Assembly: GCA_030390025.1 (NCBI GenBank)
Contig: CM059432.1
Span: 38,318,001 to 38,382,000 of the forward strand
Source: Squalus acanthias
Lineage: Eukaryota
Direction: 5' to 3'
DNA: 64,000 nt
Shown: positions 1 to 64,000 of the stretch, one piece after another
How the letters are laid out: the number at the start of each line of letters is the position of its first letter
How positions within the stretch are numbered: the stretch's first letter is position 1
The notes under the pieces: generated by a model
Told to the model about the DNA's origin: nothing
Database searches by the model: none
What the model saw: only the letters and a program-made list of their open reading frames with translations
Made by a program: the position numbers and the translations under genes

Positions 1-862
1 ATGGAAATATATTTTCTCATAAAATATGTGTGAATGTACACCTAAATATACAATGAGGTAAAATATCTGTGAATAACTGTACTTAACTGTACACTGGTTT
101 CATAAAATATGTGAATGCTCACCTATATGTATGATAGCTTCATAAAATGTGAATATACATTCATGAGAATCCAATAAAAAAAGTAAAAGATAAGTTGGGT
201 ACCATGACAATTTTACCTAGCAGAATTCATTAGTGGCTTCGTTAATGAGGTGCTCATATAATTGGTCCCCAGTGAGTTTGAAGTAGCTCAGCCACTTGCT
301 ATAGCCATGCTGTCTTGAATAGTAGTGTTGCTCCTTCTAATGTATTTTGCTCCGTTCCATTCTGGACCTCTGCCAATTCACTCCATTAACTTAACACCAC
401 CTATCTAACAGCTGTCATTAGTGCAATATATGCTAGAAGACAAATTTTCACGTTCATCTTTAATTGGCATTTAATAACCCCTTAACAAGCTGAAAAAACA
501 TGAACGTAAGCACCTTCTATTACTCTGGATTATTCCCCAGAGAAATTTTAAGAGTATGGGCAAAAATGTACAACACTGTATTAACGCTAATGCATCAAAT
601 TACCACACATTAATACACAGTTAACAGATGTGTTCGCTCGAGCATACAGAGCAACCTTGCCCTTTCATTCTCTCCCCCCTCCAACCTCCCCCACTACACT
701 GTCATAACCAATTGTTATGATTGAAGCTTCTTCAGGTACTTTTTCCTTATGCCCAACACAAAAGTCAGCTTCCATAGGCAAATGTTCTCTCTCCTTATGA
801 ACTGAAGCATAACCATCAGAGAAGAGTAATCTGGAAAAGCATGCCCCAAATTAACAAGACAA

Positions 863-1571
863 GAAATAACAACAGAAAACGCTGGAAAAACTCAGCGGGC
901 CAGACAACATCCGTGGAGAGAGAAAGAGTTAACGTTTCAGGTCGATGACCTTTCGTCAGAACTGGGAAGAGCCGGAAATCAAATAGATTTAAGGCCAGCG
1001 AAAAGCTGGGAAAAGGGGGAGGGGATAAAGGAACAAAGGGGGAGATGAAGAGACATTAAGAGACATTAAGAGATATGCAAGGCTAGAGGTGGTGTTAATG
1101 TGACAGGCACGCTACAGCCCTCTGGACTCAATATCGAGATCAACAATTTTAGATCATAACCTCAGCTCCAATCACATTTATATTTTATTTTTTCCACCCT
1201 TTTATTTGCCCCCCCCACCTTTTTTTTTTCCTCCTAGAAGCTGGCAGCTGTCCTTCATTCTGCCAGTGGATTTCACACTTCTTTCAGCCTTAATCTGTCA
1301 CATTAACACCACCTCTAGCCTTGCATATCTCTTAATGTCTCTTAATGTCTCTTCATCTCCCCCTTTGTTCCTTTATCCCCTCCCCCTTTTCCCAGCTTTT
1401 CCCTGGCCTTAAATCTATTTGATTTCGGGCTCTTCCCAGTTCTGACGAAAGGTCATCGACCTGAAACGTTAACTCTTTCTCTCTCCACGGATGTTGTCTG
1501 GCCCGCTGAGTTTTTCCAGCGTTTTCTGTTGTTATTTCGGATTTCCAGCATCCGCAGTATTTTGCTATCGT
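863..1571 (+). mobile_element. Short Penelope-like element with inverted 5' pseudo-LTR
   Basis: 864-1106 is an inverted copy of ~1296-1538. Flanking duplication ATTAACAAGACAAGA at 850-864 and 1572-1586. Contains the end of a GIY-YIG ORF and hammerhead motifs. Confidence 0.85.
1438..1474 (+). ncRNA. Minimal hammerhead ribozyme (inverted twin at 927-963, minus)
   Basis: AGTT-CTGACGA-AAGGTCATCGACCT-GAAA-CGTT-AACT. Confidence 0.75.
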
Positions 1572-1586
1572 ATTAACAAGACAAGA

Positions 1587-2250
1587 GTTCCTCCGCGACA
1601 CCCTGGCCCACTCCTCTATCACCCCCAACACCCCCTCCTGTTCCCACGGCACTTTCCCGTGAAATGCAACACCTGCCCTTTTACCTCCTCCTTTTCCACC
1701 GTCCAGGGCCCCAAACACTCCGTCCAGGTTAAACAGCGATGTACTTGTACTTCTTGCAATTTAGTATACTGTATTCGCTGCTCACGGTGAGGTCTCCTCT
1801 ACACTGGGGAGGCCAAACACAGATTGGGTGACCGCTTTGCGGAACACCTCCGTTCAGTCCGCAAGCGTGACCCCGAGCTTCCGGTCGCCTGTCACTTTAA
1901 TTCTCCGCTCCACTCCCACTCTGATCTCTCTGTCGTCAGCCTCCTACACTGTTCCAATGAAGCTCAACGTAAGCTCGAGGAACAGCACCTCATCTTTCCA
2001 TTAGGCACTTTACAGCCTTCTGGAGTCAATATCGGGTTGAACAATTTCAGATCATAACCTCGGCCCCCATTTTTTCAGACAGCAGCTGTTCATGATTCTG
2101 CTATTCCCATTTACACCTCTTCTAAACCCATCTTTTTTTTATTTACTTGTCCCATTACCATCTCCTTTTGCGTTGCACCATCATCCCTTTTGACATTTAA
2201 TCTCTCCTGCCTTCCACCCTATCATAGACCTTCCCTTTTGTTCTTTCCTC
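1587..2250 (+). mobile_element. Penelope-like element 3' part (GIY-YIG remnant), split by the provirus; continues at 14992-15145
   Basis: CTSCNLVYCIRC...GDRFAEHLRSV...GTLQPSGVN. Sequence resumes after the provirus and matches the uninterrupted paralogue at ~15330-15700 (minus). Confidence 0.9.
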
Positions 2251-3916
2251 TGTAAGGGTTTCTGAACCTGTGGGATTCGTGTGGCTCTGTGCAGCCTGGA
2301 TGCTAGTGCGGGTTTAGGCCTTGTTGCCTGTTCTGGTCTCCAGCCAGTCTGGGAGCACTAGACACCTGTGAGTGGTTCGACCCACTCGCCCTTACGGTTC
2401 TGACACTGGACTTAGATGCGAGAGCAGTAATGGAGAGAAAACTCAGGTAGACCCGGTTGAATGGTACGAAATGGAAAATCTTTATTGCATATTATTCAAG
2501 ATTACGAAATACATGTCATAAGCACAGATTAATGACAGTACAATCTTACACGCAGTTATGTAACTAATTTCAGGGAAACGAGGAATGAACGACACATCGT
2601 AAATGGGGGCACACATTACAATTATCCTTAAAAAACTTAAACCCTCCCCTATCAATACCTGCTCTAAACTAGACTTGTAGGATCGAGACTCATGCTCACC
2701 ACTCGTGATAACTCGGAGAATTCCGAAAACTCTGATCGGATGTTTTTCACCGCAGCACCTGATCACCCACGTGTTGATCAGGGGTCTCTGTACCCCACTT
2801 GTTTACTCGTTTCTGCTCCGGCTAGCAGGCTGGACCGTCTGCTGTCATGAAGATCTGTGTTGTCCTCGGAGTTCCGACACGACTCGAAAAATAGTCTTCC
2901 TGTGCCCTCACACCGGTTCGATAAAATTCGAAGAATAGTCTTCCGATGCCAGTTCTGTAAAACTCAAAGGTGGTCTTCCTGGGCAAGGAAAGTGTCTATA
3001 CGACCTACAGGCGCGTCCGGAGCTTACTGACCGTGGCGATACGTATGGTCTTCTTCTCTTCTCATCTCATCTCATCTCATCTCATCTCATCTCGGGCCTT
3101 CGGTTCCAACACCGTTTACCGACTTCTCGGGATGGTGCGCCCGTTTCAAGGCTTCACAGCCCGGTTCCACACAGATCTTCGCGGCAAGCCACGAGGCAGA
3201 TCCTGGCGGATCGTAAAGTTCAACAGTCTTTCAAGCTGCAAGAGGCAGAGACACGAGGCAAGCGGCAAGAGGCAGGAGAATAAGAGAAAGATGGACGGTT
3301 GTAGCTTGCAGTTATAGTGCAAAACTCTTCCTTTCCCGCCCAACCTTAATGTCTTTTCTTTTGTTAGGGTTTGGCGCTCAAATTTCTTGTATAGGGTGAT
3401 CTCCGTTTTAATGGGTTTCGGGGATATTCGTAACTGTCTGAGTACCTGTTAATACTTCTCCCATTGTGTAATCGGTCGGTATTCTCCCTGGAGGGGTTTT
3501 GGGGCTTCCAAATGTTCTCTGTAACTACCCGCTAACGGCTCTCTCATCGTAGAGTCGTGGGGATTTTGCATATTAATGTCTTTGGATGGGTTCTTGATCA
3601 CTTGGTACAATAGCCCTTATTCGCACCTGGGAGACCGATTTCAGTATTTATGTGTATACTGCAAACCCATGATGTCTCGTGTATTATCTTAAATGTACTG
3701 AGTCTTGATCGATCTCGCACAAATGTTTATTGGAACGCCATCTTGTCTGCTTGTCGAAAAGTCTAGAATGTTCTGCCACGAGGCGTGGCGGCCATTTTAC
3801 AGGCTGCTTGTGTCCACTTTGAAAACCTGACAGCATTCTGCTGAAATAAAGCTGTTTGAACGAAACTATGTGTTTTCTCCTTATTTATAAAATCGTGATA
3901 TATTGCGAATTCTACA
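2251..3916 (-). repeat. 3' LTR (1666 bp)
   Basis: Copy of 13333-14987; preceded on minus by purine-rich ACAGGAGGGAC. Confidence 0.95.
2481..2486 (-). terminator. Candidate poly(A) signal AATAAA in 3' LTR
   Basis: Plus strand TTTATT, 230 bp from the LTR end; copy at 13557-13562. Confidence 0.55.
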
Positions 3917-3928
3917 GTCCCTCCTGTT
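3917..3928 (-). promoter_or_regulatory. Polypurine tract (short)
   Basis: Minus strand AACAGGAGGGAC immediately before the TG of the 3' LTR. Confidence 0.65.
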
Positions 3929-4371
3929 GATGCGAATAACTCCGCTTATCGTATCAAAAATATTGTGGTGAGCAATATTATCTCGATTTCTCCAGATCTA
4001 GAAAATTAATCCCCATAACTTAAACTATCTAGGGTCTTTGCGTCGTCCTTATTTCCCAGGAAAAATCACATTCTTATAACACTGCAGGCATTATTTGCCT
4101 TTAAACTTACACCACTTGTTTTCCTTCCAGGCGTAACCAGGCCGATGCCTCTCGTATCACCTGTATATTCACTTTTTTTTTTATTTAGGGAAAGGAAAAA
4201 CAAAACAAAACCAAACAATCATCTTCAACAACAACACCATCACCAAAAATAATCAAAACCAACTCTTAAACATGTCGAGTTCCAAACGTAATTACAGTTT
4301 CTGAAAAAATCACGATCGATTACAACACTTCCGAGGCGCACGTGGCAAACGGGAGTGATGTCATTTTCCGA

Positions 4372-6883
4372 TTACACGGTGCTTTCGTCGTGCACGCGCA
4401 CATAACGTTCTCGCCACTCTCCCGTGTTTTCGTTCTTGGTGAGGCGTTTGCCTCTCTTACAATGTACGACCAATAAGTATACCACAATAAACACTTGGCA
4501 TACAACTAAAATGTGGGAGGCTATTCTAATCCAGGACGGCACTTCAATGTTGGTGAACAGATTCCACCACGGTGGAATTACTATGTCCAGAATGTCTGTC
4601 CCTATTTCGACAGTTTTCTGCTCTAGTGTGTAAAAATGTTTTTGTGACACCGCGACGGCTTTTAAAAGCTTGGTGAGGTGTTCAGGGAGAGGGGGAATGA
4701 GGTATCCGAAATGCGCGACGAATCGCTGCAGGTCGGTGAAGTTCTCTTTTACGGTGAGATGAACCGTGGATGGTTCAGGGATTGGGACAATTTGCTGTTG
4801 TGCTACTTGAACTTCCGCCCTGGGTTTGAAACAGAAACTGCTGTCACTCACCGGACACCGGCTACGGTTTCCATGCCGGTAGTGTTGCGCTGCAGTGGTA
4901 ACACAATATGTTCCACCCCCGATGTATGCTACCTGCGGAGGCACATGATCTTGTGCCATTGCCTCCATGGTGCAATTCATGGACTTGGCGCCAGCCGTTC
5001 TGAACCCGCACTGTGGTGTATAAAAAGGCATTCAAGTGCTGGGGACACAGTATTATGTGTGCTCCCCTGCCACGACAACCAGAGAGATCTGTACCTGTCA
5101 TCGTTTGCTCCCAGCGGATGACGTAGGGTGGAACCGCTGCATAGCGAATGTGGGCTCCCCCCTGAATGACACCAATGTTCTCTACCCGATACACCGGGGC
5201 GGGCTTTGCTGTGTCGCCCAAAACCGGCATACGTAATACTATACCCATGATAGTATGGTTTGATCATCCGCAGTCCACGGGGACTGGGTATGCTTCTGAA
5301 GCTAGCCTGAGCTGGCACGGGCTTAATGCGTTCTGAAAAGGGTGGAGCGCCCGCAGGTGTTTGTTACTTATCCAGGACGGGACCAAACCTTGTTTTAAAT
5401 CCTCCAAATTACTGCGGCCCTCGCCCAGTAACCACGCCCCGTAAAGCACGCACACCTCGTTCTGCGCAGCTTGATCGGATGCATTCCGATCTTCCCTAAT
5501 CAGGGCATTTACCGTTCTCGCGTGTTTCTCTAGTTCAGCTATTATTTCTTTTAAATGGAGAGTCATGGCTTGGTCCTCGTGTAAACCCAACCCAACCACC
5601 TTATTTTCATCTGTGAGAATGTCTTTTAATTGCGTTTTTAAGCCATTAATCTGGGTCTGCAGCTCCACGCTACCTAGAGCATTGACCACAGATGTACCTG
5701 TGTTGAAAGCAGTGAACGCGTCGTTCACAACACCCCTTCTTTGCCTCCCCACCTGATCAAAGACTTCATGTGGTGCGGTGTACAAACTTGTTTTATCAAT
5801 TTCCGCAAAATCGAATTCGTAAAATTGTCTGAACATCTTGGTCAACAGGACCTGATATAACTGTTCCGTCTTTTTGGGGCACCACTCTGGTAACCGTACC
5901 TCGGTGAGATTTAAAATCACCGAGGCCACCGCGTAATGTACCCCCTGAAATAGTATCTGGTCTGTGGGGACCAGTACCAAACCATTCCCGGGTCCCTTAC
6001 TGGTTTTAGGGCACCCTTCTTCCTTAGCTAGGACCACCGGAATCGTGGGCGGGGCTTTGCGTGGGCACGTAATGAGTTCAGTGGCATTTACTGGGATCGG
6101 GGAGAATGGGGCCCCGCACCCCCTGGTACTCGCATCCCACCTCATCCCCTGTCCGTTATCCTGCCATTGATTAATGAAAAATATGGAGATGCCTTTGGGG
6201 CAAACGTACTTTGACCCCCACATACATACATAGATTCCCTCATCCAGTTCCCACCATTTGTCCCAACAGACTCTCACTTGTCCGTTTGTCCCCGTAATTG
6301 TCCGATGGGTATTATTACCCAGTCGTTCCCACTCGACCGAAGAGTTTCTCATGTTCTTGCTCAGCTTTCGCAGCCACCACCATCGGCTCAATGGGACATT
6401 CCCACTACAAGTCAAACAAATCCGTTTGCCGACGGTGACGCTGATCCTGGGTGCGATGATCCTTACTTTGGGGCACAGTAAAGAAGTCTCTTGGTAGGCA
6501 AACCCCGATGTGCTGGAATACTCCGTTGAGTTCGTTCCCAGCCATCCTGGCCACCTTCCCTTGTGGAAATAGGTGGTGGTCTCCTCTGCCTCCCGTCTTC
6601 CGGTCCCATCCACCGCGATGGGGACCGTGTCCCCGGAACATCCGAACACCACGACATCCTTGGTGCGGCCTCGATAGGCCAATCCACATCCGATTGCCGC
6701 GAGCAATACTAGAATTCGTTCCATCCTTCCTTGGTTCCTGTGATCAGATAGAATGAGGTAGCCAGCCTCGCAAGAGTCTCTGGCTTTTGTGAAGGGTGAG
6801 CGGGTCCCCTGACCTCGCCTCACGTAAGCTTCAATGTTCGCTGGATAAACTTTAACTAATCCTATCTCTAAAACTCCCATCAT
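4372..6883 (-). pseudogene. env: Env, class I F-like fusion glycoprotein with N-terminal Ig-like domain; one stop and one frameshift
   Basis: Signal peptide MERILVLLAAIGCGLA from ATG 6724. Furin site RQRR 5735-5746 followed by a fusion-peptide-like stretch and heptad repeat, a Cys-rich region, and a TM helix at ~4460-4535. ORFs 5264-6883 and 4862-5248 are in frame across TGA 5264-5266. Removing one A from 5022-5026 joins ORF 4372-5031, giving ~783 aa from 6724. Confidence 0.88.
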
Positions 6884-7025
6884 TTTACCTCCTTAAACAA
6901 AATTAAAACTATCGACTTAAACCAATTTAAAACTATAACCTCATTCTTAACCTTAAACTATAAACCTAGAAATTTATCCTAAACTTATAAACTGTACAGC
7001 GCCGCCCGTTCCCAGGGCGGCCCCT

Positions 7026-10000
7026 TTAAATTCTGAAAAGGCTGCCGCGAGCTCTTCCCGACGGTGGGAGGGCATTGACCCCTCCCTTTGATCTGCCGCA
7101 GCCTGTTGCTGCTGCGCTGGGACTGGGCTCTTCCTGGGCTGCCTTAACCTTGAGTCTACGCCTTGGGACAGTCTGGGGACTTGACCATACCTTCCTGGGC
7201 TGGGGTATCCGACCTGACCTACGGAGAGTTACCGGGGGCAGGAATCCCAGGACCGACGGACCGGGTTCCGAGACTTCCACCGTGGCGACCTGTGGTCCTA
7301 CCACAGTCGCTGGCTCCGCCTCCCCTGGCTCCGTCTCCCTGACCTCGGGACTTGCAGCTTGTGGCACCGCCCTGCTCGGCCCAGCAGGCGGCCCTTCACT
7401 CGCAGTCCCTACCTCCCCCGAGGGCGGGACGTTCAAGGCGGGCGGCTCGGGCTCTGAGGCTTCCACCATCACGCCCTGTGGTCCCACAGCGGCTGGCTCC
7501 GCCTCCCCTGGCTCCTCCCCCCTGTGTTCGGGACCTGCAGCTTCGGTTTCCACCCTGTGTGGATCTCTATCTGCAGCCCCTGTCCCCCCTATACCTGAAT
7601 CGGGGGCGACCCTTTCGTCCTCCGATTCCAGCTCTTCCTCGTCACTACCTTCACTATCCTCATCTTCGTCGAGCTCCTCGAACTCTCCCTCATCTGACTC
7701 CCAACCCCACAAAAATGTTTCACAATTTTCCAGGATGTCCCCTTCCCTGATGCAAGCTGCTTTGCCTGCCTGTGTGCCCTGTGGTCCTACCTGGGGCTGC
7801 GAGTCCCCACTCGCAGGTTTTGCCCCTGTGGTTTTCCCTTGTGCACCTGGCTTGTACAGTTTGCACTGGTTTACGTGGAACCACTTAGTGCGCCGAGGTA
7901 CCTTTACGGCGTATACCATGGGACTCGCCTTATCTACAATGTTGTAGGGTCCCATATACAGTGGTTCCAGACTCCCTACTCTGGCGCAGTTTCTGACCAT
8001 GACCTGGTCTCCTACTTCCCACTCCCGCGTTTTGCGGGGTTCCAGCAACAGGCGATTGCCCTGATGCTGCCTTCCCATGTTCCCAGCCGCCTGCTCATAC
8101 ACCTGCTTCAGGCGCTCCAAGAGGGTCTCGGCGAACTTGTCCCTGCTTATCTCTTGGAGCTGACCCTCAGTGAGCACCGGCGCTAGCACATGGGTGGGGG
8201 TTCGCATGATCCTCCCAGTCATCACCTCGTGCGGGGAATACCCCGTACTTTTCGACTGACTGGCCCGGACCCCCATGAGGACTAAAGGCAGAACTTCCGC
8301 CCATTTTTGGGGCGAGTTCCTAGTCTCTTTCCTCAATTTCTCCTTCAGGGTCCGGTTCATGCGTTCAACAATCCCGGATGACTGGGGATTGTGTGCTACG
8401 TGCCATTTCCCTTCAATGCCCAAAAGCATGAGGGTGTTCTGCATCACCTGGCCGGTGAAATGACTCCCTTGGTCTGACTCCACAAAACGGGGGAGTCCCC
8501 ACCGCGAGAACACTTCCCTGACCAAGATTTTTGCAGTACCCAGTGCCGTAGCTGTTCGACAGGGGAAGGCTTCCACCCATTTGGAAAACACATCCACCAA
8601 GACGAGGCAGTATTTATAGCCTCCCTGGGTGGTGGGCAGGGGCCCTATATAGTCGATCTGTATCGACTGCCATGGTCCCTCTACCCTCCTGACGTGCCCC
8701 ATGGGCACTTTCCTTTTCTGGGGGTCTGGGTTGTTTGCAGCGCACACGAGACAGCTTGCACAGAACTCGCGGACCTGTTCCCTGAGCCCCGGCCACCATC
8801 CCGCTTGCTCTACCCGTTGCCAGGTAACCTCGGGCCCGGGGTGCCCTGCCCCTGGTCCCTCGTGAGCCAACTGGAGGAATTCCCTCCTGTGCTGCTGCGG
8901 CACAACCCACTGCTCCTCGCGGTACAGCATGCCTTCCTTAACGGAGAGGGTTGCCGTACTGTACGGACCCTCTACCTGCTTCCCCTCAGCAATGGTTTTG
9001 AGGACCGCTTTTAGGGCGGGATCCTGGTTCTGGACGGTCTTAAGGTCTCGGGGCAATGCTACCCTGGTGTTCCCGGGATTCCCGTCCCTGCCTTGGATCG
9101 CTGCCATGGGTCTGGGCCCATAGGGGTCCCAGAAAATGCCGTTGCGGGCACCTTCCCTGGCTAGCGCATCCGCCTGCTGGTTGCCCTCCCCACGGGGCTC
9201 TGTGGAGGAGTGAGCTTTCACCTTATGGATGAAAATCTCTCCTTCCTCCCCTACTGCTGCTAAGATCTTTTCCAGCAAGGGCTTCACCGTTAAAGGTCGC
9301 CCGTCCGCGGAGGTGTATCCACGGCGGGACCAAATGGCCAGGTATTCCGTACACGAATTGCATGTGAACATACTGTCCGAGCAAATCGTGTATGGGGTTG
9401 GGAAAATGTCTGGGTGGGTAACGACGTACACCACTGCAGACAGCTCAGCCTGCTGCGCGCTCATGGTGCTAGGGAGCTTGATCGCCAGGGCAAGGTTTGC
9501 CGCGGGGTCATAAACTCCACACCTTGTGAGTCGTTCGCCAGCAGATACTGTGCTGGAACCATCAACATAAATCTCGCGCCCAGTGGGATGTATCCTGGCC
9601 CGCAAACCTATGTTGACTTCCCACACCCCTTCCACCGAACACCGGTGGGCTGTACCGGGGTATACCAAATTGGCCGCAAGCCTGGGCTCGCAAAGACCTT
9701 TAACTCTAAGATCCATCTGGGAAAGAAGAAGGGTCCAGCGCGCAATACGCGCGCTGCTTACGGTCCCATCTTTAATCCTCCCATCTAGAAGCATCTTAGT
9801 TGGTGTGTGATGGGTGAGAAGAGTGATGGGAGAGAGCCCTGTGAAGATCGCTGATCTTTTCACAGCTCAATGCGTGGCTAAAAGGTGCCTTTCGCAATTG
9901 GAGAAACTTCTCTCCACATCCGTTAACACCCTGGATGAATAGACAACCGGCCTCAGCTTGCCGTGGCGCTCTTGGAGCAGCACAGCGCTCAAGCTGTCCC

Positions 10001-11522
10001 CGCTGGCAGCTACCTCCAGGAAAAACTCCTTCCCCCCATCTATGGCCCCTAAAGCTGGCGCGGTCTGCAGGTCCCTTTTTAACTTCTCGAAGGCTGCTTG
10101 GCAGCCCTCGTCCCAAGACCACTCCACTCCCTTATGGAGGAGTCGGAGCAGCGGCGCCGCTGTGGCCGCATAGTCTTCGATAAAATCCCTGCAGTAACCG
10201 GTCAGTCCCAAGAAGGACCTCACACCCCTTATGGTGTTGGGAATCGGTAACTCTTGCACCGACTCCCTCCTAGCTTTATCTATGGCTCTTTCCCCAGCGC
10301 GAATGGTCAGCCCCAAGAATTTTACTTCCTGCTGACCGATACGTGCTTTCTTAGGGTTTACTTTAAAACCCTTTCTCACTAGCAGCTCCAATAACTCGTC
10401 CAGCAGTGGTCCATGCTCCTCCCTTGAGTCCGTAAATAGGAGCAAATCATCCACGTACTGCACTATCTGATTGGGCTGACTAAACTCCTTTAAACTTCCT
10501 GCCATACACTGATGGAAAATACTGGGGCTATTGTGGAAACCCTGTGGCAGACAGTTCCATGTGTACTGTTGTCCTTTGAAAGTAAAGGCAAACTTGTACT
10601 GGTCCTCTCGCCGCAGCGGGATGGACCAAAAACCGTTCGAGATATCCAGCACCGTGAACGTGGTCGCGGACGCTGGGATACTCCCTATTAGGTCAGCAAC
10701 TGCTGCTACCGTGGGCGCGCAGGCGGGAATGTTACTGTTAAGGACTCTGTAGTCCACCGTGGCCCTCCACGAATTATCTGGCTTCCTAACCGGCCATAAT
10801 GGGGAGTTCACGTGTGTGGCTATCGGCCTCAACACGCCCTGCTGCACCAAGGAGGACATTGCTGTCTCCATATCGGGTTCTGCTTCTTTGGGGAAGTTAT
10901 ACTGCTTTTGGGGCCGGGTCATGGGGTCCCCATCTACGCTGACCTCAAACCCGGTAACCCTCCCACAATCGTGCTTGTGGGTTGCAAACGCGTGCATATT
11001 ATCTGACACGTACGTTTGCATGTCCGTTGGGACATCCGCGACCATAAGCCCGAGGTCGTAGCCTCCGGAAGGCTTCATGGTACACAGGACCCCTGTTTCT
11101 TCCTCCCCCGGAATTACCACTACCTCGCCGTCTTCACTCTTAGCCCCCCAGAGACAGTGATTTCTGAGGTCCACGAGGATCCCGTGCCCTGATAGGAGAT
11201 CGGACCCGAGGATACCTCTCCCACCCCCCTCCTGCCATTCCATCAGTATGCACTTCCACTTGATGTGGAGTGCTCCTAAACGAATGGATAGCGGAAGGGA
11301 GAATGCGCCAGCCTGTTCTTTTCCCGTGAACCCCGCTAATATGAATGGGACCTTGGTGGATAGCGGTGAGTCAAAAGGGCTATCTGTATGAATCACGGTG
11401 CAAGAAGCTCCCGTGTCCAACAAATAACTACCCTTCTGTTTCTCTACCTCCATTTCCACCAGGGGTCGCTTCCACGCATCATAGCTGAGCGGACACAGGT
11501 AGACGGGCTGCGCGGGCTCTTG
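7026..11522 (-). pseudogene. pol: Pol: protease, RT, degenerate RNase H (tether), RNase H, integrase and ~270-aa acidic/Pro-rich tail; one premature stop
   Basis: LLDTGAS and ILGSD (PR); LPQGFHNSP and YVDD (RT); EVAAS...ERHLLA (tether); YVDGS..AEL..SDS..KAH..GNQQAD (RNase H, ~9146-9572); HHCC, DYIGPLP, SDQGSHF, VERMNRTLK, GPY (IN). ORFs 9867-11459 and 7026-9863 share a frame, split by TGA at 9867-9869 (H*AVKR, probably W). Confidence 0.92.
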
Positions 11523-13328
11523 TCATTGGGTACTATTAGACGGGCCTGTGGCACCTACGGGGCCGGTAGCAACCGTCACTTTTCCATGCGCACTCATGAG
11601 GTTACGCATGGCTCCCAACACTGTTTCGATCTCGTCGGGAGGGATGGGTGCACTAGCTTCCCTATCAGAGACAGGCATCTGGGCTCGGGCTGCGGGATTT
11701 TTATCCCTGGAATCCTTCCAAGGGTTCCTGCAGTTCTTGCGCCAGTGCCCTGTCTTCCCACACCCGTAACAAGCATTACTTGCCTGCGGGGTGCGGTTAC
11801 CCTCCTGATGCCACTCCTTCTGAGCCGGGGCTGCGGGTCGTACCTCATGTACTTTTCCCTTAAGGGGACGTGTTCCCATACCCCTGATATTACGGTACCC
11901 TACCGTGAGTCGATTTAGGACCAACTCCTCTGTAGTGGCGGGGTCAGTGGGATCAAACCACGCTTTTGCCTGCTCTCTGACGGCTGGCAAACTGTTGGCT
12001 ACTATACACCTGAGCCAATGAGTTAAACCGATGCCTGCCACAGCGTCGCGCTCTGGTGCACCCGGGCAGCTGCGCTGGTATACTGGCCACAGCCTGTCGG
12101 CGAAAACCTTCGGGGGTTCTCCCTCCATTTGCACTGTCTGTCCCACTCTAACAAACGGACCTTCATCGTCCGTCCCCAGTACTTCTAGGACCTCATTCCT
12201 TAGTGCCTCATAGGTCTTGGTTCCCCTCTTGCTCTCGTCCGAGAGACACTGAAGGATCGAACTACCCAATGAGAATAGCAGCATCTTTGCTGTTTCCCCA
12301 TCGTCGCAGCCGTTAATGGCTGCGGTTTGCTCTATCTCCCTAAAATGTACGGAAGGGTCGTCTGACTCGGCCAGCTTCCGTACGTGACTGATCATAACCC
12401 TCAGCTGGTGTGAGCTGTGAGGCAACACAAGCTGGTTGAGGAGATTCCCTTGTTCCCCATCGTCTCTGTTCGGGCCCCTTTTGATACCCGTGACCGGACA
12501 CAACGGTCCCGGTTCCACTTCTACCTCAGTGGGCTCTTTCGTTTCTTCTACCACTTTCTCCCTTACCCAGGTTTCCGAATAGCTGGGTGGCGCGGAGGGC
12601 GTAGTGGCCAATACTTCCTCTGCTTTGTTCGGTGGGAATTTCTGAAACTCCTCATCCGCTAGCGGCTGGTGTGCTGACGGACTGATAAGGCACACCATGC
12701 CGTGCGCTTTGTTCACGGCCCTTTTAAGGTGCTCTATTTCCTTTTGGCAGACGCTATGATCGGCCCCCTGAAACTTATCCTCAAGGGCCATCTTATATGC
12801 CGCCCTAACCCCCGTTAAGCTCTCTTCCTGGGCTTTTATTTGGGCAGCTTGGCGGGCACATCGTTCCTTTAGTCTGCCCTCACTTAACTTTGCCTCAGTG
12901 ACTTGGCACTCGAGGTAATCTATTTTTGCTTTATGGTGGCTGGTGACTACCTGGCGTTCTTGGTGCAACGCATTTAAATTCTTAATGAGCAACTGCCCCC
13001 CAGTGACCTTCTCGTCCATTTCCACCTCTAAATGCCTGATCCGAGCTGCTTGCGATGTAATGACCTGGTTCGAAATTTGGACTTGTCTTTTATAGCACAT
13101 TAACCAGACCGCTTTCTCCACTGTCTTTTTGTGTTCCTTGCTATCTGTCCACCTCTCGGCTGCCTCTAGTGGACACTTATCCGCTAGCAGGTCACTTATC
13201 CATTTCTTAGTTAAATTTACTTTTCCGAACACATAATCTGCTATTTTCTCTTGCATGACATTTCGTACATTCATACCAAAGTCTAACAAACTACCCTCTC
13301 GCTGCCAGTGTCCTGCCGCGGTCGCCAT
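11523..13328 (-). CDS. gag: Gag, 601 aa (coiled-coil N-terminal half, PSAPPSY late domain, capsid-like region, one CCHC zinc knuckle)
   Basis: Intact ORF right after the 5' LTR. CYGCGKTGHWRKNC at 11730-11771; PSAPPSY at 12579-12599. Confidence 0.9.
   Translation of the reverse strand: MATAAGHWQREGSLLDFGMNVRNVMQEKIADYVFGKVNLTKKWISDLLADKCPLEAAERWTDSKEHKKTVEKAVWLMCYKRQVQISNQVITSQAARIRHLEVEMDEKVTGGQLLIKNLNALHQERQVVTSHHKAKIDYLECQVTEAKLSEGRLKERCARQAAQIKAQEESLTGVRAAYKMALEDKFQGADHSVCQKEIEHLKRAVNKAHGMVCLISPSAHQPLADEEFQKFPPNKAEEVLATTPSAPPSYSETWVREKVVEETKEPTEVEVEPGPLCPVTGIKRGPNRDDGEQGNLLNQLVLPHSSHQLRVMISHVRKLAESDDPSVHFREIEQTAAINGCDDGETAKMLLFSLGSSILQCLSDESKRGTKTYEALRNEVLEVLGTDDEGPFVRVGQTVQMEGEPPKVFADRLWPVYQRSCPGAPERDAVAGIGLTHWLRCIVANSLPAVREQAKAWFDPTDPATTEELVLNRLTVGYRNIRGMGTRPLKGKVHEVRPAAPAQKEWHQEGNRTPQASNACYGCGKTGHWRKNCRNPWKDSRDKNPAARAQMPVSDREASAPIPPDEIETVLGAMRNLMSAHGKVTVATGPVGATGPSNSTQ
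13310..13327 (-). promoter_or_regulatory. Primer binding site, tRNA-Arg(UCG) type
   Basis: Minus strand TGGCGACCGCGGCAGGAC. The plus strand GTCCTGCCGCGGTCGCCA matches, as I recall it, the 3' 18 nt including CCA of vertebrate tRNA-Arg(TCG). Confidence 0.85.
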
Positions 13329-13332
13329 TTTC

Positions 13333-14987
13333 TGTAAGGGTTTCTGGACCTGTGTGGCTTCTGTGCTCAGCCTGGATGCTAGTGCGGGTTTAGGCCTTGT
13401 TGCCTGTTCTGGTCTCCAGCCAGTCTGGGAGCACTAGACACCTGTGGGTGGTTCGACCCACTCACCCTTACGGTTCTGACACTGGACTTAGATGCGAGAG
13501 CAGTAATGGAGAGAAAACTCAGGTAGACCCGGTTGAATGGTACGAAATGGAAAATCTTTATTGCATATTATTCAAGATTACGAAATACATGTCATAAGCA
13601 CAGATTAATGACAGTACAATCTTACACGCAGTTATGTAACTAATTTCAGGGAAACGAGGAATGAACGACACATCGTAAATGGGGGCACACATTACAATTA
13701 TCCTTAAAAAACTTAAACCCTCCCCTATCAATACCTGCTCTAAACTAGACTTGTAGGATCGAGACTCATGCTCACCACTCGTGATAACTCGGAGAATTCC
13801 GAAAACTCTGATCGGATGTTTTTCACCGCAGCACCTGATCACCCACGTGTTGATCAGGGGTCTCTGTACCCCACTTGTTTACTCGTTTCTGCTCCGGCTA
13901 GCAGGCTGGACCGTCTGCTGTCATGAAGATCTGTGTTGTCCTCGGAGTTCCGACACGACTCGAAAAATAGTCTTCCTGTGCCCTCACACCGGTTCGATAA
14001 AATTCGAAGAATAGTCTTCCGATGCCAGTTCTGTAAAACTCAAAGAAGGTCTTCCTGGGCAAGGAAAGTGTCTATACGACCTACAGGCGCGGTCGGAGCT
14101 TACTGACCGTGGCGATACGTATGGTCTTCTTCTCTTCTCATCTCATCTCATCTCATCTCATCTCGGGCCTTCGGTTCCAACATTGTTTACCGACTTCTCG
14201 GGATGGTGCGCCCGTTTCAAGGCTTCACAGCCCGGTTCCACACAGATCTTCGCGGCAAGCCACGAGGCAGATCCTGGCGGATCGTAAAGTTCAACAGTCT
14301 TTCAAGCTGCAAGAGGCAGAGACACGAGGCAAGCGGCAAGAGGCAGGAGAATAAGAGAAAGATGGACGGTTGTAGCTTGCAGTTATAGTGCAAAACTCTT
14401 CCTTTCCCGCCCAACCTTAATGTCTTTTCTTTTGTTAGGGTTTGGCGCTCAAATTTCTTGTATAGGGTGATCTCCGTTTTAATGGGTTTCGGGGATACTC
14501 GTAACTGTCTGAGTACCTGTTAATACTTCTCCCATTGTGTAATCAGTCGGTATTCTCCCTGGAGGGGTTTTGGGGCTTCCAAATGTTCTCTGTAACTACC
14601 CGCTAACGGCTCTCTCATCGTAGAGTCGTGGGGATTTTGCATATTAATGTCTTTGGATGGGTTCTTGATCACTTGGTACAATAGCCCTTATTCGCACCTG
14701 GGAGACCGATTTCAGTATTTATGTGTATACTGCAAACCCATGATGTCGCGTGTATTATCTTAAATGTACTGAGTCTTGATCGATCTCGCACAAATGTTTA
14801 TTGGAACGCCATCTTGTCTGCTTGTCGAAAAGTCTAGAATGTTCTGCCACGAGGCGTGGCGGCCATTTTACAGGCTGCTTGTGTCCACTTTGAAAACCTG
14901 ACAGCATTCTGCTGAAATAAAGCTGTTTGAACGAAACTATGTGTTTTCTCCTTATTTATAAAATCGTGATATATTGCGAATTCTACA
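13333..14987 (-). repeat. 5' LTR (1655 bp)
   Basis: About 99% identical by eye to 2251-3916; reads TGTAGAA...CCTTACA on minus; followed 5 nt later by the PBS. Confidence 0.95.
14382..14412 (-). promoter_or_regulatory. Candidate LTR promoter: GC box GGGCGG plus TATAAC
   Basis: Minus strand GGGCGG (14407-14412) about 20 nt upstream of TATAAC (14382-14387); same in 3' LTR at 3311-3341. Confidence 0.5.
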
Positions 14988-15304
14988 CCTCCCATCCCTG
15001 CCTCTGTATTTGCTTAAAATCTGTTATATCTCTAACTTTTTCCAGTTCTGTCGAAAAGTCATTGACCTGAAACGTTAACTCTGTTTCTCTCTCCACAGAT
15101 GCTGCCTGGCCTGCTGAGTATTTGCAGCATTTCTGTTTCTTATCAACAATAAAAGTATTTATTTGTTTTCTGCATTAGATGTTGGATTTGCACTAGACAC
15201 CCATATCAGTCCCACCAGACTATGATATACTAAAGCCCCCAAACAGGTTTATTCACAGATAAAGTAATTCACATAAATAACAAAAAAGCTTGCATTTATA
15301 TAGA

Positions 15305-17560
15305 AAAGAAAAATACTGAGAATGCTGGAAATCTGAAATAAAAACAGAAATGCTGGAAATATTCAGCAGGTCAGGCAGCATCTGTGGAGAGAGAAACAGA
15401 GTTAATGTTTCAGGTCAATTACCTTTCGACAGAACTGGAAAAAGTTAGAGATGTAACAGATTTTAAGCAAATACAGAGGCAGGGATGGGAGGAAAGAACA
15501 AAAGGGAAGGTCTGTGATAGGGTGGAAGGCAGGAGTAATTAAAAGACAAAAGGTATGATTCTATAAAGCAAAAGGAGATGGTAATGGGACAAGTAAAGAA
15601 ACAAAAGATGGGTCTAGAAGTGGTGTAAATGGGAATGGCAGAATCATCAGCAGCTGTCATCTGAAAAAATAGGGGCAGAGGTTATGGTCTGAAATTGTTG
15701 AACTCGATGTTGAGTCCAGAAGGCTGTAAAGTACCGAATGGAAAACTCGAGCTGTTCCTCGAGCTTACATTGAGCTTCGTTGGAATAGCGTAAGAGGCCG
15801 AGAACAGAGAGGTCAGAGTGGGAATGGAGCGGAGAATTAAAGTGATAGGTGACCGAAAGCTCGGGGTCACACTTGCGGACTGAACGGAGGTGTTCCGCAA
15901 AGCGGTCACCCAATCTGCGTTTGGTCTCCCCAGTATAGAGGCGATTGCAAGGTGAGCAGCGAATACAGTATACTAAATTGCAAGAAGTACAAGTAAATCG
16001 CCGTTTCACCTGGAAGGGGTGTTTGGGGCCCTGGACGGTGGGAAGGGAGGAGATAAAAGGGCAGGTGTTGCCTCTCCTGTGCTTGCACGGGAAAGTGCCG
16101 TGGGAAGGGGAGGTAATTGAGGAGTGGACCAGGGAGTCGCAGAGGGAGCGGTCCCTTCGGAATGCTAAAAGGGGTGGGATGGGGAAGGTGTGTTTGGTGG
16201 TGGGATCATGCTGGAGGTGACGGAAATGGCGGAGGATGATCCATTGAATTTGTAGGCTGGTGGGGTGAAAGGTGAGGACATGGGGGGGTCCTATCTTGGT
16301 TTTGGGAGGGAGGGGATGGGGTGAGAGCAGGAAATGGAATGGACACAGTCGAGCACCATGTCAACCACGGTAGAGGGGATTGCTGGGATGAGGAAAAAGG
16401 AAGACATATCAGAAGACCTAGTATGGAAGGTGGCATCGTCAGAACAGATGTGACGGAGAGGGAGAAACTGGGAGAATGGAATAGAGTCCTTACAGGAGGC
16501 GGGGTGGGAAGAAGTGTAGTCCAGGTAGCTGTAGGAGTCAGTGGGCTTATAGTGAATGTTTGTCAATAGCCTAACCCCAGAAATGGAGACAGAGAAGTCG
16601 AGGAAGGGAAGGGAAGAGTCAGAGATGGATCATGTGAAGTGAGGGAAGGGTGGAAATTGGAAGCAAAGTGAATGAAATTTTCTAGTTCAGGGCGAGAGCA
16701 GGAAACAGCACCAATACAGTCATCAATGTACCGGAAAAAGAGGTGAGGGAGGGGACCTGAGTAGGAATGGAACAAAGAATGTTCCACATATCCTACGAAA
16801 AGGCAGGCATAGCTAGGACCATGTGGGTTCCCATAGCAACACCTTTTATTTGGAGGAAGTGAGTGGAGTCAAAGGAGAAGTTGTTCAATGTGTGAACAAG
16901 TTCAGCCAGGTGGAGGAGGGTGCTGGTGAATGGGGACTGGTTGGGCCTCTGTTCAAGGAAGAAGCGGAGCGCCCTCAGGCCGTCCTGGTGGGGGTGGAGG
17001 TGTAGAGGAATTGGACATCCATGATGAAAAGGAGATGATTGGGGCCAGGAAACGAGAAACTGTTAAAGTGGCAGAGGGCTTCGGAAGAGTCGCGGATGTG
17101 GGTGGGAAAAGATTGGACAAGGGAAGAAAAAATAGCATCAAGATAGGAAGAAATTAGTTCCGTGGGGCAAGAACAGGCTGAAACGATGGTCTACCAGGGC
17201 AGTCCTGTTTGTGGATCTTGGGAAGGAGGTAGAAGCGGGCAGTGCGGGGTTGGGGGACTATGAGGTTGGCGGCCGTGGAAGGAAGATCTCCAGAGGAGAA
17301 GAGGTAAGTGGCAGTCTTGGAAACGATGGTTTGATGTTCGGTAGTGGGGTCATGGTCCACGGGGAGGTAGGAGGAGGTGTCAGAGAGTTGGCGTTCAGCC
17401 TCCGCAAGGTAAAGGTCGGTTCGCCAAACAACAACAGCGTCACCCTTGTCAGTAGGTTTGAGGACAATGTTAGGGTTGGATCTGAGAGAATGGAGTGCTG
17501 CAAGTTCAGTTGAAGTGAGTGAGGGGAGCAGAGAAATTGTGACGGCTGATGTCACGCCGG
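15305..17560 (-). mobile_element. Penelope-like element, degenerate RT plus GIY-YIG endonuclease
   Basis: Fragments KPTDKGDAVVV, YLLPKIHK, FRYIDDC, HYKPTDS, VYCIRC..YTGETKR with frameshifts. Confidence 0.9.
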
Positions 17561-19539
17561 CAGTTCACAATGAAAAGAGCGAATGCATTTATTTAGCACC
17601 TGTAACAGAAAAACGTCCCAAGACACAAATAAGCAGTAAGTCAGTTTTTGAAGTCCATTAGTTTATGAAAGGATTAAACAAATTAGCTGACTTTGAATGG
17701 CTTTCTTTGAAGACTTTCAAATAAACAACAGACAAACACTTGTCAGAAAGGGAGTAATCACTCAATGCCTGCCAGTTACAGTCTTTCTTGAAATTGTGGA
17801 CTAAAATCTTGTCTTACCGTGTGTTGTAGCCAGAAGTAAACTGGAACTATTATGTTAAAAATGTAACCTTATAAAACCCTTTGAAATACAGTCTCACTTT
17901 TGAGAAGACAACAGAGAGGCCCTTCACTAGAAGAATGAACAGCAATCTCCATAACACATACACTGTTGTGATTGACAAGTACTATCCGTACTAGGGCTAT
18001 TGAGATTCGTTTACAGTGTTGCTTAATAGCCCGTGATGCACATTAATTGTTTCAAATCCCTTGATGTGCTCACTGAATGTTTTTCCAGATATATATGTCT
18101 GTTAGTAATTGACTGGATTCTTTCTAATATACTGCATGCAAATTCAAATTCCCAGCTGGCAGTTGCAGTTGCCATTTGATGACAACATCTTTTTTTAGAA
18201 AAACCTATTGTTTAAACTAAAAAAAAAATGCAGTACAGAGCGAAAACTCATCAGCTGCAAACAAAATGACCCAATATTTGTCACAGTACTTCTCCTCTCC
18301 CACAGAGAGGTTCCCTGTGGGTATCATTATCGGGGCACTGGCGAGAAGTGTACTCATGGCGTCCTGCTCTCAGCAAATAGCCGGCCAAGCCTTCCGGTTC
18401 CGGTATTCCACAGGATATGTGTAATCTTGCCCGAAAGATGCACCATTCCTGCACCTAACACCTTCTGCACCTGCTTTTGTCAGGGTCTCATGCACAGCTG
18501 ACAATATTTTCAGGTACTGCCTGGCTGACAGCATTGCCCATGTTTGTCCTTCGCAGCAGTGACTGAACATTATGGGCCAAAAATTCATCCCGCTGCGCGA
18601 GAGTACGCACTGCGTACTCTCGCGTATTCTCTCTCCAATTGCCGGTTTTCTGCATGCCCTGCGCATGCGCTGAAAACCGGCACTTGGTCTTTGGAAAAGG
18701 GGGCGGTTCCTCGGTGCATCGCGTGCGCGCTACAGGCTGCGCGCACACTGTGCACTTCGTGCTTTGGACGCGCAGGTAAGGACGGAAGATTTTAGAAATG
18801 GAAAAAGGAGGAGTAAGACTCACTTTTAACAAGGTAAGTAGTGAATTAAGTATTTTTTTGAATTTTTTTTAACAGGTATATCTTTTTTAGAGACTTTAAA
18901 GACAGGTAAGTTTATTTTTATAACTTTTTAAAACCTGATTATTTGATTGCTGCCTAGCTGAGGCAGTCTTGGCCCATGCGATGCTTGTTCCTCTATGGCC
19001 TGCTGCATCCTTTCCTTGAGCAGGCAAGTCAGTTAAGGCTCCCTCGCCGCGCACGGCTCCTGGCACCCCTGATGAACTGTTGATAAGTTCTCAGGGTAAA
19101 ATGGTCCTGTATGCTTCGACTCTACTGTGAGAACATTGCTGTTCACTTGCGTCCACACAGACTCTCATGGGGGAGTCAACATGCCGAACCATTCCTAGTC
19201 CTGCTCGGCTCGCACGACCCAGATTCCCCGGACAGTCATACACCAAGTAACACTGTCAGTGACTTGCTGCTGCTGCACACGCCTCTGTTGTGCTTGGAGC
19301 TGATGCAGCAGACTCCTTGTCCATAGGCAGACTGGCTCTTTGACTCTTCAGGTGGCTGAAGCCTCCTTCTCTGCACTGCATCATCAATGACCACCAGAGC
19401 TGAATGCACTGATTTAGCATAGATAAGGCTCTCATTTCCAATCCTAGCTTGCATCTCATTAAGTACATTGGGCATAATCCTGTCATCCAAAATTATTCCA
19501 TAACAAAATTGCAAATGGCAGGGTTGCTGAGGCTCCTAC

Positions 19540-20429
19540 GGGGGAAAAATTCAGTTGGTTGCGCCTCCCGTTAGCGCCTTAAGAGGGCGCTAATGGGGCG
19601 CAAATCATCTAGCGCCCAGGCGCGGCCATGTTTGCGCCGCTCGCGAAATTAACTAGACATTTTGCGGCGGCGCTAAACACTACCGCCACGATCTCCTGCG
19701 CCGGCAGATCATGACGTCAGTCGAGTGCGCAACGCCCCAGTATCGCCCCGGAGCGGATATTGAGTGGCGCCCCCTGCCTTACCGCCTGACGCAAGCAACG
19801 ACAGGTTGAGCGGAGCGTTCTGCAGTCATGAAGGGAAAGGGGGAGCGCTATTTAAAGGTGACCGCTTCCTGCCTTTTATTGTTGGTGCCATTTTTGAACT
19901 CGCATTCTGAGAGAGAGAGGGAGAGACTTCTGGAGAGATTCAACGCTGTGTGAAGGAGTTTTGGGTACTGAGCAGCACTTTGCAGGTTCATTTTGATTTG
20001 CCATTCCTTGTATCGATTTAGAAGAGACTTTGGTCCTGCACTCTGAGCTCTTTGCCTGGTACTCTCCATTGTTCTTTCCAGCAGATTTGATGTGCAGGTC
20101 TCTCCAGGCAGAGATTCAAGGATGCAATGAGCAGGATGTGGATGGAAAGCAAGATTAACCATCCCTTTAAGAACTGGCCCGTGCCATTGTGCGTGTGTTC
20201 CATTGCTGACTGACATTACATGAGCTTCGCCAGCGCTCTGAGGTAGCGCCTCGCTCCTCGGCCTTTGCGCCTTAAGACAGGTGTGAAGCGCCTGATTTAG
20301 CGCTCCAATCACCTCCAAGGGCGATAAAAGTCAAGTTTGCAGTCGGTGGCGATAATTAGCGCCAGGCGCTAATCTTTGCGCCCGGCCGATAATTGCGCCC
20401 CAAATGGGGCGATACTGAATTTCTCCCCC
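19540..20429. mobile_element. Non-autonomous TIR element (MITE, PIF/Harbinger-like), 890 bp
   Basis: TIRs GGGGGAAAAATTCAGT / ACTGAATTTCTCCCCC; 3-bp TSD TAC; homologous in opposite orientation to 61549-62441. Confidence 0.85.
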
Positions 20430-21423
20430 TACGTCTTTTATATTCATCCATATCAGATATTCTTGCTCTACCTTAGCCAGGGGTATGTCTACAATCTCTG
20501 AAGAACCACATAATTATAGAATAGTACAGCACAGAAGGAGGCCATTCAGCCCATCGAGTCCAGAGGTTGTAGAAATTCTGAAATGACTCTTCCAAATGTA
20601 TCTTATAAGATATAATCAAGACTGTATAGGGTATGATACAATGCAAGGTAAACTCCCCAGTAATCCACTGCAAAATTAGCATTAAAGATTTCACTGGTAG
20701 TTGGAAGTCAATCAACGGAGCTCGACGAATGTTTTTAAGTATGCTTGTGCAGAGCTTTGCTTTGGTTGAGTAGAGGTGAGCAACTGGTAGTATAACTCAG
20801 TGCTTCCATCTCACATTTCTCAAAGGTACATAGAATCATAGAATAGTACAGCTCAGCAGGAGGTCATTCTGCCAATCGTGCCTCTGCTGGCTCTTTGAAA
20901 GAGCTATCTAGTTAGTTCCGCTCCCCTGCCTAATTTTTTCTCCAAAGTGTATTCCCTTTTGTAAACTACTATTGAATCTGTATCCACCACCCTTTCAGGC
21001 AGTGCATTCCAGATCCTAACCACTCGTTGCATAAAAAAGGTTTTCCTCATATCGCCTCTGGTTCTTTTGCCAATCACTTTTAATCTGTGCCCTCTGGTTA
21101 TCAACCCTTCAGCCACTGGAAACAGTTTCTCTTTATTTACTCCACCTAATCCTTCATGATTTTAAACACCTCTATCAAATCTCCTCTTAGCCTTCTCTGC
21201 TCTAAGGAGAACAACCCCAGCTTCTCCAGTCTATCCACGTAACTGTAATCCCTCATCCCTGGAACCATTCCAGTAAATCTCTTCTGTACCCTCTCCAAAG
21301 TCTTCACGTTCTTCCTAAAGTGTGGTGCCCAGAATTGGACACAATACTCCAGCTTCAGGCAAACTAGTGTTTTGTATAGGTTTAGCATAACTTCGTAGCT
21401 TTTGTACTCTATGCCTCTATTTA

Positions 21424-22358
21424 AAGCGGAAAAACTACGCCATGTTCTTCGCAGCCTTCAACATGTCATCGATGACGACGAACACCTTGCTAAGGCCATC
21501 CCCACGCCTCCACTACTCGCCTTCAAGCAGCCGCCTAACCTCAAAAGTACCATCGTTCGCAGCAGATTACCCATCTTTCAGGAGAACAGCAACCAAGACA
21601 CCACACAACCCTGCCACGGCAACCTCTGCAAGACATGCCAAATCATGGACACAGATACCATCATTACACGTGAGGACACTACCCACCAGGTACACGGTAC
21701 ATACTCATGTGACTCGGCCAACGTTGTCTACCTGATACGTTGCAGTAAAGGATGCTCCAGAGCATGGTACATCGGCGAGACCATGCAGACACTGAGACAA
21801 CGTATGAACGGACACCGCGCAACAATCGCCAGGCAGGAGGGTTGCCTCCCAGTCGGGGAACACTTCAGCAGCCAGGGGCATTCAGCCTCGGATCTGCGGG
21901 TAAGCGTTCTCCAAGGCGGCCTTCGAGATACACGACAGCGCAAAATCATAGAGCAGAAACTGATAGCCAAGTTCCGCACTCATGAGGATGGCCTCAATCG
22001 CGATATCGGGTTCATGTCACGATACAGAACGTGACTTGACATCATGGCCGGTCTTCCCAGGTGTTTTTTTTTTTTTGTTTTCTTTTGTTTTTTTTTTAAA
22101 AACACAAGAACACAAATTGACAGGATATGCAGCCAGCAGGTGGTTTGACACGCTGGACTCCCTGGGACACATCTCATTGTCTTGGCTGTGCTCTTTGTTG
22201 TAGCGAATAATGTGAATAGATTTTGTCTGGGTTTAAATTGTGAATTCTGGGAGATTCTCTCATTGCTAACTTACCTGACGAAGGAGCGATAGCTCCGAAA
22301 GCTTGTAAAATTAAATAAATCTGTTGGACTATAACCTGGTGTTGTGCGACTTCTCATT
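21424..22358 (+). mobile_element. Penelope-like element of a second family (GIY-YIG ORF plus hammerhead), inserted in a CR1
   Basis: ORF 21402-22034 with CDSANVVYLIRC..WYIGET..RMNGHR..GLNRD; TSD TCTATTTA at 21416-21423 and 22359-22366. Confidence 0.88.
22271..22308 (+). ncRNA. Minimal hammerhead ribozyme, second family
   Basis: TTAC-CTGACGA-A-GGAGC-GATA-GCTCC-GAAA-GCTT-GTAA: every helix differs in sequence but still pairs. Confidence 0.8.
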
Positions 22359-23399
22359 TCTATTTATAAAGCCCAACATCCCATATGCTTTATTAAATGC
22401 CTTGTTAACCTGTCCTGCCACCTTTAAAGATGTGTGCACAAACAGCCCCAGGTTTCTGTGTTCTTGCACCCCCTTTAAAATTGCACCATTTAGCTTGTAT
22501 TGTCACTCCTCATTCTTCCTACCAAAATGTATCTCCTCACACTTTTCTGCATTGAATTCCATCTGCCATGTGTCCGCCCATTCCACCACCCGGTCTATGT
22601 CCTCTTGAAGTCTAAGAAGTATGAATGTGAGCAATCCTGTCCTTTATATACTAATTGCCCGACACCAAATGCAGTTAAACCAGCATTAGACTACACCCCA
22701 TATCACACAAGCCTTTTGGTTAGCACACCATCTCACCGAGACTGGGTTTAAAAATGGTATCATTGTACACCCAGCAGTTTCGTATCACATGGCCGCACAT
22801 AGGCCCCAATATTTACTCAAGACCGGAAAGAGAGCTGAGTTGGGGGAGGATTTTTGGATGGGAAACCAGTATCCTGAGAGCGGATTGGTCGCTCGCCCCC
22901 TGACCCACCTCTGTTAAAACCAGAAGTGGGCTGGAGGTGAGTTGAGGTCGAGTTTGAGATTTAATAATTTTTACCCCAACCCACCCGTTCTTGGGGGTTA
23001 AAATTCCCACCTATGTCGCTGACTGCACTGTGGGGCCCACTCTTAGACAGCATCTTATTGCTTTGTGTCTCACTTTATTGCATCTGTAACATTTAACTGA
23101 CATTGTCCCTCTGTGGTCTCTACCAGCATAGATCTACATGGTGCAGACTGATCATCTGGCTCGAGTCTATCAATGACGGGCATCTCTCTTTCCATCTGCT
23201 TATTGGTTTCCCTGTGCTTGTAAGGCCACAAAGTTATTTCCACATTTCCTCAACTGACTCAAGTCCTTGCATTCATGATCAAGCAACCATATCCTTAAAT
23301 AGTCAGACAATGATCTTTAGACATTAATTGACTTTGTTCCTTGTAATCTGTTACATTTTTCCTATCTAACCATAATTTCACAAATATCTTTAGTTTTAT

Positions 23400-24100
23400 G
23401 ACTAATTCTCTGAAGCCCCAAAATTCATTTTGAGGTTGCACCCCCATATGCCAATGGGGTGAGCTGGCCTCAACAAAACTTGTGAGTCTAGCCCCTCCCA
23501 CTAATTGTAATGGGCTCCCAGTGCCTGGAAAACAATACTGTATGAAAGGTTGGTGAAGGAACTGTGGAAATATGTAAAGATGGCAGCCTCAACATCACAA
23601 AATGAAAGCATTGACTTGTTATTATGCATTATGCTCCAGTGGTCTGACACTACCTGCACATTAAAGGAATTAAAGTCTTTCCTATTCATAGGTGCAATGA
23701 GGTAGTTTCTAGGGAACCTGACGGCCAGCGTCCTTTCAATAAGGCCATCTAGTTTTTGAAAGCCCAGTAAAAGTGCAACAGTTGTTTGCTTTCCATAGAG
23801 AAAGTGATGAAAAGGTTCTGCCACCAAATAAGGCCTCTGTCACTTGTTTTATGCATCATTAGACTGAAGACAGTAAGAGTCACAAGTAATGGTTTGTTAG
23901 GATGGTGTTGCGTAAAAACTTAAAGCTGTGGTAATCTTCACAGCAACAGGCAGGAAATCTTTGTGGAAGTTCTCAGCTGCAGGTCAGGCATGAGAAGATG
24001 GCACAACTCCATGGCAGCCTCCCTCATGAAGTGTAGAGAGCACAAGCAGATCTCTTCCGTCATTCTCAAGTAGGTGGGCCTCAGCCTGAAGACTCAGCGC
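23400..24100 (-). pseudogene. Old Harbinger transposase remnant
   Basis: MNRKDFNSFNVQVVSDH in ORF 23501-23827; boundaries approximate. Confidence 0.6.
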
Positions 24101-24974
24101 TCATAACAAGGGCGAATGGGAACCTGCACCTGAGGTACAGTCACACCTGCCTTTGCACCCTCTGCATGATCTCCAGTTTATTCTCCAAAATCCATCTTTG
24201 CCATTGGAAGATCCATTGGAATTCCCATGTGGAGCACCATGATTTCTACTAATGAAGCCGTTGTCCGCAGCAGTGCTGTGGGAAAGGGTATCTATAAAGG
24301 ACTTTTGCAATACAAAATGCAGCAGCAAACACCAGCAGTGAGCAAGTCACCAAAGATAATGGAAATAGAACTCTGTGAAAAGCACACAAGAGAAAAGAGA
24401 ACTTTAAACACTATTGTAAACTGTTATGATGTTGAGGCAATGTGTAGAGGGAGCTTCTCTCCTCCACTGCCCCATAGTATACCTGAAGATGGAATATTTT
24501 GATCCTTGTATAGATGGCAACAGTGAAAGTGGAGAAGTGTTCCATTCTTGAGCATTAGTAATCCTCATCTTAAAGAGCACAACATTCACCAAAACAATTA
24601 TCTTAAGTAGTTGAACAGCGCAAATATACACCAATGGTTTTAAACTGTCATGTGCAATATTAGTAACAAATGCATTCATATGAAAACCGTTTGTTCCCTC
24701 TTTTAACTAAGATGTTATTCTATTTATTTTAAACAGGTTTGTACATTAAATTTTTCATTACTAATATCACACTATACGACTCATAAAGCTTTACCAAATT
24801 AATAGACAAGTTAAACTTCTAGAAACAGATAATCGCGACTTGCTTTGCATAAAACTATGCTCAAAGGCCAAAAAATAAATGACCATAGTTAAATTAACTT
24901 CCTCAGTGGGGTAAGTCTCATTAAGGAAACCGCTAGTCCACAAAATAAAGTTTTTCCAAGGCTACTGTGAACAG

Positions 24975-27900
24975 GAAGGAAACGGAAGGAAGGAGGGGAG
25001 GTGGAGTTGCTGTACTAGTTAAAGATAACATAATGATAGTAGAAAAAAGGATGTAACTAGCAGTAAAATAGATACAGAATCCATATGGATTGAGTTAAAA
25101 GATAAGAAGGGATCCATCACCCTAATAGAGGTATACTATAGACCACCAAATAGTGGAAGGGAATTGGAGGAAGAAACATGTAGGAAATCTATGAGGTGAA
25201 TAGCAGGCGTAGAATGATAATCATGGGAGTTTTCAACTACCTCCAAATAAATTGGCAGGAAGAAGTAACGAAAGGAGAAAAGGGAATCGAGTTTTTACAA
25301 TGTATACAGAATTCCTTTCTCACTCAGTATGTAAAAGTCCAACAAGAAAAGAATCACTGCTGAACCTTGTAATGGGTAATGAACCAGAACAGATAGGAGA
25401 AGTAAGAGTAGGAGAGCATCTTAGTAGTAGTGATCACAACATAGTAAGGTTCAAGATTAGGATTGGGAGTGACATAAGTATGATAAAAATTAAGGTAATG
25501 GCCCTGAATTTGCGGTCGGAGGCGTAACAGAAAAATATGCCTCCGAACCGGAAAAAAAATCTGAACTTACCTGGTGTCTCCAGAGCTTCGAACTCTTCGG
25601 TCCTGGGCCTGTAGGTGTACGCCTGCGTAAAGGCCCACAAATCCCAGGGGGCATGCGGTTCGCAAGTGTCCTGGGGATCACATGGGCCAGGCTAACCAAT
25701 CAAAAAGGGGGATTCCTAAGATTCTTATGGAGATTCCATTTACATACGGAATCCCCACAAGCATAATAGCATATAAATAATGAATTCACACCACTTAAAT
25801 AAAAATAAATGTTCCCGTGTTCAAAATTAATTAAAAGACCCTTTAATTAAGCATTTAAAATTAAAATTTAATTAAAACGGGCCAAAATTTACCTAAACTA
25901 CTTTTAAATGTATGTGAATGTTTAAATCATTTCAAAAATTTTATTTAAATATTTATTTTAACCCTTACAGTGGTAAAAGAAGGCCTTATGCCTGCTTTTA
26001 CCAGGCGTAAGGGTTTTGTGGACATTCGCTGCACAGTAGTTGGGCAAATAGCCCAACTTTGCGCCAGTGAAAGTGATTTTGTAGTGGATGCGGCGGATCT
26101 GTCCAAGCGAAACTTGACAGATCACAAGTTCCGGGTTTTTGTGCATGTGCAGCGCATGCAGAAACCTGGAACTCACGGGGCCATTCTGAGCACTTACGAC
26201 AGCGTACGCTGTGTGTACGCCATCATCGGCCCCGTAAAATCCGGGCCAATAGTTTGGAAAAGCGCATATTATGAGGAAATGAAGGTAAACTGGGAGAAAA
26301 TCTTGAAAAACAAAGAAACAGAAAAACAGTGGGAAATCTTGAAAAGGAAAATCAAAAGAGTTCAAGAGAAATGTATTCCACTAAAAGCCAAAAACAAGCA
26401 AACTAATTATGGGACACCATGGAGGAATAAAGAACTAAAGGGAAAATTGAATCTAAAGAAAAAGACATACGATACTAAAGGAGAGGAGGAATAAAGGGAA
26501 TATGAGGAAAAAATCAGGTAGGCAAAGAGAAATTACAAAATCAAATTATCAAGGAGTATAAAAATAAATAATAACGTGTTCTATAGACACATAAATAACA
26601 ATAGTAAAGTTAAAGTAGGGATAGGGCCACTAAAGTATGAGCAAGATAAACTCACAGGCAATGATCTCTTTAAGCTGCGCAGCCGCACTGTATTGGGAAA
26701 GGCCTGGCGCAGGCCGCTCACAGGCTGCTCCACTGTAAATACCGCGCATGCGTGGAAATTTAAAGGGACTGCGCACTAAAAGAAACAAGCCGCGCAGAAC
26801 AAAGTGCAGTTTACAAGAAACATTGCTCACAGGCAGAAATGGCAGAAGTATTGAATAACTGCTTCGCCTCAGTTTTTACTGAAGATAGCAAAATAAACAC
26901 TTCACTAGAGGATGAGCTTAAAAGGAATATTAATACAGTTGGAGGGGGCATAGTTTCAGAATAAGGGGTCGCCCATTTAAGACGGAGATGAGGAAGAATT
27001 TCATCTCTCAGAGGGTTGTGAATCTTTGGAATTCTTTACCCCAGAGAGCTGTGAAAGCTGAGTCATTGAATATATTTAAGACGGAGATAGACAGATTTTT
27101 GAGCAACAGGGGAGTTAAGGGTTATGGGGAACGGGCAGGAAAGTGGAGTTGAGGCCAAAATCGGATCAGCCATGATCTCATTGAATGGCGGAGCAGTCTC
27201 GAGGGGCCAAATGGCCTACTCCTGCTCCTATTTCTTATGTTCTTATGTTCTTAGAATGGGAGACAATAATTGAGAAACTAGCAAAAGTATAAGAGGATAA
27301 ATAAACTAGAAGGGGGATAGTGCCAAAGGACTGGCGGACTGTTAATGTTGTTCCCAAATACAAAATGGAAATAGAACAAAACCTGGGAACTATAGACCAG
27401 TCAGCTTAATGTAAGCGATAGGAAAGCTACTGGAATCTATACTAAAAGAAGTGATAGAAGAGCATCTAGAGACAGAAAATATAATAAAAAACAGTCAGCA
27501 TGGATTCTGAAACGCTAAGTCATGTTTAACTAACCTGATAGAATTCTTTGAAGAAGCCACACAAAGGGTAGACAAGGGTAATGCAGTAGATGTGATGCAC
27601 TTTGGTAGGAAAAATAGAAACATCACCTGCACCTTAGAAAATAAGAAACTGAATGGGGTAGAAGAGCAAAGGGATCTAGGGATGCAGGTGAACAAATTAA
27701 AAGCAGCATCACAGGTCAGCAAAGCAATTAAAAATGCTAACAAAGCACTGGGATTTATTTCTAGGGGTATAGAATTCAACAGTAGTGAAGTTATGTTAAA
27801 CTTGTATAGGACACTGGTTAGGCCACACTTAGAGTACAGTGCACAGTTCTGGTCTCCATACAATAAAAAGGACATAGAAGCACTGGGGAAAGTGCAAACA

Positions 27901-28390
27901 AGATTTACAAGGTTGGTACCAAAACTGAGATTACAGCTATTGGGAAAGAATGAACAGGTTGGAGCTTTTCTCTTTAGAAAAGAGAAGACTTAGAGGAGAC
28001 TTGATAGAGGTCTTTAAAATTATGACTGGGTTGGACAGAGTAGATGTGGAGAGAATGTTTCCACTTGTGGGAGAATCCAAAAATAGGGGTCATAAATACA
28101 AGATAGTTACTAATAAATCCAATAGGGAAATAAGGAGAAATTTCTTTACTCAGAGAGTGGTTAGAATGTGGAACGTCGCTGCCACAGGAAATGGTTGAGG
28201 CAAATAGCTTAGATACTTTCAAACGGAAACTAGACGAGTACATGAGAGAAAGGGAATAGAAAGATATGCTGAAAGTCTGAGATGAGGCAGATGGAATGGG
28301 AGGAGACTCATGTGGAGTATTAACACCAGCACAGACTAGTTGGGCCGAATGGCCTGTTTCTGTGCTGTATATTCTATGTAATTCTATGTA
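24975..28390 (+). mobile_element. Decayed CR1 LINE (endonuclease to 3' tail) with nested MITE, a ~165-bp insert (~26665-26825) and another CR1 tail (~26940-27252)
   Basis: YRPPNS, SDHNIV, QHGF, RPHLEY, RRLRGDLIE; TATGTAATTC-type tail. Confidence 0.88.
25500..26247. mobile_element. MITE, 748 bp, inside a CR1
   Basis: TIRs GGCCCTGAATTTGCGG / CCGTAAAATCCGGGCC; TSD AAT; the empty site GGTAATAGTTTGG is present in the CR1 paralogue near 45150. Confidence 0.85.
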
Positions 28391-28907
28391 ACACTGAGCT
28401 GTGATACAATTTTAGAATTTTAAAACAAATAAAAACAATTTTATTATCTTCAATGATCTGGAATTTTCCAAATGATATGAATTACTTGGTACAAATTATT
28501 CTGTGACATTAATACATTGAGGTCATCAAACGCTGTGAATAATTCACTGCAAGGTTAGTCAGCAATAGACGTAGTGACTTTTTAAAGGTTACAAACAAAA
28601 TAAACCAGAAAATGATCTTCTCTGCACCGTTTCCAACAGCAATTACTGCAGCACCTCATAATAAAGCCTTCAACATTGTTCAATAATATTGTCGTTCTGA
28701 ATTGCTGGTTCTGATTATTCACTAACAACAGTTAATGTAGGACAGAGGGAAACATACAAGTCAGGCATTCTAATATTTCACTGATCTTTGCAATCCATCG
28801 TTATTGAGTCAACCTGGTTATTAAGTGAATTGTATATTTGCTTTAATTTCTGTCTCATCGTGCATCAGGATTCTAAAATTCCAGTAGATTAGACAAGCAC
28901 GATTTAC

Positions 28908-29039
28908 CCACACTCTCAGCGAAAGGTCTAAAGCATTGTAGCCCCAATTCTTTGATCAATGCTTCCTGCGAGTGCATTCTCACTGTTGCCACAGCTGGAA
29001 CAGGGCAGGCTGGTGCTGGCACCAGGCAGGACATTCTAC
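28908..29039 (-). other. Candidate 132-nt host exon
   Basis: Minus strand GATACAG|...GTGTGG|GTAAAT; open in one frame (RMSCLVPAPACP...FAESV); weak pyrimidine tract. Confidence 0.25.
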
Positions 29040-29189
29040 CTGTATCACATGTTAAGGTATTCAGTCCGTTGAATTACATGCTTGTCTCAGTAATACATAA
29101 GATTGAAAGATCACGGCACACTAATACATATATCAAAAGGGATAGACACAGTAGCCCTGAAATTCCAAGGGGGGTTCTCCCAGTCTTAA

Positions 29190-30910
29190 TTTAATACATA
29201 CTTTGGTTCTGTCTTCACAAAGGAGGACACAAATAACCTCCCAGAGATGTCGGGGAACATAGGGTCTAATGAGAGGGAGGAACCGAATGAAATCAGTATT
29301 TGTAGGGAAATGGTGTTAGGGAAATTGACGGGATTGAAGGCCAATAAATCCCCAGGGCCTGATAATCTACATCCAAGGGTACTTAAGGAAGTGGCCCTAG
29401 AAATAGTAGATGCATTGCTGGTCATCTTCCAAAATTCTATAGACTCGGGCACAGTTCCTATGGATTGGAGGGTAGCTAATGTAACCCCACTATTTAAAAA
29501 AGGTGGGAGAGAGAAAACGGGGAATTATAGACCGGTAAGCCTGACATCGGTAGTGGGGAAAATGCTAGAGTCCATTATAAAAGATGTAATAGCAGAGCAC
29601 TTGGAAAACAGTGACAGGATCGGACAAAGTCAACATGGATTTACAAAAGGTAAATCGTGCTTGTCTAATCTACTGGAATTTTTTGAGGATGTAACTGGTA
29701 GAATAGTTAAGGGAGAACCAGTGGATGTGGTGTATTTGGACTTTCAGAAGGCTTTCGATAAGGTCCCGCATAAGAGATAAGCGTGCAAAGTTAAAGCACA
29801 TGGGATTGGGGGTAAGGTACTGACTTGGATAGAGAACAAGTTGGCAGACAGGAAGCAAAGAGTTGGAATAAACGGGTTTTTTTCCGAGTGGCAGGCAGTG
29901 ACTAGTGGGGCACCGCAGGGATCGGTGCTAGGACCCCAGCTATTCACAATATATATTAATGATCTAGACGAGGGAACTGGATGTAATATCTCCAAGTTTG
30001 CAGACGACACAAAGCTGGGTGGGTATGTGTGCTGTGAGGAGGATGCAGAGAAACTCCAGTATGATTTGGACAGGTTGGGTGATTGGGCAGATGCATGGCA
30101 GGTGCAATATAATGTGGATAAATGCGAGGTTATCCACTTTGGTGGCAAAAACAGGAAGGCAGATTATTATCTGAACGGCAATAGATTGGGAGAAGGGGAA
30201 GTGCAACGAGACCTGGGTGTCCTTGTGCACCATTCACTGAAGGTAAGCATGCAGGTGCAGCAGGCGGTTAAGAAGGCAAATGGTATGTTGGCCTTCATAG
30301 CGAGAGGATTCGAGTACAGGAGCAAGGATGTCTTGCTGCAGTTGTACAGGGCCTTGGTGAGACCACACCTTGAGTATTGTGTGCAGTTTTGGTCGCCTTA
30401 TCTGAGGAGGGAGTGTAGCGAAGATTCACCAGACTGATACCTGGGATGGCAGGAATGACGTATGAGGAGAGATTGGGTTGATTGTGCTTATATTCGCTGG
30501 AGTTTAAAAGAATGAGAGGGGATCTCATTGAAACTTATAAAGTTCTAACAGGACTAGACAGACTAGATGCAGGAAGGATGTTCCTGATGGTGCGGGAGTC
30601 CAGAACCAGGGGTCACAGTCTAAGGATAAGGGGTAAGCCATTTAGGACTGAGATGAGGAGGAATTTCTTCACCCAGAGAGTGGTGAACCTGTGGAATTCT
30701 CTACCACAGAAGGCAGTTGAGGCCAATTCATTAAATATAATCAAGAAGGAGTTAGATATATTTCTTAAGGCTAAAGGAATCAAGGGATATGGGGAGAAAG
30801 CAGGACAGGGTACTGAATTTGGATGATCAGCCATGATTTCATTAAATGGCGGAACAGGCTCGAGGGGCTGAATGGCCTACTCCTGCTCCTATCTTCTATG
30901 CTTCTATGTT
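29190..30910 (+). mobile_element. 5'-truncated CR1 LINE (RT)
   Basis: [53 protein letters not shown] tail. Confidence 0.92.
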
Positions 30911-31544
30911 TCTTCCACCATAACTTCAGCAAGAGATTGGCAGAACTCCCAGAGAAATTATGTAAATGGCTGAAAACAACCATTTATGACATTTCAGCTC
31001 TGCTGGTTTCCCCTGCCAAAGTTATAGCGGGAGACCAGGAGAATCTTATGGAATTTCCAGGAAAGTAGTACATCATTTTAAATACAATTACCTTCACTAG
31101 TATTTTAATAAAGACAGAAATCATCACTTTACGGTCATTGAGTACTTTTGAAATTGAAGGTCACACTGTACAACACTAATGAGAAAAGGTTGTTTATATT
31201 TTAAAAGGTCCAATTAGATATCAAGGCTGATTTGCTGCACCTGACAAGATGCCACCAACTATTTTAGCAAACATCGACCTGACAATGGCAGTGGGGAAGT
31301 GCCTTCATAGGGTTTGGATCAACAGAGTGAGATACAGAACAATGCAAGGGACAGAACCAGTTAGTTGTGGCCTCAGCGCTGCACATGGGCTTCCTAACCA
31401 TTCGTTTTTGTCTGTCACTTCTTAATCTCCTCCCTTTCAGGCTTGGCAAAGATTCTAATAAAGGTTTGTGATGGCTTTTGAGCTTATCTAATAGCTGCCA
31501 GAATTTTTGATCCCCCATTTTGGTGCTGCTCTCTATTAGGTATG

Positions 31545-32450
31545 CCAGCCTTGGCTCAGTTGGTAGCTCTCTTACCTCTAAGTCCAGAAGGTTGTGGGCT
31601 CAGGTCCCACTTCAGAGACTTGTGTGCAAAATTCTAGGCTGACACTCCAGTACAGTACTGAGGGAGTGCTGCACTGTAGGAGGTGCCGCCTTTTGGATGA
31701 GATGTTAAACCATGGCCCCGACTGCTCTTTAAGGTGGACGTAAAAGATCCCCAGGCAATATTTCGAAGAAGAGCAGCGGAGTTATCCCCAGTGTCCTGGC
31801 CAATATTTATCCCTCAATCAACATTACAAAAACAGATTATCTGGTCATTATCACATCCAGGACAAAGCAGCCCGCTTGATTGGTACCCCATCAACCACCT
31901 TAAACATTCACTCCCTCGACCACCGGCGTACCGTGGCTACAGTGTGTACCATCTACAAGATGCACTGCAGCAACTCGCCAAAGCTTCTTCGGCAGCACCT
32001 CCCAAACCCGTGACCTCTTCCACGCAGAAGGTCAAGGGCAGGAGGTGCATGGGAACACCACCACCTCCAAGTTCCCCTCCAAGTCACACACCATCCTGAC
32101 TTAGAAGTATATCGCCGATCCTTCATCGTCGCTGGGTCAAAATCCTGGAACTCCCTCCCTAACAGCACTGTGGGAGTACCTTCACCACACGGACTGCAGC
32201 GGTTCAAGAAGGCGGCTCACCACCACCTTCTCAAGGGCAATTTGGGATGGGCAATAAATGCTGGCCTTGCCAGCGACGCCACATCCCATAAACGATTTTT
32301 AAAAACTTCACTGTTTGTGGGAGCTTGCTGTGCACAAATTGGGTGTACAACAGTAACTACACTTCAAAAGTACTTCATTGGCTGTAAAGTGCTTTGGGAC
32401 GTCCTGAGGCCGTGAAAGGTGCTATATAAATACAAGTCTTTCTTTCTTTT
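31545..32450 (+). mobile_element. tRNA-headed Deu-domain SINE (SacSINE1-like) with L2-type tail, interrupted by a LINE 3' fragment (~31853-32300)
   Basis: A-box TGGCTCAGTTGG; GGAGGTGCC...GGATGAGATGTTAAAC...GTAAAAGATCCC core; GCTATATAAAT..(CTTT)n tail. Confidence 0.75.
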
Positions 32451-32473
32451 TTATTGCTTTAAACTTCACTTAC

Positions 32474-32515
32474 ATACAAATTTCTGCTTTCTCTTGGCCC
32501 AGTCTGCGCCTGCAT
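32474..32515 (-). other. Candidate 42-nt host exon
   Basis: Minus strand TTGCATTTTTATTCACAG|...TTTGTAT|GTAAGT in apparently non-repeat DNA; open in all three frames; gene not recognised. Confidence 0.4.
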
Positions 32516-33739
32516 CTGTGAATAAAAATGCAAGCGAACTAATCTGGGAGATTTGACTGATTTTGACACATTACCACTCAAGGAATTAGTACCATTGCTT
32601 AACCTTTTTGGGCACAACTTGCACCAGAAGAGAAAGCTCAGATCCAATATCTGCTGCTCTGCTCTCCTTTGTGCAGACTGTCTACTGACTATCTGCTATC
32701 TTAACAATATCTTTCTAGCAAGTATCATTCCTACCATATGGGTGGAAGATAAGAATGTGCAAATTCATATATTCACTTGTAATTGCTGTTTAACAAGCTA
32801 AAAAACTGTAACCCTAGAGCAGTACAAAATATTTAAATTACTTCTCCTCCATTTTTAGCGCAACTCAGAGTCTTGCTAAAAAGATCGTTGTTAAAGACTT
32901 TTGAGGGCTTGTTAAAGGCCAATAAAGAAAACCTCATGCAGAATTGTGCAGGGCAGAATAAAAACTAAATTGAGTTCGCTGTCACTGGGTGTGGTGAAAC
33001 TTATAAATGTTGCTCTTTCTTCATACAACTAACTCACTGCTCTGAATGTGAGCTGTGAACTCAGTTCTACACAGCATATGTTCAGCAGCCACTGGCAGCA
33101 ATATTGTAGCACAGAAGTGACTGCCATGTATGTCCACGTCAAGATGCAGTGCGACTTGGAGAGGAACTTGGAGGTGGTGGTGTTCTCATGCACCTCCTGC
33201 CCTTGACCTTCTGCGTGGTAGAAGTCACGGGTTAGGCCTTGGCGAGTTGTTGCAGTGTATCCTGTCGATAGTACACACTGCAGCCACGGTACACCATGGA
33301 GGGAGTGGTTGTTTAGGCTAATGGGTGAAGTTCAGACCACTTCTTTGTCTTGCCACCCGTCTGCCATCTAACTGCCCATTCTGCTCATTTTGTATGAGGC
33401 AGAGGTTTAGTAGGAAAGTCGTGATGTAGATATTTGGTCCACAATGAGCTGTGGGGACAGTCAACTATCTGCACTGTACTACTAGAGCAGTAGAGGTCAC
33501 CACTACCTTCAACTTTTATGCCACAGGGTCCTTCCAAGTTAGCCACAGGAGACAGTGCAGGAGTCAGTCACTATGTCATCCACAGCTGCATTAAGAAGGT
33601 AACTATTTTTTAAGAATGGTCCTGCGAAGCGCCTTCGAGACATTTTACAAGTTATTTTTGTTTAGCCATGCATCCACTTACAGTAGGGGTAATTTTGAAG
33701 ACCGAGATCGATAGATTTTTGTTAGGTAAGGGTATCAAG

Positions 33740-35256
33740 TGTAGGGTGTTTTTGCGTGCCCCGTGTTTCTATGAATCTCCCTTGAGTCGGCCCGTGCCAC
33801 AAAAACTCCCCGGTTTGGGTTGTTTCCCTTGGACGGCAGGAGCTTATGCCAATAGTCCCTGCCCAGCCCGTCGATTAGCGGGTAATCCCACACAGAGAGA
33901 GACCAAGGCCAGATAGGTCTTCTCCTATGCCCGGTATGCAGCGTCCCCAGTGGGATTACTGTGTAACCCGGCCGTGACCGGATGCCACGGTTGGTCTTCC
34001 GAATTATACTGTGAACCACAAGCCCCACAACCCCCAGGTTCGGACCTAAGGAGTTACTATGGAGAGATTATAAATGATTCAGACAACATGAAAAAGTTCA
34101 GGTTGGTCAAAGATCGATTCCTTTTATTACACTCACAAAAACGACAATCCCTACTCCTCTCGCTTACGACAGAACGAGTAGGTGACCGTGGACACTAGCT
34201 TATAACTTTAGACTAAAATACCCACCCTGTTGGTTGCGCCGAACCAACTCCTTCCCAGAATCTAAGCCTAGATAATGGAAAAACCCTTCTAACTAAACCC
34301 CTCTCCCGGTTTGGTCAGAACCCACACTTGGAAGCCTCCCCACACACACACCCTGTGTTAGCCTGCGTCTTGGACACTTGCAGTTCCTCAGCTGCAAAAC
34401 ACATGGGCGGTCCTGGGGATTTCTAGAGGTGTATGCTGGATATAATTACCAGCCCTTGTCGTTGATTCACGCGGTCCCGGCTCCATTCGACTCCAGAGAC
34501 AAAACCGTGCCTAACAGAGGCATGCGATGAGAGAGTTACATTCAGGCGGTACGACGAGGTGCTCACTTCGGGCGTTCCTGGAGAGTTGACGGACGCGTAG
34601 TTATGCGGAGAACCCCCGTTACAGATGGTAGAGAAAAGCTGGCAAGCAACAGCCAAAAAGCAAGCCAAAAAGCGAAGCCCTGCATCCCCAAAGTTCAGCA
34701 TGGTTATACCCCGTGCAATACACAAAACTAGCTGGGCGGTTCCTGGTTACCATGGTCGCAGAGATGCTAGTTGGTTTACCTGGTGATGTCTCTTGTCCTG
34801 GATTGGTCATCGTGAAGAAAACAATGTTAGGCCATTATTGTAGATGAGCAGTACTCGAATTGCTAACTGTTTGTTAAGTTCTTGACTGCTCCTTCATTGA
34901 AAGAGTCCAGAGGTGTTACTTTTGGCCTCCAAACCTCATTGTCCATCCAGACATCCCGGCTCCATGGACAAAGGGTGGTTTTCCCCAAATCTCACAAGTT
35001 CGAATATGAAAAGGCTTCTGCCTTTCATGATGTCAGCGTTGAGACTGGTCCCATGGCAACCCAAAAGACAGACAGTTCCTGCTATCTTCACAGAAATCTA
35101 CAGGCAGTCCCTTTTAAAGTCCAAAAATCCAAACTCCATTTTTGAAACGCAGCCCACGTGCGTCCCCATTTTAAAAGGGTACATATCCATTTTTAAAAGT
35201 CCAAAAATCCTTGAGGCACATGCACCCACTGATGTTGGCACCGACCAAACCCGACA
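33740..35256 (-). mobile_element. Solo LTR (1517 bp) of a second LTR family, inserted in a CR1 3' tail
   Basis: TGT...ACA ends; TSD CAAG at 33736-33739 and 35257-35260; the CR1 tail rejoins across it. Minus-strand TATAAC 34703-34708 and AATAAA 34123-34128. Confidence 0.85.
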
Positions 35257-35700
35257 CAAGAGATATGGAGCTAAGGCGGGTAAATGGAGTTGATATACAG
35301 ATCAGACATGATCTAATTGAATGACGGAGCAGACTCCAGGGGCTGAATGGCCTTCTCCTATGTTCCTTTGTTCTGAATATGTACTCCCAGCTTGGAGCTT
35401 TGCTTGCCAGGAATACATATCAGGAATTTGGGTGTGCTACACCCCCCAATTTTCTGGATTAAAACTAGTGATAAATGCTTGCTGGCTTTCCTAATATGCA
35501 CACATGACATCAAAGCTCCATGCTATAAGCACAAGTTCATAAAATTATCCATAGCGAGTTCAGCAAGTGTCATCAACTTTCGAGGCAAATATTATTCACC
35601 TCTCCAGGCCATAGGCTTATTGACTGTAAGTGTGCAGTAATTTGTGCACCTACCAACAATCCTAGTGCATGCCATTTATTCACAGAAAGTGAAAAATATC

Positions 35701-35820
35701 GGGGTAATTCCACAATGCGGTACTCTCAGTTGGCAGCTGCTCTTGCAGGGAGTGCGTTTCAGGAAAGCACAAGCCCACAGCCTTTAAATTTAATTGGATG
35801 GTGGCTTGGAGAATTACCCC
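35701..35820. repeat. 120-bp miniature inverted-repeat element
   Basis: Perfect 10-bp TIR GGGGTAATTC / GAATTACCCC; no clean TSD. Confidence 0.5.
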
Positions 35821-35919
35821 TTACAGCCTCAGGCGTTTTGAAAGAGTGTTGTGGGACGTAAAACATGTGCGCAGGGCTTTCCTAATTGGTGCCATAAAAG
35901 GAGTTTCTGCCGAAGTTAC

Positions 35920-36279
35920 CAGGGTTGCCAACTCTGGTTGAATGTATGCCTGGAGATTTCATCACATGACCTGCCCCCACACTCCTGCCATTGGTCGCCC
36001 AACACATCCATCCTCGCGGCTCACCCACGCCAATTGGAAAGCGAAAAGACTCTTCATTACCCGATTGGATGGTGCTTGACTGTCAGTCAAACCGTCTTTT
36101 TTCCCATCGCCAATATTTTTATAACTAATTATTAGAAATGTTCAAAGAAAATGAATACAGCCCAATATCTTTTTAATGCCCCAATGATTTTTCTCCTGGA
36201 TTTGCTCACAGCAGTGTCCCGGGGATTAATCTTCAATTCCTGGAGACTCCAGGCCAATCCTGGAGGGTTGGCAACCCTA
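35920..36279. mobile_element. Non-autonomous hAT-type element, 360 bp
   Basis: TIRs CAGGGTTGCCA / TGGCAACCCTA; 8-bp TSD GAAGTTAC at 35912-35919 and 36280-36287. Confidence 0.88.
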
Positions 36280-37151
36280 GAAGTTACGCTGGGTAACCGG
36301 AGAATCCCTGAGGAAATTCCAGCGGTGACCTTTAATTATTTTATTCTCCGCAAAGTACTTGTATTTTAAGCATGTTGTGATTCTAGATCAGAAAGCACTG
36401 CAAAATCAAAACCGAATGAAATGTCCTGCACTTCATAATTAAGACAAACAATACACAAACAAGCTCGAGTTACAAATATTCATTTCACAATGTACTTGCC
36501 ACCACAATCTCCAGAAACCAGAGACCAAAAATCAAATATGCATAAATATGTTGACTTGCATCATTTAATTCAATAACTTTCATATGGAATTTTATTTTTG
36601 TCTGTGCATGCATATTTGTGTGCCATTCCAAATGTCATTAGCCAGGAATCTTGATGCCACCGTGTTGATTAGCAAGGCCTCTTATTGGGCATTAAGTTAG
36701 CAAAGTTCTTTTTTAGCTCAGCCCACATCAGAATAGTTCATGACCACTTGATTCAATAAGGGTGATCCAAATTTTCAATCGGAATTAATGGTTTTGACTG
36801 ACTCATTTTCAAAATAAATTCTTGTGTTTGTTAACTTAGCTGAGAAAGGAAGTTCCGTAAACTAAACTGGAAACATTTCCTTGTTCTCCTAAAAAGGTAG
36901 CAGGACAAATTTTCCGGCATTCAGTGTGGTTGGCACTGGTGTTGATAGGGTGAGCAGTGGCCAGGAAATTGAGATGAGACCCATATCGCTGGGTCCCTGC
37001 CCAAATTTAGGCCAGACTAAAGTGCTAATTTTGCGTGAGAGTTTTTACTTAACATTGTAATATCTGCTAATTATTTTGAAATGAGGCTGGCCACAGTTCT
37101 CATAGGGAATGTGGTGTGTACTCACCTCACCCAGATAAAATAGGCCACAGT

Positions 37152-37483
37152 CCTACAACCCTCCGAGATCTCTCTGCTCCTCCAATTCTGGCCTCTTGCG
37201 CATCCCCGATTTTAATCGCTCCACCATTGGCAGCCATGCTTTCAGCTGCCTAGGCCTTAGACTCTGGAATTCCCTCCCTAAACCTCGACACCTCTCTACC
37301 TCTCTTTCCTCTTTTAAGACGCTCCTTAAAATCTACCTCTTTGACCAAGCTTATGGTCATCTGTCGTAATATCGCCTTATGTGGCTCGGTGTCAAATTTT
37401 GTTTGATAACACTCCTGTGAAGCACCTTGGGACGTTATACTACGTTAAAGGCGCTATGTAAATGCAAGTTGTTGTTGTTGTTG
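37152..37483 (+). mobile_element. L2-type LINE 3' end
   Basis: CTCTGGAATTCCCTCCCT...AAAGGCGCTATGTAAATGCAAG(TTG)n. Confidence 0.7.
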
Positions 37484-37699
37484 CTAAAGGCACATTCTGG
37501 GCTGCTCAGGAAGTGAATACTTAAAGCTGTGTCGTGTATTTTTCATTGCTGCAACCTAACTTCTTAAATAGGCATTGGATTATGTACTCCTCTCTATTTG
37601 AGCTTTTGGATGCAGAAGAAGAAGATGAAAGGAGAGAATCAAGGTAGGTTACTTTGCACCAGAGATGGACTCTCCGCACTTGTTTTTACCCGTGCAGCC

Positions 37700-38230
37700 A
37701 TGTCTGCAGACACATGCACACCTACCCGCCCAAGAACAACAGTCTTTACACACTTTTCTTCACCAGACGTGGGGTGACAAAAGTGTGCCGTTTGCAGAAA
37801 TCAGATCTGCAGCCAACCCCAACCACACGGACAGTACTACCATTGGCAGTCAAGGTCACCGCAGCCCTGAACTGTTAGGCCTCAGCCTCATTCTAAGCTA
37901 TATCGGGGAAGATCAGCAACATCAGTTAATCTGCTGTGCACAGATGCATCCAGCAGGTCACTGAGGTTATGTTCACCAAGCCAAAAACCTTCATCACTTT
38001 CCCCTTGTTAGCAGAGTAAGATGACATGGCAATTTTTCCACATTGAAAGATTTCCCCAAAGTCCAGAGTGTCACTGATGGTACCCTTCCTAGCCTATAAG
38101 CACAATCCCATAGCCTTTATGAACTGCAAGGGCTTCCACTCCGTCAATGTGCAGGTTGTCAGTGACTAGCAACATCGGTTGTTTCTCAGGCAATTATCAT
38201 GTTTCCTTCATTTTAAGGCAATCCTCTGTG
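37700..38230 (+). pseudogene. Old Harbinger transposase remnant
   Basis: FPKVQSVTDGT and MNCKGFHSVNVQVVSD at ~38050-38170. Confidence 0.65.
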
Positions 38231-38425
38231 CTTGAGTTTGCTCAAATTGAAATGAGCTAATTCAGTACAGACCAGGGTCAAACCTGGTTGATACTCTGTT
38301 TTACCTGAAATCGCAGAGAGTTCATTCTTGCTATTATCGAATCAATTGTGAACAAATCAGTGATCAGATGTCAATGTACTATTTTTTCTCCTTGTGTTTT
38401 TAAATCTACTTAAAAACCTTAAAAT

Positions 38426-38886
38426 GGGCAACACGGTGGCATAGTGGTTAGCACTGGTGCCTCACAGCGCCAGGGACCCGGGTTCGAATCTGGCCTCGGG
38501 TGACTGTCTGTGTGGAGTTTGCACATTCTCCCCGTGTCTGCGTGGGTTTCCTCCGGGTGCTCCGGTTTCCTCCCACAGTCCAAAAATGTGCGGGTTAGGT
38601 TGATTTGGCTATGATAAATTGACCCTTAGTGTTAGGGGGGGATTAAATATGTGGGGTTACGGGGATAGGATAGGAAGGGATATGTTAGGGGGAATTAAAT
38701 ACGTGGGGTTACGGGGATAGGGTGGGATATGTGTCGGTGCAGGCTCGATGGGGATTCTGTGTGAGAAAGCAGGGACAGGGTACTGGATTTGGATGATCAG
38801 CCATGATCGTATTGAATGGTGGAGCAGGCTCGACGGGCCGAATGGCCTACTCCTGCTCCTAGTTTCTATGTTTCTATGTTTCTATG
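38426..38886 (+). mobile_element. HE1-type V-SINE followed by a CR1-type tail
   Basis: A box TGGCATAGTGG, B box GGTTCGAATC, V-domain GTGTGGAGTTTGCAC..CTCCGGTTTCCTCCCAC; ~40-bp internal duplication; (TTTCTATG)n tail. Confidence 0.85.
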
Positions 38887-39453
38887 TATGCAGGGCAACC
38901 TTTACCTAAGGCAACTGTGTTATTCTAGTCATTTATAGCATTACACTATGTAGGCACCAATCAATTTGTTAGCTCATACTATGTCTTCCTGCATCTCCCA
39001 GTGGCTTCTGTATGGCAATTGTTGTCCAATAAATTGTCTTTTACAGTATCTGTTGTAATTTTGTGTTCCTATATTTATTATAAAGAACAGGCAGACTGAT
39101 AACTTAAATTAATTTCTATTATAGGAAACAAATTTGCAATCTCAACTATACGTTGGTTATGCTCATCTGGGTGAATGAAACCAACTTAGATTGTAAACTC
39201 AGTGACCAAGCTTAACATTCTTTGGTTTGGTGAAATGCAGATTAATGTAATGTACTCTTCCCCAATATATTCTTTCTGGGGTTGTGGGCATCGTTAGCAG
39301 GTGATAGATGAGCAAATCTGGTATATGTAAGTCTTTTTAACTCCTGAAGACATGTTACTATGTTAAATTATTAAACATCAAATTAATAGACCCAGTAGTG
39401 GCAATGAGATTGATAGCATGACCCAATCTCTAAATGAGACCCCAACAACACCC

Positions 39454-41790
39454 TTCCTCAGGGCAGTGTCCTAGGCCCAACCATCTTCAGCTGTTACATC
39501 AATGACCTTCCCTCCATAATAACGTCAGAAGTGGGGATGTTTGCTGATGATTGCACAGTGTTCAGTTCTGGAAAATTCTGGCCTATGTGTCTGGTCCAGT
39601 TAGGTTTTTGGTGAATGATGATGGTGGGGGATTCAGCGATGGTAATGCCGTTGAATGTCAAGGGGCGGTGGTTAGACTCTCGCTTGTTGGAGATGGTCAT
39701 TGCCTGGCACTTGTGAGGCGCGAATGTTACTTGCCACTTATCTGCCCATGCCTGAATATTGCCCAGGTCTTGTTGCATGCGGGCATGGACTGCTTCAATT
39801 TCTGAGGAGTTGTGAATGGAACTAAACACTGTGCAATCATCAGCAAACATCCCCACTTCTGACGTTATTATGGAGGGAAGGTCATTGATGAAACAGCTGA
39901 AGATGGTTGGGCCTAGAACACTGCCCTGAGGAACTCCTGCAGTGATGTCCTGGGGCTGAGATGATTGACCTCCAACAAGCACAACCATCTTCTTTTCTGC
40001 TAGGTATGACTCCAGCCAGTGGAGAGTTTTCCCCCTGATTCCCATTGACTTCAATTTTACTCAGGCTCCTTGATGCCACACTCGGTCAAATGCTGCTTTG
40101 ATATCAAGGGTAGTCACTCTCACCTTACCTCTGGAATTCAGCTCTTTTGTCCATGTTTGGACCAAGGCTGTAATGAGGTCTGGAGCTAAGTGGTCCTGGC
40201 GGAACTCAAACTGACCATCGGTGAGCAGGTTATTGGTGAGTAAGTGCCGCTTGATAGCACTGTTGATGACACCTTCCATCACTTTGCTGATGATTGAGAG
40301 TAGATTGATGGGGCAGTAATTGGCTAGATTGGATTTGTCCTGCTTTTTGTGGACAGGACATACCTGGGCAGTTTTCCACATTGTTGGGTAGATGCCAGTG
40401 TTGTAGCTGTACTGGAACAGCTTAGCTAGAGGCGCGGCTAGTTCTGGAGCACAAGTCTTCAGCACGATAGCCGGGATGTTGTCAGGGCCCATAGCCTTTG
40501 CTGTATCCAGTGCGCTCAGCCGTTTCTTGATATCACGTGGAGTGAATCGAATTGGCTGAAGACTGGCTTCTGTGATGGTGGTGATCTCAGGAGGAGGCCG
40601 AGATGGATCATCCACTCGGCACTTCTGGCTGAAGATGGTTGCAAACACCTCAGCCTTGTCTTTTGCACTCGCGTGCTGGACTCCGCCAACATTGAGGATT
40701 CGGATATTCATGGAGCCTCCTCCTCCTATTAGTTGTTTACTTGTCCACTACCATTCACAACTGGATGTGGTAGGACTGCAGAGCTTTGATCTGATCCGTT
40801 GATTCTGGGATCGCTTAGCTCTGTCTATAGCATGCTGCTTCTGCTTTTTAGCACATGTGCTGCAGTTTCCCCAGGTTGGCACCTCATTTTTAGGTACGCC
40901 TGGTGCTGCTCCTGGCATGCTCTTCTACACTCCTCATTGAACCAGGGTTGGTCCCCTGGCTTGATGGTAATGGTAGAGTGAGGGATATGCTGGGCCATGA
41001 TGTCACAGATTATGGTGGAGTACAATTCTGCTGCAGTTGATGGCCCACAGCGCCTCATGCATGCCCACTTTTGAGCTACTAGATCTGTTCTGAATCTATC
41101 CCATTTAGCATGGTGGTAGTGCCACACAACACGATGGAGGGTGTCCTCAATGTGAAGACGGGACTTTGTCTCCACAAGGACTGCGCGGTGGTCACTGCTG
41201 CCAACACTGTCATGGACAGATGCATTTGCAACAGGTAGATTGGTGAGGACGAGGCCAAGTAGTTTTTTTTCCTTGTGTTGGTTCTCTCACCGCTGCTGCA
41301 GGCCCAGTCTGGCAGCTATGTCCTTCAGGACTCGGTCAGTAGTGGTGCTACCGAGCCACTCTTGGTGATGGACATTGAAGTCTCCCACCCAGAGTACATT
41401 CTGTGCCCTTGCTACCCTCAGTGCTTCTTCCAAGTGCTGTTAAACATGGAGGAGTACTGATTCATCAGCAGAGGGATGGTGTTAGGTGGTAATCAGCAGG
41501 AGGTTTCCTTGCCCATGCTTGACCTGAAGCCACGAGACTTGATGTGGTCCGGAGTGAATGTTGATTACTCCCAGGGCCACTCCCTCCAGCCTCTATACCA
41601 CTGTGCCGCCACCTCTGGTGGGTCTGTCCTGCTGGTGGGACAGGACATTCCCAGGGATGGTGATGGAGGAGTCTGGGACATTGGCTGAAAGGTATGATTC
41701 TGTGAGTATGACTATGTCAGGCTATTGCTTGACTAGTCTGTGGGACAGCTCTCCCAATTTAAGCACAAGTCCCCAGATGTTAGTGAGAGG
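39454..41790 (-). mobile_element. CR1-group LINE, second family (endonuclease remnant plus RT), 3' end broken
   Basis: [41 protein letters not shown]. Confidence 0.88.
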
Positions 41791-41864
41791 ACTTTGCATT
41801 GAGCAGGGTGTGAGACTAATGGTGCAGTTGGTGGGAGACGGCTTTGGAAGGTGAATTCATTGAT

Positions 41865-42095
41865 CTTGACCACTCGTGTGAGGTCATTAAACTTCTTTCG
41901 GCTCAGATCCAGGTGCTTGGGGCAAGACTGCTGGCAGTGACCACTTCAGCTATCTGCTCCCACTGCCTTCTGACTGTGTGTCCTCCTAGCCCCCTATGGG
42001 TAGAGGACCTGCCTCCTCCATTCTACCCTCTGCACGAAGGCCTCTAGTGCTGCATCGAAGAACCTTGGAGCCCTTTCTCTGTTCTACTGAGCCAT
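41865..42095 (-). pseudogene. Harbinger Myb/SANT remnant
   Basis: Manual translation RERAPRFFDAALEAFVQRVEWRRQVLYP*...WEQIAEVV...RKKFNDL. Confidence 0.75.
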
Positions 42096-44344
42096 TACTG
42101 AGTAACAGTTACCTTGACAAGCACTCCCAGCTGCTGCTGAATGCAGAATGCACCTCAGCTTTAAGAGGTGCAGACTGTCTTTAAAAGCAGAGGTTAGCTT
42201 TAAATAGAGCTAGCCTTGCACAAACTTTGCCCCCCTGCTGCATGCTCAGCGCTGGGCTGCACACATCAATTATTTAAATGAGCAGGTAGCACGAATGTCG
42301 TGTTTTCACGAATACTAGACCTTTCCAGGGAAAGATTCTGGAATTTCTATTCTCTGGCACCTGGGTAAACCAAGCAAATCTCCAAAATACCTACCTAATC
42401 TTACATCCTGTGTTATATATCCTAGGCCAATTTCCTTTCCTCGCATAACATCTCCATGGCTTCAGCAGCTGAGGAACCATGATATTCCACACTGCATTTG
42501 ATTATCTCTATCTGTATTTATCCTTCAACCCTGTGACAGCTTACACCAACCTAACTTGTCACTAATAGTACTGGCAGCCATCTGCAGTATCTAAGATGGT
42601 GGTTGACAGTGACTCGGAGAAATACTGCTACCTTTGGAGACGCTAATATCAGAAAGATCTTCAAACAGAAATGCCACCATTTTGCATATTAGCCTTTTTT
42701 TTCAGTGAGGTGTTTCTGCCCTACCTAAAGAAACATCTGAAGTCAATGTAGTTTTTGGAGACAGAAACAAGAGTAGACAGGAAATTAAGCACTGATCCAC
42801 CATCACATGTTACAGATGAATCAGTCAGCTGCATCTGCCATGGATCTGTGCGGGTCAATGAGTTTCTGTTACAGCCTGCGTAATGAAATGACACATCAGT
42901 AGATCTTTTGATGACTCAATTTATGTTGCGTTCATCTGATGCTTCTACGTCAATGTTCGTTAAAGCTGCTTTTTGTAAATTAAGGTCAATAATGATATCA
43001 CTGTTTTCTTTCCAGCCTTGGCGTGATCTTGTGATTGGTACAACTTTCAGTTCCACGACAAACTGGAGACATTCATTGTCTAGCTGCTTATGTTGAGAAG
43101 CCTCACGTTATTAATTACGTTCACAGGATCTTTAGTACTTAGCGGAAGTCTATTTGTGGAACAGAGCATAACGAGATAACATGTTACAGCAACATTTAAA
43201 CACGAGTCCTAAAGATTGTGAAACCACGTTAAACTCCACTTTTTCCCGTATATTTACAAATGACTTTTCTGGTAAACTTTGTGTGTCAAGGTCACTCTAT
43301 TACTAAATAATGTTACCTATTCCAAAGATGGGCAATGTCAGACAAATAAAGCAAGGTCAGTGTTGCTCACAAATAATCGATTGAATCACCCCTTGGCTGA
43401 AAATAATGAAATTATGCATTGAATTCAGTTAATTGCAGTAAAGCATATTTTTCTATGCAGCATTATAACAAACCACAATGCTCCCTTAGTTCTTAGGCAT
43501 CGGGCTTTATTATAGTCCACCATCATTAACTAACACTAATTACTCTGCAGGTCATATGACAAAATAATCTAGACTCCTCTAAATGAACAAACTCACTACG
43601 TGATAGTGTATTACCTGGAACAAAAACAAATTACCGTGGATGCTGGAAATCTGACCTGGATTGTTTTAAGAGTTGTCCCCACCCCTCCCCACTAGACAAA
43701 TTAAAAGGACAACCCCTTTCCCATTTACTGTATAAATTGCTGTTTTGTACTCAAAGATAGTTAGATCAGGATTTCAAAGTAAATGATTTAGGCAGCTCAT
43801 CTTCAAAATTGAAACCTTTTATCCGCAAAAATAATACCTGCCTTTATATAATGGCTTATAACATTGTGGCAGTGTCTCAAAGGTCTTTCTACAGTGAATA
43901 GCAGATGAAGTTTCAGAAAGTACAACTACAATTCTAAGGGGTCGATTTTAACTTGTATCACCTGGTGTTAACAGTACGGTAATGGCCTCAAAATGAGGTC
44001 AGTAGCCTTATCACCCCATAAACCCTGATGATGCATCTGCCGTCATTTTGGTACGGGTCTACCGTTGAGCGCCCGAAGCACAGCCTGTTTCAGTAGGCCC
44101 ATTTGGATATGCATGTCGGGGTCCTAGGAGTCCGATTGCCAGTTTAGTTGGAACTGGTCAGAGCATGTGGCGTGCAGGCTCCGATCATTTTTATGGGCTA
44201 CAGAGGAGATGAGGCCCAACCAAGTTTGATATTATTTTTGTGGGGCCAGGAGGAGCAGGAGACCTCCTTCAGACCCCATGAAGATAATCTGAGAAGTTGC
44301 CACTTATGTGAGATGGACCACGTAAAGGTAGGAAATTTGAAGTA

Positions 44345-44545
44345 TAGTTAATGAAATTCTCTAAATTAGGGTGAATGCAGGAGCAGCACCAACACAGTCA
44401 TCGATGTAATAGAAAAAGAGGTCTGGGAGAGCATCTGAGTAGGACTGGAACAAAGAGGCAGCCCTAGCTAGGACCCATGTTGATTCCCATAATGACATGT
44501 TCTATCTGTAGGAAGTGAGTGAAGTTGAAGGAAAATTTGTTCAAA
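44345..44545 (-). mobile_element. Penelope-like RT fragment
   Basis: Similar to 16670-16890 (YIDDCVGA-type motif). Confidence 0.65.
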
Positions 44546-45548
44546 AATAAGAAGGGAATGGTGCAGCAGTGAAGGAATAGCAGCCTTGGTTCAGGCCCGG
44601 CTGACTGACTAACTCCAGAAGTAATGTCCAAGCATCAAAGTGCCTCATAAACATTTATCTCTGACCAAACCACTATCATCAATTCCCTTCAATAACAGTA
44701 GAAAAAAGTGATGCAGCTATCAGTAAGACAGAAATAGAATCCATGTGGATAGAGATAAAAGATAATAAAGGATCAATCACACTAATAGGGGTAGTCTACA
44801 GACCACCTAATAGTGGAAGGGAGGTGGAGGAAGAAATATGCAAAGAAATTAGGGAAATGAGTAAAAAATACAGAATAATAATTGAGGGGATTTCAACTAC
44901 CCCGAAATTAATTAGCCAGAAAAGGTAGGTAAAGGGGATAAGGGAATGGAGTTCCTACAATGTCTACAGGACTCCTTTCGAACCCAATATGTAAGAAACC
45001 CAACAAGGGAGGATTCGCTACTGGATCTGGTAATGGGGAATGAACCAGAGCAGATAAGAGAAAAGTAGGGGAATATCTAGGCAATAGTGACCATAATATA
45101 ATATGCTTTAAGATAATAATTGAGAAGGACATAAGTATGACGAAGACCAGGGTAATAGTTTGGAGAAAAGTCGATTTTGAGGGGCTGAGAATAGAACTTG
45201 GGAAATAAAATGGACAACAATATTGGCAAACAATGATGTAGAACAGCAATGGGTAACATTTAAAATGGTGTTCAACAGAGTCCAGGAAAAATATATTCCG
45301 CTTAAAAAAAGACAAGAGCAAGCCAAACACTTGAGACACCATGGATGAATAAAGACATTAGGGAAAAATTAAGGTTAAGGAAAGAGGCATACACTAAGTA
45401 CATGGACAGCAGGGGAAAGCATGACAAGGGAGAATATGAAGAGATTATGAGAGAAATCAAAAAAAAAATAGAAAGGCAAAGGGGAACTATGAACTTAAAT
45501 TATCAAGGAACATAGAACAAAATAGTAATATATTCTACAGGCATATAA

Positions 45549-46563
45549 TTTTTTTTTTAATTCATTCATGGAATCTGGGCATCGCTGGCAAGTCCAGCAT
45601 TTATTGCCCATCCCTAATTACCGTTGAGAATGTGGTGGTGAGCCACCTTCTTGAACCGCTGCAGTGCGTGTGGTAAAGGTACTCCCATTGCTGTTAGGGA
45701 GAGAGTTCCCTGATTTTGACCCAGCGACGATGAAGGAACGGCAATATATTTCCAAGTCAGGATGGTGTGTGACTTGGAGGGGAACTTGGAGGTGGTGGTG
45801 TTCCCATATGCCTGCTGCCCTTGTCCTTCTAGGTGGTAGAGGTTGCGGGTTTGGGAGGTGCTGCCGAAGAAGCCTTGACGAGTTGCTGCAGTGCATCTTG
45901 TAGATGGTATACACTGCAGCCACGGTACGCCGGGGGTGGAGGGAATGAATGTTTAAAGTGGTGGATGGGATGCCAATCAAGTGGGCTGCTTTGTCCTGGA
46001 TGGTGTCGAGCTTCTTGAGTGATGTTGGAGTTGCACTCATCCAGGCAAGTGGAGAGTATTCCATTACACTCCTTACTTGTGCCTTGTAGATGGTGGAAAG
46101 GCTTTGGTGAGTCAGGAGGTGAGACACTCGCTGCAGAATACCTAGCCTCTGACCTGCTCTTGTAGCCACAGTATTTATGTGGCTGGTCCAGTTAAGTTTC
46201 TGGTCAATGGTGACCCCCAGGATGTTGGTGGGGGATTCGGCGATGGTAATGCCGTTGAATGTCAAGGGGCGGTGGTTAGACTCTCGCTTGTTTGAGATAG
46301 TCACTGCCTGGCATTTGTGTGGCGTGAATGTTACTTGCCACTTATCAGCCCAAGCCTGAATGTCATTCAGGTCAAGTTGCATGCGGGCATGGACTGCTTC
46401 ATTATCTGAGGAGTTGCGAATGGCACTGAACACTGTGCAGTCATCGGCGAACATCCCCATTTCTGACCTTATATTGGAGTGAAGGTCATTGATGAAGCAG
46501 CTGAAGATGGTTGGGCCTAGGACACTGCCCTGATGAACTCCTGCAGTGATGTCCTGGGGCTGT
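45549..46563 (-). mobile_element. Second-family LINE 3' end with poly(A), inserted in a CR1
   Basis: ORF 45618-46604 (QGSVLGP, FADD, AQVRSVMEYSPLAW); T-run at 45549-45558. Confidence 0.88.
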
Positions 46564-48539
46564 GATGATAAATAAAAAAAAAGTTGGGATAGGAATGGGG
46601 CCACTAAGGGATGGTCAGGATCAAATCACAGGCAGCAATAGCGAAATGGCAGAAATATTAAATAAATACTTTGCTTCAGTATTTACCAGGGAGACAGATC
46701 AGGTGGACATGACATCGGAAGATGAGATTAGGAATGATGTAACTGTATTTAAAATAAAAAGAGGAGAAATATTAAATAAACTAATCAAACTCAAAGAGGA
46801 TAAAACCGCTGGTCCGGACGGATTACATCCGTGCATTTTAAAAGAATCTAGAGAAGAAATAGCAGAGGCATTACTTACACATATTTAAAAATTCGTTAGA
46901 AAAAGGTGTAGTGCCAGAGGACTGGTGGATAGAAAATGTAATACCTATATTTAAGAAGGGAGATAGAACATGTTCGGGGAACTATAGACTAGTCAGTTTA
47001 ACATCGGTGGTAGAAAAAATAATGGAATCCCCACTAAAGTAAAAAATAGAAGGACATCTAGAAACCAAAAAATAATAATGAATAGTCAGCATGGTTTTCA
47101 AAAGGGAAAGTCTTGCTTGACCAACCTCATTGAATTCTTTGAAGAGGTAATAGAGAGAGTAGACAAGGGTAATGTAGTAGATGTCATTTATCTAGATTTC
47201 CAAAAGGCCTTCGATAAGATACCACATAATAGACTAATGAATAAGGTCATAGAATGTGGCATCAGGGGACAAGTAGCAGAATGCATAGCTAGCTGGCTTC
47301 AAGACAGAAAGCAGAGAGTAGGAGTAAAGGGTAGCTATTCAGAGTGGCAGAAGGTAGAAAGTGTGGTCCCACAAGGATCAATGTTGTTCACAATTTATAT
47401 TAACGATTTAGACTTTGGAATCAAAAACACATATCCTAAATTTGCGGATGACACCAAATTCGGGGGGGGTAGTCAATACTGAGGAGGACTGCAACAAATT
47501 ACAAGAAGACATTAATAAACTTCCAGAATGGGCATATAATTGGCAAATGAATTTCAAAACAGTTAAATGTGAGGTATTACATTTTGCTAAGAAAAATAAG
47601 GAGGTCTCATATTACTTGGAAAATAAGAATCTAAATGGTGTAGAAAAGCAAACCAGGCACTAGGGTTTATCCCTAGAGGGATAGAATTGAAAAGCAGAGG
47701 CGTTATGCTAAACCTATATTGAACCTTGATGGATCTGGTGCTGGGGAATGAGGTGGGCCAGGTCGACCAAGTGTCTGTGGGAGAACACTTGGGTACCAGT
47801 GATCATCACATCATAAGATTTAGATTAGCAATGGAGAGGAGCAAGGAACAATCTAGAGTGGAACTTCTAAACAGGAATAGGGCTAACTTCAATGGGATGC
47901 GAAAGGATCTAGCCAGAGTAAAATGGAACCAAAGACTGACAGGAAAAACTGTAACGGAACAATGGGTGATCTTTAAGGAGGAGATGTTCCAAGTACAGGC
48001 TAGGTACATTCCAAAAAGAGGGAAGGGTAAGGGAACCAAAGCAAGGGCTCCTTGGATGACGAGGGAGATAGAGAAGATGATGAAACAAAAAAAAGAGGGT
48101 GTATGATGAATGTCAGGTGAATTCTTCAAGGGAGAACCAGACAAAATACAATAAGTTGAGAGGGCATGTGAAGATGAAAATAAGATTGGCAGAGAGAGAA
48201 TATGAGAGTAGAATGGTGGTTAACATAAAAGGGAACCCAAAAATCTTCTACCGGCATGTAAACAGTAAGCGGGTAGTAAGAGGGGTGTGGGGCCTATTAG
48301 AGACAAAGAAGGTGATATATGCTTAGAGGCGCAGGGCAAGGCTAGAATACTCAATGAGTACTTTGTATCGGTGTTTACTAAGGCGGTGGATGCTGACAAA
48401 ATATCGATAGAAGTGAAAAAGTTAGAAGCAATGGAAGGGGTGAAAATTGATAGATAGGATGTACTAGAAAAGCTGGGTATGCTTAGAGTGGACAAGTCGC
48501 CTGGTCCAGATGGCTTGCATCCGAGGTTGCTAAGGGAAT

Positions 48540-49623
48540 TGGCTCTGCTCATGTTAGCGATGGACTCCTCCTTCCGCTCCACAATCGCAGAGATCCTGGA
48601 GACAACACCTGCCAGAGACTCCTGCACCTGTTCCTGGAGTCCCAGCACCGCTCTACTTCTGGATGGACCCGGAGGCACAGGGTCGACATGCAGCTGAGCC
48701 GAGCTGGGAGCACCCTGCGCCCTCCGACGAGGACTCTCCACTGCTGTCCCTGTCTCCACCATCTGCTGATGCTCACTTGTGAGCTGTGATACACCAGGTG
48801 ACAACACTACTCTACCTCCCGAAGGTCCCACCGAGGTGTGAGTGTCTGCGCTGGTGCTGGGTGCAATTAATTCTGCTAACGCTGCACCCTCAGAGGTTGC
48901 AGCTTCCTCTGAGGAGTCTTCTGGCTCAGGCTCTTCCTCCTGGACAGTGGGGAGGGGGGCTGTCAATGGTCCTGTGGGGGAGTAAAGAAAAGAGTTCAAC
49001 ATGTGGGATAAACGTTGCATGCACATGGAATTGTGCAGATGATCATAAGTCAATCTGTAAGAGCATCAGAATCAATATCAGTCACTCATGCAATGTCAGT
49101 GAGAGAGATGAAAAACAATTCTGTCACCAACTTGCTCTGTGCGGAGAAGGTCATGAAACCTCTTTCTGCACTGCAGCCAGGTTCTGCTGCACATTGAGAT
49201 GGCATTCACCTCCTGTGCCACTTGTAGCCACACAGCTTTTTCCTGCCAGATGAAGAAAACAACACTTCCTTCTGAGCTCTTGCTCCCTCCACCAGAGCTT
49301 GGAGGGAGTCCTCATCAAAGCGGGGTGTGCACTTGGGCCTTGAGCTTGCCATGTTTGCACCACTAATCCCTCAGAAGTCTCAGCAAAAAAGTTGTAAGGC
49401 ACAAAATGAACCAAGGCTGCTTGCAGGCCTTAAATGCTGCTGCATAGATGACGTCATCAGAGGCGAGTTTCAGGACCAAAAGACTCATTGGGCCAGGGGT
49501 TCCCAAACGCTGGAAATCAAGTGCCCAATTAGGGCAAAATCACTCAATTGTCCTGCCTCACATCGGAGGCAGGGGCGGGACCCGCCGACCACCTGACCCG
49601 CCCACAATGACAAAATCCAGCCC
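48540..49623 (-). mobile_element. One-ended Harbinger fragment (Myb remnants plus TIR) within a CR1
   Basis: Similar to 55320-55450 and 56105-56410; ends in AAAATCCAGCCC. Confidence 0.75.
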
Positions 49624-50581
49624 TCAATGTTTTCAAGGGGAGACTGGATAGGCACTTGAGGGAAATAAACTTGCAGGGCTTTGGGGATAGAACGGGGGAA
49701 TGGGACTGACTGGATTGCTCTACAGAGAGCCGGTACAGACTCGATGGGCCAAATGGCTTCCTTCTGTGACATTATGACTCTATGACGCTATGACTTTGTT
49801 GAGACCACACTTGGAGTACTGTGTACAATTCTGGTTGCCATATTATAGAAAGGATATAGAGGCACTGGGGAGGGTGAAAAAATTATTTACAAGGAGGATA
49901 CCAGAAATGCAAGGTTATACCTATCAGGAAAGGATGAATAGGCTGGGTCTCTTTTCTCTTGAAAGGAGAAGGTTGAGGGGTGACCTGATAGAGGTCTTTA
50001 AAATTATGAAAGGTTTTGATAGGGTAGACACAGAGAGTGTTTCCACTTGTGGGGAAGAGAAAAACTAGAGGCCATCAATATAAGATAGTCACCAAGAAAT
50101 CAAATAGGGAATTCAGAAGAAACTTCTTTACCCAGAGAGTGGCGAGAATGTGGCACTCGCTACCACAGGGAGTGGTTGACGCGAATATTATTGATTCATT
50201 TAAGGGGAGGCTAGACATGCATATGAGGGAGGAGAAGGGAATAGAAGGTTATGCTGATAGAGTTAGATGAGGAAAGACGGGAGGAGGCTCGAGTGGAGCA
50301 TAAATGCTGGTGTGGACTGGTTGGGCCGAATGGCCTGAATCTGTGCTGTATATCCTATGTAACCTATGTAAATAAGTGAATGGCCAGACCCCAGGAAGTG
50401 GGCCAGGATCAGTTGCTCATCCATGGATGGAAAGGTTCTGCTCCATCCCAGATCAACCCTGCAAAAGCCACCCGGTGGATTGTCGGGCAAAAATATTTAT
50501 CCTTAAATAAATGAAAAAAATAACCAACAATTAATGGCCATGATTGAATAGATTCCAATGTGAACTAACTGAATTTGAGCA

Positions 50582-51377
50582 GAAACAACAACAGAAAACA
50601 CTGGAAAAACTCAGCAGGCCAGGCAACATCCGTGGAGAGAGAAACAGAGTTAACGTTTCAGGTCGAAACCCTTCGTCAGAACTGAGAAAAAAAGCAGGAA
50701 ATGAAACAGATAAAAAAGCAAGGGGGAGGCTGGGGGGAGGAATAAAAGAACAAAAGGGGTGGTCTATGGTAAGTAGAGACATTAAGAGATGCTCAAGGCA
50801 AGACGAGATGGGGAGACCAAACGCAGATTGGGTGACCGCTTTGCGGAACACCTCCGTTCAGTCCATACGGGTGACCCAGAGCTTCCGGTCGCTTGTCATT
50901 TTAATTCACCTCTCCACGCCCACTCAGACCTCACTGTCCTCGGCCTCGTGCATTGTTCCACGGAAGCTCAGCGTAAGCTCGAGGAACAGCACCTCATCTT
51001 CCGATTAGGCACTTGACAACCTTCCGGACTCAATATCGAGTTCAACAATTTCAGATCATAACCTCGGCCCCTCCCACATATATATACACATTTTATCCAC
51101 CCTTTTGGTTTGTGCCTTTTCCCTTTTTTTTCTCTCTCTCCCCCCACGGCAGCTGTCTCTCATTCTGCCAGCATTTCACACTTCACACTTCTGAGCCACC
51201 TTTTGTTTCTTAACCTGTCCTATTACCATCTCGTCTTGCCTTGAGCATCTCTTAATGTCTCTACTTACCATTAACTCTGTTTCTCTCTCCATGGATGTTG
51301 CCTGGCCTGCTGAGTTTTTCCAGCGTTTTCTGTTGTTGTTTCAATTTTCCAGCATCCGCAGTATTTTGCTATCGTAT
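50582..51377 (+). mobile_element. Penelope-like element with inverted 5' pseudo-LTR
   Basis: 50582-~50810 is an inverted 3' end, followed by a GETKRRLGDRFAEH remnant; TSD TGAATTTGAGCAGA at 50570-50583 and 51378-51391. Confidence 0.88.
50648..50683 (-). ncRNA. Minimal hammerhead ribozyme with UUCG-capped helix II
   Basis: Minus strand AGTT-CTGACGA-A-GGGT-TTCG-ACCT-GAAA-CGTT-AACT. Confidence 0.72.
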
Positions 51378-52401
51378 TGAATTTGAGCAGATATGTGAGA
51401 CATCAGTTCTCGAGAGCTATAACCTTGTCAGTTTCTCTGTCGTAGAAGAACCTTATGTGCATGCACTGATGAGACATTAATGTCAAAATGTATATGATTT
51501 GCTTATACCTATGAGCTGTAACAAAATTGCAAATGGAGTGCTTTAGTCACAGCCATGAATGTGAATTTTTCTCTCTCTCTCCTATGGATGTTTGCAAAAC
51601 AATAGCAGCTGTCATGTTATAAATTCCCTGCTCTCAAAACCTCACTTTTTGACTTAACAACGAACGCTCTGCCTTATCTTGTGTGTTGATGCGCAAAATG
51701 ATTCAACAAATATATTGTACAGGAACTGCTCTGTAAACAGGGACAGATCTGATTTCATGTCATCTGATCAGTTCAGTTTCATGTTGCTCTGGTTCAACAT
51801 TTCAGGAGTAATTTTAACACTACCTGCCTGCCGGAAGCTGGGCAGCTGGGCAGTTAAAATCGGCTGGGTGACTTACCCGTCGAAGTCTCGCCTGAATCAC
51901 ACCGTCCTCAATTTTACCCTGCTCTTCTGAGCTGGCAGCCAAGGGGTCCTTTTTGAAATATTACACCATCGGGCCCCGACTGCAATTTTAACTCTTGCCT
52001 GAGTGGGGAAGCCACCTGGCTTTCCCGCCAGGTGAAGACAGCAGGAAGAAGATCCGGAACAAGAGACCCATTGAAGATAGGTTTCTTACGTCTGCCCAGA
52101 TTTATGATATGCACTAGCGATGGGCAAGGTTCCCCTTCAGCAGCATGAAGTTTGATAATTACTCCTTAAATTCCGATGTATTTTAAATGGGTTAAGCACC
52201 AGAATGGAGAAAATGGCACACAAGTCAAGCATCAGGGCTCTGTAAAAGGGTGATTTGTAGTTGTCCATTGCTGATTTTGTGGAATAATGAAATGAAGAAT
52301 GACTCTTCTTGGTGTTGCTGGTCTTCTGTTTAATGTACTATCGATTTAACTTTCATATTGATGGTAAGGCGAGACCAAAAAAGGTTTGCACTTTGAGGGC
52401 A

Positions 52402-52725
52402 TTAATGGTGAGATGGGAGCAGAGTGTGTTGGTGCATTGGGAAGGGGAGGGATTGTTCAGCTTCCAAGCGTTGGCTTGTTTGGTGGGCAAAGTTATACAG
52501 CATGAAGTAGACGACTACAAATTTGGAGACAAATTTATACTGCAAAACTCTTCCCGAACAGTCGAGGCAGCAGAACTTCTGCTTGAGAAGGCCCATGGTC
52601 TATTCCATCAGAGCTCTGGCGGAATCATGGCTCCGATTGTAGCATTCCTCTGTTTCTATGCTCAGATTCCTGACAAGAATCATGAACCACATGCTCAGGG
52701 CAAACACCAGCCAGCCTGACACATA
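52402..52725 (-). pseudogene. Old Harbinger transposase C-terminal remnant abutting the younger Harbinger
   Basis: MGLLKQKFCCLDCSGRVLQY..SKFVVVYFMLYNFA. Confidence 0.65.
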
Positions 52726-53268
52726 GGCCGGAATTTTCCCGCTGCCGTGTGTGTGGGATTGGAGGCGGGTTGGCAGTATAAGTCGGAGAAAAAGGGAGCA
52801 AGTCGGGAACCCACCGTCATCCCGCCTCCTCGCACCTTTAACTTGGGTGCGTTTGCCAGCGTGGCACGGACCTGAATGGCAGAGGTGGGCGACCTAATTT
52901 AGCTCATTAAAACCTTGTTGTCAGACCCTTAACAGTGTTTCTAACCAGAGCTTTTGAATTTCACTGCATGACCATGGGAAGCACGCAGCTCGGGAACCAC
53001 GTCTGTCAAGTTGAGGTGGAAGCTCAGTGGCCACTGTGTGAGGTCTTTAATGTAGAGCACGGAAATTCCAATAAATACTCCCACATGACACTTCATTACC
53101 TGCTTAAGGGAAAGGTTCTTGCTGAGTGCACTTTGAGCATAGATTTAGGTGTCTAGAGTTTGCAAGTCTTTTCTGCAACTTTGGAAGCCACTCTCACCTC
53201 ATTGCTACTACCTATCACACCATTGACAGATTGCTTCTCTGATCTCTACTTGACCTGCCATCTAGTAC

Positions 53269-54442
53269 ATGAGCATGGGTACCATTTCTACTGTCTCACC
53301 TTGGTCTTCAGAATCGGACCGAGCTGAGCCCCAGCACCAGCAGCAGCAGCAACACCAACAACATTCTCTTCAACGAGCTGATGCTCCACAGGACAGAGGG
53401 TATCAGCACAGGGCTGCACCATGCTGGAGGCGATACCACAACACAAGGTATACAGGCAAAGGATGAGCTTCCTCAACATGACTGAGCAGCAGTGCCAAAG
53501 GAGGCTCAGGCTATTACGCCAGGTCATCGCAGACATTTGCAGCTTGCTGGACCAAGACCTGCAGCTGAGAGGACCTGGTGGACACTCCTTACAAAGTCAC
53601 CAACGCCCTCAACTTCTTCACCTAGGGCTCCTTCCAGAATCTACAGCAGACATTTGCGGCATCTCTTAGTCAGCCACCCCAAGATGCATCACACAGGTCA
53701 CCAATGCCCTGTTTGACAAGTCAGCCAATTAAATCAACTTTTCCACTGATGATGCCAGTATTATTGAGTGGGCGCCCAGCTTCGCAACTCTGGTTGGCTT
53801 CCCACGGGTGCAGGGCACCATCAACTGCATACATGTGGCCATCAGGGTACCCCATCATCATCCAGAAGTCTTTCTGAACCGCAAAGGCTTCCATTTCCTC
53901 AATGTGCAGCTCATCTGCAACCACAGGAAGATCATCATGCATGTGTGTGCCAAATTTCCTGGCAGCTGTCATGACTCTTTCATCCCTCAGCTCTACACAC
54001 CACGAAACAGACTTACCAGCTGGCTGCTTGGAGACAAGGGCTATCCACTGAAGACGTAGCTCATAACACCCTTGAGGAGGCCAATTACTGAAGCCCAGGA
54101 GCGCTATAATGAGTACCCCACATGTCCACCAGATGTTTCATAGAGCAAACAATAGGCATGCTGAAAATGCGCTTCAGATGCCTTGACAGATCTGGAGGAG
54201 TCCTTCAGTACACACTAGCCAGGGTCTTCAGAATCATCGCCGTATGCTGCGTGCTGCACAATATAGCGTAGCAGCGAGGATTAGCGCTGTATGAGGAGCA
54301 AGGCGCAGATCGCACAGCCTCTTCGGAGGAGGAGGAGGAGGAGGAGAAGCAGGAGGAACCTGAGGTCCAGATGCCACCAGCACCCGAGCACATTGCTGCC
54401 TGGGAGGCCAGGGGTGGCCTCATCATGGCCAGATTTACTTAA
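53269..54442 (+). pseudogene. Harbinger DDE transposase (HARBI1-like), frameshifted
   Basis: [67 protein letters not shown]. Start approximate. Confidence 0.88.
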
Positions 54443-54919
54443 ATTCCTGCATTACGCCCATGTGGCTGCCACTTGCTGCACCAGGTCCCCACCCGCTCCC
54501 CCACCAACAACACCATAAAGCATCCCTACAATGACCAACCAATTCCTTTCACACTGACCCCCATTGCTGGAGGTAACGCCATATCTCACCATTCACTACA
54601 ACTCACTAAGCCACTTCCAAAGTACCATACAAAAATTGGCATGACCAGAAAGTGGTGAAAATAAATAGTTTCATATTTGTCATAACATTAAGAGAACCTT
54701 AACGATAACACTTCTTTAAACACCCATGTGCTTACCCTTGTGCATCTGCTTCTGTGTCATTTTCCGATTACGTATGCTTCTACGAGGTGCAACCTCTGTG
54801 GCTTCAGCAGAGGTAGAGGCAGCCTGCACACTTCCCTGCTGCGACAACGTAGACACTTTTGGCGAATGTCCCCTGGGTTTGGAGCCTGTGATGACCCTGC
54901 CAAAGTCTGTTGCCCCTGC

Positions 54920-57465
54920 GCCTATGCAGGGGCAGACTCAGCCATTGTAATCTGAGGAGGCATCTGGGTCTCTGACTGAGTGGAGGTGGGGAGGCGGGGG
55001 GGGGGTGGCGGGTGGCAATGGGAGAGAAGTGTGAGCGCTTTGAGAAGAGTCCCGCTTCCATGTCCTCTCTCACCATCATCCCTCTCATGGGCCACCTGCA
55101 CTTCCCTGCTACCAAGGAGCTGGAGACCACCGTGCTGCACAGCAGTGGGGCCATGAGCACCCAATTCTATGTTTACATCCCTCCTAGAAAGGAGGTCTAT
55201 GAGCCTCAACCATCTGTTGTCCATAGATAGCATGTGCTCTTGTGAGTGACGCATTAGCTGCTCCATGCAGGTGGCCATCCTTTACATGGAAAGGTATACC
55301 GTGCCTATCGCCTCCGATGTGGTGGTGCTCATGTTGGAGATGGACTCCTCCATTCTCTGCACATTTGCAGACATCGCGGCCGCAAAACCTGTCATAGCCT
55401 CCTGCACTTCTTCCTGCACCTCCAGGATGGCCCTCTTTCTGGATGGACCCCGAGTCTCAGGGCTGGATTTTCACTGACCCATGGAGGTGGGTTTGGAGGT
55501 GTGTGGGGGGTTAAAGTTGCGAAAACTGGCGGGCAGGCACAAGCCGCCTCCATCCCGCCTCCACGCAATTTTCATTAAATCGTGTCTGCTGGTCCCGACT
55601 CCGTCCTGCCTCTAAGAGGCGGGATAGGCTGTTAAGGCCCTTAACAAGCACTAAATTGCCTCTATAATGCCATTTTGAAAGGCCTTTCTGATTTTAACCC
55701 TTTTTCTACGAATGTGAAACCTGGCAGGAGCACATTTGGTTGGTTGGCTGGCTGGCATATCTGGATGGATGGATGGATGAGGAGGAGACATATCTGGGAG
55801 TGGTGGTGCAAAAATATCTGGGAGCAGACTTAGGGCTGCTGCTGCTCATTTTGCATCCAGATCCTCTCACAACAAAGGCCAGGCAGTCTTTGCAGACCTT
55901 CAATGCAGCAGCAATGATGACATCATCAGAGGCGACTTTCAGACTGAAACACTAATTGGTTCATGGGTTCCCACATGCTGTAACTCAATTGCCCAATTAG
56001 GTGAAAATCGCATCAATCTCCCACATCCAATTGCAGTCGGGTGGATAACACGAAAAGTGGATGACACGGCCTCAACCCGCCCCAGTATCAAAATCCAGCC
56101 CTGATGTCTGCATGTAGCTGAGCAGAGCTGGGAGCATCCTGTGCCCTCCGGCAAGGAGTCTCTACTGGTGTCCCAGTCTCCACCATCTGCTCTTGCTCAC
56201 TTGTGACTTGTGAGACACCAGGTGACAACACTACTCTATCTCGCATAGGTGTGCGTATCTGCGCTGGTGCAGGGTGCGCTTAGGTCTTTTGACGGTGCAC
56301 CCTCAGAGGCTGGAGGCTCCTCTGAGGAGTCGTCTTCCTCCTCCGGTTGGACAGTGGGGGGTGGGGGGGAAGGGGCGGTGGGGAGGCTCTTGTTGGACCT
56401 GTGGGAGAGTAAAGAGGTTATTTAGAAATGTTATATTAAGAATGGGAAATGATACCATTATGCACATGATGAACATTCACTGGCTGCTGACATCAGTCCC
56501 CATATGAGTGACTGCTGTATGCCATGTGGCAGTATGAGATCTATTTCTGTCACCAGCTTGCTGAGTGATCCCCCTCTCTCCGTCTCCCACTGCCAGCAGC
56601 TCCGCAACTCTTGACACCTCCAGGGCGACCTCCTCTGCTGCTGTCAAAGTGGTGAAGGATGGAGGGCCACCTCCGGTTCTCTCCTTCTCCCTGTTGTTGT
56701 GCGCTCGTTTCTCCTGCAAGAAGGGAAAGAGGAGAAGTTTGCGTGAGAGTGATGGCATAAGTGTAAGGAGTGTATGGGTTACATCTGTAGAGGGTGACTA
56801 TGAGGGACTGTGGTGCCAATGCCAAAGTGCCAATGCCAAATGGCTTCCTTTTGTGTTGTTAGTTGGTATGATTGCATTAGGATGAGGGTGAGTGTGAGGG
56901 GAGGCTAGTGAGATGGGGATGTGATAATGTAGATAGATAGAGAGGGATGGGCGGATGTGCAAGGTGTGTTGGTGTGAGTAAGGATGTGCTGGAGTAGGGT
57001 TGGGAAGGCAGAGTGATGGGGATGTGATGAGAGGCACAGCAGGATGAAGTTGAGTGTGGCTTTGTACTCACCTTTCCTGATCTCAGGAGATCATTGAAAC
57101 ATTTCCGACACACTCAATGTTTTCAAGGGGAGACTGGATAGGCACTTGAGGGAAATAAACTTGCAGGGCTACGGGGATAGAGCGGGGGAATGGGACTGAC
57201 TCGATTGCTCTGCAGAGAGCTGGCACGGACTCGATGGGCTGAATGGCCTCCTTGTGTGCCGTTATGCACCCAGATCCTCCTGACCACATCCCTGCTGTTC
57301 ACCTCCTCTGCAATTTGGAGCCAAGCTCTTTTTGTCTCCTGGGGAGGTCTCTTTCTCCCATCAGCAGGGAAGAGGACCTCCCTGCGTGCTCTGACTCCCT
57401 CCACAAGAATATATAGGGAGTCATCTGAAAACCTGGGTGCAGCCCTCTGTCTTTCTGAAGCCACC
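54920..57465 (-). pseudogene. Harbinger Myb/SANT-like DNA-binding gene, at least 3 exons, interrupted by a CR1 tail (~57113-57263) and a MITE (55460-56101)
   Basis: RAAPRFSDDSL..AWLQIAEEVN..CRKCFNDL. Donor GTGAGT after 57072; exon 56713-56554 (EKRAHNNREKERTGGGPP); acceptor before 56398. Confidence 0.8.
55460..56101. mobile_element. Harbinger-derived non-autonomous element nested in the Myb gene
   Basis: TIRs GGGCTGGATTTT / AAAATCCAGCCC; flanks TCA/TGA. Confidence 0.75.
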
Positions 57466-57761
57466 TTTGCAAGTCTGAGCAATAACCAGATCGTGATATA
57501 TCCTCCCTGCACACTCCTAGATGAACCTTTAAACGCAATGTGGCCAAGGCTGCTTTAACTATCCCCACTGGAAATGAGTCTTCGATGATGTCATCAGGCA
57601 CGCACCATTTAATAGGGCCGGGAAATGTGCAGGCCTGTCTTAATAGGCGCCATTAACTGAAAGTCACTCTGAAGAGCAGGATCATAAGAAGAACACGGTT
57701 TCGACCCGCCAATATGGCCCGCACGCACCCGACCCACCCAGGTAAGGAAAATTCCAGCCTT

Positions 57762-58140
57762 AGAATCATAGAATGATAAAGCACAAAGGAGGCCAATTGG
57801 CCCATCGTGTCTGTGCTGGCTCTTTGAAAGAGCTATCCAATTAATCCCATTCCCCTGCCCAGCAATTTTTCCTCTTCAAGTATTTATCCAATTTCCTTTC
57901 AAAATTATTATTGAATCGGCTTCTACCACCCTTTCAGGCAGTGCATTCCATATCATAACAACTCGCTGCCTAAAACAATCTCCTCATCTCACCTTTGGTT
58001 CTTTTGCTAATGACCATAAATCTGTGTCCTCTGGTTGTCGACCCTTCTGTCATTGGAAACAGTTTATCCTTATTTACTCTATCAAACCCCTTCATGATTT
58101 TGAACACCTCTATTAAATCTCCCCTTAACCTTCTCTGCTC
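57762..58140 (-). mobile_element. CR1 3' fragment
   Basis: EQRRLRGDLIEVFKI..TRGH. Confidence 0.85.
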
Positions 58141-59623
58141 TTGTAATATATGTGGGTAGAACAAATGAAGGACAAAGACAGGATGAGCTGCTAGTCAAGG
58201 TGCTTGTCTACTAGGCCAGAGTGAACTGAGCATGCTCATACTAAAGCATGTGATAAGCCATGTCATAGAGTCATAACGGCACAGAAGGAGGCCATTCAGC
58301 CCATCGAGTCCGTGCCGGCTCTCTGTAGAGCAATCCAGTCAGTCCCATTCCCCCGCTCTATCCCCGTAGCCCTGCAAGTTTATTTCCCTCAAATGCCTAT
58401 CCAGTCTCCCCTTGAAAACATTGAGTGTCTCCGCTTCCACCACTTCCGTCGGCAGCAAATTCCAGGTCATCACCACTCGCTGCGTAAAAAAGATTTTCCT
58501 CACATCCCTGTATCTCTTGCCCAAAACCTTAAATCTGTGTCCCCTAGTCCTTGTACCATCAACTAGTGGGAACAGCCTTTCCCCGCCTAGCCTACCCAAA
58601 CCTGTCATAATCTTGTACACCTCTATCAAATCACCCCGCAACCTCCTTTGCTCTAATGAAAACAAATCCAGCTTCTCCAACCTGTCCTTGTAGCTAAGAT
58701 CCCCCATCCCCAGAACCATTCTGGTAAATCTCCTCTGCACCCTCTCAAGGGCCTTCACATCCTTCCTAAAGTGTGGTGACCAGAACTGGATGCAATACTC
58801 CAGTTGTGGCCTAATCAGTGCTTTATAAAGGTTCACCATAACTTCTCTACTTTTGTACTCAATACCTCTATTTATGAAGCCCAAGATCCCATATGCTTTG
58901 TTAACTACTCTCTCAATATGTCCTGCCACCTTCAGGGACCTATGCACATTAACTCCCAGGTCCCTCTGTCCCTGCACACTCTTTAAAACTGTGCCATTAA
59001 GTGTATATTGCCTCTCCCTGTTCCTTCTGCCAAAATGCATCACCTCACACTTCTCTGTATTAAATTTCATCTGCCACTTGTCTGCCCATTCTGCTAACCT
59101 TTCTATGTCCTGTTGCAGTCAATTGGTATCATCCTCACTGTTTGCCACACCCCCAAGTTTGGTGTCATCGGCAAATTTAGAAATTCTACTCTGTATTCCA
59201 ATATCCAGGTCATTTATAGATATAAAAAAAAGCAGTGGCCCCAGCACTGACCCTTGGGGAACACCACCGTCTTCCATTCTCCAGTATGAAAAACAGCCAT
59301 TTACCACAACATGCTGTTTTCTGTCCTTAAGCCAATTCCTTATCCTAGCTGCCACTGACCCACCTATTCCATGACCCTCAATTTTGTTAACCAGCCTTCT
59401 ATGTGGTACTTTGTCAAACACCTTCCGAAAATCCATGTAGACAACATCCATTGCATTCCCTTCATCAATCCTCTCTGTTACTTCACAAAAAATTAAATTA
59501 GATTAGACAAACACAATCTGCCTTTTACAAATCCGTGTTGGCTCTCCTTAATTAGCTTAAACCTCTCCAAGTGCCCATTAATTTTTTCCTTGATTATTGT
59601 TTCTAAAACTTTACCCACCACTA

Positions 59624-60447
59624 ACCCGTGCACGCGCAGGAGATGCAACACATGCCCTTATACCTCCCCTCTTCCCACTGTCCAGGGCCCCAAACACCCC
59701 TTCCAGGTGAAACAGCGATTTACTTGTACTTCCTGCAATTTAGTATACTGTATTCGCTGCTCACGATGTGGACTCCTCTACATTGGGGAGACCAAACGCA
59801 GATTGGGTGACCGCTTTGCGGAACACCTCCGTTCAGTCCGTAAGGGGGACCCCGAGCTCCCGGTGGCCTGTCACTTTAATTCACCGCTTCACTCCCACTC
59901 TGACCTCACCGTCCTCGGCCTATTACACTGTTCCACGGAAGCTCAGCGTAAGCTCGAGGAACAGCACCTCATCTTTCGTTTAGGCACGCTACAGCCCTCT
60001 GGACTCAATATCGAGTTCAACAATTTTAGATCATAACCTCAGCTCCAATCACATTTATATTTTATTTTATCCACCCTTTTATTTGTCCCCCCCACCTTTT
60101 TTTTCCTCCTAGAAGCTAGCAGCTGTCCTTCATTCTGCCAGTGGATTTCACACTTCATTCAGCCTTAATCTGTCACATTAACACCACCTCTAGCCTTGCA
60201 TATCTCTTAATGTCTCTTAATGTCTCTTCATCTCCTCCTTTGTTCCTTTATCCCCTCCCCCTTTTCCCAGCTTTACCCTGGCCTTAAATCTATTTGATTT
60301 CCAGCTCTTCCCAGTTCTGATGAAAGGTCATCGACCTGAAACGTCAACTCTCTTTCTCTCTCTACGGATGCTGCCTGGCCTGCTGAGTTTTTCCAGCGTT
60401 TTCTGTTGTTATTTCGGATTTCCAGCATCTGCAGTATTTTGCTATCC
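59624..60447 (+). mobile_element. Penelope-like element 3' part (open GIY-YIG domain plus hammerhead), inserted in CR1 ORF2
   Basis: ORF to 60036 with VYCIRCSRCGLLYIGETKRR; 3' region nearly identical to 1107-1570. Confidence 0.9.
60313..60349 (+). ncRNA. Minimal hammerhead ribozyme (canonical core)
   Basis: AGTT-CTGATGA-A-AGGTC-ATC-GACCT-GAAA-CGTC-AACT: helix I AGTT/AACT, helix II AGGTC/GACCT, palindromic ACGT helix III, GUC site. Confidence 0.8.
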
Positions 60448-61548
60448 TAATATTAAACTGTCCGGCCTGTAGTTACTAGGATTGTCCTTACACCCTTTCT
60501 TGAACAATGGTGTCACATTTGCCACTTTCCAAGCCCCAGGCACTTCCCCCGCATCTAGGGATGATTGGAAAATCATGGCAAGCCCTTCCGCTATCTCCTC
60601 CCCCAATTCCCTTAGTAACCTGGGATGCAAGCCACCTGAACCAGGCGACTCTAAGCATACCCAGCCTTTCTAGTACATCCTGTCTATCAATTTTCACCCC
60701 TTCCATTGCTTCTACCTTTTCCACTTCTACCGATATTTTGTCAGCATCCACCTCCTTGGTAAACACCGACACAAAGTACTCATGGAGTATTCTAGCCTTG
60801 CCCTGCGCCTCTAAGCATATATCACCTTCTTTGTCTCTAATAGGCCCCACCCCGCCTCTTACTACTCGCTTACTGTTTACATGCTGGTAGAAGATTTTTG
60901 GGTTCCCTGTTAACCGCCATTCTACTCTCATATTCTCTCTCTGCCAATCGTATTTTCATCTTCACATCCCCTCTCAACTTACTGTATTTGGTCTAGTTCT
61001 CCCTGGAAGAATTCACCTGACATGCATCAAACACCCTCTTTTTGTTTCATCATCTTCTCTATCTCCCTCGTCATCCAAGGAGCCCTTGCTTTGGTTCCCT
61101 TACCTCTTGTTGGAATGTACCTAGCCTGTACTTGCAACATCTCCTCCTTAATGACCACCCATTGTTCTGTTACAGATTTTCCTTGTCAGTCTTTGGTTCC
61201 ATTTGACCCTGACTAGATCCTTTCACATCCCATTGAAGTTAGCCCTATTCCAGTTTAGAAGTTCCACGCTAGATTGTTCCTTGCTCCTCTCCATTGCTAA
61301 TCTAAATCTTATGATATGATGATCACTCGTACCCAAGTGTTCTCCCACAGACACTTGGTCAACCTGGCCCACCTCATTCCCCAGCACCAGATCCAGCAAT
61401 GCCTCCTTCCTAGTTGGGCCAAGAACATATTGGTCAAGGAAATTCTCCTGAACTCCTTTCAGAAATTCCTCCCCCTCCTTTCCCTTTACCCTAGCATTAT
61501 CCCAATCGATATTTGGTTAATTAAAGTCCCCCAATATCACCACTCTAT

Positions 61549-62441
61549 GGGGTAGAAATTAGGTCGCGCCCCATTTGGGGCGCAAATATCGTCCGGACGC
61601 AAATATTAGCGCCTGGCGCTAATTATCGGCACTGACAGGAAACTTCACTTTTACTGCCCCGGGAGGTGAGTGGAGCGCTAAAGCAGGTGCTGCACACCTG
61701 TCTTAAGGCGCAAAGGCCAAGGAGTGAGGCGCTAACTCAGAGCGCTGGCGAAGCTCATGTAATGTCAGTCAGCAATGGAACACACACACAATGGCACGGG
61801 CCAGTTCTTAAAGGGGATGGTTAATCTTGCTTTCCATCCACATCCTGTTCATTGCAGCCTTGAATCTCGGCCTGGAGAGACTTGCACATCAAATGTGCTG
61901 GAAAGAACAATGGAGAGTACCAGGCAAAGAGCTCAGAGTGCAGCTCCCACAGTCTCTGCTAAATCGATACAAGGAATGGCAAATCAAAATGAACCTGCAA
62001 AGTGCTGCTCAGTACCCAAAACTCCTTCACACAACGTTGAATCTCTCCAGAAGTCTCTCCCTCTCTCTCTCAGAATGAGTAGTTCAAAAATGCCACCAAC
62101 AATAAAAGACAGGAAGAGGCCCCCTTTAAATAGCGCCCCCCCCAGCCCCACAGCGATTGATAGCGTTCCAGTCTTCTGGTCGTTGGAAGCGCCAGGCGGT
62201 AAGGCAGGGGGCGCCACTCAATTTCCGCGCCGGGGCGCCACAAGAGCGTTGCACCATGGAATGACGTCACAATCTGCGCGCGCAGGTGGTCGCAGCGGTA
62301 AGTTTTAGCGCCGCCGCACAATGTCAAGTTAAGTTCTCGAGCGGTGCAAACATCGCTGCGCCCGGGCATTAGCGGCTTAACGCCCCATTAGCGCCCTCTT
62401 AAGGCGCTAACGGGAGGCGCAACCAAGTGAATTTTTACCCC
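61549..62441. mobile_element. MITE of the same family, 893 bp, inside the CR1 endonuclease region
   Basis: TIRs GGGGTAGAAATT / AATTTTTACCCC; TSD TAT at 61546-61548 and 62442-62444. Confidence 0.87.
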
Positions 62442-62999
62442 TATAGCTCTTGTATATCTCTGCGATTTCCCTGCAGATTTGCTCCTCTACCTCCCTCTCA
62501 CTATTTGGAGGCCTATAGAATATCCCCAATAGTGTGATCATACCCTTTTTGCTCCTCAGCTCTAACCAAATGGATTCTGTCCTTGTCCCCTCAAGAACAT
62601 CCTCCCTTTCCAACACTACAGTGTCTTCCTTAATCCGCACTGCCACCCCAACTCCCTTTTTTCCTTCCCTATCTTTTCTGAACACCTTGTACCCTTGAAT
62701 ATTAAGTGCCCAGTCCTCACTGTTTTTAAGCCACGTTTCCGTTATTGCCACATCATATTGCCACAAGGCTAATTGTACTTGTAGCTCACCAAACTTATTC
62801 ACCACACTGTGCGTTTACGTACATGCATTCTAAACCCATTTTTGAATTTTTCGTAGTCTTTCTTAGTCTGCTCCTATCTAATATGTTACTACTTCCGCCT
62901 CCAGTACTATCTTCTCTAGTACTATCCAACACACTCACTCTTTCATGCACCTTATTCCTCTTTTCTACTCCTATATGCTGGTGCCCATCCCACTGCCAA

Positions 63000-63950
63000 G
63001 TTAGTTTAAACCCTCCCCAACAGCACTAACAAACCTCCCCACGAGAATATTGGTCCCGGCTCTCTTGAGGTGTAACCCGTCCAGCTTGTACAGGTCCCAC
63101 CTTACCCAGAAATGGTCTCAATGCCTCAGAAATCTAAAGCCCTCCCTCCTGCCCCATCTCTCCAGCCACGCATTCATCTGTTCTATCCTCCTATTCCTGT
63201 ACTCACTAGCACGTGGCACCGGGAGTAATCTGGAGATTACTACCTTTGAGGTCCTACTTTTTAATCTCACTCCAAGCTCCCTAAACTCTGCCTGCAGGAC
63301 CTCATCCCTCTTTCTGCCTATGTCGTTGGTACCGATATGGACAACGACCTATGGCTGTTCACCCTCCCCCCTCAGAGTGTCCTGCAGCCGCTCAGTGACA
63401 TCCTTGACCCTGGCACCAGGGAGGCAACATACCATTCTGGAGTCACGTCTACGGCCGTAGAATCGCCTGTCTGCTCCCCTAACTATTGAATCCCCCACCA
63501 CTATTGCTCTTCCACTCTTCTTCCTCCCCCACTGTGCAGCTGAGTCACCCATGGTGCCGTGGACTTGACTCTGGCTGCACTCCCCAGAGGAACCAATGCC
63601 CTCACCAGTACTCAGAACAGAATACTGGTTGGAGAGCGCGATACACTCCGGGGACTCCTGCACTACCTGCCTGGTCCTCCTCTTCTGTCTGGCGGTCACC
63701 CATTCCCTCTCTGCCTGCATACTCTTAAGCTGCGGGGTGACCACCTCTAGAAATATTCTATCCACGTAACTCTCAGCCTCGCGGATGCACCGCAGTGACT
63801 CCAGCTGCCGCTCAATCTCGGAAACCCGGAGCAAAAGTTGCTGTAGCTGGTGACACTTCCCGTACATGTGGTCGTCCAGGCTACACGAAGCGTCCAGGAC
63901 TTCCCACATGGCACAGGATGTGCACTCCACGGGCCTGAACTGCCCTGCAG
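63000..63950 (-). pseudogene. CR1 ORF1: Cys-rich N-terminus, coiled coil, SGNH esterase-like domain
   Basis: VECTSCAMWE..., VVGDSIVRG, CLPGARVKDV, then VVHIGTND after the stop at 63349. Confidence 0.8.
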
Positions 63951-64000
63951 AAATAAACTTAACAAAAAACGCTCCCCAGCTACTCACCAATTGCTCTTTC

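Follow-up and report, generated by a model that had tools for sequence, protein, structure and literature searches.

The surface subunit (SU) of gamma-type retroviral Env proteins carries an N-terminal, independently folding beta-sandwich receptor-binding domain followed by a proline-rich region, and this domain varies between related viruses. F-type fusion proteins of RNA viruses depend on another protein for attachment. The foamy virus Env, as published, has the receptor-binding domain built into its F-like scaffold and uses no second protein; that domain forms an insertion between the HRC helix and the furin site, with a fold termed previously unidentified (PMC11468914). The Env of lokiretroviruses has been described as having a signal peptide, a basic cleavage site, a fusion peptide, a coiled coil and a membrane anchor; the published model names no immunoglobulin (Ig) or receptor-binding domain, and the word "immunoglobulin" is absent from the main text of that report (Wang and Han 2021, PMC7947760). 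In its list of screened genomes the cartilaginous fishes stand without an asterisk, and we read them as non-hosts (PMC7947760).

We analyzed a 64,000-nucleotide stretch of Squalus acanthias DNA (the window), in which a provirus encodes an Env with a predicted F-like body and, N-terminal to it, a predicted Ig-fold domain.

The provirus and its env gene

LTRs and gag, pol and env are all present in the provirus (Table 1). By blastn the two LTRs align over 1669 columns at 98.4% identity, with 13 mismatches and 7 gap openings. The pro-pol region, which contains one more in-frame TGA at 9867-9869, gave Pfam matches to RVT_1 (5e-36), RNase_H (4e-19) and rve (3e-15), and the order RT_RNaseH_2 then RNase_H is compatible with a tether plus an RNase H, dual RNase H being a criterion for lokiretroviruses. 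When compared with PDB sequences, the reverse transcriptase was about equally near to gamma (1e-58) and foamy (2e-56) enzymes, and foamy virus integrase was the nearest to the integrase encoded here (8e-34). The endogenous retrovirus is young and very abundant in this cartilaginous fish. Its env copies in the source genome number in the thousands (5507 candidates came from the genome search, of which 150 were scored) and many copies of the family have open env frames, which marks the family as a candidate recently active retrovirus of vertebrates.

Table 1. Features of the provirus and of its env gene, in window coordinates (aa, amino acids; residues are those of Env; A1, alignment of five Env sequences)
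Feature	Position	Strand	Basis or remark
Whole provirus, LTR to LTR	2249..14987	(-)	about 12.7 kb; blastn of both ends
5' LTR	13331..14987	(-)	blastn
gag ORF, 601 aa, CCHC zinc knuckle	11523..13328	(-)	terminal TGA in frame with pro-pol
pro-pol: protease, reverse transcriptase, RNase H, integrase; gag frame	7026..11522	(-)	Pfam; frame and stop reading
env ORF, 539 codons, stop at 5264-5266	5264-6883	(-)	ORF list
Putative signal peptide, residues 54-72, MERILVLLAAIGCGLAYRG	6668..6724	(-)	read from sequence
N-terminal SU segment, residues 73-136	6476..6667	(-)	A1 conservation; GCSG and GRWPGWLG-NST motifs kept
Predicted Ig-fold domain, residues 137-237, strands A-G	6173..6475	(-)	motif, conservation, profile and structure tests
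Cys- and Pro-containing connector from Ig domain to F-like body, residues 238-295	5999..6172	(-)	low pLDDT
F2-like end of SU, residues 296-383: predicted beta hairpin and HRC-like helix	5735..5998	(-)	model alignment to F; common to all env lineages
Start of F1-like TM subunit: fusion peptide, heptad repeat A, residues 384-539	5267..5734	(-)	frame ended by premature stop at 5264-5266
Rest of env in two more frames (ORFs 4862-5248 and 4372-5031)	4372..5263	(-)	frameshift near 5019; comparison with relatives P0007 and P0009
3' LTR	2249..3916	(-)	blastn

The window's own env is broken by a premature stop and a frameshift, and its remainder beyond the stop covers the predicted F-like domains I and II and heptad repeat B, together with the membrane anchor (4465-4533) and the tail. 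The putative signal peptide is a hydrophobic start (MERILVLL...) at M54 that aligns with the starts of the relatives P0008 and P0005. At the other end of SU, the cleavage motif RQRR at residues 380-383 (window 5735-5746) is followed by GVVNDAFTAFNTGTSVVNAL, so that the basic cleavage site and fusion peptide of F proteins are both represented. Since the hydrophobic start lies at M54 and RQRR at 380-383, the Ig domain falls after the putative signal peptide and ahead of the F2-like part, as had been proposed. In an open sister frame the anchor (WIRIASHILVV...) is found close to the end, the C-terminal position expected of F.

An immunoglobulin signature in SU

The original prediction was that residues 138-237 of this SU form an Ig fold; these residues are exactly window positions 6173-6472 on the reverse strand, and the framework that it named is in place. 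Residues 147-159 read ISVTVGKRICLTC, residues 168-170 are WWW, and residues 214-220 are DEGIYVC, the D-x-G-x-Y-x-C motif of the immunoglobulin superfamily (IgSF). C159 and C220 are spaced by 61 (about 55-75 residues being required), with W170 between them, and further Env cysteines stand at 137, 156, 206 and 228. When the six-frame translation of the 64-kb window was searched with the expression C-x(8-15)-W-x(30-60)-D-x-G-x-Y-x-C, this one place alone was found, by two overlapping matches from C156 and C159; none of 100 base shuffles contained the signature. Across alignment A1 (54-73% identity), C156, C159, W170, C206, Y218, C220 and C228 are invariant in 5/5 sequences and C137 is kept in four. 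The sequon at N190 is invariant in 6/6 sequences of another alignment, A3.

Profile searches pointed to the same superfamily. Pfam Ig_3 (PF13927) matched the window's domain alone at E 0.011, its 16.7 bits lying below the gathering cut-off of 30, and matched five of the six relatives with a best E of 3.9e-4. The Pfam check thus gave the predicted family, in every case under the curated score. A profile built from A3 returned nine PDB sequences at E<=1, of which seven were IgSF proteins: two CRTAM IgV domains (0.0075 and 0.019), two DIP, OBCAM and two neurotrimin. In the ESM Atlas, matches to the domain scored 0.91-0.94, and the best 10 that bore a family all shared an Ig family or clan.

Predicted structure of the domain

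The AlphaFold2 model of SU is confident in one part only, residues 67-150 of the model (Env 139-222; pLDDT 60-81), which has the A-G strand pattern and, in this predicted model, the two-sheet beta sandwich with Ig strand order that defines the IgSF. Compared with the PDB by Foldseek, the SU model matched Ig domains with probability 1.00 and a best E of 6.6e-3, the top rows being shark VNAR, basigin and antibody V domains; the AlphaFold and Foldseek comparison proposed at the outset, run here on SU, came out in favor of the domain. A wide VIA search with the same model agreed: all 50 chain-naming rows among the matches listed were Ig domains, the best (Z 7.7, rmsd 2.6 A, 85 aligned residues, model 63-156) falling below the Z of 8 under which, by the tool's own note, a match may reflect merely a common arrangement. 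Mean pLDDT was 45.9 for the SU model and 51.4 for the whole-Env model, built on shallow alignments of 12 and 30 rows, and in the whole-Env model the Ig stretch reached only about 50-59. Segment 73-136 stayed below pLDDT 50, with no confident model. Foldseek against predicted viral structures (BFVD) gave no match at E<=0.001, and the rows returned are not meaningful.

Could a Cys- and Trp-rich glycoprotein segment have come to spell an Ig motif by chance, with no Ig fold behind it? Every sequence score lies under curated thresholds, and the structural Z is in the range that the tool calls common. However, five kinds of test (ESM Atlas, PDB profile, Pfam, Foldseek and VIA), each weak by itself, agree; their alignments cover strands A to G; and framework residues that no shuffle reproduced as a motif are invariant across species and copies. 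We regard chance resemblance as scarcely credible. The concordance, drawn from sequence and model comparisons, supports an Ig-fold domain with a V/I-type signature in the Env surface subunit, as first suggested.

A predicted F-like body downstream

The F-like nature of this Env, also part of the original prediction, emerged from predicted fold. The model of a sister copy's open Env had 91 Foldseek matches at E<=0.001, headed by hPIV3 F (1.5e-8), and those listed were all F proteins; in the VIA comparison Langya F reached Z 10.0 and hPIV3 F 9.8. Domains I-III and the heptad repeats that define the F fold are all represented in the predicted model (overall pLDDT 51.4). Sequence comparison did not recover this relationship: Pfam PF00523 had no match at E<=1 in 19 env sequences (drawn from the window, from five public relatives and from twelve env frames of the genome), none of the scanned env sequences matched a foamy-Env Pfam model at that threshold, and an HMM of the whole-Env alignment found only coiled-coil noise among PDB sequences, with no F protein. 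Because neither PF00523 nor the HMM detects F, the likeness is one of predicted structure, by which Env residues about 296-710 would adopt the paramyxovirus/pneumovirus F fold.

In the VIA and Foldseek alignments, F residues 22-38 pair with model residues 223-226, that is, Env residues about 295-298. Homology to F thus begins near Env residue 296, which places the Ig domain within a 223-residue N-terminal addition.

Relatives, constraint and sister env lineages

The domain is kept in relatives from skate, sawshark and whale shark, which are 47-73% identical and retain the Cys/Trp framework. Within the source genome, we estimated pN/pS from 30 copies chosen on residues 291-383 and not on the Ig stretch, 27 of these loci being usable for the Ig domain. 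The domain gave 0.27; its flanks are also constrained (0.42 for residues 73-136 and 0.26 for 238-295). Ten Ig signature residues are kept in 27/27 copies, save for D214 (26/27), and three of the 27 usable loci have a stop codon inside the domain. No probability is attached to these ratios because the sequence pairs share ancestry. An earlier estimate (0.11 for the Ig domain; 19/20 loci) was set aside as biased, since similarity to the Ig stretch had guided the choice of its loci. Constraint has thus acted on the Ig domain during its evolution.

Other env lineages of the genome carry different N-terminal modules. In 103 of the 104 other-lineage copies scored, the match to P0014 begins at P0014 residue 140 or later, and what these lineages have in common is the linker, the F2-like part and the fusion subunit only. 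Their modules differ in sequence and are joined to the core by a Pro/Thr-rich linker, which in the alignment is the counterpart of the connector at 238-295. On the question raised at the outset, whether sister proviruses keep or swap the domain, the copies and relatives examined keep it, and other lineages have N-terminal modules of differing sequence.

Origin of the Ig domain

An origin of the domain that is ultimately cellular seems probable; the capture of a host gene, as first proposed, found no backing in database searches. HMMER with SU residues 73-383 against 1.84 billion representatives gave 11 matches at E<=0.001, all of them env relatives or fragments, with no host IgSF donor. Word-indexed searches returned 8, 2 and 6 proteins and no cellular IgSF gene, the 6 being the same env relatives, found in a profile search for longer proteins. 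Derivation of the domain as an internal duplicate of the Env's own F domain II was considered and is unsupported (hhalign 1.6%).

As regards origin only, the domain might instead be an old viral N-terminal module of all these F-like Envs, which has diverged past recognition in the sister lineages and was never captured by this one. A B-strand-like motif does precede the linker in several of them (...VCVQC... in P0014, ...VCITC... in the L033 type, ...VYLNC... in L036), short hhalign alignments of 10, 28 and 17 columns sit exactly on it, and by our own count the motif Cys of P0014 is also 61 residues from a ...YVC. Against this, when the N-terminal modules from four other env lineages were compared with the Ig domain, hhalign gave probabilities of 0.4-2.7%, Pfam found no Ig match on the sister modules, and the ESM Atlas had no usable match for the L033-type module, as compared with Ig families throughout for the window's domain. 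We consider a shared ancient module possible but doubtful.

A proposed receptor-binding head

We favor the reading, with a probability of roughly 0.6, that a real I-set/V-like Ig domain sits in the 223-residue N-terminal addition to an F-like Env and acts as a lineage-specific receptor-binding head. The argument is that this is an F-like Env with no separate attachment protein, and that the position of the domain and the swapping of modules among env lineages are what a binding head would lead one to expect. In such a head, eight predicted strands would enclose the C159-C220 core pair packed on W170, and the extra conserved cysteines at 137, 156, 206 and 228 would probably form two further disulfides, for which C156-C206 and C137-C228 are the candidate pairs. 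The head would bind a cell-surface molecule, and binding would release the F-like core to refold.

Two other roles were weighed. First, the domain may be a structural cap or glycan shield on the trimer apex that holds the prefusion state, with binding left to residues 73-136 or 238-295 or to a low-specificity attachment factor. The invariance of the N190 sequon and the conservation and constraint of both flanks fit such a role, and the domains inserted in the foamy virus Env are described as the roof of its prefusion trimer (PMC11468914). Capping and binding are nevertheless compatible, the foamy virus domain doing both, and the wholesale difference of modules on a common fusion core is easier to reconcile with a determinant of specificity than with a fixed structural part; a cap alone is unlikely.

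Second, large DNA viruses carry captured IgSF genes, and the solved structure that the domain matches best in sequence is the IgV domain of the immune adhesion molecule CRTAM, so that a mimic or decoy copied from a host IgSF protein, engaging an immune receptor or ligand and with no role in entry, comes to mind. The CRTAM match is weak (E 0.0075), however, the searches gave no host gene, and the domain is joined in cis to the fusion machinery, at the site that binding modules occupy in class I fusion proteins; a decoy that could not be released would bring no gain to a small retrovirus. Immune mimicry, which the original prediction had entertained, thus gained no support, and we judge it very improbable.

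Returning to the binding head, we tentatively extend the reading to a large and recently active radiation of cartilaginous-fish retroviruses in which the F-like Env serves as a plug-in platform, with a conserved core, a flexible linker and swappable N-terminal heads, the head here being a host-derived, canonical IgSF domain that recognizes a host ligand. If this broader proposal were true, which we think distinctly less likely than not, the virus would use a host adhesion-type domain to recognize a host ligand; to our knowledge, such a mode of action is described neither for a retroviral Env nor for an F-type fusion protein.

Comparison with known systems

The best matches of the domain are cellular IgSF members (CRTAM IgV, 4h5s; basigin/CD147 Ig; shark IgNAR V; CD79b; titin I-set), with which it has framework residues and strand order in common. 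It differs from them in having only 12-21% identity in structural alignments and, probably, three Cys pairs instead of one. The gamma-type SU head, as generally described, resembles the Ig head in place and in its Pro-rich linker, but that domain is without the canonical Cys-Trp-DxGxYxC signature and is mounted on a gamma-type, not an F-like, fusion subunit. The claim that no retroviral Env like this one had been described accordingly holds for the literature on F-like Envs, where we found no paper describing an Ig-domain Env, and needs qualifying for gamma-type Envs, in which beta-sandwich receptor-binding domains are known.

The F proteins of paramyxoviruses and pneumoviruses (hPIV3 F, 1ztm; Langya F, 8tvg; RSV F, 3rki) are alike in predicted fold, with the F2-like hairpin and helix, cleavage site, fusion peptide, heptad repeats A and B, domains I and II, and anchor; the F1-like part of this Env comprises 453 residues. 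They have no N-terminal addition and rely on a separate attachment protein, whereas here 223 residues including the Ig domain precede the first F-homologous residue. Sequence similarity is undetectable by PF00523 or by the HMM against the PDB, and the gene here is a retroviral env.

Lokiretroviruses are likewise LTR-gag-pol-env elements of lower vertebrates, and their Env is kin to the F protein of Mononegavirales (Wang and Han 2021, PMC7947760). Their published Envs match PF00523 (E 2.2e-7; PMC7947760) and the Env here does not, its kinship with Mononegavirales F being seen by predicted fold and not by that published sequence criterion. The present provirus extends F-like retroviral Envs to cartilaginous fishes, outside the published lokiretrovirus host list.

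The foamy virus Env gp130 (PDB 8RM0) also has the F fold and ranked 10th in the VIA comparison (Z 8.6, 253 residues aligned). The provirus differs from foamy viruses in lacking a foamy-Env Pfam match and in the CCHC knuckle of its Gag. Above all, the module here is predicted to have an Ig fold and to lie N-terminal to the entire F-like body: it ends before the first F-homologous residue, and the HRC-like helix directly precedes the cleavage region, with no insert between them. This Env would then be a second, independent solution to building attachment into an F scaffold, in another place (the N-terminus), with another fold (Ig) and with differing heads in sister lineages of one genome. Taken together, these heads form a natural series in which the coupling of binding modules to an F-like trigger could be studied.

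Features of the provirus and its env (window coordinates)
Feature	Position	Strand	Detail
LTR	2249-3916	-	1.66 kb
LTR	13331-14987	-	1.66 kb
gag	11523-13328	-	CCHC knuckle
gag+pro+pol frame	7026-13328	-	2100 codons, broken by two TGA codons
First in-frame TGA	11523-11525		gag/pro boundary
Second in-frame TGA	9867-9869		between RT and RNase H parts of pol
Integrase tail	7026-7850	-	~270 residues, acidic, Pro-rich
env first frame (P0001)	5264-6883	-	539 codons
Premature stop in env	5264-5266		closes first frame
Frameshift in env	near 5019
Ig stretch	6173-6472	-	Env residues 138-237
Repeat just beyond 3' LTR	1666-2250		585 bases
Inverted match to that repeat	15489-16071		88.5% identity; ~500 bases outside 5' LTR

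The provirus carrying the env

The Ig-bearing env belongs to a provirus on the minus strand of the window, whose LTRs are 98.4% identical (13 mismatches and 7 gap openings over 1669 columns). Pro-pol, with Pfam matches to RT, RNase H and integrase, shares the gag frame behind the first TGA, an arrangement known from read-through retroviruses; the second TGA is probably a lesion of the window copy. The tail that follows the integrase and makes up the last third of its ORF (RNase H-integrase) holds an internally repeated segment (...EPGEAEPA...VGPQ...SEP.P...) and has no Pfam match. The inverted match between the two outer segments indicates that the provirus is flanked by inverted copies of another repeat. 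As the env first frame ends at a premature stop and the remaining env runs on in two other frames, with a frameshift, the env of this copy is broken, though its surface subunit (SU) is whole.

A probable Ig fold in the surface subunit

The residues that the original prediction had assigned to an immunoglobulin (Ig) domain were all confirmed, and the domain lies exactly where it was placed: Cys at 137, 156, 159, 206, 220 and 228, WWW at 168-170, DEGIYVC at 214-220, and a Cys spacing of 61. Judged by the strands they lie on, the extra cysteines could link B to E (156-206) and A to G (137-228). A signal-like hydrophobic start is found at M54, and RQRR at 380-383. Across six frames of the window the motif C-x(8-15)-W-x(30-60)-DxGxYxC is unique to the Ig stretch, and 0 of 100 shuffles contain a match.

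The tests for an Ig fold were individually weak, yet all concordant. Pfam Ig_3 matched the domain alone (E 0.011), but with 16.7 bits against a cut-off of 30, which leaves it outside the family by Pfam's own criterion; five of the six members of an Ig-only alignment (A3) were matched, at best with E 3.9e-4. Searched against all PDB sequences, the A3 profile yielded nine matches at E<=1, seven of them IgSF: two CRTAM IgV entries (0.0075 and 0.019), aligned from strand A through strand G, two DIP, OBCAM, and two neurotrimin. With the single sequence as query, JAM-A domain 2 had come up at E 0.16, and in the ESM Atlas all ten best family-bearing matches were to Ig families (scores 0.91-0.94).

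The AlphaFold2 model of SU residues 73-383 (12-row alignment) was weak overall (mean pLDDT 45.9); its residues 67-150 (Env 139-222) reached pLDDT 60-81, with strands A, B, C, C', D, E, and F formed there and G at 233-237. Foldseek against the PDB gave a probability of 1.00, yet a best E of just 6.6e-3, the top matches being shark VNAR, basigin, and antibody V domains. In a VIA search of 48,161 chains, independent of Foldseek, each of the best 50 rows with a chain named in its description was an Ig domain (basigin, CD79b, IgNAR V, titin, obscurin, NCAM2, neuroplastin, TCR, scFv), and the others listed were chains from antibody complexes; the best match (rmsd 2.6 A, 85 residues aligned over model 63-156) had a Z of 7.7, and values <8 may reflect a common arrangement. 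We consider it very probable, and well supported by these models and profiles, that Env residues 138-237 take an Ig fold.

Fold and position thus stand as predicted, whereas no host donor for the proposed capture emerged: protein sequence and profile searches found no cellular donor gene, and identity to the best solved-structure matches (CRTAM, basigin, IgNAR V) was just 12-21%. Its canonical Cys-Trp-DxGxYxC framework nevertheless hints that the domain ultimately came from cells. Derivation from F domain II of the same Env found no support (hhalign probability 1.6%).

An N-terminal addition to a predicted F-like body

Pfam PF00523, the published hallmark of lokiretroviral Env, matched 0 of 19 env sequences scanned, and an HMM of the Env alignment found no F protein among PDB sequences; we therefore turned to structure prediction of a sister copy's Env. 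Its open frame (836 codons, 783 from M54) was folded from a 30-row alignment that took in divergent env lineages found elsewhere in this genome (mean pLDDT 51.4). Foldseek returned 91 matches at E<=0.001, those listed all being paramyxo-/pneumovirus F, with hPIV3 F on top (1.5e-8), and VIA ranked Langya F (Z 10.0, 314 aligned), hPIV3 F (Z 9.8) and, at rank 10, foamy virus Env 8RM0 (Z 8.6). In the VIA alignments, F residues 22-38 (the mature F2 start) pair with model 223-226 (Env ~295-298), so that the whole F ectodomain maps behind Env residue 296. According to this model, Env residues 73-295, Ig domain included, are an N-terminal addition to the F-like body; the predicted structures thus show an Ig-fold module at the SU N-terminus of a class I fusion protein built like F.

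A diverged Env of the same genome (L036:832-3018(-)) has, at its membrane-proximal end, a faint Pfam match far under threshold (E 0.18) to PF12259, the F protein of baculoviruses and the kind of env that insect errantiviruses carry.

Relatives, copies and constraint

Public relatives with the Ig stretch occur in skate (Rhinoraja longicauda), sawshark (Pristiophorus japonicus), whale shark (Rhincodon typus), and three further records, at 47-73% identity and with framework residues kept. In three automatic gene models of the sawshark (P0006, P0008, P0017), pieces of env from this family are joined to host genes (Niban 1-like, ZFP2-like, cadherin-related 5-like), apparently through chimeric annotation and not by genuine fusion.

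A search of the 3.7-Gb genome for the 100-residue Ig stretch turned up 5507 candidates; the 150 that were scored are all copies at 96-100% identity, so that the genome holds at least this many. The stretch is stop-free in 147, and many sit within open frames of ~835-860 codons. We drew 30 copies by identity over residues 291-383, so the Ig stretch itself was not a selection criterion, and counted synonymous and non-synonymous differences pairwise; the ratios are descriptive, as pairs share ancestry. pN/pS was 0.42 for N-SU 73-137 (26 of 30 loci usable), 0.27 for the Ig domain (27; three loci <85% identity dropped), 0.26 for residues 238-290 (29), and 0.04 for the fusion subunit 384-539 (26); stops interrupted the Ig region in 3 of its 27 loci. 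These values indicate that the copies diverged under selection on env, including the Ig domain, via replication and not decay alone.

Other env lineages of the genome

The sawshark Env P0014 matches the window's SU in the F2-like part only. Against the genome (104 copies scored of 7013 candidates, 30-46% identity), the match starts at P0014 residue 140 or later in 103 copies and at 94 in one. Frames and alignments of env lineages (A4, A5) share a core from ...CP-x-T-x-GP-x-NG-L-V-L... onward, preceded by a Pro/Thr-rich linker and N-terminal modules without apparent relatedness. The Ig profile scored hhalign probabilities of 0.4-2.7% against the modules of four other lineages; Pfam found no Ig match in such modules, and the ESM Atlas gave no usable match for one. 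Against these results, the short hhalign alignments coincide with a recurring ...VC-x-x-C... motif, so that the modules may share a very old origin. As to whether sister proviruses keep or swap the domain, the sequences show a module conserved and constrained in its own lineage, with others taking its place in sister lineages.

One lineage (L033, L034, L035, L030, L032) carries a basic RLRR ~75 residues into the open frame, before a Cys-rich N-terminal module, recalling the cleaved leader peptide of foamy virus Env; the window's lineage lacks such an early site. In two copies (L025 and L031, G000 contig C2395) of a further lineage, the membrane-proximal env end passes into an extended Pro-Asn dipeptide repeat in place of heptad repeat B and the anchor.

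Proposed role and comparison with known systems

The F of paramyxo-/pneumoviruses requires a separate attachment protein. We favor, at a probability of about 0.6, the reading that in the window's env lineage the Ig domain serves as the head that binds the receptor, and that ligand binding to it would free the F-like core to refold. Foamy virus Env has no separate attachment protein, and its built-in binding domain also roofs the prefusion trimer (PMC11468914); that the Ig domain is purely such a cap or shield seems unlikely, and the immune mimicry originally proposed beside receptor binding more improbable still.

The term "immunoglobulin" is absent from the accessible text of two lokiretrovirus papers (including PMC7947760), no paper in the collection searched pairs it with "lokiretrovirus", and an eLife paper on retrotransposon F-type env contains neither it nor "receptor-binding"; broader searches brought up no pertinent paper among the titles listed. 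In the lokiretrovirus supplement, cartilaginous-fish genomes appear as screened, without the asterisk borne by other species (the meaning of the mark is our reading), and the abstract's host list omits these fishes. Among PDB sequences, gamma and foamy RTs are about equally near to the window RT, and foamy integrase is nearest to its integrase. In foamy virus Env the binding domain follows the HRC helix and precedes the furin site (PMC11468914), inside the F scaffold, whereas the Ig domain lies N-terminal to it. Class I fusion proteins of the F type with a binding module built in are a kind already known, of which the putatively binding Ig head is a new form.

Follow-up and report, generated by a model that had tools for sequence, protein, structure and literature searches.

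The window analysed here, a 64,000-nucleotide stretch of the Squalus acanthias genome, carries a complete LTR provirus on its minus strand (2251-14987), and the region under study is the 3′ part of the env gene of this provirus. The elements of the provirus outside env are as follows:

13333..14987, minus strand: 5′ LTR, 1655 nt, with TG...CA ends
13313..13329, minus strand: primer-binding site; the match is to host tRNA-Arg(TCG), at its 3′ end
11523..13330, minus strand: gag, with a CCHC zinc knuckle; its TGA end is in frame with pol
9867..11522, minus strand: pro-RT-tether; an in-frame stop closes the ORF in the window copy
7026..9866, minus strand: RNase H and integrase; a long stretch of low complexity extends the C-terminus
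3917..3927, minus strand: polypurine tract
2251..3916, minus strand: 3′ LTR, 1666 nt

The provirus belongs to a young, highly amplified family of endogenous retroviruses. Its LTRs differ by 12 mismatches over 1652 aligned bases and by four gap runs, and it is flanked by a 4-bp target duplication, CCTC. From the LTR distance, an age of about 17 or 1.7 million years follows at the two substitution rates used in PMC4422223, 2.2e-10 and 2.2e-9 per site and year; assembly errors would inflate this apparent age. The 17-mer of the primer site occurs in 2,897 exact copies in the genome, against none for a control. From 7,223 candidate copies in the 3.7-Gb genome, the 150 best scorers were 98-100% identical over 198 aa; an open frame of at least 830 aa was present in 72 of these 150, a share that is too high because the sample consists of best scorers. 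Loci of the host tRNA-Arg(TCG) were located by a pattern of primer-site letters and a T-arm motif, which was found at 424 places, and ARAGORN called the tRNA at both loci tested.

Several further features of the element and its surroundings were recorded. No leader separates the primer-binding site from gag, whose first ATG overlaps the start of the site (13313-13333, minus strand); in the SnRV-like viral record L021, described below, gag likewise begins no more than about 25 nt from the likely primer site. The gag TGA is followed by CAA (11523-11525, minus strand), and L021 has TAG at the equivalent junction; pol would be reached from gag by read-through of the TGA. The stop in pol of the window copy lies at 9867-9869. 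The C-terminal extension of integrase (7026-7800, minus strand) is acidic and Pro/Ala-rich and has a 74-nt direct repeat. Within the long LTRs, about 1.66 kb each (2251-3916 and 13333-14987), are a microsatellite with a pentanucleotide unit and a repeat spaced at 44 nt, as well as ORFs of 100-118 codons, which may be accessory genes. Tandem arrays with a period of about 1,623 nt that carry tRNA-Arg(TCG) lie at about 39.0-42.2 Mb of C26 in the same genome (L023, L024), and tRNA-Ser(GCT) occurs in the same locus. Around the provirus lie an inverted repeat that is almost perfect (99%, arms of 244 nt) and, one on each side of the provirus, a pair of repeats in inverted orientation (863-1538, and 1661-2250 versus 15489-16076). 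The segment at 1791-2057 resembles a GIY-YIG retroelement fragment.

In the window the env gene is broken into three pieces. The first, 6724-5267, begins with the signal-peptide Met and encodes 486 aa; the stop after it lies at 5264-5266; the second piece runs from 5263 to about 5021, where a frameshift falls near 5020-5030; and the last ends at the stop at 4374-4372. This copy is dead. Its pieces are 98-100% identical to P0001, an unbroken natural copy of 783 aa elsewhere in the genome, which was used for searches and folds. The first-pass annotation had assigned Env to 4372..5990, which covers the 3′ part of the gene; the gene itself begins about 730 nt upstream, at 6724. The parts of Env are:

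6677..6724, minus strand: signal peptide, predicted by inspection and hydropathy
6179..6460, minus strand: likely V-type Ig domain, candidate receptor-binding head, Env aa about 89-182
5735..6013, minus strand: F2-like segment up to and including the furin site RQRR, aa 238-330
5746-5735, minus strand: furin site RQRR
5669..5734, minus strand: putative fusion peptide, assigned from its position
5393..5668, minus strand: HRA and central helices (model helices 97-141 and 148-209)
4700..5392, minus strand: Cys-rich beta region (F domains I/II and core sheet), containing the stop and the frameshift of the window copy
4591..4689, minus strand: HRB, membrane-proximal helix (model helix 444-476)
4372..4524, minus strand: transmembrane helix and cytoplasmic tail of about 28 aa, from the model and hydropathy (transmembrane part about aa 734-755)

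RQRR, followed by the peptide that the first-pass annotation had quoted, is present at 5746-5735, and its estimate of about 450 residues after the furin site agrees with the 453 counted in P0001. The reported lack of a CX6CC or immunosuppressive motif also held: CX6CC, CX7CC and ISD-like motifs are all absent from the three window pieces, and P0001 has no CX6CC. The sole CXXC of P0001 is within the N-terminal extension. Among 52 family sequences, a CX6-7CC string was seen in one (P0168), by inspection at the end of its transmembrane region. The heptad helix, Cys-rich beta region, membrane-proximal helix and transmembrane segment read from the sequence were recovered in the structure model described below, the last also by hydropathy. 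Hydrophobicity is weak in the putative fusion peptide, where the highest mean over 19 residues is 0.75, and pLDDT there is low. Two cysteines on either side of the cut are well conserved: C282, which precedes it, in 13 of 15 rows, and C425, which follows HRA, in 22 of 24. F proteins carry an inter-subunit disulfide, and judging from the alignment C282-C425 is a likely candidate for one. At the tail end (4375-4410, minus strand) are YxxV and a C-terminal S-x-V-COOH, which we take to resemble endocytosis and class I PDZ-binding motifs, respectively; the latter motif is not preserved in the skate relative. No separate attachment gene was found in the provirus.

Selection on env was estimated from the eight of 19 fetched copies that had open frames of equal length, using the part of env outside the search query, the query-biased part being left out. 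This part showed 24 synonymous and nine non-synonymous changes (ratio 0.12, p = 3e-9). Env was thus under purifying selection during the spread of the family, which indicates that it was needed while copies multiplied; the spread would have been by reinfection. In the same eight copies, the evolutionary rates of head and core did not differ significantly (Fisher p = 0.27). Four contig sets, guessed to derive from RNA, cover the whole element with greater depth over env than over pol, although the runs were chosen by env and the contigs cannot rank genes, so that these depths are given no weight as evidence. No env splice joint was found in these sets.

An exhaustive search found 51 relatives of the Env. 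Cluster look-up of 19 gave names for 17, which come from sharks, skate, three frogs, coelacanth and eel; the nearest named are those of skate and sawshark, at 73-80% identity, which by itself points to a cartilaginous-fish host. Some public gene models (P0003, P0004, P0129 and P0160) fuse Env pieces to host Niban, cadherin, zinc-finger and F-box coding sequence, and these are likely annotation artefacts or exonised proviral pieces. The family alignment comprised 37 sequences; left out of the 51 were chimeras among the gene models, pieces that hold just the head, and some of the short fragments.

The first-pass annotation had called Env a paramyxovirus F-like fusogen rather than a typical SU/TM protein, and had named profile matches to Fusion_gly and Baculo_F as one check. 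At this level the claim was not borne out. Pfam Fusion_gly (PF00523) reached 9.6 bits, against a gathering threshold of 29.8 (E = 0.33), on one window piece, and the full copy had no match. None of 48 homologues matched Fusion_gly, and one matched Baculo_F (PF12259), below cut-off. A single-sequence search of the PDB gave nothing significant, its top row being an Ig protein (E = 0.53). The family profile, searched against the PDB, matched foamy virus Env best (8OZH, E = 1.6e-5, then 8RM1, 3.4e-4), and the best paramyxovirus F appeared at E = 8.8. A match to HERV-K Env (E = 0.02) was confined to the HRB and transmembrane helices.

Residues 236-783 were modelled from the 37-sequence alignment (pLDDT 74.7, pTM 0.55). 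The top Foldseek match in the PDB was hPIV3 F (E = 3e-11); 251 chains scored at E ≤ 0.001, and every row listed was a paramyxo- or pneumovirus F. By VIA, the model aligned with post-fusion Nipah F on both sides of the cut (Z 11.8, rmsd 5.3, 293 aligned), and from model residue 10 to about 420, across the cut, Z was 10.9-11.8 against F of Nipah, Langya, hPIV3, NDV and RSV. In a wide fold search independent of Foldseek, over 48,161 representative chains, the best 11 rows were F proteins or foamy Env: NDV F gave Z 10.9 (rmsd 19.1, 367 aligned), and foamy Env, at Z 8.6 (rmsd 10.0, 285 aligned) and 8.2 (rmsd 6.2, 273 aligned), was tied with F of measles, PIV5, hMPV and RSV. Gamma, beta and lentiviral Env were not among the best 50 rows of the 48,161 chains, an absence that excludes nothing. 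The first Atlas match was Fusion_gly (0.93, 206 of 256 features shared). Whole-chain TM-scores to F were low (0.3-0.4) and rmsd was high in many rows, because the monomer model mixes conformations; sequence identity to F proteins was 6-16%.

The structure alignments begin before the furin site and continue through the Cys-rich region. Class Ia TM sizes are ill-matched to a C-subunit of 453 aa with beta domains. Alignment across both subunits through the Cys-rich region is described in PMC11468914 as the class Ib signature. These data support the prediction that Env is a class Ib (F-type) fusogen, with the modelled fold of paramyxo- and pneumovirus F, and probably not a gamma/beta SU/TM protein. 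In this form the F-like assignment stands as a predicted fold, and 'F-like' does not imply a paramyxovirus donor. Nor are F proteins and 'spuma Env' the opposites that the first-pass annotation took them for, since the class Ib core is common to foamy Env as well (PMC11468914), and foamy Env was the best sequence-profile match.

Among predicted structures in BFVD, the model matched Env of WEHV-1 (E = 4.6e-9), WDSV (1.1e-6) and feline foamy virus (9e-5), with lispivirus, baculovirus and other F-type glycoproteins scoring above these three. The model of a fish filovirus glycoprotein also matches the F-type core in BFVD, at E = 2e-12. The best structural scores thus belong to Mononegavirales glycoproteins, as would be expected had the shark lineage alone captured its env from a negative-strand RNA virus, paramyxo- or lispi-like. 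We consider such a capture very improbable. The same Env family is present in sharks, skate, frogs, coelacanth, eel and SnRV; identity to F is just 6-16%, and the profile is closer to foamy Env than to any F. The higher Z to F may merely reflect the absence of an inserted receptor-binding domain (RBD).

The identity of the virus had been overlooked in the first-pass annotation. A scan of viral contigs with the window RT returned one record, L021, at 46% identity, and its RT reads as the SnRV row of the alignment in the supplement of PMC7947760. In an RT tree of 57 rows, the window and L021 fell in a 10-row clade with support of 99/93, although the SnRV branch is long (0.98); an initial set of 95 rows had been thinned by 38, which were near-duplicates or came from dense clades or long branches, and the tree held no foamy or lokiretrovirus rows. 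The L021 Env in turn matched the family profile at 94.8% (E = 4.9e-8, 343 columns), scoring 24.3 bits against a maximum of 3.1 in shuffles (206 of 500 scored) and -1.0 for the reversed sequence. In a Xenopus gene model, an RT of the SnRV clade is joined to a head that shares 40% identity with the head of a frog Env relative, so that this type of Env accompanies the RT clade in a second lineage. SnRV-like elements have already been published from cartilaginous fish (CmiERV lineage I of elephant shark, PMC4422223), and the clade is summarised in PMC4977317.

Lokiretroviruses were the first lead, abandoned on the RT evidence. Were the element one of them, its F-like Env would already have been described and the novelty would lie in the cartilaginous-fish host alone. 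An F-like Env is a hallmark of lokiretroviruses in the account of PMC7947760, though not exclusive to them, and by eye several motifs are common to the published loki Envs and the window Env. The window provirus also has a dual RNase H (tether and RNase H, by Pfam), again a feature not exclusive to loki elements. Against these likenesses, the RT groups with SnRV at 99/93, in a tree without loki rows, and the Loki-Xtr and Loki-Xla RT rows of the published alignment lack, by eye, the LPQG box common to the window and SnRV. The loki Envs of Xtr, Aro, Pma and Str, as published, run from the signal peptide almost directly into F2, and in PMC7947760 loki elements are given for none of five chondrichthyan genomes. 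A lokiretroviral identity is therefore extremely unlikely, and the element is best read as SnRV-like.

The N-terminal part of Env, which had likewise gone unremarked when the F-type fold was proposed, distinguishes it further. About 220 residues separate the signal peptide from the F2-like start. Within them, aa 89-182 contain a B-strand Cys, a C-strand Trp and a D-x-G-x-Y-x-C motif, all retained in the skate copy. Pfam Ig_3 matched the head at E = 0.076, below cut-off. The head model was of low confidence (pLDDT 37.5 overall, about 50-58 in the domain); it aligned with V-type TREM-1 at Z 5.9 (rmsd 2.9, 90 aligned), and in a fold search with this same low-confidence model most of the best 50 rows were Ig-superfamily domains covering the same 90 residues. 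In Atlas, Ig clusters followed at 0.87-0.89 after an unnamed first match at 0.90, and the UniRef name of one shark relative is 'Ig-like domain-containing'. From these several weak signals together, we consider it probable that aa 89-182 adopt an Ig fold. A role of the domain as the receptor-binding module is less certain than the fold itself.

It could instead be that the F-type core is correctly identified and the N-terminal part is a spacer, a shield or another beta fold. The weak model and scores of the head would suit this, as would relatives lacking any extension (P0158, coelacanth P0167 and eel P0170), in which the core may bind cells unaided. The number of residues before the core varies among relatives, being 19-22 (signal only), 150-240, or 518 in SnRV, and heads of different lineages fall into separate groups with no significant cross-matches. 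Such an interpretation is nonetheless unlikely, given the canonical Ig Cys/Trp/D-x-G-x-Y-x-C pattern retained in skate, the prevalence of Ig-superfamily domains among the best 50 fold rows, and the 'Ig-like' name carried by the shark relative. The domain is also under purifying selection, with five synonymous and four non-synonymous changes in the eight copies (ratio 0.22, p = 0.027). IgV-type binding domains are, moreover, known from gamma-type Env (10.1101/2024.03.17.585361). In a tree of 14 Env cores most of the branching was left open (seven of 11 inner branches), and for this reason we propose neither an order of head gains nor a donor.

Overall, we think it highly probable that the gene is the env of a young, amplified retrovirus whose RT groups with SnRV, and that it encodes a predicted class Ib fusogen likely to bear an N-terminal Ig domain for host-cell binding. 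The protein could work as follows. The signal peptide would be removed and furin would cut at RQRR. The N-subunit, comprising the head and the F2-like strands, would remain in the fold, likely tied by the C282-C425 disulfide to the 453-aa C-subunit, and the trimer would be held in a metastable state. Attachment of the head to a cell, perhaps helped by endosomal acid, would free the peptide that follows the cut, after which HRA would extend into a coiled coil and HRB fold back, bringing about membrane fusion. A single protein would in this way do the job of paramyxovirus F plus HN/H/G. Its binding module would precede the core, an arrangement like that of coronavirus spike and unlike the insertion in foamy Env.

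F-like Env has been published for foamy viruses (PMC11468914) and lokiretroviruses (PMC7947760), and the finding is consequently less surprising than the first-pass annotation held. We found no paper, in the literature searched, that calls SnRV-like or walleye-virus Env F-type, although Calcraft et al. 2024, the Viro3D source data or preprint supplements could already place them; PMC9967133 terms walleye Env just 'distinct'. An F-type envelope would extend to the snakehead-retrovirus lineage, as a third and canonical lineage beside foamy and loki. The foamy and loki F-like Envs were previously treated as separate, and the link to SnRV-like and possibly epsilon viruses bears on the origin of retroviral Env. 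According to PMC9040795, canonical and loki Env share no detectable similarity, and for this reason independent origins are preferred there.

A broader scenario is offered tentatively, as one we would not yet bet on: that the F-type fusogen is the ancestral vertebrate retrovirus envelope, kept in foamy, loki, SnRV-like and walleye epsilon viruses, that the gamma/beta SU-TM is a later replacement, and that the SnRV-like lineage repeatedly added different N-terminal heads, some of them Ig-like, paralleling coronavirus spike. If true, it would undercut the independent origins of loki and canonical Env favoured in PMC9040795. The shark-frog-coelacanth-eel family and the fold match of walleye Env make the idea testable by trees. 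The family also presents a natural series of heads on one fusion core: none, Cys-rich, Ig-like, and 500 aa. The roughly 2,900 primer-site copies, with the selection on env, show that a retrovirus expanded recently and on a large scale in a host group regarded as poor in ERVs. Such elements may be overlooked by surveys that demand the classical TM motif, such as that of PMC10435555.

Compared with known systems, the element is closest to SnRV and SnRV-like ERVs, with which it shares the RT clade and a homologous Env core. As in SnRV, gag, stop and pol lie in one frame and gag starts right at or after the primer-binding site. The two Envs differ in front of the core, SnRV having about 518 residues before the F2-like start and the window Env 237, with heads that show no significant similarity. 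Foamy Env has a long leader peptide, whereas the window Env has a short N-terminal signal peptide. The two share the core fold, which is predicted for the window Env (Z 8.2-8.6), the profile match (E = 1.6e-5), a furin-type cleavage site and a long C-subunit. Foamy Env, which is class Ib (PDB 8OZH, 8RM0 and 8RM1), carries an RBD of about 330 aa inserted in its N-subunit (PMC11468914); the window Env has no such insert, the distance from F2-like start to cut being 93 aa, and its candidate binding module stands in front of the core. With paramyxo- and pneumovirus F it shares the predicted fold over about 290-360 residues, a cleavage site followed by a fusion peptide (putative in the window Env), HRA and HRB, and the Cys-rich region, and differs in its 220-aa N-terminal extension and in the more polar character of that peptide. 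Loki elements (PMC7947760, PMC9040795) resemble it as vertebrate LTR elements with an F-like Env, a dual RNase H and motifs matched by eye, but differ, also by eye, in RT lineage, and their Envs, as published, lack an N-terminal head. Finally, its likely N-terminal Ig domain has two published counterparts, the IgV-type RBD-C found in gamma-type Env and an IgV head of host origin in an alpha-like Env (10.1101/2024.03.17.585361); those heads, as described there, sit on class Ia SU/TM proteins with CXXC/CX6CC, whereas the candidate Ig head of the window Env sits on a predicted F-type core.

What the first reader, a model, noticed from the sequence alone, without database searches (positions are those of the whole stretch)
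13310..13332. Gag start codon overlaps the primer binding site
Seen on minus: LTR..CA|GAAAA|TGGCGACCGCGGCAGGAC. The last spacer A plus the PBS TG forms the first AUG (context AAAATGG), so the PBS encodes M-A-T-A-A-G. There is no leader between PBS and gag. Known: retroviruses usually keep the packaging signal in that leader. Inference: tRNA annealing and Gag initiation would exclude each other, a possible translate-versus-package switch, and psi must lie in R/U5 or inside gag. The 5-nt LTR-PBS spacer is also long.
Basis: partly seen in the sequence, partly recalled or inferred. Interest (0 to 1): 0.72.

Follow-up and report, generated by a model that had tools for sequence, protein, structure and literature searches.

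The report
Retrovirus start codon inside primer site
In a snakehead-retrovirus-like endogenous virus whose closest relatives are in sharks and skates, the capsid gene appears to begin on the very letters where the host tRNA primer binds, so the host tRNA spells the first six amino acids and a bound primer would cover the start codon.

Summary
Observation confirmed. The 5' LTR ends at 13333 (4-bp target duplication). A 5-nt spacer precedes an 18-nt PBS that exactly complements a tRNA-Arg(UCG) 3' end. Spacer A plus PBS TG is the first in-frame ATG of a 601-codon gag. The element is a young, defective ERV nearest snakehead retrovirus, which itself keeps a 234-nt PBS-gag leader.

The overlap looks conserved: 10 of 12 related predicted Gags that reach residue 25 (skate, catshark, unnamed; 31-57% identical) carry MAT-x-x-G exactly 24 residues before a second conserved Met. 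None of 37 reference retroviruses with a located PBS has A before it.

Against: these are gene predictions. Met25 is equally conserved and would leave an ordinary 53-nt leader. Residues 7-24 are poorly conserved between lineages. No initiation data exist.

'No leader' is overstated: R/U5 is the leader (at least ~210 nt, perhaps ~1 kb). A primer-driven switch is untested. Published data put annealing at assembly, so a passive lock is likelier. Psi inside gag is known (HTLV/BLV, Ty1). The scan noted this overlap before in the same genome (e1-7806816).

The parts
13333..14987 (-). 5' LTR, 1655 nt, TG...CA
   Evidence: 98.4% identical to the 3' LTR
14988..14991 (-). target-site duplication GAGG (left copy; right copy 2247-2250)
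14383..14412 (-). GC box plus TATA-like site; candidate promoter (alternative TATAAA at 14960). Start site not shown
   Evidence: motif match only
13557..13562 (-). AATAAA; candidate poly(A) signal, implying a U5 of about 200 nt
   Evidence: inference
13460..13468 (-). best splice-donor-like site near the 5' end (AGG|GTGAGT); lies in U5, upstream of the PBS
   Evidence: 5 of 6 consensus positions, the best in 13560-12700; use not shown
13334..13471 (-). predicted U5 domain closed by an 8-bp helix (13471-13464 with 13341-13334); candidate packaging or leader structure
   Evidence: pair probabilities of sampled positions 0.91-1.00 in 4 of 4 folding windows; z -2.24; no covariation test
13328..13332 (-). 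5-nt LTR-PBS spacer GAAAA; supplies the -3 A and the A of AUG1
   Evidence: predicted single-stranded
13310..13327 (-). 18-nt primer binding site for tRNA-Arg(UCG); also gag codons 1-7
13326..13328 (-). AUG1, putative Gag start
   Evidence: conserved in 10 of 12 related predicted Gags
13259..13274 (-). in-frame Met19 (not conserved) and two out-of-frame AUGs (13270, 13261) between AUG1 and Met25
13254..13256 (-). Met25, conserved second in-frame AUG, 53 nt after the PBS; rival start
13226..13301 (-). predicted long hairpin in gag covering Met19 and Met25; candidate psi element
   Evidence: z -2.60 alone, but z -0.77 in a wider window; window-dependent
11523..13328 (-). gag, intact, 601 aa: helical N-terminus, long coiled coil, capsid-like helices, one CCHC knuckle; ends in TGA in frame with pol
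9867..11522 (-). pro-RT-tether; ends at an in-frame premature TGA
7026..9866 (-). RNase H, integrase and long acidic C-terminal tail
4372..6892 (-). env-like region in three pieces (an in-frame stop and a frameshift); hydrophobic signal-like stretch, RQRR site, C-terminal hydrophobic stretch
   Evidence: read by eye; no Pfam hit, no Atlas hit
3917..3925 (-). short polypurine tract abutting the 3' LTR
2251..3916 (-). 3' LTR

Best explanation
A snakehead-retrovirus-like ERV family of cartilaginous fishes has no untranslated stretch between PBS and gag. Gag starts at AUG1, formed by the last spacer base and the UG that every PBS inherits from the tRNA's CCA end (sequence shown; use inferred). Because the PBS is recopied from the primer in each replication cycle (established knowledge), the tRNA isodecoder fixes Gag residues 2-6 (MATAAG here, MATTKG in skate). 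The functions of the usual post-PBS leader are displaced: leader and splice donor into R/U5, packaging signals into U5 and/or the first gag codons (inferred). Free tRNA does not anneal unaided. Once Gag/NC places the primer on an RNA already being packaged, the duplex hides the AUG. The overlap then acts as a late, passive lock on re-initiation, not as the trigger that chooses between translation and packaging.
For: 10 of 12 related predicted Gags that reach residue 25 carry MAT[AT]xG with a Met exactly 24 residues later and no stop or indel between, at 31-57% identity to the window Gag. Residue 7 is H, P or L in all of them, as expected for a codon opened by the PBS's last C. The skate start MATTKG is what another tRNA-Arg(UCG) 3' end would encode (30 matches in Arg(UCG) loci). 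The base before the PBS is never A in 37 reference retroviruses (30 T, 6 G, 1 C). One relative reads L-H-M across the junction, against L-Q-K-M here; this suggests a 2-nt spacer that still ends in A (inferred from protein only). Among six catshark-type copies residues 7-24 are as conserved as residues 26-125 (0.72 vs 0.72). A scanning ribosome would have to pass AUG1, Met19 and two out-of-frame AUGs to reach Met25. The best donor-like site lies upstream of the PBS. The model's first helix starts at residue 14, before Met25. Annealing needs Gag/NC and is placed at assembly (PMC11181671 passages).
Against: All relatives are gene predictions, which favour the first ATG, and their DNA was not seen. 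P0004 (skate) is annotated from Met25 and P0002 starts 10 codons downstream. Between lineages residues 7-24 are only 6-28% identical against 28-59% downstream, with non-conservative differences (mean BLOSUM -1.2). The within-lineage BLOSUM test did not separate coding from neutral change (-0.32 vs -0.20 downstream vs about -0.5 neutral). An RNA constraint could explain the fixed length. Residues 1-14 are low-confidence and 11-20 average pLDDT 52. The 37 reference viruses fall in a few related groups and are not independent. The AUG-free stretch of U5 is not significant (P 0.21 dinucleotide, 0.047 mononucleotide shuffles). If transcription starts near 14357, 13 upstream AUGs precede AUG1, so simple scanning is itself uncertain. 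More distant Gags (P0017, P0021, P0022, P0024, P0032; 18-20% identity in A4) show no such start.
Confidence: 0.55

Rival explanations
1. Met25 is the main (or co-equal) start, 53 nt after the PBS, as in foamy and deltaretroviruses. AUG1 gives a minor N-terminally extended Gag by leaky scanning, and codons 7-24 are kept mainly as an RNA element.
For: Met25 is present in all 12 relatives that reach it. PBS-to-gag gaps of 20-96 nt occur in 24 reference loci (group labels recalled from Gag N-termini and the tree). Cross-lineage conservation rises sharply after residue 25. A hairpin covers this stretch (z -2.60). One skate copy is annotated from Met25.
Against: Met25 has a weaker context (-3 G, +4 C) and sits behind three other AUGs as well as AUG1. 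A non-coding 53-nt spacer would not be expected to stay stop-free and in frame in every lineage seen (0.42 per random 18 codons). The hairpin's significance vanishes in a wider window (z -0.77).
Confidence: 0.22
2. An active switch. Gag-assisted annealing of tRNA-Arg, or host 3' tRNA fragments, occurs on cytoplasmic genomic RNA, blocks 43S recognition of AUG1, and so diverts the RNA to packaging or silences it. This would be a Gag-dose feedback loop.
For: The duplex would cover the UG of the start codon. PMC11181671 passages note that MLV NC could anneal primer in the cytosol and that primer annealing promotes HIV-1 dimers in vitro. 22-nt 3'-tRFs that target the PBS lower ERV RNA and protein (PMC7472051 passages). 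HBV polymerase binding to epsilon, which contains the core AUG, represses translation (recalled; only a search listing was seen).
Against: No expression, annealing or translation data exist for this family. In HIV-1 the PBS segment was dispensable for packaging in cells and conformer-locking did not alter Gag synthesis. Compaction alone explains the layout.
Confidence: 0.18
3. Chance plus annotation bias. Any A before a PBS makes AUGG, and gene callers extend ORFs to it.
For: +4 G is forced by CCA. One chance in three for frame and about 0.42 for no stop are not small for a single element. Only predicted proteins were seen.
Against: The same register recurs in the window, skate and catshark-type lineages down to 31% identity, apparently with different spacer lengths and tRNA isodecoders. 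0 of 37 reference viruses have this A.
Confidence: 0.05

Closest known systems
Snakehead retrovirus (SnRV) and clade Huo ERVs (locus L191, 10,688 nt, the length given for SnRV in PMC12193657)
   Same: Best RT match (45% over 220 aa); sister in two trees (97/88 and 97/93). Gag profile match over 399 columns, E 1.2e-12. Arg-type PBS (isoacceptor recalled), gag and pol in one frame across a stop, coiled-coil Gag starting MA, LTR ending TTACA. SnRV-like ERVs are known from elephant shark (PMC4422223 passages).
   Different: L191 has a 1-nt spacer, a different PBS sequence, and 234 nt between PBS and gag ATG that hold a short hydrophobic ORF and a donor-like site. Here gag starts in the PBS and the donor-like site is in U5. 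Env shows no tblastn similarity.
Yeast Ty1
   Same: PBS and packaging region lie inside GAG coding sequence (PBS at nt 95-104 after a 53-nt 5' UTR; PMC5454406 passages).
   Different: The Ty1 AUG is about 40 nt upstream of the PBS and is not covered by the primer; Ty1 is a copia-type element with a 10-nt PBS.
Deltaretroviruses (HTLV/BLV) and foamy viruses
   Same: Very short PBS-to-gag gaps (20-77 nt in 8 loci; 59-96 nt in 16 loci). HTLV-1/BLV packaging stem-loops lie in gag (PMC9142903 passages). A donor upstream of the PBS is typical of foamy viruses and predicted for XtERV-S (PMC8278194 passages).
   Different: Their gag AUG is always downstream of the PBS and the base before the PBS is never A.
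HIV-1 U5:AUG pairing; HBV epsilon
   Same: A start codon is occluded by a replication or packaging element (HIV; HBV: recalled).
   Different: There the AUG is hidden by intramolecular structure or a protein; here it would be hidden by a host tRNA in trans.

Membership tests
Retroviridae (endogenous) | two LTRs with TG...CA ends, target-site duplication, PBS, PPT | tested here: met
Retroviridae (endogenous) | gag-pro-RT-tether-RNase H-IN order (dual RNase H) followed by env | tested here: met
   Pfam order; env assigned by position and hydrophobic pattern only
SnRV-like ERVs (clade Huo, PMC6001957) | RT groups with snakehead retrovirus | tested here: inconclusive
   97/88 and 97/93 support, but both branches are long and the trees lack lokiretrovirus, ERV-L and fish ERV rows; the AU test did not run
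SnRV-like ERVs (clade Huo, PMC6001957) | Gag homologous to SnRV Gag (coiled coil, CA, CCHC) | tested here: met
   E 1.2e-12 over 399 columns; controls: foamy Gag E 0.33, epsilon-type Gag only the knuckle. With the 3-row profile the match was weak (E 2.7e-4)
SnRV-like ERVs (clade Huo, PMC6001957) | arginine tRNA PBS; gag-pol in one frame across a stop | tested here: met
   that SnRV's PBS is for an Arg tRNA is recalled
Snakehead retrovirus itself | untranslated or leader-peptide region with donor between PBS and gag | tested here: not met
   234 nt in L191 vs none here
Lokiretroviruses | Env with detectable similarity to Mononegavirales F (PF00523) | tested here: inconclusive
   no Pfam hit in three env pieces scanned separately; the gene is broken, so sensitivity is reduced
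Lokiretroviruses | RT groups with Loki clade | not testable with these tools
   no Loki sequence was held as a locus; PMC7947760 reports 0 of 5 Chondrichthyes genomes positive (supplement passage)
Spumaretrovirinae | Gag without Cys-His knuckle; Pol from its own start in another frame | tested here: not met
   CCHC present (E 0.0035); pol follows gag in frame; no Gag profile match
Translate-versus-package switches (HIV U5:AUG, HBV epsilon) | occlusion of the AUG changes translation and packaging in cells | not testable with these tools
   needs reporter and ribosome data

The most novel reading that the evidence does not exclude
A vertebrate retrovirus lineage in which the host primer tRNA both templates the Gag N-terminus and gates its translation. 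Gag-chaperoned annealing of tRNA-Arg, or host 3' tRNA fragments, covers the start codon on cytoplasmic RNA. Primer loading then becomes the step that withdraws genomes from ribosomes, and a host small RNA gains a direct block on initiation.
Probability: 0.18. Interest if true: 0.78.

Novelty: new variant of a known kind. Interest (0 to 1): 0.54.

Why it matters
If AUG1 is the start, this family is a natural case of a retroviral PBS that is also protein code. A change of primer isodecoder rewrites Gag residues 4-5, and the tRNA-Arg sequence excludes the Gly2 myristoylation signal. The leader functions that orthoretroviruses keep between PBS and gag must work from R/U5 or from coding sequence. 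It also offers a clean system for a long-debated question: whether primer placement or 3' tRNA fragments can decide between translating and packaging a retroviral RNA. Here the primer footprint and the start codon coincide.

Tried and rejected
No host genome is held, so copy counts, DNA alignments, dN/dS and host tRNA genes could not be obtained.

Searches that found nothing:
- Gag relatives at DNA level: none in viral contigs or genome contigs.
- Single-sequence RT scan: none.
- 24 viral contigs with an Arg-PBS-like match had no tblastn hit to gag, pol or env.
- Rfam: nothing near a gathering score in 12800-15100.
- Env: no Pfam hit and no Atlas hit.
- Earlier-findings look-ups by sequence, relatives and a second wording were empty.

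Sequencing runs: no RNA holder is on record. The four runs laid are contigs. They show a diverse multi-copy family in three coded organisms but no start site, and no splice joint among the 15 of 88 joints shown. No variant row at the spacer or PBS was among the 40 rows shown of about 1,220.

Weak or rejected tests:
- The AUG-free U5 is not significant.
- The BLOSUM test on codons 7-24 did not discriminate.
- A U5:AUG pairing seen in the 251-nt fold disappeared in 3 larger windows, so it was rejected as an edge effect.
- Lokiretrovirus and foamy-virus readings were considered and are disfavoured (membership table).
- An LTR end 2 nt further out (the LTR alignment runs on through GA) was rejected because only the CA end gives the 4-bp duplication.

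Literature: no paper describing a gag start codon formed by the PBS turned up in searches (search 63 was swamped by other meanings of PBS). The library lacks most subscription papers and Repbase annotations, so this is not proof of absence. Only matched passages of the Loki supplement were seen.

Full report
The element. The finding lies at the 5' end of a 12.7-kb provirus on the minus strand. The 5' LTR is 14987-13333 and the 3' LTR is 3916-2251; they are 98.4% identical and are flanked by a GAGG duplication. Gag (13328-11523, 601 aa, CCHC knuckle) ends in TGA in frame with protease, RT, a tether domain, a second RNase H and integrase. Pol carries one premature stop, and the env-like region is in three pieces, so this copy is young but defective. 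No host genome is held. The named relatives are from a skate (Rhinoraja longicauda), a catshark (Scyliorhinus torazame), horn shark and whale shark. Contigs of four runs from three coded organisms show a diverse multi-copy family.

After the LTR's terminal CA come GAAAA (13332-13328) and the 18-nt PBS (13327-13310). The last A and the PBS's TG form ATG at 13328, the first in-frame ATG of an ORF that is open from 13433. Among 126 metagenome loci from a capped scan, the exact complement of the PBS occurred 7 times, 5 of them at the 3' end of ARAGORN tRNA-Arg(UCG) genes. These are not the host's genes. The spacer is long: in 37 of 42 reference viral loci with a located PBS it is 1-3 nt, and a review gives 2-4 nt for ERVs (PMC7472051, passages). 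Two qualifications apply. The +4 G comes free with the tRNA's CCA. And the RNA has a leader: about 210 nt of U5 by the poly(A) signal at 13562, and perhaps about 1 kb with 13 upstream AUGs if the TATA-like site at 14387 is the promoter (inferred, start site not shown).

Conservation. Twelve related predicted Gags reach residue 25. Ten carry MAT[AT]xG: MATTKG in three skate proteins (53-57% identical where full length) and MATAAG, MATAVG or MATATG in seven catshark-type proteins (31-34% in alignment A4). One of the ten (P0037) is annotated with a further upstream extension. In all ten, and in the window, a second Met follows exactly 24 residues later, and residue 7 is H, P or L, as a codon beginning with the PBS's last C predicts (P0042). 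MATTKG is what another tRNA 3' end encodes: 30 of its 76 matches were in Arg(UCG) loci, and many of the rest in bacterial-type tRNA-Asp loci. The two exceptions start later: P0004 at Met25 and P0002 ten codons in; their upstream DNA was not seen. P0037 reads L-H-M across the junction where the window reads L-Q-K-M, which suggests a canonical 2-nt spacer that still ends in A, so the A and the frame, not the 5-nt length, are the shared feature (inference from protein). In contrast, none of the 37 reference retroviruses has A before the PBS, although they represent only a few groups.

Which Met starts Gag? Met25 is. Starting there would leave a 53-nt gap, inside the 20-96 nt range of 24 delta- and foamy-type loci (group labels recalled). 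For AUG1: a better context, two out-of-frame AUGs and Met19 ahead of Met25, no stop or indel in codons 7-24 in any lineage, identity of 0.72 in codons 7-24 versus 0.72 downstream among six catshark-type copies, and a predicted first helix from residue 14. Against: only 6-28% identity of residues 7-24 between lineages, a non-discriminating BLOSUM test, low model confidence over residues 1-20, a hairpin over this stretch that could impose an RNA constraint (z -2.60, but -0.77 in a wider window), and the bias of gene callers toward the first ATG. I put AUG1 as a real and main start at about 0.7.

Consequences for layout. With no room after the PBS, the best donor-like site is in U5 at 13468-13460, as in foamy viruses and as predicted for XtERV-S (PMC8278194, passages); spliced RNAs would lack both PBS and AUG1. 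An 8-bp helix closing a 138-nt U5 domain is stable in four folding windows (z -2.24). It and the gag hairpin are candidate packaging elements, untested by covariation. Packaging signals in gag are known for HTLV-1/BLV (PMC9142903, passages), and Ty1 has both PBS and packaging region inside GAG (PMC5454406, passages).

The switch. An annealed primer would cover the UG and the next 16 nt in an 18-bp duplex, so mutual exclusion is near certain if AUG1 is used. Whether it decides anything is a different matter. PMC11181671 (passages) reports that annealing needs Gag/NC and is largely placed at assembly, that HIV-1 packaging was unaffected by deleting the PBS segment, and that locking HIV-1 leader conformers left Gag synthesis unchanged; it also allows cytosolic annealing for MLV. 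The likelier reading is a late, passive lock (0.55). An active switch through primer or 3'-tRF binding (PMC7472051, passages; PMC12853362, passages, which did not mention start-codon overlap) stays possible (0.18).

Classification. The closest RT is locus L191, 10,688 nt, the length given for snakehead retrovirus (PMC12193657, passages): 45% identity, and sister in two trees with 97/88 and 97/93 support, though on long branches and without Loki or ERV-L rows. The family's Gag profile matches L191 Gag over 399 columns (E 1.2e-12), but not foamy Gag, and matches epsilon-type Gag only at the knuckle. SnRV-related ERVs form clade Huo (PMC6001957, passages) and occur in elephant shark (PMC4422223, passages). 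L191 itself has a 1-nt spacer and 234 nt between PBS and gag, and its gag start reads GAAATGGC, close to the window's GAAAATGGC. Loss of the leader by fusing the PBS's TGGC with the start's ATGGC is therefore a plausible origin, but it is speculation. Lokiretroviruses (PMC7947760: abstract, introduction, first results and supplement passages) are disfavoured but not excluded. PMC5512871, PMC5210030, PMC12440569, PMC9040795 and bioRxiv 10.1101/2024.03.25.586437 were checked by term search only and did not mention this overlap in the passages shown. Hart et al. 1996 on SnRV was not read.

Novelty. Eight literature searches found no description of a gag AUG formed by the PBS; the library is incomplete. 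Verdict: a real, apparently conserved and unusual variant of retroviral leader design, with precedents for each part (Ty1, deltaretroviruses, foamy viruses) and an untested switch.

Noticed in passing
window 14165-14139 (minus), in the LTR: A (GAGAT)n array makes five tandem AUG-AGA-UGA mini-ORFs (ATGs at 14161-14141); the 3' LTR has one more unit. If R starts near 14357 these sit in the leader.
   Followed up: partly
window 13464 vs 2388: The donor-like GT in the 5' LTR reads GC in the 3' LTR; the same base closes the predicted U5 helix.
   Followed up: no
window 13392 to 12762: Contigs of two RNA-guessed runs (X8, X9) jump back 631 nt across PBS and early gag at a 4-nt microhomology; no such joint in the two DNA runs among rows shown. 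Tandem duplication or template switch, not a canonical splice.
   Followed up: no
window 7543-7445 and 7360-7262: Pol ends in a long acidic, proline-rich tail with an internal 99-nt duplication (81% identical).
   Followed up: no
L191:328-345: The snakehead-type gag start (GAAATGGC; MASNKWF) resembles the window's spacer plus PBS, and an aromatic W-F pair follows as in some catshark-type N-termini; a hint that the leader was lost by fusion at TGGC.
   Followed up: partly
window 14802 and 14960: A second AATAAA and a perfect TATAAA lie near the 5' edge of the LTR; either would change the U3/R/U5 map.
   Followed up: no
window 6892-4372: The env-like region has a furin-type RQRR site followed by a fusion-peptide-like stretch and long heptad pattern, by eye more like F-type fusogens than gamma-type TM; no database hit.
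   Followed up: partly
window 46625-45621, 40747-40064, 29781-30434, 16360-15650: Fragments of non-LTR-type reverse transcriptases and one GIY-YIG endonuclease (Penelope-like, by recall) in the flanks.
   Followed up: no
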